Source: a virus
Lineage: Duplodnaviria > Heunggongvirae > Uroviricota > Caudoviricetes
Length of the DNA stretch: 5,410 nucleotides
Reading direction: 5' to 3' (one strand)
Virus record (IMG/VR): IMGVR_UViG_2534681651_000009
Within the stretch, counting starts at the first letter, position 1. Each line of letters starts with the position of its first letter. Of this stretch, positions 1 to 5,410 are shown piece after piece. Made by a program: the position numbers and the translations under genes. The notes under the pieces are model-generated. The model searched no databases and had not been told where the DNA came from. It was given only the letters and a program-made list of their open reading frames with translations.

Positions 1-978
1 AGGTTACCTGGATTTTTCAAAGGCAAGATAACCGAATCCCATCTCGGCAAGGAGCTGCTGGAAAAAGTTGATCTGACGGAGGATAACGCCAGCAGACTGG
101 AGGAGTTTTCGAAAGAGTGGAAGGACGCTAACGATAAATGGAATGCCATGTGGGGCGTCAAAATTGAGCAGACCAAAGACGGCAGGCATTATGTCGCGGG
201 TATTGGCCTCAGCATGGAGGACACGGAGGAAGGCAAGCTGAGCCAGTTTCTGGTTGCCGCTAACCGTATCGCGTTTATTGACCCGGCAAACGGGAATGAA
301 ACGCCGATGTTTGTGGCGCAGGGCAACCAGATATTCATGAACGACGTGTTCCTGAAGCGCCTGACAGCCCCCACCATTACCAGCGGTGGCAGTCCTCCGG
401 TATTTTCCCTGACATCAGACGGAAAGCTGACCGCTAAAAATGCGGATATCAGTGGTAGTGTGAATGCGAACGCCGGGACGCTCAACAATGTCACGGTAAA
501 TGAAAACTGTACGATTAAGGGCATGCTGGAGGCGACTCAGGTCAGAGGTGACTTCGTTAAAGCTGTATCCAAATCATTTCCGAAACAGGCTGGTACGTGG
601 GGTAACACGGAAACACCAAACGGGACGGTTACAGTCACCATCAGCGATGATCATAACTTTGACCGTCAAATCATTATTCCGCCCATTATCTTTAACGGAA
701 TAGCGTATAGCGATCCGGGAAGTGGTAATAACCCGGGAGGTACAAGATACACGGGTTATGGTTTTGAAGTTCGCAAAAACGGTGTATTAATCGCATCCAG
801 AGAAACTAAAGGGGCCATTCCCGGTAGCTACAGTGCGGTTATTGATATGCCGAGTGGCAGGGGAAGCGTCACTCTGGAGTTTAAGGTTTTCCATAAAGGC
901 AATCAGTGGGCAGGTAATATCACCGACTGTACGGTGATTGTGACCAAAAAAGCCGCTTCCGGCATCAGTATTCGTTGA
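1..978 (+). CDS. J: Central tail fibre / host-specificity protein J, C-terminal ~326 codons (5'-partial; the ORF runs off the window start)
   Basis: Frame 1 is open from nt 1 with no stop until TGA at 976-978 (the ORF track lists only 148-978 from the first Met). Translation contains ...[45 protein letters not shown]..., which I recognise from memory as the C-terminal region of lambda gpJ. Sits directly upstream of lom, as in lambda. The last ~150 residues look divergent from my recollection of lambda J. Confidence 0.88.
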
Positions 979-998
979 AATTGTTATAACCCATATAA

Positions 999-1026
999 GG
1001 GCACCAGAAATGGTGCCTTTTTTATT
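999..1026 (+). terminator. Putative rho-independent terminator between J and lom
   Basis: Perfect 6-bp stem GGCACC (1000-1005) / GGTGCC (1012-1017) with a 6-nt loop, followed by TTTTTTATT (1018-1026). Located 21 nt after the J stop codon. Confidence 0.6.
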
Positions 1027-1047
1027 GCAGAAAAGCGAGAGGTAATT

Positions 1048-1647
1048 ATGCGTAAACTTTATGCCGCCATTTTGTCCGCAGCCATTTGTCTGGCCGTATC
1101 CGGTGCGCCTGCATGGGCATCTGAACATCAGTCCACGCTGAGCGCGGGGTATCTTCATGCCCGGACCAACGTTCCCGGCAGTGATGATCTGAACGGGATT
1201 AACGTGAAATACCGTTATGAGTTTACGGATACGCTGGGGCTGGTGACGTCATTCAGCTATGCAGGAGACAAGAATCGCCAGCTGACCCGTTACAGCGATA
1301 CCCGCTGGCATGAAGATTCCGTGCGTAACCGCTGGTTCAGCGTGATGGCGGGGCCGTCTGTGCGCGTGAATGAATGGTTCAGCGCGTATGCGATGGCGGG
1401 TATGGCTTACAGCCGTGTTTCGACTTTCTCCGGAGATTATATCCGCGTAACTGACAACAAGGGGAAAACGCACGATGTGCTGACCGGAAGTGATGACGGT
1501 CGCCACAGCGACACGTCTCTGGCATGGGGGGCTGGCGTGCAGTTTAACCCGACCGAATCCGTGGCCATTGATATTGCTTATGAAGGTTCCGGCAGTGGCG
1601 ACTGGCGCACTGACGGTTTCATCGTTGGTGTCGGTTATAAATTCTGA
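1048..1647 (+). CDS. lom: Outer membrane protein Lom (Ail/Lom/PagC family beta-barrel), 199 aa
   Basis: RBS GAGAGG at 1036-1041 precedes ATG 1048. N-terminal signal peptide MRKLYAAILSAAICLAVSGAPAWA with an AWA/S signal-peptidase I site. The remainder is a near-match to lambda Lom as I recall it, with alternating aromatic/hydrophobic beta-strand pattern and C-terminal ...GVGYKF. Position after J matches lambda. Confidence 0.93.
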   Translation: MRKLYAAILSAAICLAVSGAPAWASEHQSTLSAGYLHARTNVPGSDDLNGINVKYRYEFTDTLGLVTSFSYAGDKNRQLTRYSDTRWHEDSVRNRWFSVMAGPSVRVNEWFSAYAMAGMAYSRVSTFSGDYIRVTDNKGKTHDVLTGSDDGRHSDTSLAWGAGVQFNPTESVAIDIAYEGSGSGDWRTDGFIVGVGYKF

Positions 1648-1673
1648 TTAGCCAGGTAACACAGTGTTATGAC

Positions 1674-1700
1674 AGCCCGCCGGTTCAGGCGGGCTTTTTT
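1674..1700 (+). terminator. Putative rho-independent terminator downstream of lom
   Basis: GC-rich stem GCCCGCC (1675-1681) / GGCGGGC (1688-1694) with loop GGTTCA, followed by TTTTTT (1695-1700). Located 27 nt after the lom stop and about 12 nt before the stf start. Confidence 0.7.
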
Positions 1701-1711
1701 GTGGAGTGGAT

Positions 1712-4114
1712 ATGGCAGCAGTAAAAATCTCAGGTGTGCTGAAAGATGGTGCGGGAAAACCAATACAGAACTGCACTATTCAACTGAAGGCAAAGCGTAA
1801 CAGCACCACGGTACTGGTCAACACAGTGGCCTCTAAAAATCCGGATGAAGCCGGGCGTTACAGCATGGATGTTGAGTATGGCCAGTACAGCGTCACCCTG
1901 CTGGTTGAAGGTTTTCCGCCTTCACATGCCGGAACCATTACCGTCTATGAAGGTTCCAGACCAGGTACGCTGAATGATTTTCTCGGTGCCATGACGGAAG
2001 ATGATGTCATGCCGGAGGCATTGCGTCGTTTTGAGGAAATGGTGGAAGAAGCGGCACGCAACGCTGAAGCCGCCTCTCAGAGCGCAGCGGCGGCAAAGAA
2101 ATCCGAAACTGCAGCGGCATCATCGAAGAACGCGGCGAAAACCTCAGAAACGAATGCAGCTAACAGCGCACAGGCGGCAGCGGCCTCGCAGACTGCATCG
2201 GCAAACTCCGCAACAGCAGCTAAAAAATCAGAAACCAACGCGAAAAATAGCGAGACAGCCGCAACGACGAGCGAAACCAACGCAAAGTCCAGCCAGACGG
2301 CAGCGAAGACCAGCGAAACGAATGCTAAAGCCAGTGAAACTGCAGCAAAAAACAGCCAGGTTTCAGCAGCCCAAAGCGAGAGCGCGGCAGCCGGTTCTGC
2401 GACTTCAGCAGCCGGATCAGCAACTGCTGCGGCTAACAGCCAGAAAGCTGCGAAGACGAGTGAAACTAACGCAAAGTCCAGCCAGACGGCAGCGAAGACC
2501 AGCGAAACGAATGCCAAAGCCAGTGAAACTGTGGCGAAAAGCAGTCAGGATGCAGCGGCTCAAAGCGAGAGTGCCGCAGCCAGTTCTGCAAGCGCGGCGG
2601 CTGCTTCTGCCACTGCATCAGCTAACAGTCAAAAAGCAGCAAAAACCAGTGAAACCAACGCAAAGGTGAGCGAAACAGCGGCTACGAACTCAGCGAAAGC
2701 ATCGGCAGCAAGCCAGACGGCAGCTAAAGCAAGCGAAGATGCAGCCAGAGAGTACGCAAGCCAGGCTGCGGAGCCGTATAAATATGTCTTACAGCCGTTG
2801 CCTGATGTGTGGATACCGTTTAACGATTCACTGGATATGATTACCGGGTTTGCTCCTGGATATAAGAGAATCACAGTTGGTGACGATGTTATTGCATTGC
2901 CGTCTGAAAAGGTTGTTTCATTTACCAGGGCGTCAACTGCAACGTATATAGATAAGTCTGGGTGTTTTGCTGAATCAGCGATAAATGAACCACGTTTTGA
3001 AAAAGATGGTCTGCTCATTGAAGGTCAGAGAACGAATACTTTTTCTTATACGAATACACCAGTATCGTGGAACTATGACACTGCTAACTTAACTATTACC
3101 ACGGGAGTTGATGAGTATGGTTTCAGTTATGGTTTGTTTGGCGTTAAAGAAACATCCACAACTGAAAGGGCGACATTAATTTCTACTGGATATACCAGGG
3201 TTATTTCAGTTTCGGCAAATGAATCAGTTACTTTATCCTGCAGAGTTAAAAAAGTAAGTGGGGATGGTATTATCACGTTGCGTCCAAGAATATCATATGT
3301 TAACGACGATGGCTCAAGTAACACACTGACCGCTGGCGCATATATTGATTGCGAGACTGGCGATATGTTGAGTTATTCTGGAGGTGAGGCGGCAACTTAT
3401 AACATATTCAGAGAGTCTAATGGATGGATTCGTGTTGAGTTTACCTACAAATCACCAGAAGCAAAAAATATGTATGGGCGTTTTGAGTTTGGAGCACATC
3501 AACGATCAATCAAGTCTGGCGATAAATTAATGTTAACAACCCCTCAATTCGAAAAGGGACTAAACGCGTCATCTTTTATCATCACAACAGAGGTCGGTGC
3601 CACGAGAGCAAGTGACCAGGTAATCATACCTATACCTTTCAATTGGGCAACTCCACCAGTTAGTGTTCTCATGGAAGTTAATGTTAATTGGGATTCTGAA
3701 ATGCCTAATTTAGAAGGCTCTGCGCGTTTGCTTAATATCTCAATTACAGGGGCGACGACTGAAGTTTCTGATGAAAGTTATATGTATTTTGGTTTTACCA
3801 ATCGTGGTAAAAGGCTAATTATCACCAATGGCAAAGGAACAAAAACAGAATATAAAGCATATGGGAATAGAGAGAAAAGGAAATTTGTTACTGGCTTTAA
3901 GTTTACAGAAGATAAACAGTTGCAGGTTGTTGTTGATGGAATTTTAGGTGGCAGCTCCCCGTCTCTGCATACATTGCAACGTTATACTGCCGGTAATATT
4001 AATATCGGTGGACAATCATCCAGTGGCAACAGACACCTGTTCGGTCATGTGAAAAATTTACGCATTTGGCATAAAGAATTAACTGAGGCACAAATGGGGG
4101 AGAGTATTAAATGA
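1712..4114 (+). CDS. stf: Side tail fibre (Stf-like) protein, ~800 aa, mosaic: lambda-Stf-type N-terminus, repetitive Ala/Ser/Thr-rich shaft, and a divergent low-GC C-terminal putative receptor-binding region
   Basis: ORF track gives 1706-4114 from a GTG; I prefer ATG 1712 because GGAG at 1703-1706 sits 5 nt upstream and the product then starts MAAVKISGVLKDG..., matching lambda Stf (orf-401) as I recall it. The first ~110 aa resemble lambda Stf. The shaft carries repeated K-[TSK]-SETNAK motifs. From about aa 350 the sequence is unrelated to the Gly/His-rich lambda Stf C-terminus and ends ...HLFGHVKNLRIWHKELTEAQMGESIK, a motif reminiscent of the last strand of LamG/concanavalin-like jelly-roll domains. 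Stop TGA at 4112-4114. Confidence 0.85.
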   Translation: MAAVKISGVLKDGAGKPIQNCTIQLKAKRNSTTVLVNTVASKNPDEAGRYSMDVEYGQYSVTLLVEGFPPSHAGTITVYEGSRPGTLNDFLGAMTEDDVMPEALRRFEEMVEEAARNAEAASQSAAAAKKSETAAASSKNAAKTSETNAANSAQAAAASQTASANSATAAKKSETNAKNSETAATTSETNAKSSQTAAKTSETNAKASETAAKNSQVSAAQSESAAAGSATSAAGSATAAANSQKAAKTSETNAKSSQTAAKTSETNAKASETVAKSSQDAAAQSESAAASSASAAAASATASANSQKAAKTSETNAKVSETAATNSAKASAASQTAAKASEDAAREYASQAAEPYKYVLQPLPDVWIPFNDSLDMITGFAPGYKRITVGDDVIALPSEKVVSFTRASTATYIDKSGCFAESAINEPRFEKDGLLIEGQRTNTFSYTNTPVSWNYDTANLTITTGVDEYGFSYGLFGVKETSTTERATLISTGYTRVISVSANESVTLSCRVKKVSGDGIITLRPRISYVNDDGSSNTLTAGAYIDCETGDMLSYSGGEAATYNIFRESNGWIRVEFTYKSPEAKNMYGRFEFGAHQRSIKSGDKLMLTTPQFEKGLNASSFIITTEVGATRASDQVIIPIPFNWATPPVSVLMEVNVNWDSEMPNLEGSARLLNISITGATTEVSDESYMYFGFTNRGKRLIITNGKGTKTEYKAYGNREKRKFVTGFKFTEDKQLQVVVDGILGGSSPSLHTLQRYTAGNINIGGQSSSGNRHLFGHVKNLRIWHKELTEAQMGESIK
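2279..2656 (+). repeat. In-frame tandem duplication (2 x 189 bp, period 63 codons) inside the fibre shaft, embedded in a larger low-complexity region (~2050-2760)
   Basis: AACGCAAAGTCCAGCCAGACGGCAGCGAAGACCAGCGAAACGAATGC occurs at 2279 and again at 2468 with one mismatch; the rest of each unit is similar but diverged. Protein-level copies are TSETNAKSSQTAAKTSETNAKASETAAK... and ...ASETVAK... A third partial copy begins near 2657. Confidence 0.85.
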
Positions 4115-4392
4115 AAGATTTAACACTCAAATTTGCAGACAGGACCGACTTTTCGACCTTTATGGATAGCATTGGTTATGAAGATGACGAGGTAATGCAG
4201 AACAATGTTCTCATTGATGTGATAGGTAACGTGTACAAAGAAACCGGAGAACTGACTGAAGATGGCGAGCCGGTATGTGTTAAGGAAGACGGATATTTTG
4301 TAAACGTGCGCATCATTAATGATGCAAAAAAATCGTCAATATTCGATAAATACGCGGTTGTTGTTGAGCATCAACTTCGTGGCTGGATGTGA
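4111..4392 (+). CDS. Hypothetical small acidic protein (93 aa), start-stop overlapped with stf; possible fibre accessory or chaperone, or a moron
   Basis: ATG 4111-4113 overlaps the stf stop TGA 4112-4114 (ATGA overlap), implying translational coupling. Product has 19 Asp/Glu against about 11 Lys/Arg and no hydrophobic segment. Low GC, like the stf 3' region. I do not recognise the family. Confidence 0.6.
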   Translation: MKDLTLKFADRTDFSTFMDSIGYEDDEVMQNNVLIDVIGNVYKETGELTEDGEPVCVKEDGYFVNVRIINDAKKSSIFDKYAVVVEHQLRGWM

Positions 4393-4401
4393 GGTAGAGA
4401 A

Positions 4402-5106
4402 ATGGCTACATCGACAGTAATTCCAGGAGATATCACCAAGCTAAAGGGGGATGTCAGTAAAGCTAAGGAAGATATTTCATCAATTAGCGGAAAAGTATCA
4501 ACGCTTCAGACTGATATGGACAGTGCAAAGCAGGATATCAGTACCAGATACACAAAAACAGAAGTGGATAATAAGCTGAAAAACAAAGTGGAAGTGAACG
4601 ATCTGGAAAGCGGTCGTTATGGCGGAGATTTTTATCCACTGACAGGTCGTGAAGCGTTTTATTTATGGGGATTGGGCACAACTACAGCGGCGGCAAATCT
4701 TTATCTTAATCCTGACCCTGCAATTTCGTCTGTGCTGCGGTCAACATCGTCTATCCGCTATAAACATTCAGTAGAGACGATAGATTCAGAGCACGCCGAT
4801 CTCATTTTCAGGATGCGCCCTGTGTGGTACAGGTCGCAATGCGAAAATGACAGGCGTGACTGGGGATTCTATGGATTGATTGCCGAGGAAGTTGGAGAAA
4901 TTGCCCCTCAGTTTGTACACTGGCGACCAGCCAACGAAGATGATGCACCGGAAACCATTTCCAGCAATGGCCTTGTTGCCGAAGGTGTAATGTACGAACG
5001 TCTGGTTGTTCCACTGATTCACCATATCCAGAAGCTGACTGAAAGAGTTGATGAACTTGAGTCAGAATTAAAGTTGTTATCCGTTTCCCGAAGCGATATC
5101 GGATAA
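4402..5106 (+). CDS. Coiled-coil protein with a C-terminal peptidase-S74-like intramolecular chaperone domain (234 aa), free-standing rather than fused to a fibre
   Basis: GAGG at 4391-4394 sits 7 nt upstream of ATG 4402. The N-terminal ~70 aa are heptad-like (KLKGDVSKAKEDISSISGKVSTLQTDMDSAKQDIS). The C-terminal ~120 aa match the S74 chaperone-of-endosialidase pattern as I recall it: S116-S-I-R-Y-K121 (Ser/Lys dyad spacing), MRPVWY, GLIAEEVGEIAPQFV, and YERLVVPLIHHIQKLTERVDELESEL. Stop TAA at 5104-5106. Confidence 0.7.
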   Translation: MATSTVIPGDITKLKGDVSKAKEDISSISGKVSTLQTDMDSAKQDISTRYTKTEVDNKLKNKVEVNDLESGRYGGDFYPLTGREAFYLWGLGTTTAAANLYLNPDPAISSVLRSTSSIRYKHSVETIDSEHADLIFRMRPVWYRSQCENDRRDWGFYGLIAEEVGEIAPQFVHWRPANEDDAPETISSNGLVAEGVMYERLVVPLIHHIQKLTERVDELESELKLLSVSRSDIG

Positions 5107-5112
5107 AGGAGG
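5106..5112 (+). promoter_or_regulatory. Consensus Shine-Dalgarno (AAGGAGG) for the downstream membrane-protein ORF
   Basis: AAGGAGG at 5106-5112 overlaps the preceding stop codon and lies 4 nt upstream of ATG 5117. Confidence 0.7.
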
Positions 5113-5116
5113 CGTA

Positions 5117-5410
5117 ATGGATATAACACCTTTCCTTCATGCACTTTGTGCTGTGGCTGCGCAGGTACTGGTTGGTCTTTTTACCGGAAACTGGGCTTAC
5201 GGGGCGATAGCTGGTTGTACGTTCTTCATTGCGCGTGAACACACCCAGGCAGAATATCGCTGGATTGAAATGTTTGGGCATGGCAAGCGAATGAATATGC
5301 CGTGGTGGGGCGGTTTTGATCCGCGCGCTTGGGATGTGGCAAGCCTGATGGATTTTGCTGTGCCGGTGGTGGCGTGTCTGCTGGTCTGGCTGTTGGTTAA
5401 TCGTGGGTGA
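5117..5410 (+). CDS. Hypothetical small integral membrane protein (97 aa, about two predicted TM helices); possible moron such as a superinfection-exclusion or membrane-acting protein
   Basis: Consensus SD upstream. Hydrophobic stretches at about aa 6-38 (FLHALCAVAAQVLVGLFTGNWAYGAIAGCTFFIA) and 75-95 (VASLMDFAVPVVACLLVWLLV) flank a charged/aromatic loop (EHTQAEYRWIEMFGHGKRMNMPWWGGFDPRAW). GC content returns to roughly 50% or more. Stop TGA at 5408-5410. Family not recognised. Confidence 0.6.
   Translation: MDITPFLHALCAVAAQVLVGLFTGNWAYGAIAGCTFFIAREHTQAEYRWIEMFGHGKRMNMPWWGGFDPRAWDVASLMDFAVPVVACLLVWLLVNRG

What the first reader, a model, noticed from the sequence alone, without database searches (positions are those of the whole stretch)
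500..978. J C-terminal receptor-recognition region appears diverged from lambda J
The conserved block ...[38 protein letters not shown]... is followed by a C-terminal ~150 aa ending ...[10 protein letters not shown], whereas lambda J ends, as I recall, ...GISVV with many differences upstream. The extreme C-terminus of J determines the outer-membrane receptor (LamB for lambda), so this phage may use a different porin or receptor.
Basis: partly seen in the sequence, partly recalled or inferred. Interest (0 to 1): 0.4.

Follow-up and report, generated by a model that had tools for sequence, protein, structure and literature searches.

The report
Phage-434-type J tail tip, OmpC-binding
The end of this prophage's tail-tip protein J is not lambda's LamB-binding domain but the long-known phage 434 version, which uses the porin OmpC; it is found in about 4 of 10 complete E. 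coli genomes, so it is ordinary.

Summary
Window 1-978 (+) is the 3' end of gene J. Up to about aa 166 it is ~94% identical to lambda J. The last 159 aa (nt 499-975) are only 37.6% identical to lambda, with indels at four sites. The interpretation (a different receptor) is supported and can be made specific. This tail is 95% identical (151/159, no gaps) to the J receptor-binding domain of phage 434, the classical OmpC-dependent lambdoid phage. It is 100% identical to J of phage Ayreon (isolated on E. coli K-12) and of many long-tailed Stx1a/Stx2c phages. All eight differences from 434 lie at sites that vary among natural 434-type alleles. It is a different allele (45%) from the structurally solved OmpC binder A8/phi330, and it is unrelated to the J C-terminus of HK022. 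The allele occurs in 2,112 of 5,426 complete E. coli genomes. OmpC use is inferred by homology and was not tested here. One caveat lies outside the finding's coordinates: a T5 run at nt 13-17 (T6 in lambda and in a 99.9% identical prophage) puts the whole C-terminal part out of frame with upstream J. This is either a real inactivating frameshift or a sequencing error. Novelty: already known.

The parts
1..978 (+). 3' end of gene J (tail tip / central tail fibre), reading frame 1, stop codon at 976-978. It corresponds to lambda J residues ~817-1132 and 434 J ~817-1137.
   Evidence: PDB sequence hits to lambda gpJ and A8 gpJ with E 1e-130 to 1e-139. Annotated as gpJ in the 99.9% identical AST215 prophage, where J is intact at 1137 aa.
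13..17 (+). T5 homopolymer where lambda and the AST215 prophage have T6. This is a 1-nt deletion. Upstream J codons (GYLDF) are in frame 2 and would run into TAA at nt 29-31, while the J-homologous sequence continues in frame 1.
   Evidence: Alignment and sequence. Translations of frames 1 and 2. Every row listed from the 2,588 complete E. coli genomes holding this segment spans 161 bases (T6), and none is a 100% match.
97..480 (+). Conserved tail-tip fibre part (helical shaft and beta-prism region of lambda gpJ), nearly identical to lambda and 434.
   Evidence: Pfam PF09327 Phage_Tail_Tip, aa 33-160, E 1.7e-34. 92-100% nt identity to lambda and 93-98% to 434.
499..975 (+). Host-range module that differs from lambda: the end of the beta-prism plus the receptor-binding domain. 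It is of the phage 434 type.
   Evidence: 37.6% identity to lambda, 95.0% to 434, 100% to Ayreon, 45.1% to phi330/A8.
565..972 (+). Ig-like C-terminal receptor-binding domain of GpJ.
   Evidence: Pfam PF12421 Ig_GpJ_C, aa 189-324, E 1.4e-26, above the curated cut-off. The AlphaFold2 model is a beta-sandwich over aa ~185-316 with mean pLDDT 77. The best PDB fold matches are 8xck, 9wca, 8xcj and 9wcb.
574..621 (+). Loop region 1 (aa 192-207, [16 protein letters not shown]). It has a +2 aa insertion relative to lambda (after lambda residue 1011) and carries 4 of the 8 differences from 434 (S192A, Q196K, A197V, N207D).
   Evidence: Alignment and indel map, polymorphism map. Assignment to a receptor-facing loop is inferred from the indel position, from the lambda L1-L4 description and from the AF3 description of a 434 loop in PMC12502783.
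706..744 (+). Loop region 2 (aa 236-248, [13 protein letters not shown]). It has a +6 aa insertion relative to lambda (after lambda 1051). Positions 237 and 238 are polymorphic.
   Evidence: It corresponds to the phi330 hairpin E953-S962 that is predicted to enter the OmpC barrel.
805..828 (+). Loop region 3 (aa 269-276). It has a +1 aa insertion relative to lambda (after lambda 1078).
   Evidence: It coincides with the indel-rich site 1077-1078 of natural J variants (PMC6646904).
889..921 (+). Loop region 4 (aa 297-307, [11 protein letters not shown]). It is a net 4 aa shorter than lambda 1099-1114. Positions 298 and 303 are polymorphic, with W/R/G at 303.
   Evidence: The lambda h434 hybrid also has W at the position equivalent to 303.
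997..1020 (+). Terminator-like hairpin followed by a T run, just downstream of J.
   Evidence: Terminators are annotated at the same place in phage 434 and Ayreon.

Best explanation
Window 499-975 encodes the receptor-binding module of a phage 434-type J protein (the classical h434 host-range allele), carried by a lambdoid prophage of E. coli. As in lambda, three J chains should form the central tail fibre. Its tip would be a trimer of Ig-like domains whose bottom loops insert into a trimeric outer-membrane porin, and binding would trigger opening of the tail tip and DNA ejection. In this allele the four bottom loops differ from lambda's in length and sequence, and the porin recognised is most likely OmpC rather than LamB. 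What is shown here: the identity of the allele, the Pfam domains, the fold, the mosaic junction and the prevalence. What is inferred: OmpC binding, by homology with 434, and the trigger mechanism, by homology with the lambda and A8 structures. In this particular sequence the module is out of frame with upstream J because of a 1-nt deletion, so if that deletion is real the prophage makes no functional J.
For: Allele identity: the last 159 aa are 151/159 identical to 434 J with no gaps, E 2e-104. They are 100% identical to Ayreon J, and Ayreon was isolated on a K-12 derivative. The whole J of the 99.9% identical AST215 prophage is 1137 aa, the same length as 434 J, with 27 differences. Receptor evidence from papers: 434 uses OmpC (protein Ib), and lambda carrying 434's J binds OmpC (Hantke 1978; Fuerst & Bingham 1978, as cited). 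PMC12502783 models 434 J docking on OmpC. The sequenced lambda h434 imm21 hybrid has 434 sequence from J residue ~700-750 onwards, including this domain, and carries W at the position of window W303. Module logic: swapping only lambda J residues 964-end for natural variants (A8, 1A2) retargets lambda from LamB to OmpC (PMC11338833), and the window's junction with lambda lies at the same place. Domain and fold: PF12421 and PF09327, and the model's best PDB matches are lambda gpJ and A8 gpJ, including the A8-OmpC complex 9wcb. All eight differences from 434 are at sites that vary among natural 434-type alleles.
Against: No experiment on this exact haplotype's receptor was found: Ayreon's receptor is unreported, and the 1A2 and A8 sequences could not be retrieved from supplements. 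Five or six of the eight differences from 434 lie in or next to putative receptor-facing loops. In lambda four J substitutions are enough to add OmpF use (PMC6646904), and A8 and 1A2 differ in which OmpC variants they accept. The fine specificity could therefore differ from 434's. The h434 hybrid also carries 434 lom, stf and tfa, so that hybrid alone does not map OmpC use to J. The T5/T6 frameshift may mean the domain is not made at all in this genome.
Confidence: 0.8

Rival explanations
1. The domain is 434-type, but this haplotype (Q196, A197, N207, S237, R287, W303) recognises a porin other than OmpC, for example OmpF, or only a subset of OmpC variants different from 434's.
For: The differences from 434 cluster in the indel-rich loop regions. 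A few J substitutions change porin use in lambda. A8 and 1A2 differ in their OmpC-variant range. The same RBD occurs in O157 Stx1a/Stx2c phages and in a K-12-infecting phage, hosts whose OmpC proteins differ.
Against: There is 95% identity with no indels and identical loop lengths. Every variant residue recurs in many natural 434-type alleles. W303 is present in the laboratory h434 hybrid. Ayreon, with an identical RBD, was isolated on K-12, as 434 was propagated on K-12.
Confidence: 0.12
2. In this genome the feature is a dead remnant: J is inactivated by a genuine 1-nt deletion in the T6 run, so no receptor-binding domain is attached to a tail and the receptor question is moot for this prophage. 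This concerns expression, not domain identity, so it is compatible with the best explanation.
For: T5 replaces T6 at nt 13-17, and the upstream frame stops at nt 29-31. The nine other homopolymers of 6 or more bases agree with AST215, so there is no general homopolymer-error signature. From general knowledge, homopolymer indels are a common way for prophage genes to decay.
Against: Only 12 nt of upstream sequence are in the window, so the upstream frame is inferred from identity to lambda and AST215. The deletion is not shared by any listed match among the 2,588 genomes, as expected equally for a private mutation or a single sequencing error. The downstream 325 codons are free of stops and of any other damage, so the deletion, if real, is very recent.
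Confidence: 0.4
3. The domain still binds LamB like lambda J, and the sequence divergence is neutral drift within a LamB-binding family.
For: Same fold and Pfam family as lambda J. Some conserved core motifs are shared (DRQI, VIDMP.G.G, KK...GIS).
Against: Only 37.6% identity, with indels at all four loop sites that correspond to the receptor-contacting or indel-rich regions of lambda J. The nearly identical 434 domain confers OmpC, not LamB, dependence. The junction with lambda-like sequence is abrupt, which indicates module exchange rather than drift.
Confidence: 0.02

Closest known systems
Phage 434 central tail fibre J (UMO75286.1, OL657226), the h434 host-range allele
   Same: Full-length architecture and length (1137 aa in the intact AST215 copy). 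95% identity with no gaps over the receptor-binding 159 aa and ~97% over the preceding 162 aa. Lom follows downstream.
   Different: Eight substitutions in the last 159 aa (E168Q, S192A, Q196K, A197V, N207D, S237D, R287G, W303R, written window residue then 434 residue), all at naturally polymorphic sites. The side tail fibre downstream differs (802 aa here, 437 aa in 434). The window copy carries the T5 frameshift.
Phage Ayreon J (ATE85479.1), and J of Perceval and of Stx1a/Stx2c long-tailed converting phages
   Same: 100% identical over the last 159 aa. Lom follows downstream.
   Different: Upstream of about nt 460 Ayreon J is only 42-88% identical at nucleotide level (58% at protein level over aa 1-166). 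The RBD has therefore been exchanged as a module between different J backbones.
Lambda J (P03749; PDB 8xck, 8xcj), LamB-binding
   Same: Same domain order, Pfam families and fold. ~94% identity up to lambda residue ~978. The presumed trigger mechanism is shared.
   Different: 37.6% identity in the RBD. Loop indels of +2, +6, +1 and a net -4 aa. Different receptor.
A8 gpJ / phage phi330 J (PDB 9wca, 9wcb; PV189401), OmpC-binding
   Same: Same family and fold. Experimentally OmpC-dependent. A structure with OmpC exists.
   Different: Only 45% identity to the window RBD, with different loop lengths and sequences. It is a separate allele, so its OmpC contacts cannot simply be transferred.

Membership tests
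Lambda-like GpJ central tail fibre, C-terminal module | Pfam PF09327 (tail tip fibre) followed by PF12421 (Ig_GpJ_C receptor-binding domain) at the C-terminus, scoring above the curated cut-offs | tested here: met
   119 bits against a cut-off of 22 (aa 33-160), and 93.6 bits against 26.2 (aa 189-324).
Lambda-like GpJ central tail fibre, C-terminal module | Fold similar to solved gpJ tail-fibre structures | tested here: met
   AF2 model with pLDDT 77. Foldseek top hits are 8xck, 9wca, 8xcj and 9wcb, E 1e-14 to 1e-16, TM about 0.6.
Lambda-like GpJ central tail fibre, C-terminal module | Homotrimer whose bottom loops insert into a trimeric porin and trigger tail opening | not testable with these tools
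   Only a monomer model could be made. The mechanism is taken from PMC11101478.
Lambda-like GpJ central tail fibre, C-terminal module | An intact J reading frame that links the module to the tail-tip hub domains | tested here: inconclusive
   The T5 run (T6 elsewhere) at nt 13-17 shifts the frame. A sequencing error cannot be told from a real mutation.
Phage 434-type (h434) J host-range allele | Near-identity, without indels, to the 434 J receptor-binding domain | tested here: met
   151/159 identical, no gaps, E 2e-104.
Phage 434-type (h434) J host-range allele | Differences confined to positions that vary among natural members of the allele | tested here: met
   All eight differences are at recurrently polymorphic sites among 25 cluster representatives plus 434 and the h434 hybrid.
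Phage 434-type (h434) J host-range allele | OmpC-dependent adsorption and infection | not testable with these tools
   Known for 434 and lambda h434 from the literature. No data were found for this haplotype.
Lambda-type LamB-binding J domain | High identity to lambda J 970-1132, with loops L1-L4 of the same length | tested here: not met
   37.6% identity, with indels at four loop sites.
A8/phi330-type OmpC-binding J domain | High identity to the A8/phi330 RBD | tested here: not met
   45.1% identity, and the loops differ.
J tail tip of cor-carrying lambdoid phages such as HK022 (FhuA dependence is from my own knowledge, not tested) | J C-terminus homologous to HK022 J, with the cor exclusion gene downstream | tested here: not met
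   No similarity of window aa 125-325 to HK022 J (best E 3.0). The gene downstream of J here is lom, not cor.

The most novel reading that the evidence does not exclude
The handful of recurrently polymorphic loop residues in 434-type J domains (192, 196, 197, 207, 237, 238, 287, 298, 303) may form a natural specificity code that matches particular OmpC variants of E. coli lineages. In that case the window's haplotype, shared by O157 Stx1a/Stx2c phages and the K-12 phage Ayreon, would have a different OmpC-variant range from 434 itself. A still less likely reading is that the T5/T6 run acts as a slippage switch for J.
Probability: 0.25. Interest if true: 0.3.

Novelty: already known. Interest (0 to 1): 0.1.

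Why it matters
It matters little as a discovery. The allele has been known genetically since the 1970s as the h434 host range, it is sequenced in phage 434, and it is present in about 39% of complete E. coli genomes and in many Stx-converting phages. Its practical value is for annotation: J genes with this C-terminus can be labelled "434-type, probably OmpC-dependent" rather than assumed to be LamB-dependent like lambda. That label is relevant to predicting the host range of Stx phages and to engineering lambda-based delivery particles. The frameshift caveat matters for deciding whether this prophage can still make infectious particles.

Tried and rejected
1. I looked for direct receptor typing of phages carrying this exact RBD (Ayreon, mEp460, mEp332, PhiR49). 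The papers found give genomes only, with no receptor data.
2. I tried to obtain the 1A2 and A8 gpJ sequences from the supplements of PMC11338833 and of the STEC preprint, to see whether 1A2 is a 434-type allele. The sequences are not held as text. The A8 sequence was instead recovered from the PDB 9wca alignment, and it proved to be phi330-type, not 434-type.
3. The 2026 receptor-prediction preprint covers Drexlerviridae-type GpJ and does not treat lambdoid J alleles.
4. I considered whether the allele could be of the HK022 (cor-carrying) type. This was rejected: there is no sequence similarity, and lom rather than cor lies downstream.
5. I tested whether the T5 frameshift is shared with other genomes, which would show it to be real. 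No listed match among the 2,588 genomes holding the segment has it, so the question stays open.
6. The protein homologue search returned mostly short or partial ORFs, and some were chimeric gene calls (P0018-P0024). Their N-terminal columns were ignored in the polymorphism analysis.
7. A translation from coordinate 500 failed because 500 is not in frame, so 499 was used.

Full report
OBSERVATION. Window 1-978 on the + strand, frame 1, is an open frame that ends at a stop codon at 976-978. Lambda J (NC_001416, fetched as L001) ends KKQALGISVV. BLASTP aligns window aa 5-324 with lambda J 817-1131. Split by segment, aa 1-166 are 152/166 identical to lambda (93.8% if the first four, out-of-frame, residues are left out), while aa 167-325 are 62/165 = 37.6% identical. 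At nucleotide level, identity to lambda is 92-100% over nt 283-462, 83% over 463-522 and 33-60% from 523 to 978.

WHAT IT IS. A tblastn search of 50,697 phage records with the last 159 aa found two classes of hit. Seventy-four records are 90-100% identical, and 169 are below 60%, lambda among them at 38%. The 100% class includes phage Ayreon, phage Perceval and many long-tailed Stx1a- and Stx2c-converting phages. Direct alignment with J proteins of known receptor gave the decisive result. The window's last 159 aa are 151/159 (95.0%) identical, without any gap, to J of phage 434 (OL657226; E 2e-104). The preceding 162 aa are about 97% identical to 434 as well. The nearest complete genome, E. 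coli AST215, is 99.9% identical over the whole window. It carries an intact J of 1137 aa, the same length as 434 J, with 27 differences from it, inside a complete lambda-like prophage. The window thus holds the 3' end of a 434-type J gene. By contrast, identity of the RBD is 45.1% to phi330/A8 J and 37.6% to lambda J. There is no detectable similarity to the J homologue of HK022, a cor-carrying phage that is FhuA-dependent to my own knowledge (best E 3.0).

DOMAINS AND FOLD. Pfam places PF09327 (tail tip fibre) on aa 33-160 and PF12421 (Ig_GpJ_C, the receptor-binding domain of GpJ) on aa 189-324, both well above their cut-offs. An AlphaFold2 model of aa 125-325 (mean pLDDT 77) shows a beta-sandwich over aa ~185-316. 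Its best PDB matches are the lambda central fibre (8xck closed; 8xcj bound to LamB) and A8 gpJ (9wca closed; 9wcb bound to OmpC), with E 1e-14 to 1e-16.

HOW IT MOST LIKELY WORKS. For lambda, Ge & Wang (PMC11101478) showed that the trimeric RBD inserts four bottom loops (L1-L4) into LamB. Binding spreads the RBD bases, and the change is transmitted up the beta-prism and helical shaft to open the tail tip. Relative to lambda, the window's domain has indels at four places: +2 aa after lambda 1011, +6 after 1051, +1 after 1078, and a net -4 around 1099-1114. These match the four indel-rich, fast-evolving sites that Maddamsetti et al. linked to receptor shifts (1012, 1048-1049, 1077-1078, 1107; PMC6646904). 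The conserved framework with replaced loops is what one expects for the same trigger machine re-aimed at another porin. I infer that these four sites are the receptor-facing loops; I did not show it.

WHICH RECEPTOR. The literature is consistent that 434 uses OmpC (outer-membrane protein Ib; Hantke 1978, cited). It also agrees that lambda carrying 434's J binds OmpC instead of LamB (Fuerst & Bingham 1978, as summarised in PMC3509688 and PMC11101478). PMC12502783 models 434 J docking onto OmpC. The sequenced lambda h434 imm21 hybrid (OM418627) is lambda-like up to J residue ~680 and 434-like from ~751 onwards. That hybrid also carries 434 lom, stf and tfa, so by itself it does not separate J from the side fibre. 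The Eligo work fills that gap for this protein family. Replacing only lambda J residues 964-end with natural variants (A8, 1A2), in particles carrying an unrelated P2-type side fibre, switched delivery from LamB to OmpC dependence (PMC11338833). The window's junction with lambda-like sequence lies at the same position (lambda 964 = window aa 152; divergence from lambda begins at about aa 158-167). I therefore assign OmpC as the probable receptor, with confidence about 0.8. The allele identity is shown here; the receptor is inferred.

FINE VARIATION. The eight differences from 434 in the last 159 aa are E168Q, S192A, Q196K, A197V, N207D, S237D, R287G and W303R (window residue first). Five or six of them sit in or beside the putative bottom loops. 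Among 25 cluster representatives of 434-type domains, plus 434 and the h434 hybrid, exactly these positions (with 238, 285, 296 and 298) are the recurrently polymorphic ones. Each window residue is shared with several other alleles. The laboratory h434 hybrid itself has W at the 303-equivalent position. Ayreon, with an identical RBD, was isolated on a K-12 derivative. The window's haplotype is thus a standard, functional one. A8 and 1A2 differ in which OmpC variants they accept, so the exact OmpC-variant range of this haplotype cannot be predicted.

A CAVEAT OUTSIDE THE FINDING'S COORDINATES. The window begins AGGTTACCTGGATTTTTCAAAGG. Lambda and AST215 have one more T (T6 rather than T5 at nt 13-17). 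The 12 nt before the run encode GYLD (lambda 813-816) in frame 2, whereas all downstream J homology is in frame 1. Read from upstream, J would end GYLDFSKAR and stop at nt 29-31. This is the only indel against AST215; the other four differences are substitutions, at 594, 1835, 4254 and 5094. None of the nine other homopolymers of 6 or more bases differs. All 25 best matches listed from the 2,588 complete genomes holding this segment span 161 bases, which means T6, and none is a 100% match. So this is either a private, very recent inactivating mutation or a single sequencing error, and I cannot tell which (about 40% real). If it is real, this prophage makes a J lacking the shaft, the prism and the RBD.

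PREVALENCE AND NOVELTY. The RBD-coding DNA (nt 499-978) is found in 2,112 of 5,426 complete E. coli genomes. Of the matching records, 719 are at 99% identity or more, and the features under the listed hits are annotated as gpJ or host specificity protein J. The feature is an already known, very common allele, so interest is low. Ayreon shares only the RBD and not the upstream J. Other genomes share the downstream lom-stf region but not this J end (hits covering only 940-5410). Both patterns illustrate the usual modular exchange at this locus.

WHAT LED NOWHERE. There are no receptor data for Ayreon, the mEp phages or the PhiR phages. The 1A2 and A8 sequences are not in the held supplements. 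The receptor-prediction preprint does not cover lambdoid J. The search for the T5 variant in other genomes was negative.

Noticed in passing
window 13-17 (effect up to 29-31): T5 run where lambda and the 99.9% identical AST215 prophage have T6. This puts the whole J C-terminal part (frame 1) out of frame with upstream J (frame 2, stop at 29-31). It is not seen in any listed match among the 2,588 complete E. coli genomes that hold the segment. It is either a real frameshift pseudogene or a sequencing error.
   Followed up: partly
window 1-520 compared with L004 (Ayreon) and L003 (434): J is itself mosaic. The window is lambda/434-like upstream of about nt 460, where Ayreon is only 42-88% identical, and it is Ayreon-identical downstream. 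The exchange point coincides with the insertion point (lambda aa 964) used to build engineered gpJ chimeras.
   Followed up: yes
L005 (lambda h434 imm21, OM418627), J residues 1049 and 1114: The laboratory h434 hybrid differs from wild-type 434 J at two RBD positions (D1049N and R1114W). The second gives the same W as window aa 303. The hybrid carries 434 DNA from J residue ~700-750 rightwards through lom, stf and tfa.
   Followed up: partly
window 1706-4114 (repeats at 2231-2665): Side tail fibre gene (802 aa; PF08400 N-terminal domain; full-length match to phrog_1419). It has tandem repeats of 42 and 189 nt that encode an Ala/Ser/Thr-rich KTSETNAK-type repeat region. It is much longer than 434 Stf (437 aa).
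   Followed up: partly
window 4111-4392 and 4402-5106: A 93-aa ORF of unknown function (phrog_1361) overlaps the stf stop codon. It is followed by a 234-aa protein with a Peptidase_S74 intramolecular-chaperone domain. That protein matches only the C-terminal ~240 positions of a 1385-position PHROG profile (phrog_3299), so it looks like a short stand-alone fibre tip or a remnant of a longer fibre.
   Followed up: partly
window 5117-5410: A 97-aa hydrophobic ORF of unknown function (phrog_1443, no Pfam match) that ends exactly at the window's end. In AST215 it is followed by a tail fibre assembly pseudogene fragment and then by chromosomal genes, so the window lies at the right end of the prophage.
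   Followed up: partly
window 940-5410 compared with E. coli genomes (H109-H117): In several genomes the lom-stf-downstream block is 96% identical but the match stops at about nt 940-949. The J end and the downstream fibre block therefore assort independently between prophages.
   Followed up: no
window 997-1020 and 1674-1695: Terminator-like hairpins with T runs directly after J and after lom (1048-1647, PF06316 Ail/Lom), at the same positions as the terminators annotated in phages 434 and Ayreon.
   Followed up: partly

What the first reader, a model, noticed from the sequence alone, without database searches (positions are those of the whole stretch)
4111..5410. Non-canonical three-gene cassette in the position of tfa: coupled acidic protein, free-standing S74 chaperone-domain protein, small membrane protein
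In lambda, stf is followed by tfa, a ~190-aa fibre assembly protein. Here no Tfa-like ORF is present. Instead there is a 93-aa acidic ORF start/stop-overlapped with stf, a 234-aa protein whose C-terminal half has the hallmarks of the S74 intramolecular chaperone that is normally fused to the C-terminus of tailspikes and fibres, and a 97-aa membrane protein with a consensus SD. This could be a trans-acting fibre maturation system, a second mini-fibre that decorates the main fibre, or a moron/defence cassette in a known variable spot of lambdoid genomes. I cannot tell these apart from sequence alone.
Basis: partly seen in the sequence, partly recalled or inferred. Interest (0 to 1): 0.75.

Follow-up and report, generated by a model that had tools for sequence, protein, structure and literature searches.

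The report
Two-part branched side tail fibre module
The three small genes after the side tail fibre gene are not one exotic cassette: two of them are a widespread but untested add-on (a small partner protein and a short second fibre that cuts off its own folding domain), and the third is a small membrane protein found only in temperate phages.

Summary
The three ORFs, the ATGA overlap, the acidic 93-aa protein, the S74 domain and the hydrophobic 97-aa protein are all present. No Tfa homologue lies in the window.

The arrangement is common, not unusual. The last 439 aa of Stf form a lectin-like distal module (GTA head-spike-fibre domain plus Laminin_G_3). This module is found in 217 phage records. 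It is almost always followed by an overlapping orf93 homologue (187 records), in lambdoid, T1-like, 9g-like, Dhillonvirus, T5-like and rV5-like phages.

A second fibre usually follows. Its N-terminus is conserved (MATSTVIPxDITxLK) and its distal part varies. orf234 is the shortest allele: anchor, coiled coil, about 50-aa tip, then an S74 domain with the Ser116/Lys121 dyad intact.

Best reading: a two-component, branched side fibre, as already modelled for the homologous IrisVonRoten Gp22/Gp24. orf93 is a dedicated partner of the Stf distal module, either chaperone or joint subunit. It is retained under purifying selection in phages that lack the second fibre.

orf97 is separate. It occurs only in temperate phages, as the last gene after fibre or tailspike genes. 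Its function is unknown; superinfection exclusion is a guess.

Verdict: a new member of a known kind, of moderate interest.

The parts
1706..2794 (+). stf, tail-attachment N-terminal domain and A-rich repeat shaft (aa 1-363). The likely true start is the ATG at 1712.
   Evidence: PF08400 phage_tail_N, E 1.7e-66. PGAP places the start at the equivalent of window position 1712 in AST215. GC is 0.51-0.56 and AT skew reaches 0.62.
2795..4114 (+). stf distal module (aa 364-802), beginning PLPDVWIPFNDSL. It is a lectin-like receptor-binding module that ends in a Laminin_G_3 / ConA-like domain.
   Evidence: NF048003 GTA_spike_fiber, 66 bits. PF13385 Laminin_G_3, 27.8 bits against a cut-off of 27.6. 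Homologous across 11 phages and about 70 prophage loci. Found in 217 phage records. GC drops to 0.37-0.42 at this boundary.
4111..4392 (+). orf93: an acidic 93-aa alpha/beta protein (phrog_1361), translationally coupled to stf. Inferred to be a dedicated partner (chaperone or joint subunit) of the Stf distal module.
   Evidence: ATGA overlap. phrog_1361, E 2.7e-45, function unknown. 187 phage records, always directly after the fibre gene. AF2 pLDDT 88, with no informative fold match. Purifying selection in lineages without fib2.
4402..4746 (+). orf234 mature part (aa 1-115): conserved N-terminal anchor MATSTVIPGDITKLKGDVSK (aa 1-20), a predicted long helix / coiled coil (aa 9-47, 52-60), and a short tip region (aa 66-115).
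   Evidence: Anchor conserved in lambdoid, Drexlerviridae, Nonagvirus, Dhillonvirus and Tequintavirus second fibres. phrog_4563 match to aa 1-32. AF2 secondary structure.
4747..5106 (+). orf234 S74 / intramolecular chaperone auto-processing domain (aa 116-234). The predicted nucleophile is Ser116 and the predicted base is Lys121. Predicted cleavage is between Thr115 and Ser116.
   Evidence: PF13884. Alignment to DT57C LtfA and MyRF ICA. S116 is at least 90% conserved and K121 invariant in 38 homologues. Foldseek hits: 7dc3 at 5.4e-6, 3gud at 0.034; 3gw6 is also listed but is not significant (0.12 or higher).
5117..5410 (+). orf97: a small membrane protein with 2-3 transmembrane segments (phrog_1443). 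It is the last gene of the late operon, is specific to temperate phages, and is not part of the mobile fibre module.
   Evidence: Hydropathy. phrog_1443, E 3.5e-59, function unknown. Present after stf+orf92 in phage 21, 2E9 and ev243; after the tailspike in the P22-like phage JEP4; after tfa in Halomonas phiHAP-1. Absent from the virulent phages that carry the fibre module.

Best explanation
The region is the distal end of a modular, two-component (branched) side tail fibre, followed by an unrelated terminal membrane-protein gene.

(1) Stf is a mosaic. A lambda-type tail-attachment domain and repeat shaft are joined at residue 364 to a horizontally mobile 439-aa lectin-like distal module. This is shown by homology and by the GC break.

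(2) orf93 is made 1:1 with Stf through the ATGA overlap. It is the dedicated partner of that distal module. I infer that it binds the C-terminal LamG-type domain, either as an assembly chaperone or as a retained joint/cap subunit.

(3) orf234 is a short homotrimeric second fibre.
- Its C-terminal S74 domain nucleates trimerisation and folding of the short tip. It then cleaves itself off at Thr115|Ser116. This is inferred from the conserved Ser/Lys dyad and the fold.
- The mature 115-residue protein docks by its conserved N-terminal 20 residues onto the Stf-distal/orf93 joint.
- The result is a side fibre with a second, independently exchangeable receptor-binding tip. Docking is inferred from comparative logic and from the published model of the IrisVonRoten homologues.

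(4) orf97 is co-transcribed at the end of the late operon. It belongs to the temperate-phage backbone. Its role is unknown; a small inner-membrane superinfection-exclusion type function is my guess, held with low confidence.
For: Pairing of orf93 with the Stf distal module:
- The distal module is in 217 phage records (192 with at least 80% coverage). orf93 is in 187. The two sets have nearly the same taxon breakdown.
- In every locus inspected, orf93 starts at or overlaps the fibre stop codon.
- A remote Aeromonas T5-like phage has a 27%-identical distal module followed by an overlapping 103-aa ORF carrying GYHANVR and a C-terminal W.
- orf93 stays intact without any second fibre in phage 21, 2E9 and ev243. 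Between those lineages pS is 0.86-0.88 and pN is 0.25.

Second fibre:
- The N-terminus M[AV]T[SVK]T[VIN]IPxDIxxLK is conserved across five phage groups whose tails are otherwise unrelated. Everything distal to it varies, from 98 to 574 aa.
- In 76 of 77 IMG/VR prophage loci that extend past the orf93 stop, the MA[TI]STVIP gene starts 9 nt after orf93.
- 17 Stf-distal clusters reassort with the 234-aa and 346-aa alleles.
- S74 membership rests on Pfam, sequence and fold evidence, with the dyad conserved.
- Homologues of the short allele (58-62% identical over more than 90% of the query) are in about 35 of the 50 listed phage records, nearly all T1-like coliphages. The best cluster has 2928 members. 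It is therefore not a decayed remnant.

Literature:
- For IrisVonRoten, Gp22 is described as a proximal fibre with a C-terminal galectin-like domain. Gp24 is described as a distal fibre with an intramolecular chaperone that attaches to it (PMC11990801).
- Branched LtfA/LtfB fibres in DT57C have genetic support (PMC4728585).

Operon structure: no promoter-like or terminator-like site on the + strand between 3900 and 5410.

orf97 as separate: it is absent from all virulent carriers of the module. It is present after the P22-like tailspike and after the phiHAP-1 tfa. Its GC (0.53) matches the lambdoid backbone rather than the 0.37-0.44 of the module.
Against: - No physical evidence exists here for any contact.
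- The persistence of orf93 without a second fibre argues that it is not merely an adaptor for orf234.
- The mature part of orf234 is very short (115 aa), and residues 58-90 are modelled with pLDDT below 50. A real receptor-binding tip is therefore unproven.
- BASEL annotators called the short homologues 'putative lateral tail fiber chaperone'.
- The conserved last 40 residues of Stf are the core strands of a LamG fold. Their conservation need not mark an interface.
- Side fibres are dispensable on laboratory hosts, so the viability of phages lacking fib2 proves little.
Confidence: 0.6

Rival explanations
1. orf234 is a trans-acting chaperone. On this reading a free-standing S74 domain protein folds or trimerises Stf (with or without orf93) and is not part of the virion.
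For: Stf lacks both a Tfa and its own S74 domain. The short homologues are annotated 'putative lateral tail fiber chaperone' and 'chaperone of endosialidase' in several phage records. The part of orf234 outside the S74 domain is short.
Against: Known S74/ICA domains act in cis on the segment immediately N-terminal to them (established knowledge of the K1F endosialidase, T5 pb1 and MyRF). orf234 keeps the cis-cleavage dyad. Its N-terminal 20 residues are shared with 346-574-aa proteins that are clearly fibres with receptor-binding domains (PMC11990801). Phage 21, 2E9, ev243 and the rV5-like phages carry the same Stf distal module with no such protein. The Stf C-terminus is a globular LamG-type domain, not a triple beta-helix.
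Confidence: 0.12
2. orf234 is a truncated, non-functional remnant of a longer fibre gene, left behind by recombination at the tail-fibre hot spot.
For: It matches only the last ~240 columns of a 1385-column PHROG profile. The locus is visibly mosaic: there is a GC break at 2795, and a tfa remnant lies just downstream in AST215. Longer alleles (346-574 aa) exist.
Against: Full-length homologues of 221-269 aa start at the same Met and anchor. They are conserved at 56-72% identity in virulent T1-like phages, and the catalytic and tip residues are invariant. The 9-nt coupling to orf93 is invariant. The large protein search found no long protein that contains the whole of orf234.
Confidence: 0.07
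3. The trio, or at least orf97, is a moron or defence cassette. On this reading it is a lysogenic-conversion or superinfection-exclusion unit in the variable spot after the fibre genes, with no role in the virion.
For: orf97 occurs only in temperate phages. It sits in classical moron positions: after the P22-like tailspike next to int, and at the position of P2 Z/fun in phiHAP-1. It is a small membrane protein, like T4 Imm or HK97 gp15 (my own knowledge).
Against: orf93 and orf234 are present in strictly virulent phages, inside their lateral-fibre loci. None of the three has a PADLOC match. No sigma-70-like promoter or terminator sets off orf97; it is tightly coupled to the preceding late gene here and overlaps it in JEP4 and phiHAP-1.
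Confidence: 0.05

Closest known systems
IrisVonRoten (Bas32, T5-like) Gp22 / Gp23 / Gp24 lateral tail fibre locus (Humolli et al. 2025, PMC11990801)
   Same: Directly homologous. The Gp22 distal module is 42.6% identical to Stf 364-802. The 92-aa Gp23 is an orf93 homologue. Gp24 begins MVTKTVIPTDITKLK and ends in an intramolecular chaperone domain. The published model is a proximal fibre with a C-terminal galectin-like domain that carries a distal fibre.
   Different: Gp24 is 574 aa, with two receptor-binding domains (T-shaped). orf234 has only about 95 residues between the anchor and the chaperone domain. The paper does not assign a role to the small protein. The model is a structure prediction, not an experiment.
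DT57C / DT571/2 branched L-shaped tail fibres LtfA-LtfB (Golomidova et al. 2016, PMC4728585; Ayala et al. 2023, PMC10713586)
   Same: Two adjacent fibre genes. The first attaches to the tail and the second attaches to the first. The second fibre ends in an S74 domain. orf234 matches the LtfA chain 8hqz_d by sequence.
   Different: LtfA itself ends in an S74 domain, not a LamG domain. No small ORF lies between ltfA and ltfB. The LtfB N-terminus (MSRPLMPKSGAM...) is unrelated to the MATSTVIP anchor. The joint is therefore of a different type.
Lambda Stf-Tfa, and Mu/P2 fibre-Tfa pairs
   Same: A small gene immediately downstream of the fibre gene and co-expressed with it. The same Stf N-terminal tail-attachment domain (PF08400).
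T5 pb1, K1F endosialidase, GA-1 gp12 and MyRF intramolecular chaperone (S74 / ICA) domains
   Same: Pfam, sequence and fold membership. The Ser-Lys dyad at the start of the domain. The long C-terminal helix.
   Different: Here the domain sits on a free-standing 234-aa protein with a very short passenger, not at the end of a spike or fibre of more than 700 aa.

Membership tests
Peptidase S74 / intramolecular chaperone auto-processing domain (orf234) | Match to the family profile above the curated threshold | tested here: met
   PF13884, 27.1 bits against a cut-off of 22, E 5.2e-6, profile positions 1-57 of 58.
Peptidase S74 / intramolecular chaperone auto-processing domain (orf234) | Catalytic Ser and Lys five residues apart at the N-terminal edge of the domain | tested here: met
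   The motif S116-S-I-R-Y-K121 aligns with the equivalent motif of DT57C LtfA and MyRF. K121 is invariant and S116 at least 90% conserved in 38 homologues.
Peptidase S74 / intramolecular chaperone auto-processing domain (orf234) | Fold of solved intramolecular chaperone domains | tested here: met
   The AF2 model (pLDDT 80-94 over the domain) gives these Foldseek hits: MyRF ICA 7dc3 at E 5.4e-6, GA-1 3gud at E 0.034, and K1F 3gw6 at E 0.12 or higher (not significant).
Peptidase S74 / intramolecular chaperone auto-processing domain (orf234) | Autoproteolytic release after trimer folding | not testable with these tools
   Needs protein expression and mass spectrometry.
Tfa / Caudo_TAP tail fibre assembly proteins (orf93) | Sequence-profile membership | tested here: not met
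   No Pfam, NCBIfam or PHROG Tfa match for orf93, nor for 34 family members at E up to 1.
Tfa / Caudo_TAP tail fibre assembly proteins (orf93) | Fold similarity to solved Tfa structures | tested here: not met
Tfa / Caudo_TAP tail fibre assembly proteins (orf93) | Gene immediately downstream of, and co-expressed with, the fibre gene it serves | tested here: met
   ATGA overlap here, and overlap or abutment in all loci inspected.
Two-component / branched lateral tail fibre (IrisVonRoten type) | First fibre carries the tail-attachment domain; the second lacks it and has its own conserved N-terminal anchor | tested here: met
   PF08400 is found only in Stf. The anchor is conserved across five phage groups.
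Two-component / branched lateral tail fibre (IrisVonRoten type) | Homology of all three parts to the IrisVonRoten Gp22/23/24 locus | tested here: met
   Distal module 42.6% identical. The small protein is 37% identical over its full length. Anchor motif shared.
Two-component / branched lateral tail fibre (IrisVonRoten type) | Physical attachment of the second fibre to the first | not testable with these tools
Needs AF-Multimer, cryo-EM or virion proteomics.
DT57C LtfA/LtfB-type branch joint | LtfB/phiEco32 gp15-type N-terminal docking sequence | tested here: not met
   The LtfB N-terminus is unrelated to that of orf234. The only BLASTP similarity is in the S74 domain.
Moron / anti-phage defence gene (orf97, or the trio) | Match to a known defence family | tested here: not met
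   No PADLOC hit for any of the three proteins.
Moron / anti-phage defence gene (orf97, or the trio) | Own promoter and terminator, separate from the late operon | tested here: not met
   No + strand promoter-like or terminator-like site in 3900-5410. This contrasts with lom, which is flanked by hairpins at 997-1020 and 1674-1695. The scan is consensus-only.
Moron / anti-phage defence gene (orf97, or the trio) | Restricted to temperate phages | tested here: inconclusive
   Met for orf97: lambdoid, P22-like and phiHAP-1-like phages, with only partial weak hits elsewhere. Not met for orf93 or orf234, which occur in virulent phages.
Laminin_G_3 / ConA-like lectin domain (Stf C-terminus) | Profile match above the curated threshold | tested here: met
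   PF13385, 27.8 bits against 27.6 (marginal). NF048003 head-spike-fibre domain, 66 bits against 36.

The most novel reading that the evidence does not exclude
orf93 (phrog_1361) defines a previously unrecognised class of small fibre-joint protein. On this reading it is a retained structural subunit that caps the LamG-type end of lateral fibres in at least six coliphage groups. It would create a universal socket into which interchangeable second fibres plug through a 20-residue N-terminal anchor. That would make it a natural plug-and-play system for adding a second receptor specificity.
Probability: 0.3. Interest if true: 0.6.

Novelty: new member of a known kind. Interest (0 to 1): 0.38.

Why it matters
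Side and lateral fibres decide which O-antigen types a siphovirus can penetrate. They are also the parts that are swapped when lambda-derived particles are retargeted. This module is present in phage 21, in many wild lambdoid phages, and in T1-, T5-, 9g- and rV5-like phages. Partial matches occur in about a third of complete E. coli genomes, yet the small partner protein has no assigned function.

Two questions bear directly on fibre engineering and on host-range prediction from sequence. The first is whether orf93 is a chaperone or a joint. The second is whether the 20-residue anchor is enough to hang a second tip on the fibre.

For genome annotation, the result replaces two 'hypothetical protein' labels with testable roles. 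It also separates orf97 from the fibre genes.

Tried and rejected
1. Tfa membership of orf93. Searches of Pfam, NCBIfam and PHROGs, a 34-member Pfam scan and a PDB profile search found nothing.

3. Rosetta-stone fusions of orf93. A search of 1.84 billion representatives found 83 clusters, all free-standing. The few long hits are repeat proteins (PKD-like, TPR) and are spurious.

4. A pseudo-multimer AF2 run on Stf-distal + linker + orf93 + linker + anchor, with a 15-row paired alignment.

5. Defence hypothesis. PADLOC gave no hits.

6. The idea that orf234 is the cut-off end of a long single-chain fibre. No long homologue contains its N-terminus. The single-chain fibre Gp36 of JakobBernoulli shares only the S74 domain.

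7. Equivalence with the DT57C LtfB anchor. Rejected.

8. A literature search for experimental work on the small protein (BASEL papers, DT57C papers, BF23, rV5 proteomics, the Eligo preprint). None assigns it a role.

9. Homology of the small ORF in Aeromonas AhSzq-1. The evidence is only suggestive (hhalign E 0.009, probability 4.5%).

Full report
**Observation.**
- The window encodes the C-terminus of J (148-978), lom (1048-1647), an 802-aa stf (1706-4114) and then three small ORFs: 4111-4392 (93 aa), 4402-5106 (234 aa) and 5117-5410 (97 aa), all on the + strand.
- The stf stop codon overlaps the orf93 start (ATGA at 4111-4114).
- GAGG lies 7 nt before the orf234 ATG. AGGAGG lies 4 nt before the orf97 ATG.
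- orf93 has pI 4.37. orf97 has two strongly hydrophobic segments and one weaker one.
- orf234 residues 116-172 match Pfam Peptidase_S74 above the gathering score.
- None of the three proteins matches a Tfa family in Pfam, NCBIfam or PHROGs.
- No promoter-like or terminator-like site lies on the + strand between 3900 and 5410. In contrast, lom is bracketed by two terminator-like hairpins.
- The four genes from stf onward therefore read as one tightly coupled late transcription unit.

**How common it is.**
- The same layout is found in isolated lambdoid phages: PhiR49_1, Tritos, HannyBb and 2G7b.
- Parts of the 3400-5410 stretch are matched in 1904 of 5426 complete E. coli genomes; 21 of them have a place that covers at least 80% of it. 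The nearest, strain AST215, is 99.9% identical.
- In 76 of the 77 IMG/VR prophage loci that reach past the orf93 stop, a MA[TI]STVIP... gene starts 9 nt after orf93. It is a 234-aa-class or a 346-aa allele.
- Seventy of the 80 loci are long enough to show a third gene. In 69 of them that gene encodes the 95-99-aa membrane protein, sometimes cut short by the contig end or extended by the start codon my script picked.
- Classical phage 21, and many wild lambda relatives (2E9, ev243), have stf, a 92-aa homologue and the 97-aa gene, but no second fibre.
- PGAP annotates the genes as 'hypothetical protein' and 'tail fiber domain-containing protein'.
- The arrangement is non-canonical only in comparison with lambda itself.

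**The unit that actually travels together.**
- tblastn with orf93 finds 187 phage records. They include lambdoids, Drexlerviridae, Nonagvirus, Dhillonvirus, Tequintavirus and Vequintavirus.
- In every locus I opened, the homologue abuts or overlaps the stop codon of a lateral or side fibre gene.
- Aligning those fibres shows that their last 420-439 residues are homologous in all of them, starting at PLPDVWIPFNDSL (Stf residue 364). Everything upstream is specific to each phage lineage.
- This distal module carries the NCBIfam GTA head-spike-fibre domain. It ends in a Laminin_G_3 / ConA-like lectin domain.
- It is found in 217 phage records, 192 at near-full length, with almost the same taxon breakdown as orf93.
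- In the window, GC falls from about 0.55 to about 0.40 exactly at this boundary. It recovers only within orf234 and orf97.
- A remote version of the module (27% identity) in the Aeromonas T5-like phage AhSzq-1 is also followed by an overlapping 103-aa ORF with the GY.ANVR motif and a C-terminal Trp. Profile comparison supports this homology only weakly.
- Across 1.84 billion representative proteins, the orf93 family has only 83 clusters. All are free-standing proteins of about 85-110 aa, with no real fusions.

**What orf93 is.**
- AF2 gives a confident alpha+beta model (pLDDT 88).
- It is not a Tfa by any sequence test I could run, and no Tfa-named chain appears among the listed fold matches.
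- It persists without a second fibre in two diverged lambdoid lineages. Between them, synonymous sites are saturated (pS 0.86-0.88) while pN is 0.25. It also persists in rV5-like phages.
- Its function is therefore tied to the Stf distal module, not to orf234.
- I infer one of two roles. It may be the module's dedicated assembly chaperone, filling the role that Tfa or an intramolecular chaperone fills elsewhere. Or it may be a retained joint or cap subunit.
- These two roles could not be separated here.

**What orf234 is.**
- Its C-terminal half is an S74 / ICA domain by four tests:
  - Pfam.
  - Sequence alignment to DT57C LtfA and MyRF.
  - Conservation of Ser116 and Lys121 in 38 homologues.
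  - Fold match to MyRF ICA (E 5.4e-6) and the GA-1 intramolecular chaperone (E 0.034), with the K1F chaperone listed below significance (E 0.12 or higher).
- Cleavage would leave a 115-residue mature protein. It consists of a 20-residue N-terminus, a long helix (residues 9-47 and 52-60) and a poorly modelled tip of about 50 residues.
- The N-terminus (M[AV]T[SVK]T[VIN]IPxDIxxLK) is shared with second fibres of 98-574 aa in lambdoids, T1-like, 9g-like, Dhillonvirus and T5-like phages.
- Those phages have unrelated tails. The only components they share are the Stf-type distal module and orf93. The binding partner of the anchor must therefore be one or both of these.
- For the homologous IrisVonRoten locus, Humolli et al. 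model Gp22 as a proximal fibre with a protruding C-terminal galectin-like domain. They model Gp24 as a distal fibre, carrying an intramolecular chaperone, attached to it (PMC11990801). They do not discuss the 92-aa Gp23.
- The short allele is not a wreck. Homologues 58-62% identical over more than 90% of the query are in about 35 of the 50 listed phage records, nearly all T1-like coliphages. The closest cluster has 2928 members. No long protein contains its N-terminus.
- Stf-distal alleles (17 clusters at 85% identity) reassort with the 234-aa and 346-aa alleles. This is expected for two independently exchangeable receptor-binding parts joined by a conserved joint.

**The BASEL label 'putative lateral tail fiber chaperone' for the short homologues.** I rate this reading as unlikely, for three reasons. 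S74 domains are known to act in cis. The anchor is that of bona fide fibres. The same Stf module exists in phages without any such protein.

**What orf97 is.**
- It is absent from every virulent phage that carries the fibre module.
- It is present in lambdoids with or without the second fibre.
- It also lies directly after the tailspike gene of the P22-like phage JEP4, next to int. In Halomonas phiHAP-1 it lies directly after the tfa gene, at the position that Z/fun occupies in P2.
- It has no Pfam, NCBIfam or PADLOC match.
- It has no detectable promoter of its own.
- I treat it as a temperate-phage backbone gene at the end of the late operon. A small inner-membrane exclusion-type function is a guess from analogy (T4 Imm, HK97 gp15; my own knowledge), not a result.

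**History of the locus.** In AST215, a 40-codon 3' fragment of a tfa gene lies 20 nt after orf97. Chromosomal genes follow. This fits replacement of an ancestral stf-distal/tfa pair by the present module.

**Comparison with known systems.**
- The closest is the IrisVonRoten Gp22-24 locus. It is homologous in all three parts, but it has only been modelled, not tested.
- The DT57C LtfA/LtfB branched fibre is the best experimentally supported analogue. Its joint is different: LtfA ends in S74, there is no small ORF between the genes, and the LtfB N-terminus is unrelated.
- Lambda Stf/Tfa shares only the Stf N-terminal domain and the gene position.

**Verdict.** This is a real and very common module. 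Its overall logic (proximal fibre plus a distal fibre with an intramolecular chaperone) is already in the literature. The window adds the shortest allele of the second fibre in a lambdoid prophage. The 93-aa partner family and the 97-aa membrane protein remain functionally open. The module is a new member of a known kind, of moderate interest.

Noticed in passing
window 997-1020 and 1674-1695: lom is bracketed by two terminator-like hairpins followed by T-runs, one after J and one just before stf. This is the classical moron layout. stf and the downstream genes would need antiterminated late transcription to be expressed.
   Followed up: partly
window 2000-2750: The Stf shaft is built of A-rich 'KSETNA / AKTSETNA'-type repeats. 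AT skew is extreme, up to 0.62. Long spurious ORFs appear in other frames and on the minus strand across this stretch.
   Followed up: no
window ~2795: GC drops sharply from about 0.55 to about 0.40 at the PLPDVW boundary of the Stf distal module. It recovers to 0.47-0.53 from mid-orf234 onward. These changes mark the limits of a horizontally acquired block.
   Followed up: partly
window 1706-1714: The mechanical ORF starts at GTG 1706. PGAP in the 99.9% identical genome starts stf at the in-frame ATG equivalent to window 1712, which gives 800 aa.
   Followed up: no
L099 8031-8150 (AST215, 20 nt beyond the window end): A 3' fragment of a tail fibre assembly (tfa) gene lies directly after orf97. 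A diguanylate cyclase gene and chromosomal genes follow. orf97 is therefore effectively the last intact prophage gene on this side.
   Followed up: partly
L013 3989-4288 (phage JEP4); L012 4001-4306 (phiHAP-1): orf97 homologues overlap the stop codon of a P22-like tailspike gene, and of a tail fibre assembly gene in a Halomonas myovirus. The link between this small membrane protein and the last receptor-binding gene of temperate phages recurs and is unexplained.
   Followed up: partly
L102 4095-4406 (Aeromonas phage AhSzq-1): A 103-aa ORF overlaps the stop of a remote (27% identical) Stf-distal-module homologue. It shares the GY.ANVR motif and the C-terminal Trp with the orf93 family. Profile support for the homology is weak.
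   Followed up: partly
phage collection hits: Several records labelled Campylobacter or Listeria phages (for example MG065692, OR847733, OR848352) carry coliphage rV5-like or T5-like fibre loci at high identity. They look like mislabelled or contaminant records.
   Followed up: no
L003 5399-8848; L098 4886-8335: In phage 21 and Lambda_2E9, the sitABCD manganese/iron ABC transporter operon lies immediately downstream of the orf97 gene, on the opposite strand. It appears to be cargo in the same variable spot.
   Followed up: no
L007 4270-5149 (phage KarlBarth): In this Dhillonvirus the second fibre appears split into a 98-aa ORF carrying the anchor and an overlapping 196-aa ORF. This could be a frameshift or a genuine two-piece variant.
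   Followed up: no

Follow-up and report, generated by a model that had tools for sequence, protein, structure and literature searches.

A lambda-type prophage side tail fibre with a two-domain lectin-type beta-sandwich cassette in place of the T4-like tip

The side tail fibre gene and its downstream partners

The DNA analysed (hereafter the window; 5,410 nucleotides of IMG/VR virus record IMGVR_UViG_2534681651_000009) was found to contain an intact side tail fibre gene (stf) preceded by the C-terminus of J and by lom (Pfam scan of the window), which is the position of a lambda-type side tail fibre, and followed by two further genes. The features referred to below are as follows:

1706..4114, + strand: stf, side tail fibre gene; intact open reading frame of 802 amino acids (open reading frame list)
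1718..2107 (aa 5-134), + strand: lambda-like N-terminal anchor domain; Pfam PF08400 phage_tail_N, 222.7 bits
2108..2788 (aa 135-361), + strand: repeat shaft rich in Ala, Ser and Thr (66% A+S+T)
2789..3037 (aa 362-444), + strand: conserved connector PLPDVWIPFNDS...FTRASTATY...EPRFEKDGLLIEGQRTN; the most highly conserved part of the family and also the recombination joint
3014..3610 (aa 437-635), + strand: first beta-sandwich, of the GTA head-spike-fibre type; profile homology spans approximately aa 405-646
3536..3616 (aa 611-637), + strand: conserved junction strands TPQFEKGLNASSFIITTE...TRASD, kept in 52 homologues and alignable to the RcGTA head spike fibre
3767..4093, + strand: second beta-sandwich, LamG/ConA-like; Laminin_G_3 (Pfam match aa 688-796, structural domain approximately aa 645-802)
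4111..4392, + strand: 93-amino-acid partner protein, phrog_1361, translationally coupled to stf (ATGA overlap)
4402..5106, + strand: 234-amino-acid short fibre; conserved motif MATSTVIPGDITKLK at the N-terminus, a coiled-coil stretch, and an S74 intramolecular chaperone at the C-terminus

Translation of stf probably begins at ATG 1712, which has GGAG 7 nt upstream, and the protein matches phrog_1419 over its full length (1-793/793). The PF08400 anchor, together with the position after J and lom, identifies the N-terminal part as lambda-type; amino acids 5-285 are 61% identical to lambda orf-401 (E 1e-77), and the shaft, which contains tandem repeats of 189 bp (2.2 copies) and 42 bp, can be aligned both with orf-401 and with the shaft of Gp22 from phage IrisVonRoten. 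The codon of residue 362 begins at 2789; position 2790, from which the earlier note counted the C-terminal region, is one base out of frame. This stf allele is carried by 20 complete genomes.

In nearly all of 87 related loci the 93-amino-acid gene comes directly after that of the fibre. Its product is 38% identical to IrisVonRoten bas32_0023. The AF2 model of this protein was poor (pLDDT 53, from a shallow alignment of 82-100% identity) and was left out of the fold search. The 234-amino-acid protein has a match to Pfam PF13884 at aa 116-172, with SSIRYK at aa 116 and predicted cleavage at Ser116. IrisVonRoten Gp24 can be aligned with it in both the N-terminus and the chaperone domain, as can the homologues from tonn and PhiR46_1, and the N-terminal motif is present in 60 phage records. 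All three genes have collinear homologues in IrisVonRoten Gp22-24, and the module occurs in most of the 87 related loci; T5-like, Drexlerviridae and Dhillonvirus phages have it too. In a preparation of phage SIA3lw, the homologous fibre and the S74 protein were both identified by mass spectrometry of gel bands (PMC12752171). The earlier note had taken residues 362-802 as the end of the fibre; with two more conserved genes in the same module, this part of Stf may be a branch point as well, or in place of a tip.

The C-terminal cassette and its exchange

The expectation that the C-terminal region of Stf is unlike that of lambda was borne out: residues 362-802 had no alignable similarity to orf-314, the gp37-like half of the lambda protein (best E 3.1). 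HxH motifs number 0 in this region against 8 in orf-314, and histidine makes up 1.1% of residues here against 5.1% in orf-314, which is also 11.8% glycine. Pfam and NCBIfam scans of the downstream open reading frames gave no match to the Tfa family; these frames instead encode the phrog_1361 protein and the S74-domain protein. GC content falls from 0.557 in the shaft (2108-2788) to 0.425-0.381 in the remainder of the gene (2789-4114), with the connector itself at 0.425, and this drop at 2789 marks a mosaic joint. DNA matches to other lambdoid stf genes end at approximately 2888 or approximately 3028, and in many family representatives the connector stretch is the only part in common.

The fibre end had been read as one tip, and what was found is two tandem beta-sandwich domains behind the conserved connector. 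The first was identified by NCBIfam NF048003 (GTA_spike_fiber) at aa 437-635, with 66.1 bits against a curated cutoff of 36. A single-sequence phmmer search of aa 362-802 against PDB sequences gave no match at E<=10 and solved entries were reached by the family profile only, which matched the RcGTA head spike fibre (6tb9_F3) with E 9.2e-37 and BoNT/D HCN with E 0.017. The internal motif TTPQFEKGLNASSFIITTE (aa 611-629, nt 3536-3592), which had been likened to motifs of other phage receptor-binding proteins, is indeed part of a family signature, TPQxExG..ASSFIxT..TRASD, conserved in 52 homologues; its counterpart in the aligned RcGTA head spike fibre is GAQLEAGAAVSSVIPTEAAAVTRAAD.

The second domain ends in NLRIWHKELTEAQMGESIK (aa 784-802, nt 4055-4111), which the earlier note had compared to the final strand of a LamG fold. 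Pfam PF13385 (Laminin_G_3) matched aa 688-796 (E 3.3e-6) when the C-terminal region was scanned alone, a marginal match of 27.8 bits which lies 0.2 bits over the gathering score of 27.6 and is absent from the Pfam scan of full-length Stf; the LamG-like assignment is backed by 28 of the 52 homologues, which match the same family with a best E of 1.9e-11. The AF2 model of the C-terminal region (pLDDT 91.6, pTM 0.88) has 34 strands and one short helix, in agreement with the region having been described as beta-rich, while its description as aromatic-rich applies only mildly (F+W+Y 10.2%). The C-terminal domain has the two-sheet beta-sandwich (jelly-roll) fold, which bears out the lectin-type fold that the earlier note had expected. 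Foldseek matches included tandem galectins, CBM40 and BoNT HCN, the best fold matches being non-catalytic (AbnA domain 4, CBM40, BoNT HCN and pentraxins), and the two-domain arrangement was seen again in viral proteins labelled ConA-like.

Both sandwich bodies are the most variable parts across the family, as would suit a host-range determinant, while the strands that frame them are conserved. Among lambdoid prophages the Stf tip is 45-100% identical and the adjacent 93-amino-acid gene 82-94%; the third gene occurs as two main alleles only, and one Stf tip allele (99% identical) is paired with both of them. The cassette is also found on T5-like, Drexlerviridae, Dhillonvirus, phage 21 and rV5-like fibres, and joined to fibre N-termini of the P2/Mu type (P0019, P0042). 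In loci of the phage 21 type the third gene is missing while the cassette and the small gene are present, which indicates that the cassette can be a terminal element.

Stf is thus a lambda-like prophage side fibre in which the T4-like tip is replaced by a widespread two-domain lectin-type beta-sandwich cassette. The cassette is already annotated in databases, where the RefSeq name of the present protein is 'phage head spike fiber domain-containing protein' and that of a 59%-identical homologue is 'LamG-like jellyroll fold domain-containing protein'. As such, the assignment of the fold contributes little.

Receptor binding, branching and alternative roles

The best explanation as a whole, which we consider probable, is an exchanged lectin-like receptor-binding cassette within a three-gene module. 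Residues 362-802 would be a horizontally exchanged cassette that stands in for the gp37-like HxH tip of lambda and its Tfa chaperone, made up of a connector of about 80 residues, a sandwich of the GTA head-spike-fibre type and a C-terminal LamG/ConA-like sandwich. We infer that the sandwiches bind a polysaccharide of the cell surface, such as O-antigen, capsule or a comparable glycan, in a lectin-like, reversible and multivalent manner, with three heads per trimeric fibre, and that the phage would in this way stay on the cell until an outer-membrane protein is engaged by the J tip. The coupled 93-amino-acid protein probably acts in assembly or as an adaptor. The S74 chaperone domain would bring about maturation of the 234-amino-acid short fibre, which probably attaches to the end of Stf by its conserved N-terminus to give a branched fibre.

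A carbohydrate receptor for the Stf tip, as the earlier note proposed, is plausible on this analysis, and gains support because the middle domain is homologous to the capsule-binding RcGTA head spike fibre. The contrast with lambda which that proposal implied, carbohydrate here against protein there, is weak, because lambda-type Stf proteins have themselves been reported to bind glycans: the O16 glycan in the case of Ur-lambda Stf (PMC11990801) and LPS-core Gal II in that of Gifsy-1 Stf (PMC12312913). Gifsy-1 Stf was also considered as a homologue of the present tip and was rejected, being lambda-type.

The linkage of the three genes bears on a different reading, in which the sandwiches and connector would serve solely as a platform on which the 93-amino-acid protein and the S74 fibre dock, the latter being the real receptor-binding protein, with no host binding by the sandwiches themselves. 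Fibre gene, small gene and S74-fibre gene show strict linkage in different phage families, at a constant spacing of 294 nt, the N-terminus of the third gene product is conserved, the homologous IrisVonRoten Gp22 is a 'proximal fiber' bearing a distal fibre in a published model (PMC11990801), and branched LtfA/LtfB fibres offer a precedent (PMC4728585). A pure scaffold should be conserved, however, and at this locus nothing varies more than the sandwich bodies; phage 21-type loci keep the cassette without a third gene, and the mature short fibre would here be only about 115 amino acids long. The pairing of one tip allele with both third-gene alleles also counts against it, placing any docking surface in the conserved frame and not in the bodies. 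We regard this reading as unlikely.

ConA-like and LamG domains also bind proteins, neurexin LNS domains and BoNT HCN being examples, and many domains of the LamG, LNS and BoNT HCN type, some of them among the fold matches obtained here, make protein-protein contacts. The ligand of the present domains could accordingly be an outer-membrane protein, as OmpC has been proposed to be for Ur-lambda Stf; PMC11990801 cites the classical assignment of lambda side fibres to OmpC. Against this, the closest characterised homologue, the RcGTA fibre, binds capsule polysaccharide (PMC10218006), the top fold matches are carbohydrate-binding modules, and the very high allele diversity fits variable glycans better than conserved porins. 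Sequence and profile searches against PDB sequences revealed no homologous tip for which a protein receptor is known, and a protein receptor is judged decidedly unlikely.

It is highly improbable that one of the ConA-like domains is a glycanase or lyase (GH16, PL7 or PL20-like) which degrades O-antigen or capsule in the manner of a tailspike. The GH16 motif (ExDxxE / ExDxE) was absent from aa 362-802 in a regular-expression search, the invariant residues belong to structural strands of the frame that also occur in the RcGTA fibre, which is non-enzymatic, and there was no CAZy-type Pfam match other than CBM_4_9 in 1 of 52 members. Given the missing GH16 motif and the non-catalytic nature of the best fold matches, a depolymerase was rejected as the main reading.

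More tentatively, and with less confidence than in the exchanged lectin-like cassette itself, it may be that many E. coli lambdoid prophages carry a three-component branched side fibre instead of the lambda type, combining double-lectin heads for O-antigen or capsule with a reassorting mini-fibre. If so, the three hypervariable double-lectin heads of Stf would set O-antigen or capsule specificity, and the small adaptor and separately reassorting mini-fibre would add a second, giving a combinatorial two-receptor glycan code in temperate phages. For T5-like phages, branched lateral fibres are a published proposal, and the searches of this analysis brought up no such description for lambdoids; literature searches on LamG or Laminin_G_3 with side tail or tail fibres, and on the phage 21 side tail fibre, returned nothing relevant. 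The E. coli surface types within reach of a temperate phage are set by its side-fibre tips, which hence affect the spread of prophages, among them Stx-converting relatives which have the upstream part of this stf in common. Knowing that this common Stf type has exchangeable lectin-fold domains at its end and two partner genes helps sequence-based prediction of host range, and is also useful for engineering lambda-based vectors retargeted through Stf.

Comparison with known systems

In lambda, Stf (orf-401 and orf-314, acting with Tfa) is likewise encoded after J and lom and has a homologous anchor and Ala-rich shaft; its C-terminal half is unrelated, and the 93-amino-acid gene and S74 fibre gene occupy the place of Tfa in the window.

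The RcGTA head spike fibre Rcc01080 is homologous to the middle domain, with the strands RASTATY, PRF[ED], LLxE, QxExG and TRAxD in common. It binds capsular polysaccharide, 100% of capsule-bearing cells being bound compared to approximately 4% of a capsule-less mutant (PMC10218006; PMC7296036); its homologous domain is without an experimental structure, only residues 2-10 being resolved (PMC7296036). Rcc01080 decorates the head as a monomer, anchored through a 10-residue peptide at its N-terminus, whereas the present cassette terminates a trimeric tail fibre and includes an additional LamG domain. Pa193 gp46 and E217 gp45 of Pseudomonas phages (PDB 9b45, 8env) are myovirus baseplate wedge components and not fibre tips.

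LtfA-LtfB of phages DT57C and DT571-2 represent the same concept, in that a proximal fibre bears a second fibre through the conserved N-terminus of the latter, both fibres can bear receptor-binding domains, and the distal ones mature via an S74 chaperone domain (PMC4728585). LtfA, however, itself ends in an S74 chaperone domain, with no LamG or GTA-spike cassette reported, and sequence similarity was not significant (8hqz_d, E 0.51 with the Stf family profile).

The three genes of IrisVonRoten (Bas32, Tequintavirus), Gp22-Gp23-Gp24, are collinear with those described here. Gp22 aligns to the present fibre at 41% identity with the whole C-terminal cassette included, and Gp24 has the N-terminal motif and S74 chaperone domain in common with the 234-amino-acid protein. 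AlphaFold-Multimer modelling presented Gp22 as a proximal fibre with a protruding C-terminal "galectin-like domain", which was proposed as an extra receptor-binding domain (PMC11990801); for IrisVonRoten, JakobBernoulli and Dhillonvirus phages the literature credits recognition of O16 mainly to the distal S74-type fibres and not to the galectin-like domain. The ligand of the lectin-like domain is putative in both systems, which differ in their anchors (lambda-type PF08400 here, T5-type in IrisVonRoten), in the host phage, here a temperate lambdoid unlike IrisVonRoten, and in the distal protein, which has 234 amino acids here and is a T-shaped fibre of 574 amino acids with two receptor-binding domains in IrisVonRoten.

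Sequence content and the joint with lambda-like sequence

The window was found by ORF and domain scanning to contain the tail-end region of a lambdoid prophage, in which the stf-like ORF, predicted to encode the side tail fibre (Stf), is followed by three more ORFs on the same strand.

Features of the window
148-978, +: C-terminal 276 amino acids of the central fibre protein J, with Phage_Tail_Tip and Ig_GpJ_C domains
between the J fragment and the stf-like ORF: lom
1706-4114, +: stf-like ORF, 802 amino acids
4111-4392, +: 93-amino acid ORF, its ATG overlapping the stf stop codon (ATGA); sole family annotation phrog_1361
4402-5106, +: 234-amino acid mini-fibre; conserved motif MATSTVIPGDITKLK at the N-terminus, plus a coiled-coil stretch and, from Ser116, an S74 intramolecular chaperone domain
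5117-5410, +: ORF matching phrog_1443, running past the window end

Over the 3' half of the window, identity to a prophage of E. coli AST215 is 99.9%, and alleles covering at least 80% of this half were present in 20 of 5,426 complete E. coli genomes. The GTG start of stf at 1706 is probably not real; the ATG at 1712 has GGAG 7 nt upstream and yields MAAVKISG (compare MAVKISG in lambda). Immediately ahead of this start region (1706-1714) is a T-run sequence from lom that resembles a terminator. The shaft contains tandem repeats at 2231-2665 (+; 189 bp x 2.2 and 42 bp x 2-3) which encode AAKTSETNAK-type units, with an extremely A-rich coding strand (AT skew approximately 0.6); the long ORFs read here in another frame or on the opposite strand (2001-2669 and 2077-2517) were rejected as composition artefacts.

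The first 285 residues of Stf share 61% identity with lambda orf-401 (the N-terminal half of lambda Stf), while no alignment was obtained between the Stf C-terminal region and orf-314, the gp37-like C-terminal half. HxH motifs number eight in orf-314 and zero in the Stf C-terminal region, and histidine content is 5.1% and 1.1%, respectively. GC content drops at position 2789, from 0.557 across the shaft to 0.38-0.43 beyond it, and other lambdoid stf genes remain similar at the DNA level only as far as approximately 2888 or 3028. The earlier note's claim that this region differs from lambda's was therefore correct, although the start it gave, 2790, misses the reading frame by one base (residue 362 begins at 2789). 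Because the orf-314 alignment is absent, GC content falls and DNA similarity stops, the difference is a mosaic replacement.

Fold and distribution of the tip cassette

When the C-terminal region was scanned alone, Pfam Laminin_G_3 was matched marginally at residues 688-796 (E = 3.3e-6; 27.8 bits against a gathering threshold of 27.6). The same family was matched by 28 of 52 homologues (top E = 1.9e-11) and appears in the precomputed Pfam tags of many database relatives, bearing out the LamG-like end that had been proposed. NCBIfam NF048003 ('phage head spike fiber domain') was matched at residues 437-635 (66 bits, cutoff 36). A family profile built from the 52 homologues (27-90% identity) matched Rcc01080, the head spike fibre of RcGTA, between the FTRASTATY strand and TRASD (E = 9e-37), and the baseplate proteins Pa193 gp46 and E217 gp45 (2e-12); its last domain matched the botulinum toxin D binding domain (E = 0.017). 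The two motifs quoted previously lie at residues 611-629 and 784-802, and in view of these profile matches the internal motif 'TTPQFEKG...' is a real family signature, in which the strands that close the first sandwich are found. A Foldseek search was in agreement and also brought up tandem galectins, and comparison with predicted viral structures showed both domains, in the same arrangement, in many phage proteins labelled ConA-like (TM 0.6-0.9). The outcome that the earlier note had named as refuting, a non-lectin fold, was therefore not observed.

The cassette (residues 362-802) was present in 217 phage records, including T5-like lateral fibres (approximately 40-43% identity), Drexlerviridae, Dhillonvirus, phage 21 (36%) and rV5-like fibres (28%); a full HMMER scan gave 1,433 cluster representatives at E<=0.001. 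In two E. marmotae proteins (P0019 and P0042) the part fused ahead of it is a fibre N-terminus of the P2/Mu type (PF12571 and PF03406), and in CarlMeissner (L005) it is carried on a 1479-amino acid rV5-like lateral fibre; the cassette therefore moves between siphovirus and myovirus fibres. Conserved stretches are the connector (residues 362-441), the junction (612-640) and the final strands (770-795), and both sandwich bodies (442-611 and 642-770) are highly variable.

The presence of such a domain was already on record: in RefSeq the window's Stf is called 'phage head spike fiber domain-containing protein', and 'LamG-like jellyroll fold domain-containing protein' is the name given to P0022, a homologue with 59% identity; PHROGs has a full-length family for the window's Stf, phrog_1419, and the homologous domain is already described in print. 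The earlier inference was sound, yet what it yields is at the level of annotation; a three-gene module in lambdoid prophages is less obvious.

The three-gene module

In a survey of 80 related viral loci scanned together with 6 cassette-carrying phage loci, a gene of approximately 93 codons came immediately 3' of the fibre gene, usually overlapping the fibre stop codon, with few exceptions among 87 related loci. Among lambdoid prophages its product is 82-94% identical, against 45-100% for the Stf tip; it may be a chaperone or adaptor. The next gene in most loci has a MATxTVIPxDITKLK N-terminus, a motif found in 60 phage records and lying exactly 294 nt past the fibre stop in every record that lists both matches. 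Its two main alleles (234 and 346 amino acids) combine freely with Stf-tip alleles; roughly half of the related loci have the longer one, whichever tip allele they carry. In PHROGs, the 234-amino acid protein matched only the last 240 positions of the 1385-amino acid family phrog_3299. Phage 21-type loci (phage 21 itself, L004, with L021 and L022) retain the cassette and a gene of approximately 92 codons, followed by a membrane-protein gene, and lack the S74 fibre gene; this third component is therefore dispensable or lost. In most related loci the phrog_1443 ORF comes after the fibre module, and its phage 21 homologue is annotated as a putative membrane protein (two TM segments).

Proposed role and comparison with known systems

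The cassette is probably a receptor-binding head of lectin type that would bind a variable surface polysaccharide reversibly. Each chain would contribute two ConA-like sandwiches, and each fibre would have three chains. A role as host-range determinant fits the hypervariable sandwich bodies in a conserved frame, the portability of the cassette among fibre types and its terminal position in phage 21. The conserved connector probably also acts as a recombination linker. The 93-amino acid protein and the S74 mini-fibre, of which approximately 115 residues would remain after predicted cleavage at Ser116, probably attach to the conserved frame to give a branched fibre. That the cassette is purely a docking platform is unlikely, and an enzymatic function is highly improbable, the GH16 motif not being found in the Stf tip.

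Binding to a protein receptor is somewhat less likely again than the docking role. The RcGTA head spike fibre, of which only residues 2-10 are experimentally resolved (PMC7296036), bound capsule-bearing cells far better than capsule-less cells (PMC10218006). Glycan binding is also reported for lambda-type Stf proteins themselves (PMC11990801; PMC12312913), so that the receptor contrast with lambda is weaker than the earlier note suggests. The J fragment is nearly identical to lambda J to approximately amino acid 120 and diverges over its last 150 or so residues (the receptor-binding domain); the receptor of this central fibre is probably not LamB, the one that lambda uses.

For phage SIA3lw, mass spectrometry of gel bands from a preparation revealed the homologous fibre as well as the S74 protein (PMC12752171). 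In phage IrisVonRoten, the homologous fibre Gp22 (41% identity) has been modelled as a proximal fibre bearing a distal T-shaped fibre (Humolli et al. 2025, PMC11990801). Its gene is followed by a 92-amino acid gene, whose product is 38% identical to that of the ORF at 4111-4392, and then by a 574-amino acid fibre ending in an S74 chaperone domain, which has its first 33 residues and the chaperone domain in common with the 234-amino acid mini-fibre.

What the first reader, a model, noticed from the sequence alone, without database searches (positions are those of the whole stretch)
4402..5106. Free-standing S74-like chaperone domain with an apparently intact Ser-Lys dyad
S74 domains normally act in cis and are auto-cleaved from the fibre they fold. 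This ORF has its own RBS and start, an N-terminal coiled-coil of about 70 aa, and a C-terminal domain with S116 and K121 spaced as in the catalytic dyad (SSIRYK), followed by MRPVWY and GLIAEEV motifs and a terminal amphipathic helix. If active, it would self-cleave near T115/S116 to release a ~115-aa trimeric coiled-coil product. That product could be a small fibre-like or adaptor protein, or the gene could be the truncated relic of another fibre.
Basis: partly seen in the sequence, partly recalled or inferred. Interest (0 to 1): 0.65.

Follow-up and report, generated by a model that had tools for sequence, protein, structure and literature searches.

The report
Minimal self-cleaving distal tail-fibre subunit
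This small prophage gene is not a lone chaperone or a gene fragment but the shortest common version of a swappable tail-fibre tip protein, which very likely uses its own built-in folding domain to trimerise and then cuts that domain off.

Summary
Window 4402-5106 is an intact 234-aa ORF with its own RBS, a heptad coiled coil, and a C-terminal Peptidase_S74 domain whose Ser116/Lys121 align with the catalytic dyad of solved relatives. The "free-standing chaperone" framing misleads and the relic alternative is rejected. The gene is the third member of a conserved cassette: a side/lateral fibre with a galectin-like C-terminal domain, a ~92-aa acidic protein, then a third protein. This arrangement occurs in five siphovirus groups: lambdoid, T1-like, Dhillonvirus, Queuovirinae and T5-like. 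Across groups, third proteins share mainly an N-terminal motif (MxTxTxIPxDITxLK). Their lengths are 98, 221-241, 333, 346, 510 and 574 aa. The 574-aa one (IrisVonRoten Gp24) is published as a distal receptor-binding fibre docked on the proximal fibre. E. coli prophages carry either this short allele (~740 of 5,426 genomes) or a 346-aa allele (~512) in the same slot. The short allele is intact in 80/80 loci, keeps SSIRYK in 80/80, and has dN/dS 0.15. Residues ~45-234 match the distal tip plus chaperone of long Stf fibres. Most likely it is a minimal distal fibre that trimerises, self-cleaves at T115|S116 and leaves a 115-aa stub on Stf. Cleavage, virion incorporation and the stub's function are untested. 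Moderate interest.

The parts
4391..4394 (+). Shine-Dalgarno GAGG, 7 nt upstream of the ATG; it overlaps the TGA stop (4390-4392) of the 93-aa ORF, which suggests translational coupling within the cassette
   Evidence: Read directly from the sequence.
4402..5106 (+). 234-aa ORF: short allele of the distal ('third-gene') tail-fibre subunit with a C-terminal S74 intramolecular chaperone
4402..4455 (+). Residues 1-18, N-terminal anchor motif MATSTVIPGDITKLKGDV (consensus MxTxTxIPxDITxLK); inferred docking module for the proximal fibre and/or the 93-aa protein
   Evidence: Invariant in third-gene proteins of lambdoid, T1-like, T5-like and Seuratvirus phages and present in IrisVonRoten Gp24 and the Dhillonvirus KarlBarth gp30. 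It is the only part shared with the 333-, 346-, 510- and 574-aa versions. In 166 of 167 occurrences it lies at residue 7 of its own ORF. The docking role itself is inferred.
4432..4557 (+). Residues 11-52, six regular heptads ([I/V/M]xx[L/A/I]xx[D/K]); predicted trimeric coiled-coil shaft
   Evidence: Heptad layout. AF2 helix 11-47. One 227-aa allele deletes exactly the heptad DVSKAKE; 227- and 241-aa alleles (-7/+7) recur, and non-heptad length variants (223, 229, 233 aa) also exist. dN/dS 0.34.
4597..4746 (+). Residues 66-115, small pre-cleavage tip (…GDFYPLTGREAFYLWGLGTTTAAANLYLNPDPAISSVLRST), homologous to the extreme distal tip of long Stf fibres; probably folds only as an intertwined trimer
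   Evidence: Matches the C-terminal tips of 539-1243-aa fibres. N99 is invariant and T94 and R113 nearly so. dN/dS 0.11. AF2 monomer pLDDT <50 here.
4744..4764 (+). Predicted scissile bond T115|S116 (codons ACA 4744-4746 and TCG 4747-4749) and general-base K121 (AAA 4762-4764)
   Evidence: Aligned to T5 pb1 Thr1263|Ser1264…Lys1269 by way of 8hqz and Pfam. SSIRYK is present in 80 of 80 alleles.
4747..5103 (+). Residues 116-234, Peptidase_S74 / C-terminal intramolecular chaperone domain, including the terminal coiled-coil helix 199-233; predicted to be released after cleavage
   Evidence: dN/dS 0.075 for residues 116-205.
1706..4114 (+). Side tail fibre Stf (802 aa), the proximal fibre of the cassette: PF08400 N-terminus, Ala-rich coiled-coil repeats, and a conserved ~450-aa C-terminal region (about nt 2770-4111) beginning LQPLPDVWIPFNDSL and ending RHLFGHVKNLRIWHKELT
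   Evidence: The equivalent Gp22 of IrisVonRoten is described as a proximal fibre with a galectin-like C-terminal domain (PMC11990801).
4111..4392 (+). 93-aa acidic protein (phrog_1361), an invariable partner of this fibre type; adaptor or fibre chaperone, role unresolved
   Evidence: 41-48% identity in T1-like, T5-like and Seuratvirus cassettes. Found in 187 phage records. The AF2 model was unusable.
5117..5410 (+). 97-aa predicted membrane protein (phrog_1443) that closes the lambdoid version of the cassette; function unknown

Best explanation
The ORF encodes a minimal distal (or branch) subunit of a two-part side tail fibre. Three copies are brought together by the C-terminal S74 intramolecular chaperone and the heptad coiled coil. 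The chaperone templates folding of the small tip (residues ~66-115). Once the trimer is correctly folded, Ser116, activated by Lys121, cleaves the T115|S116 bond in each chain and the chaperone trimer (119 aa per chain) is released. What remains is a 115-aa-per-chain trimeric stub. Its invariant N-terminal motif (MxTxTxIPxDITxLK) docks it on the proximal fibre Stf, near Stf's galectin-like C-terminal domain, possibly through or with the help of the 93-aa protein. The gene occupies a polymorphic slot in which other phages carry versions with large receptor-binding domains. This allele has almost none, so it either presents a small conserved tip or simply caps the docking site. Shown here: the domain identity, dyad alignment and conservation, cassette synteny, slot polymorphism, purifying selection, and homology of residues 45-234 to long-fibre ends. 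Inferred: trimerisation, cleavage, docking, and presence in the virion.
For: S74 identity and dyad. The cleavage mechanism in the closest solved relative, T5 pb1, is experimentally established (S1264A blocks cleavage; only the processed protein competes with phage; PMC4690869). The cassette of fibre, ~92-aa protein and third protein is conserved in lambdoid, Drexlerviridae, Markadamsvirinae, Queuovirinae and Dhillonvirus phages. Third-gene proteins of different groups share only the N-terminal ~15-50 aa, while the middle region and even the S74 subtype are swapped (SSIRYK against SDRDLK or SDSRLK). IrisVonRoten Gp24 (574 aa, same motif, same slot) is modelled in the literature as a distal receptor-binding fibre attached to proximal fibre Gp22 (PMC11990801). 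In E. coli prophages the same slot holds either this 234-aa allele or a 346-aa allele with a variable beta-rich domain plus S74. Population data: 80 of 80 intact, SSIRYK in 80 of 80, dN/dS 0.15 overall, 0.11 in the tip, 0.075 in S74. Residues 45-234 are 55-61% identical to the distal ends of long lambdoid Stf fibres, and P0067 has an identical last ~33 aa, so the same chaperone module works in cis in bona fide fibres.
Against: There is no experimental evidence for cleavage, trimerisation or virion incorporation of this short protein; none turned up in the literature searches. The neighbouring-chain arginine that makes cleavage folding-dependent in T5 pb1 and endoNF (14 residues upstream of the serine) has no obvious counterpart: position -14 is L102, and the nearly invariant R113 sits at -3. 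The mature part has no recognisable receptor-binding domain, so its benefit to the phage is unclear. The gene is frameshifted in some viable T1-like phages and absent from viable lambdoid phages with the same fibre type, so it is dispensable at least in some settings. Docking on Stf rests on analogy with a published AlphaFold-Multimer model, not on a solved structure.
Confidence: 0.72

Rival explanations
1. Trans-acting chaperone. The protein, as annotated in the BASEL genomes ('putative lateral tail fiber chaperone'), is not a virion component. It uses its S74 domain, or its N-terminal peptide, to help the upstream Stf/LTF fold or trimerise.
For: GenBank annotations of KarlJaspers, PeterMerian, KurtStettler and HMD-P4. 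The gene lies where lambda carries tfa. The upstream Stf has neither an S74 domain nor an intact Tfa partner; only a tfa remnant lies downstream. The passenger is so small that a structural role is not obvious.
Against: All characterised S74 domains act in cis on the chain they are later cut from (PMC4690869). Stf lacks the conserved pre-cleavage tip ('GTTTxxANxY…RSTSS') that accompanies this domain in thousands of fibres. The S74 subtype is swapped between cassettes while the Stf C-terminal domain stays conserved, and one cassette (KarlBarth) has a motif-bearing third gene with no S74 at all. Third genes of 346-574 aa carry receptor-binding domains. Viable lambdoid phages Perceval and PhiR47_2 have an intact Stf of this type plus the 92-aa gene and no third gene. 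The catalytic dyad is strictly conserved, which a non-cleaving helper would not need.
Confidence: 0.08
2. Truncated relic. The ORF is the leftover 3' end of a formerly long Stf-type fibre gene that happens to retain an open frame.
For: Residues ~45-234 are homologous to the C-terminal ends of long lambdoid Stf fibres, with an identical last ~33 aa in one of them. PHROG 3299 aligns the whole ORF to the end of a 1,385-position profile. The surrounding region has clearly been rearranged, with a tfa remnant downstream.
Against: 80 of 80 loci are intact across 47 nucleotide alleles, with dN/dS 0.15 and purifying selection on residues 1-20 as well (0.15). The ORF has its own RBS and a dedicated N-terminal motif shared with full-size distal fibres, and that motif never occurs inside a longer ORF. 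The gene keeps the same position and ~60% identity in lytic T1-like phages. It is present as a full-length ORF in ~740 of 5,426 E. coli genomes.
Confidence: 0.03
3. Transient assembly factor or regulatory cap. The protein docks on Stf through its N-terminal motif but is not a stable receptor-binding element. It might block or protect the docking site, or set fibre conformation, and it may be lost from mature virions. Alternatively, the released S74 trimer itself has a secondary role.
For: No receptor-binding domain is present. The tip is conserved rather than hypervariable (about 65-70% identity between lambdoid and T1-like versions; dN/dS 0.11), unlike O-antigen-binding tips. The gene is dispensable in some phages. 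The short allele coexists at high frequency with the 346-aa allele in the same slot.
Against: Nothing specific supports a transient association. The architecture (anchor, shaft, tip, self-removing chaperone) is that of a stable fibre. The same tip ends bona fide long fibres.
Confidence: 0.15

Closest known systems
IrisVonRoten (Bas32, Tequintavirus) Gp22-Gp23-Gp24 lateral fibre module (Humolli et al. 2025, PMC11990801)
   Same: Same three-gene order. The proximal fibre ends '…RHLFGHIRNFRIWHKELT', there is a 92-aa homologue of the window's 93-aa protein, and the third protein starts MVTKTVIPTDITKLK and ends in an S74 chaperone.
   Different: Gp24 is 574 aa, with two receptor-binding domains (Gp12-like and T5-like) forming a T-shaped tip. 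The window protein has only a coiled coil and a ~50-aa tip. The S74 subtype also differs (SDSRLK against SSIRYK). Beyond the first ~15 residues the two proteins are not alignable before the S74 domain.
T5 pb1 L-shaped tail fibre and DT57C LtfA/LtfB (PDB 4UW8-type structures; 8hqz; PMC4690869, PMC4728585, PMC10713586)
   Same: A C-terminal S74 intramolecular chaperone with a Thr|Ser…Lys site (alignment; mechanism). DT57C is the precedent for a second fibre protein attached to the first.
   Different: Those passengers are 940-1,260 aa with large receptor-binding domains; here the passenger is 115 aa. LtfB uses a different attachment and there is no 92-aa partner. The neighbouring-chain Arg sensor at -14 is not evident here.
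Long lambdoid Stf fibres ending in the same tip plus chaperone (P0066, 735 aa; P0068, 958 aa; P0072, 1,243 aa)
   Same: 55-61% identity to ORF residues ~45-234, covering the 'YTKTEV' unit, the tip, the dyad and the terminal helix. P0067's last ~33 residues are identical.
   Different: In those proteins the module is fused in cis to a complete fibre with the PF08400 virion-attachment domain. Here it follows a 44-aa anchor and coiled coil and is encoded as a separate gene downstream of a different Stf type.
346-aa alternative allele in the same E. coli prophage slot (phrog_4563, 'tail fiber protein')
   Same: Same position between the 93-aa and 97-aa genes, starting 13 nt after the 93-aa match in the IMG/VR loci, with the same first ~24 residues and a C-terminal S74 domain.
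   Different: It carries a ~210-aa beta-rich, allelically variable domain and the SDRDLK S74 subtype. It is found in ~512 genomes at >=80% coverage, against ~740 for the short allele.
Endosialidase (K1F endoNF) C-terminal intramolecular chaperone and the MyRF ICA domain (PDB 3gw6, 3gud, 7dc3)
   Same: Same fold and same Ser-Lys dyad register.
   Different: Only distant sequence similarity, and the passengers are unrelated: a triple-beta-helix tailspike stalk in one case and a eukaryotic transcription factor in the other.

Membership tests
Peptidase_S74 / C-terminal intramolecular chaperone domain (Pfam PF13884) | Profile HMM match above Pfam's gathering threshold | tested here: met
   27.1 bits against a cutoff of 22, E=5.2e-6, residues 116-172 matching profile positions 1-57 of 58.
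Peptidase_S74 / C-terminal intramolecular chaperone domain (Pfam PF13884) | Catalytic Ser and Lys five residues apart, aligned with the experimentally defined dyad (T5 pb1 Ser1264/Lys1269) | tested here: met
   S116 is profile position 1. S116 and K121 align with 8hqz 'TSGIEYK' and 7dc3 'ADLRAK'. Both are invariant in 26 homologues and in 80 of 80 alleles. The dyad definition comes from PMC4690869.
Peptidase_S74 / C-terminal intramolecular chaperone domain (Pfam PF13884) | Characteristic fold: an alpha/beta domain plus a terminal coiled-coil helix | tested here: met
   AF2 pLDDT 75-94 for residues 121-233. Foldseek hits: 7dc3 at E=2e-5 (TM-score on the target 0.60) and 3gud at E=0.03.
Peptidase_S74 / C-terminal intramolecular chaperone domain (Pfam PF13884) | Located at the C-terminus, in cis, behind a trimeric fibrous passenger | tested here: met
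   The domain occupies residues 116-234 of 234. Residues 11-52 form regular heptads and residues 66-115 are homologous to long-fibre tips. Trimerisation itself was not tested.
Peptidase_S74 / C-terminal intramolecular chaperone domain (Pfam PF13884) | Folding-dependent cleavage through an Arg from a neighbouring chain (Arg1250 in pb1, 14 residues upstream of the Ser) | tested here: inconclusive
   Position -14 is L102. The nearly invariant R113 (-3) and invariant N99 (-17) are candidates. No trimer model could be made.
Peptidase_S74 / C-terminal intramolecular chaperone domain (Pfam PF13884) | Actual autoproteolysis and release of the domain | not testable with these tools
   Requires expression, SDS-PAGE and mass spectrometry, plus S116A and K121A mutants.
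Third-gene distal fibre subunits of the 'galectin-tipped fibre + ~92-aa protein' cassette (prototype IrisVonRoten Gp24) | N-terminal motif MxTxTxIPxDI[T/K]x[L/Q]K at the very start of the protein | tested here: met
   MATSTVIPGDITKLK. The same motif occurs in KarlJaspers, HMD-P4, KurtStettler, IrisVonRoten Gp24, KarlBarth gp30 and the 346-aa allele. 166 of 167 occurrences are N-terminal.
Third-gene distal fibre subunits of the 'galectin-tipped fibre + ~92-aa protein' cassette (prototype IrisVonRoten Gp24) | Encoded immediately downstream of a ~92-aa homologue, which follows a fibre gene ending '…RHLFGHxxNxRxWHKxLT' | tested here: met
   Window genes 1706-4114, 4111-4392 and 4402-5106. Homology of each partner across phage groups is shown.
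Third-gene distal fibre subunits of the 'galectin-tipped fibre + ~92-aa protein' cassette (prototype IrisVonRoten Gp24) | A receptor-binding domain between the anchor and the chaperone | tested here: not met
   Only a coiled coil and a ~50-aa tip lie between them. No domain hit was found. This is how the short allele departs from the prototype.
Third-gene distal fibre subunits of the 'galectin-tipped fibre + ~92-aa protein' cassette (prototype IrisVonRoten Gp24) | Physical attachment to the proximal fibre in the virion | not testable with these tools
   Only a published AlphaFold-Multimer model of the prototype exists.
Separate tail-fibre assembly chaperones (lambda Tfa / Mu gpU / T4 gp38 type) | Sequence or profile similarity to Tfa-type families | tested here: not met
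   No Pfam, NCBIfam or PHROG hit to tail-fibre assembly families. All PHROG hits are fibre or tail proteins, or families of unknown function.

The most novel reading that the evidence does not exclude
The short allele is a receptor-blind 'cap' version of a swappable distal fibre, and a natural minimal passenger for an S74 chaperone. It occupies the docking site on Stf in place of a receptor-binding tip. That would change which receptor-binding element of the two-part fibre is exposed (Stf's galectin-like domain against a distal tip), so the short/long polymorphism in E. coli prophages would act as a host-range or adsorption switch at the population level.
Probability: 0.2. Interest if true: 0.55.

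Novelty: new member of a known kind. Interest (0 to 1): 0.36.

Why it matters
It corrects a widespread annotation. "Chaperone of endosialidase" and "putative lateral tail fiber chaperone" should read as a distal fibre subunit with its own self-removing chaperone. It also defines a portable three-gene fibre cassette with a recognisable N-terminal docking motif, shared by five siphovirus groups. That helps in predicting and engineering host range in lambdoid, T1-like and T5-like phages. With 115 residues, the mature part is a very small natural passenger for an S74 chaperone. That makes it a convenient model for studying chaperone-templated trimer folding and cleavage, and possibly a compact self-removing trimerisation tag. 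Mechanistically it does not look like a new principle.

Tried and rejected

2. An AF2 model of the 93-aa partner, built on a shallow alignment of 82-99% identical sequences, gave mean pLDDT 54.7. That is too poor for a fold search, so its role as adaptor or chaperone is unresolved.

3. Literature searches for 'lateral tail fiber chaperone', PhiR49_1, lambdoid side tail fibre with intramolecular chaperone, and 'chaperone of endosialidase' in Drexlerviridae found no experimental work on this protein.

4. The hit to phrog_3299 (1,385 positions) first suggested a fragment of a giant fibre. I rejected that because the motif is never internal and the closest long proteins align only from residue ~45.

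5. Weak coiled-coil hits (LPP zipper, P22 gp26, Bacillus 'minor head protein', TCR chains) were treated as compositional or coiled-coil noise.

6. Lambda_4C10, which lacks the third gene, was not used as evidence because its Stf is IS-disrupted. Perceval and PhiR47_2 were used instead.
Full report
**Context.** The window is the tail-fibre end of an E. coli lambdoid prophage, 99.9% identical to strain AST215. It encodes, in order:

| Window coordinates | Product | Key evidence |
|---|---|---|
| 148-978 | C-terminus of J | |
| 1048-1647 | Lom | |
| 1706-4114 | Side tail fibre Stf, 802 aa, PF08400 N-terminus | |
| 4111-4392 | 93-aa acidic ORF | |
| 4402-5106 | Target ORF, 234 aa | |
| 5117-5410 | 97-aa predicted membrane ORF | |

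In the source genome a 3' remnant of a tfa gene follows. So this block displaced an older stf-tfa pair.

**Checking the observation.**
- The ORF starts at ATG 4402, with GAGG 7 nt upstream.
- Pfam Peptidase_S74 matches residues 116-172 above the gathering threshold, with S116 as profile position 1.
- SSIRYK places S116 and K121 five residues apart.
- phmmer against the PDB aligns them with the corresponding residues of the T5-like L-shaped fibre 8hqz and the MyRF ICA domain 7dc3.
- Both residues, together with most of the MRPVWYRS and GLIAEE motifs, are invariant or nearly so in 26 homologues down to 28% identity.
- An AF2 monomer model is confident for residues 121-233. Foldseek retrieves the MyRF ICA domain and the endosialidase/GA-1 intramolecular chaperones.
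- The N-terminal helix comprises six regular heptads, residues 11-52.

**Relic or gene?** The gene is a full-length 705-nt ORF in about 740 of 5,426 complete E. coli genomes. It also occurs in isolated phages: lambdoid PhiR49_1, IdasGreatGrand and PhiR55_1, and about 45 T1-like Drexlerviridae at ~60% identity.

In 80 IMG/VR loci it is intact in every case (227-241 aa), with 47 nucleotide alleles, and SSIRYK is present in all 80. Pooled Nei-Gojobori dN/dS values:

| Region (residues) | dN/dS |
|---|---|
| Whole ORF | 0.15 |
| Anchor (1-20) | 0.15 |
| Coiled coil (21-65) | 0.34 |
| Pre-cleavage tip (66-115) | 0.11 |
| S74 domain (116-205) | 0.075 |

One 227-aa allele deletes exactly the heptad DVSKAKE. 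Alleles of 227 and 241 aa (-7 and +7 residues) recur in the IMG/VR set, alongside non-heptad variants of 229 and 233 aa. The relic reading is therefore rejected.

**Relation to long fibres.** An exhaustive search found 3,509 homologues. Nearly all are C-terminal ends of longer proteins, and the match typically starts 25-30 residues before S116. The conserved module therefore includes a pre-cleavage segment, "GTTTxxANxY…RSTSS".

The closest long relatives are lambdoid Stf fibres of 735-1,243 aa. They carry the same PF08400 N-terminus as the window's Stf, and their distal ~190 aa are 55-61% identical to ORF residues ~45-234. In P0067 the last ~33 residues are identical. So the ORF is a 44-aa N-terminal module joined to the terminal "YTKTEV unit + tip + chaperone" of a canonical long fibre. 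The S74 domain here is the same one that works in cis in ordinary fibres.

**The cassette.** The decisive evidence is context. In five siphovirus groups the same three genes occur in the same order:
1. A side or lateral fibre whose last ~450 aa begin LQPLPDVWIPFN(D/N)SLDMITGF and end RHLFGHxxNxRxWHKxLT (36-39% identity overall).
2. A ~92-aa acidic protein (41-48% identity).
3. A third protein.

The five groups and the phages examined are:

| Group | Phages examined |
|---|---|
| Lambdoid | the window prophage, PhiR49_1 |
| Drexlerviridae (T1-like) | KarlJaspers, AV105 |
| Markadamsvirinae (T5-like) | HMD-P4, IrisVonRoten |
| Queuovirinae | KurtStettler |
| Dhillonvirus | KarlBarth |

The third proteins are 98, 221-241, 333, 346, 510 and 574 aa long. 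Between groups they share only the N-terminal motif MxTxTxIPxDI(T/K)xLK and a short coiled coil. The S74 subtype is swapped (SSIRYK here; SDRDLK or SDSRLK elsewhere), and KarlBarth's version has no S74 domain at all. The motif occurs 167 times in the collected loci. In 166 of those it sits at residue 7 of its own ORF, and it is never fused inside a longer fibre.

A conserved N-terminal anchor, a variable distal part and a generic folding ending are the hallmark of modular receptor-binding proteins. For IrisVonRoten the literature already describes Gp24 (574 aa) as a T-shaped distal receptor-binding fibre with a C-terminal intramolecular chaperone. That paper models it as attached to proximal fibre Gp22, whose C-terminus carries a galectin-like domain (PMC11990801). 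I showed that Gp22, Gp23 and Gp24 are homologous in arrangement and motifs to the window's three genes.

**A polymorphic slot.** I collected 80 prophage loci anchored on the 93-aa gene:
- 54 carry the short allele.
- 20 show no hit to it despite enough downstream sequence. I examined 18 of these, and every one carries a 346-aa ORF in the same place. It has the same first ~24 residues, a ~210-aa beta-rich domain in several allelic forms, and an SDRDLK-type S74 domain.
- 6 are too short downstream to tell.

The long allele covers at least 80% of the query in 512 E. coli genomes. Viable lambdoid phages Perceval and PhiR47_2 have an intact Stf of this type plus the 92-aa and 97-aa genes and no third gene. 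Several T1-like phages carry a frameshifted copy. The third gene is thus an optional, exchangeable add-on to this fibre type.

**Mechanism.** In T5 pb1 the chaperone trimer templates the distal domain. Cleavage occurs at Thr1263|Ser1264, with Lys1269 activating the serine, and an arginine from a neighbouring chain makes the reaction depend on correct trimer folding. S1264A blocks processing, and only the processed protein is active (PMC4690869).

By homology, the window protein should trimerise and fold its 50-aa tip under the chaperone. It should then cut at T115|S116 and release a 119-aa chaperone fragment. That leaves a trimeric 115-aa stub consisting of anchor, ~6-nm coiled coil and small tip. 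The anchor motif most plausibly docks on Stf or the 93-aa protein.

The steps shown here are domain identity, dyad conservation, synteny, polymorphism and selection. Cleavage, trimerisation, docking and virion presence are inferred. I could not identify a counterpart of the pb1 Arg sensor: position -14 is L102, and R113 and N99 are the conserved candidates.

**Rivals.**
- **Trans-acting chaperone** (the BASEL annotation). This is disfavoured for five reasons. S74 domains act in cis. Stf lacks the matching pre-cleavage tip. The S74 subtype varies or is absent while Stf's C-terminal domain is conserved. The larger alleles carry receptor-binding domains. Phages with this Stf type exist without the gene.
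- **Transient cap or assembly factor.** This cannot be excluded. The short allele has no receptor-binding domain and its tip is conserved rather than diversifying.

**Novelty and interest.** The family and mechanism are known, and the cassette's prototype has been described. Three things are new:
- The widely annotated "chaperone" is recognised as the minimal allele of that distal-fibre slot.
- The N-terminal docking motif is defined across five phage groups.
- The short/long/none polymorphism in E. coli prophages is documented.

That is useful for annotation and fibre engineering, and it offers a compact model for S74 biology. It would not greatly surprise a specialist. My interest score is 0.36.

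**Limits.** No multimer modelling was possible. The model of the 93-aa partner was unusable. No experimental literature on the short protein was found.

Noticed in passing
window 5117-5410 (+): A 97-aa predicted multi-pass membrane protein (phrog_1443; no Pfam or NCBIfam hit) closes the lambdoid cassette. It is present whether the third gene is the short allele, the long allele or absent (Perceval, PhiR47_2, Lambda_4C10). Function unknown; a moron or superinfection-related role is conceivable.
   Followed up: partly
window 4111-4392 (+): The 93-aa acidic protein (phrog_1361) always accompanies fibres ending '…RHLFGHxxNxRxWHKxLT'. It occurs in 187 phage records from six groups, including rV5-like myoviruses, where no motif-bearing third gene follows. 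It could be an adaptor or the fibre's chaperone. The AF2 model was too poor to use (pLDDT 54.7).
   Followed up: partly
window 1706-4114 (+), especially about 2770-4111: The Stf C-terminal region matches NCBIfam NF048003 'GTA_spike_fiber' (residues 437-635). It ends in a motif conserved across all cassettes. The equivalent part of IrisVonRoten Gp22 is called galectin-like in the literature. It is probably a receptor-binding domain in its own right.
   Followed up: partly
window about 2000-3020, both strands: The Ala/Ser/Thr-rich coiled-coil repeats of Stf generate long spurious ORFs in other frames and on the minus strand (2001-2669 +, 2077-2517 -, 2629-3018 -, for example). These are not genes.
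   Followed up: no
L001 13431-13550 (just downstream of the window in the source genome); L172 7029-7139 (BL21): A 3' remnant of a tail-fibre assembly (tfa) gene follows the cassette. In BL21's Qin-like cryptic prophage it lies next to the pinQ invertase. The upstream fibre gene there lacks its 5' end and abuts an IS3 element, while the 234-aa ORF stays intact.
   Followed up: partly
L004 3850-4588 (phage AV105); also orkinos, JLBYU19, JLBYU10 and ityhuna: In AV105 the third gene carries a single frameshift near codon 80 (at …FYP|L…), which splits it into two ORFs. Four other T1-like phages gave two-piece matches and were not inspected. I did not determine whether this is a sequencing error, real decay or recoding.
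   Followed up: partly
L006 5001-6533 (phage KurtStettler, 510 aa): This third-gene version carries about 250 extra residues after the S74 core. They include a Gly-rich stretch and a Cys-rich 'PTPPTPPTSCC' C-terminus, which is unusual for a domain that is supposed to be cleaved off and discarded. Unexplained.
   Followed up: no
L173 6001-6705 (plasmid NZ_CP117002.1, 108 kb): An identical 234-aa protein (WP_000235971.1) and the rest of the cassette lie on a large plasmid carrying phage tail genes, probably a phage-plasmid. The upstream fibre gene there is annotated as incomplete.
   Followed up: no
L171 4270-5149 (phage KarlBarth gp30/gp31): The Dhillonvirus third gene bears the anchor motif but is split into overlapping 98-aa and 196-aa ORFs and lacks any S74 domain. 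This could be a frameshifted or two-part distal fibre.
   Followed up: no

What the first reader, a model, noticed from the sequence alone, without database searches (positions are those of the whole stretch)
5117..5410. Small membrane protein with a consensus SD at the edge of the tail module
This 97-aa protein has two hydrophobic segments around a Trp/charged-rich loop and is preceded by a perfect AAGGAGG. Small membrane proteins at the end of tail operons in temperate phages are often morons acting on the host envelope, such as superinfection exclusion or receptor masking. It lacks a lipobox, so it is not Cor-like in the strict sense. It is also the first gene after the low-GC cassette, so it may belong to a different module.
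Basis: inference. Interest (0 to 1): 0.45.

Follow-up and report, generated by a model that had tools for sequence, protein, structure and literature searches.

The report
Small membrane protein trailing tail-fibre genes
This is a real, strongly conserved gene for a 97-residue inner-membrane protein of unknown function that travels next to the host-recognition (tail-fibre or tailspike) genes of many unrelated phages and matches about a third of complete E. coli genomes; it probably acts on the cell envelope, but I found no experimental work on it.

Summary
Window 5117-5410 (+) encodes a 97-aa protein, and AAGGAGG at 5106-5112 overlaps the upstream stop codon. The protein is a full-length member of PHROG 1443 (unknown function; UniRef name 'Ybl63'). 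It has no Pfam, NCBIfam, PADLOC, PDB or fold relative. AlphaFold gives a confident three-helix membrane fold, not two segments, with a near-invariant motif H8...R40-E41-x-x-Q44-A45-E46. dN/dS is 0.11-0.24. The DNA matches 1904 of 5426 complete E. coli genomes.

The main new result is context. The gene is a constant 3' flank of exchangeable receptor-binding-protein cassettes in lambdoid, P22-like, P2/HP1-like and P1-like phages, in a 108-kb phage-plasmid, and in 57 of 80 environmental podovirus contigs. Broken remnants lie behind tailspike genes in two virulent lineages. It is also a syntenic chromosomal gene in five Aeromonas species.

Here it looks co-translated with the late tail operon, not an autonomous moron. 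The most likely role is an envelope-acting exclusion or surface-conversion protein (confidence about 0.35). Rivals are a housekeeping-type membrane function, a holin-like role and an assembly helper. It is not homologous to HK97 gp15, P22 SieA, GtrA or the P22 holin, and it has no lipobox, so it is not Cor-like. Moderately interesting and experimentally tractable.

The parts
5106..5112 (+). Shine-Dalgarno AAGGAGG, 4 nt before the ATG; its first base is the last base of the upstream TAA, which suggests translational coupling
5117..5410 (+). CDS for the 97-aa three-helix membrane protein, PHROG 1443 / 'Ybl63' family (stop codon at 5408-5410)
   Evidence: (E=3.5e-59, profile positions 1-96 of 97)
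5126..5185 (+). Helix 1 (residues 4-23), carrying near-invariant H8 and Q16
5192..5275 (+). Helix 2 (residues 26-53): a hydrophobic part (26-39) that continues into the polar signature
5234..5263 (+). Family signature R40-E41-H42-T43-Q44-A45-E46-Y47-R48-W49. E41 is invariant, and R40, Q44, A45 and E46 are at least 90% conserved down to about 30% overall identity
5276..5335 (+). Trp/Gly-rich interfacial loop (residues 54-73: G.GKR.NMPWWGGFD.R.W), with W72 invariant. The whole polar region 40-73 carries about 5.3 K+R on average, so the positive-inside rule predicts it is cytoplasmic
5336..5404 (+). Helix 3 (residues 74-96), with conserved D79 and P83 and almost no C-terminal tail
5105..5105 (.). 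Mosaic boundary. Upstream sequence is variable; downstream sequence is about 96% identical across many lambda-like phages
4402..5106 (+). Context: 234-aa tail-fibre-domain protein with a Peptidase_S74 intramolecular-chaperone domain. It is one of at least three alternative upstream cassettes
4111..4392 (+). Context: 93-aa protein (phrog_1361) that accompanies side tail fibres with lectin-like (Laminin_G_3) tips. In phage 21 the 97-aa gene follows it directly
1706..4114 (+). Context: side tail fibre (Stf) with a conserved N-terminus and a low-GC variable C-terminal part

Best explanation
Window 5117-5410 encodes a member of an uncharacterised family of stand-alone inner-membrane proteins of about 95 residues (PHROG 1443, 'Ybl63'). 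The protein has three helices. Shown: a helical hairpin (residues 4-23 and 26-53) and a third helix (74-96) frame a highly conserved polar site made of H8, R40-E41, Q44, E46 and D79. Inferred from helix geometry: H8, E41 and D79 all lie about 4-5 residues below the same membrane face. Inferred from K+R counts: that face is probably the cytoplasmic one. Shown: phages carry the gene as a fixed 3' flank of their exchangeable receptor-binding-protein cassette, so it is inherited together with whichever fibre or tailspike sits upstream. Inferred mechanism: the conserved site binds or acts on a broadly conserved inner-membrane or envelope-assembly component of diderm Proteobacteria. This changes the envelope so that the carrier cell (lysogen or infected cell) is less accessible to phages, either by superinfection exclusion at entry or by interference with the surface-glycan or LPS receptor pathway. 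The effect does not depend on the specificity of the adjacent fibre. In this window the protein is made from the late tail-operon transcript by coupled translation, not from a promoter of its own.
For: It is a real, constrained gene. The PHROG 1443 match is full-length. There are 583 homologs and 441 clusters at 50% identity, nearly all stand-alone proteins of about 90-120 aa. dN/dS is 0.11-0.24. The DNA matches 1904 of 5426 complete E. coli genomes, and the exact protein is on at least 1000 contigs. AF2 gives a three-helix fold at pLDDT 91.5 and 96.5 for two distant members. The conserved polar motif persists at about 30% identity. RBP linkage across lineages: lambdoid phages (75 of 80 IMG/VR loci have the conserved stf 5' end upstream); a 108-kb phage-plasmid with the identical cassette; P22-like Gally, where the order is tailspike, gene, int, the slot that holds gtrABC in P22; P2/HP1-like prophages of Aeromonas and Leclercia, where the gene abuts an S74 fibre; a P2-like prophage carrying a DGR; a P1-like Leclercia element; Comamonas and Pantoea prophages, after GpJ-like genes; and 57 of 80 environmental podovirus contigs with tailspikes at positions -1 to -3. 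Near-identical proteins follow at least three different cassettes, so the action is independent of fibre type. Broken remnants behind tailspike genes in virulent HC6-like siphophages and a Kuttervirus show co-transfer with RBPs and loss when there is no lysogeny. Gally has a terminator-then-promoter layout, and a plasmid carrying phd/doc holds the gene among accessory genes rather than structural ones. RBP hotspots are documented to mix fibre swapping with defence-like cargo (bioRxiv 10.1101/2024.10.15.618418). Apart from two MAG records labelled Collinsella and Dehalococcoidia, every genome hit is from diderm Pseudomonadota or Desulfovibrio.
Against: There is no functional evidence of any kind and no homology to any known exclusion or conversion protein: PADLOC gave nothing, and hhalign probabilities against HK97 gp15, P22 SieA and GtrA were below 1%. 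The family is a syntenic core chromosomal gene in five Aeromonas species and lies beside housekeeping genes in several Alphaproteobacteria. That points to a cellular function that need not concern phages. In this window, in phage 21 and in P2/HP1-like prophages the gene has no promoter of its own and sits in or at the end of a late operon, so expression in lysogens is unproven. Intact copies exist in Aeromonas jumbo phages of about 235 kb, which I take to be virulent. If the conserved loop is cytoplasmic, direct contact with incoming phage parts in the periplasm is less likely.
Confidence: 0.35

Rival explanations
1. It is a minimal membrane enzyme, ion- or metal-binding protein or regulator of cellular origin. 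Its conserved His/Glu/Asp site carries out a housekeeping-type envelope or membrane function, for example in lipid A/LPS, undecaprenyl-linked glycan or cation handling. Phages carry it as a general fitness factor for the host, not as an anti-phage function.
For: It is a syntenic single-copy chromosomal gene in five Aeromonas species, convergent with two MsbB/LpxM-type lipid-A acyltransferase genes. It also has chromosomal, non-phage neighbours in Alphaproteobacteria. The near-invariant H, R-E, Q, E and D residues placed at one membrane depth look like an active or binding site rather than a passive plug. Phage copies are 55-65% identical to the Aeromonas and Leclercia copies, which suggests the same biochemistry.
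Against: A pure fitness factor gives no reason for the tight, repeated linkage to receptor-binding genes in at least six phage lineages. No operon partner recurs in chromosomal contexts. No fold or sequence relative with a known activity was found. The lipid-A neighbours are on the opposite strand and were found in one genus only.
Confidence: 0.2
2. It is a lysis-module protein: a three-helix holin or a holin/endolysin regulator that happens to sit at the junction between tail and lysis genes.
For: It is small and has three membrane helices, like class I holins. In 32 of 80 environmental podovirus contigs an endolysin-like gene lies 1-4 genes downstream, mostly at +2. In the P1-like Leclercia element it lies two genes upstream of a LydB gene.
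Against: hhalign probability against the P22 class I holin is 0.3%, and there is no PHROG holin hit. It lacks the charged C-terminal tail typical of holins (mean 2-3 residues after helix 3) and has a 34-residue conserved loop, whereas holins are poorly conserved (own knowledge). The podovirus contigs have other small membrane proteins between it and the endolysin: a 61-aa protein with one weak TM and a charged tail, or a phrog_1544-type protein. The P2/HP1-like prophages have their lysis genes elsewhere, and lambdoid and P22-like phages normally have a complete lysis cassette elsewhere (P22; own knowledge). It is a core gene in Aeromonas.
Confidence: 0.1
3. It is an accessory factor of the lytic cycle for receptor-binding proteins, for example membrane-associated help with fibre or tailspike maturation or with keeping progeny from sticking to the dying cell. 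It would be needed when the neighbouring fibres are made.
For: The start is coupled or abuts directly behind fibre genes, often S74-chaperone fibres. It lies inside late tail operons. In 47 of 78 environmental loci the gap to the co-directional upstream gene is at most 30 nt.
Against: The gene has decayed in two virulent lineages whose adjacent tailspike ORFs remain full-length. The same protein follows unrelated RBP types (S74 fibres, lectin-tipped Stf, P22-type and pectate-lyase-type tailspikes). It also occurs far from any RBP. I know of no precedent for fibre assembly at the membrane (own knowledge).
Confidence: 0.1
4. It has no current function for the phage. It is a conserved piece of DNA kept mainly as the downstream homology arm for recombinational exchange of fibre cassettes.
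For: There is a sharp mosaic boundary 12 nt upstream of the ATG, with 95-99% nucleotide identity downstream across phages whose upstream cassettes differ.
Against: dN/dS of 0.11-0.24, including 0.155 at dS 0.74 against Gally, shows selection on the protein itself. Motif conservation at 30% identity across classes of Proteobacteria cannot be explained by DNA homology arms.
Confidence: 0.03

Closest known systems
PHROG 1443 / phage 21 CPT_21_24 'putative membrane protein' / UniRef 'Ybl63' (all uncharacterised)
   Same: Same family. The HMM match is full-length, identity to the phage 21 protein is 97%, and the exact sequence carries the UniRef name Ybl63.
   Different: Nothing differs. These are labels without a function, and no paper in the searchable library mentions them.
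Cor (T1, phi80, N15) and Llp (T5): superinfection-exclusion lipoproteins encoded beside receptor-binding genes (own knowledge)
   Same: A small envelope protein encoded next to the receptor-binding gene, so it is co-inherited with it.
   Different: Cor and Llp are outer-membrane lipoproteins with a lipobox that block one specific receptor (FhuA). This protein has no lipobox, is a three-helix inner-membrane protein, follows many different RBPs unchanged, and hits no annotated PHROG.
Inner-membrane exclusion proteins: HK97 gp15, P22 SieA, T4 Imm
   Same: Small phage-encoded inner-membrane proteins. gp15 and SieA are encoded beside the virion proteins involved in entry. This is the same working model: blocking entry from the inner membrane.
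   Different: No detectable homology (hhalign 0.5% to gp15, 0.2% to SieA). Size and helix number differ. gp15 is annotated as a moron product with a putative terminator after it and sieA has an annotated promoter, whereas here there are no signals of that kind. T4 Imm was not compared directly.
Surface-glycan conversion genes beside tailspike genes: P22 gtrABC, Sf6 oac, D3 iap / epsilon15 small Wzy inhibitors
   Same: In the P22-like phage Gally the gene occupies the tailspike-to-int slot that holds gtrABC in P22. The RBPs it accompanies include glycan-type domains: pectate-lyase-like tailspikes, S74 fibres and lectin-tipped Stf. Small single-gene membrane inhibitors of O-antigen polymerase are known in D3 and epsilon15 (own knowledge).
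   Different: No homology to GtrA. No glycosyl- or acyltransferase domain. No LPS phenotype has been tested. A seemingly relevant test in phage Kapi1 (hyp24) turned out to concern an unrelated 34-aa ORF.
P2 Z/fun hotspot cargo
   Same: In a P2-like prophage (L165) the gene sits between the fibre genes and the sheath gene. This is the tail-embedded hotspot known to mix RBP swapping with defence-like cargo.
   Different: Z/fun itself was not compared. The family is not restricted to P2-like phages.
Class I (three-TM) holins such as lambda S and P22 gp13
   Same: About 100 aa and three membrane helices; near an endolysin gene in one environmental clade.
   Different: No homology, no charged C-terminal tail, a long conserved loop, separate from the lysis genes in the prophages examined, and chromosomal in Aeromonas.

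Membership tests
PHROG 1443 (unknown function) | Significant full-length match to the family HMM | tested here: met
   E=3.5e-59, residues 1-96 on profile positions 1-96 of 97
PHROG 1443 (unknown function) | Family signature H...G/A-R-E-x-x-Q-A-E...W...P and the three-helix fold | tested here: met
   Alignments A1, A2 and A5; AF2 pLDDT 91.5 and 96.5
Cor/Llp-type exclusion lipoproteins | Signal peptide with a lipobox cysteine | tested here: not met
   C11 is preceded by H-A-L, the Cys is not conserved, and the N-terminus has no positive n-region
Cor/Llp-type exclusion lipoproteins | Sequence homology to the family | tested here: not met
   Only phrog_1443 and its fragment family phrog_34165 hit; no Pfam or NCBIfam match
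Inner-membrane superinfection-exclusion proteins (HK97 gp15, P22 SieA) | Sequence or profile homology | tested here: not met
   hhalign probability 0.5% (gp15) and 0.2% (SieA); PADLOC gave no hit
Inner-membrane superinfection-exclusion proteins (HK97 gp15, P22 SieA) | Blocks infection or DNA entry when expressed alone | not testable with these tools
   Needs plating and adsorption assays
Moron (autonomous transcription unit inside a late operon) | Own promoter upstream and terminator downstream | tested here: not met
   No promoter-like or terminator-like site on the + strand in window 3900-5410, in phage 21 or in AST215; the SD overlaps the upstream stop. These are consensus scans only, and the window ends at the stop codon. 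In Gally a terminator-like hairpin and a 9/12 promoter-like site do precede the gene
Moron (autonomous transcription unit inside a late operon) | Composition differs from neighbouring genes; present or absent between related phages | tested here: met
   GC 0.53 against 0.37-0.44 upstream; sharp mosaic boundary at 5105; absent from HK97, whose stf-tfa is followed by attP and int
Holins (class I) | At least one TM helix and small size | tested here: met
   Three helices, 97 aa
Holins (class I) | Hydrophilic, charged C-terminal tail | tested here: not met
   Only 2-3 residues follow helix 3, with 0.4 K+R on average
Holins (class I) | Encoded in the lysis cassette next to the endolysin | tested here: inconclusive
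   Not so in the window or in the P2/HP1-like, P22-like and phage 21 contexts. An endolysin-like gene lies at +1 to +4 in 32 of 80 environmental contigs, usually with another small membrane protein in between
Gtr/Oac-type O-antigen conversion | Homology to GtrA/B/C or to an acyltransferase | tested here: not met
   hhalign 0.1% to P22 GtrA; no Pfam domain in 63 members
Gtr/Oac-type O-antigen conversion | Located between the tailspike gene and att/int | tested here: met
   Gally: tailspike, gene, int, compared with P22: tailspike, gtrCBA, attP, int. This holds for the P22-like context only
Gtr/Oac-type O-antigen conversion | Alters the LPS profile of the carrier | not testable with these tools
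   Needs LPS gels or mass spectrometry

The most novel reading that the evidence does not exclude
The family is a previously unrecognised class of minimal (about 95 aa, three-helix) intramembrane enzyme or ligand-binding protein of cellular origin (core gene in Aeromonas). A His-Glu-Asp site at the membrane interface acts on a universal step of envelope glycolipid assembly. Phages of all three tail morphotypes co-transfer it with glycan-targeting fibres and tailspikes as a generic, receptor-independent way of remodelling the cell surface. That would be a new, widespread mechanism of lysogenic conversion or exclusion, potentially at work in about a third of E. coli strains.
Probability: 0.12. 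Interest if true: 0.75.

Novelty: new member of a known kind. Interest (0 to 1): 0.45.

Why it matters
The DNA matches roughly one in three complete E. coli genomes, often at more than one place (median 2). Phage-plasmids, P22-like, P2-like and P1-like phages and many environmental podoviruses also carry the family, yet it has no name, no domain assignment and no publication that I could find. It moves together with the genes that set phage host range. If it changes the envelope or blocks entry, it would affect phage-therapy host-range predictions, prophage-mediated resistance and possibly serotype or LPS-related traits of clinical E. coli. Its small size, very strong motif and confident model make it easy to test. 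A positive result would add a new family to the short list of inner-membrane exclusion and conversion proteins. The chromosomal Aeromonas copy offers a route to the underlying cellular function.

Tried and rejected
Nothing informative came from the following:
- Pfam, NCBIfam and PADLOC on the protein, and Pfam on 63 divergent members, where only scattered sub-threshold hits such as PhoR, VirB3 and TctB appeared.
- A PDB sequence-profile search, which found 0 hits.
- Foldseek against PDB and BFVD, where nothing had E below 0.4. The AFDB library was unavailable.
- Literature searches for Ybl63, WP_000355609, FIG00639861, phrog_1443 and CPT_21_24. The source paper of the Lambda_ev phages does not discuss the gene.

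The Kapi1 lead was rejected. Its 'hyp24' between tail spike and integrase had been tested for LPS modification with a negative result, but it is an unrelated 34-aa ORF on the opposite strand, so that result says nothing about this family.

The hypothesis that the gene is tied specifically to Peptidase_S74 fibres was rejected. S74 fibres precede it in the window, HC6, Aeromonas media, Leclercia and E. ruysiae. Phage 21 Stf (Laminin_G_3 tip), the Gally tailspike and the environmental pectate-lyase-type tailspikes have no S74 domain.

The idea that the Aeromonas neighbour was a Kdo kinase was rejected. It is a PA4780-type RIO1-like kinase.

The alignment A2 was too diverse for the search for related loci. 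The naive single-ORF neighbour call was noisy and was replaced by clustering. The 157-aa antisense ORF at 4808-5281 (-) is regarded as an artefact of the coding strand; antisense ORFs of the family gene cluster together across loci.
Full report
1. THE OBSERVATION. The window is the right end of a lambdoid prophage tail region. In order it holds the J C-terminus (148-978), lom (1048-1647), an 802-aa side tail fibre (1706-4114), a 93-aa ORF (4111-4392), a 234-aa tail-fibre-domain ORF with a Peptidase_S74 chaperone domain (4402-5106), and the 97-aa ORF at 5117-5410.

The ORF starts with ATG, and its TGA is the last codon of the window. AAGGAGG occurs once in the window, at 5106-5112, 4 nt before the ATG and overlapping the last base of the upstream TAA. 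GC rises from about 0.37-0.44 in the fibre cassette to 0.53 in the ORF. Hydropathy shows residues 3-39 and 74-95 as hydrophobic around a polar, Trp-rich loop. There is no lipobox. The description is therefore correct. The one amendment is that the first hydrophobic stretch is a hairpin of two helices.

2. IS IT A REAL GENE? Yes.
- It matches PHROG 1443 end to end (E=3.5e-59).
- It has 583 homologs in the 5.8-billion-protein set.
- A profile search found 441 clusters at 50% identity. Nearly all are stand-alone proteins of about 90-120 aa, and none is fused to a larger domain.
- dN/dS against six homologs is 0.11-0.24, including 0.155 at dS 0.74.
- The DNA matches 1904 of 5426 complete E. coli genomes, with a median of two places per positive genome.
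- The exact protein is on at least 1000 contigs, and one UniRef name for it is 'Ybl63'.

3. THE PROTEIN. AlphaFold2 on a 38-sequence alignment gives pLDDT 91.5 with helices at 4-23, 26-53 and 74-96. A member only about 50% identical gives the same architecture at pLDDT 96.5.

Among close homologs 25 positions are invariant. Down to about 30% identity the survivors are H8, R40, E41 (invariant), Q44, A45, E46, W72 (invariant) and P83, with D79 in most sequences.

The hydrophobic part of helix 2 is only 14 residues long, so the R-E-H-x-Q segment must sit within the membrane interface. Counting from the G24-N25 turn, H8 and E41 lie at the same depth, and D79 lies about 5 residues into helix 3. I infer a buried His/Glu/Asp polar site near one membrane face; I could not measure distances in the model.

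The polar region 40-73 carries 5.2-5.5 K+R on average, against about 0 for the turn and 0.4 for each end. The positive-inside rule therefore predicts N-in, loop-in, C-out. The phage 21 GenBank note instead reports TMHMM with two TM segments and the loop outside, and SignalP predicting a 29-aa signal peptide. The conservation of H8 and Q16 argues against a cleaved signal peptide. Topology remains to be measured.

4. HOMOLOGY TO ANYTHING KNOWN. None was found.
- Pfam, NCBIfam and PADLOC: no significant hit. Pfam on 63 divergent members: nothing consistent.
- PDB sequence profile: 0 hits.
- Foldseek against PDB and BFVD: nothing with E below 0.4.
- Direct profile comparisons all gave probabilities below 1%: HK97 gp15, P22 SieA, P22 GtrA and the P22 class I holin.
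- No paper in the searchable library mentions any identifier of the family.

5. GENOMIC CONTEXT (the main new result).

(a) Lambdoid phages.
- In the nearest genome (99.8% identical) the gene is the last intact rightward gene, followed by a tfa remnant and a leftward diguanylate-cyclase gene.
- Phage 21 and Lambda_2E9 have Stf, a 93-aa gene, then the gene, followed by leftward sitABCD cargo.
- Many lambda-like phages match the window only from position 5105 onward.
- Among 80 E. coli IMG/VR loci, the upstream cassette is the 234-aa S74 type in 35, the 93-aa-only type in 17, a type unlike the window's in 23 (only the conserved stf 5' end matches), the stf 5' end plus the window-type stf 3' part in 2, and unmatched in 3.
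- The gene is thus a constant 3' flank of a variable receptor-binding cassette.

(b) Other phage types.
- A 108-kb phage-plasmid has the same 93aa-234aa-gene cassette, and its 234-aa protein has the same accession as in the chromosomal prophage.
- In the P22-like phage Gally the order is tailspike, gene, integrase. In P22 that slot holds gtrABC.
- In P2/HP1-like prophages of Aeromonas media and Leclercia the gene abuts an S74 tail-fibre gene inside the tail operon.
- A P2-like prophage carrying a DGR has it between the fibre genes and the sheath gene, the position of the Z/fun hotspot described as mixing RBP swapping with defence-like cargo.
- In a P1-like Leclercia element it follows two lectin-tipped fibres, each with its own small 94-95-aa partner.
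- Comamonas and Pantoea prophages have it after giant GpJ-like proteins.

(c) Environmental viral contigs. In 80 divergent contigs the upstream neighbour is co-directional in 74 of 78 and has a gap of at most 30 nt in 47. In 57 contigs one cluster of pectate-lyase-like tailspikes occupies positions -1 to -3, preceded by P22-type ejection proteins.

(d) Remnants in virulent phages. HC6-like siphophages carry a copy broken by a frameshift and a stop behind an S74 tailspike. A Kuttervirus carries a 41-aa stump behind its tailspike cluster. The gene evidently travels with RBP cassettes and decays where there is no lysogeny. Intact copies do exist, however, in Aeromonas phages, including jumbo phages of about 235 kb.

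(e) Exceptions.
- Five Aeromonas species carry the gene at one syntenic chromosomal locus (PolB ... Pirin - gene - RIO1-like kinase - two MsbB/LpxM-like acyltransferases) with no phage genes nearby.
- Several alphaproteobacterial copies sit beside housekeeping genes.
- A 92.5-kb E. coli plasmid carrying phd/doc has it in an ea-type accessory block that also holds a Pol III theta-subunit gene and an S24-peptidase gene.
- Apart from two MAG records labelled Collinsella and Dehalococcoidia, every genome hit is from diderm Pseudomonadota or Desulfovibrio.

6. EXPRESSION SIGNALS. The window, phage 21 and AST215 show no promoter-like or terminator-like site on the coding strand near the gene. With the SD overlapping the preceding stop codon, the gene looks translationally coupled to the late tail operon. 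In Gally a terminator-like hairpin follows the tailspike gene and a 9/12 promoter-like site precedes the gene, which is a moron-style unit. These are consensus scans, not proof.

7. INTERPRETATION. What is shown: a constrained, widespread three-helix membrane protein with a conserved polar site, physically linked to receptor-binding genes across phage lineages, yet also a cellular gene in some genera.

What is inferred: by analogy with the placement of Cor and Llp (own knowledge), gtrABC and sieA, HK97 gp15 and Z/fun, the most economical reading is an envelope-acting accessory protein that protects the carrier cell at the level of phage entry or surface-receptor biogenesis. Its target would be a conserved host component rather than a fibre-specific receptor, since the same protein follows different RBPs. 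I put this at about 0.35.

Rivals:
- Housekeeping-type membrane enzyme or regulator carried as a general fitness factor: 0.2.
- Holin or lysis regulator: 0.1. An endolysin gene recurs downstream in one clade, but the protein has no charged tail, is too conserved, other holin candidates are present, and it is chromosomal in Aeromonas.
- RBP-assembly or release helper: 0.1. This is weakened by decay of the gene next to full-length tailspike ORFs.
- Mere recombination arm: 0.03. This is refuted by dN/dS.
- The remaining probability is 'something else'.

8. NOVELTY AND VERDICT. The gene is catalogued but uncharacterised. If the leading reading is right, it is a new family within a known kind: cargo linked to RBP genes that excludes phages or converts the cell surface. 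It is a membrane protein, it is not Cor-like, and it is a separate module. It is not an autonomous moron here, it is not limited to module edges or temperate phages, and it is unlikely to be a fibre-specific receptor mask. Interest is moderate (0.45), because the family is abundant, strikingly conserved, clinically widespread and easy to test.

Noticed in passing
window 4402-5106 (+): The 234-aa 'mini tail fibre' has an N-terminal 32 aa like the start of phrog_4563 fibres, an Lpp-like coiled coil, and a Peptidase_S74 intramolecular chaperone (residues 116-172). If S74 self-cleavage occurs, only a stub of about 115 aa would remain on the virion. The identical protein (WP_000235971.1) occurs in a chromosomal prophage and in a 108-kb phage-plasmid.
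   Followed up: partly
window 4111-4392 (+); L002 5710-5988; L162 5994-6278 and 7601-7888: A protein of about 93 aa follows each lectin-tipped (Laminin_G_3) side fibre. The window and phage 21 copies are homologous (phrog_1361). Two 94-95-aa ORFs hold the same position in a P1-like Leclercia element, though I did not test their homology. This is probably a fibre-tip-specific assembly chaperone taking the place of Tfa.
   Followed up: partly
window about 2000-2700 (+), inside stf: An Ala/Ser/Thr/Lys-rich repetitive stretch (units of the TSETNAK..SQTAAK type) with very strong AT skew (0.5-0.6). It generates long spurious ORFs in other frames and on the opposite strand.
   Followed up: no
L005 about 3960-4220 (phage HC6) and L167 5980-6105 (Salmonella Kuttervirus KFSST3): Unannotated, broken remnants of the family gene lie directly behind tailspike genes in virulent phages. 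The HC6 copy has a frameshift plus a stop; the KFSST3 copy is a 41-aa stump. These look like footprints of tailspike-cassette acquisition from temperate phages.
   Followed up: yes
L009 8001-8309 and L099, L101, L103, L106 (Aeromonas chromosomes): The family gene is a syntenic chromosomal gene in five Aeromonas species. It is convergent with a PA4780-type RIO1-like kinase gene and two MsbB/LpxM-like lipid-A acyltransferase genes, which is a weak hint towards LPS.
   Followed up: partly
L250 4980-5288 (E. coli plasmid p1_000837, 92.5 kb): In this plasmid, which carries phd/doc, a 76%-identical copy is not next to fibre genes. It sits in an ead/eaa-type accessory block that also holds a Pol III theta-subunit gene and an S24-peptidase gene.
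   Followed up: no
L015-L094 (IMG/VR E. coli prophage contigs): 29 of 80 viral contigs end exactly at the stop codon of this gene, as the window does. Prophage-boundary callers evidently treat it as the last viral gene.
   Followed up: no
L165 6277-9429: A P2-like prophage from a metagenome carries a diversity-generating retroelement (bAvd plus reverse transcriptase, with a likely target gene) immediately after the family gene, inside the tail-fibre region.
   Followed up: no
L001 9431-11308 (E. coli AST215, downstream of the window's end): Just past the gene lie a tail-fibre-assembly pseudogene fragment, a leftward sensor diguanylate-cyclase gene and a capsid-gene fragment. This suggests a decayed or composite prophage end carrying a c-di-GMP gene.
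   Followed up: no
L172-L249 (environmental podovirus contigs), position +1: Between the family gene and an endolysin-like gene there is usually either a 61-aa protein (one weak TM plus a charged tail) or a 160-aa phrog_1544 membrane protein. These are likely the real holins of those phages. phrog_1544 also neighbours the family gene in Aeromonas phage 62AhydR11PP.
   Followed up: partly
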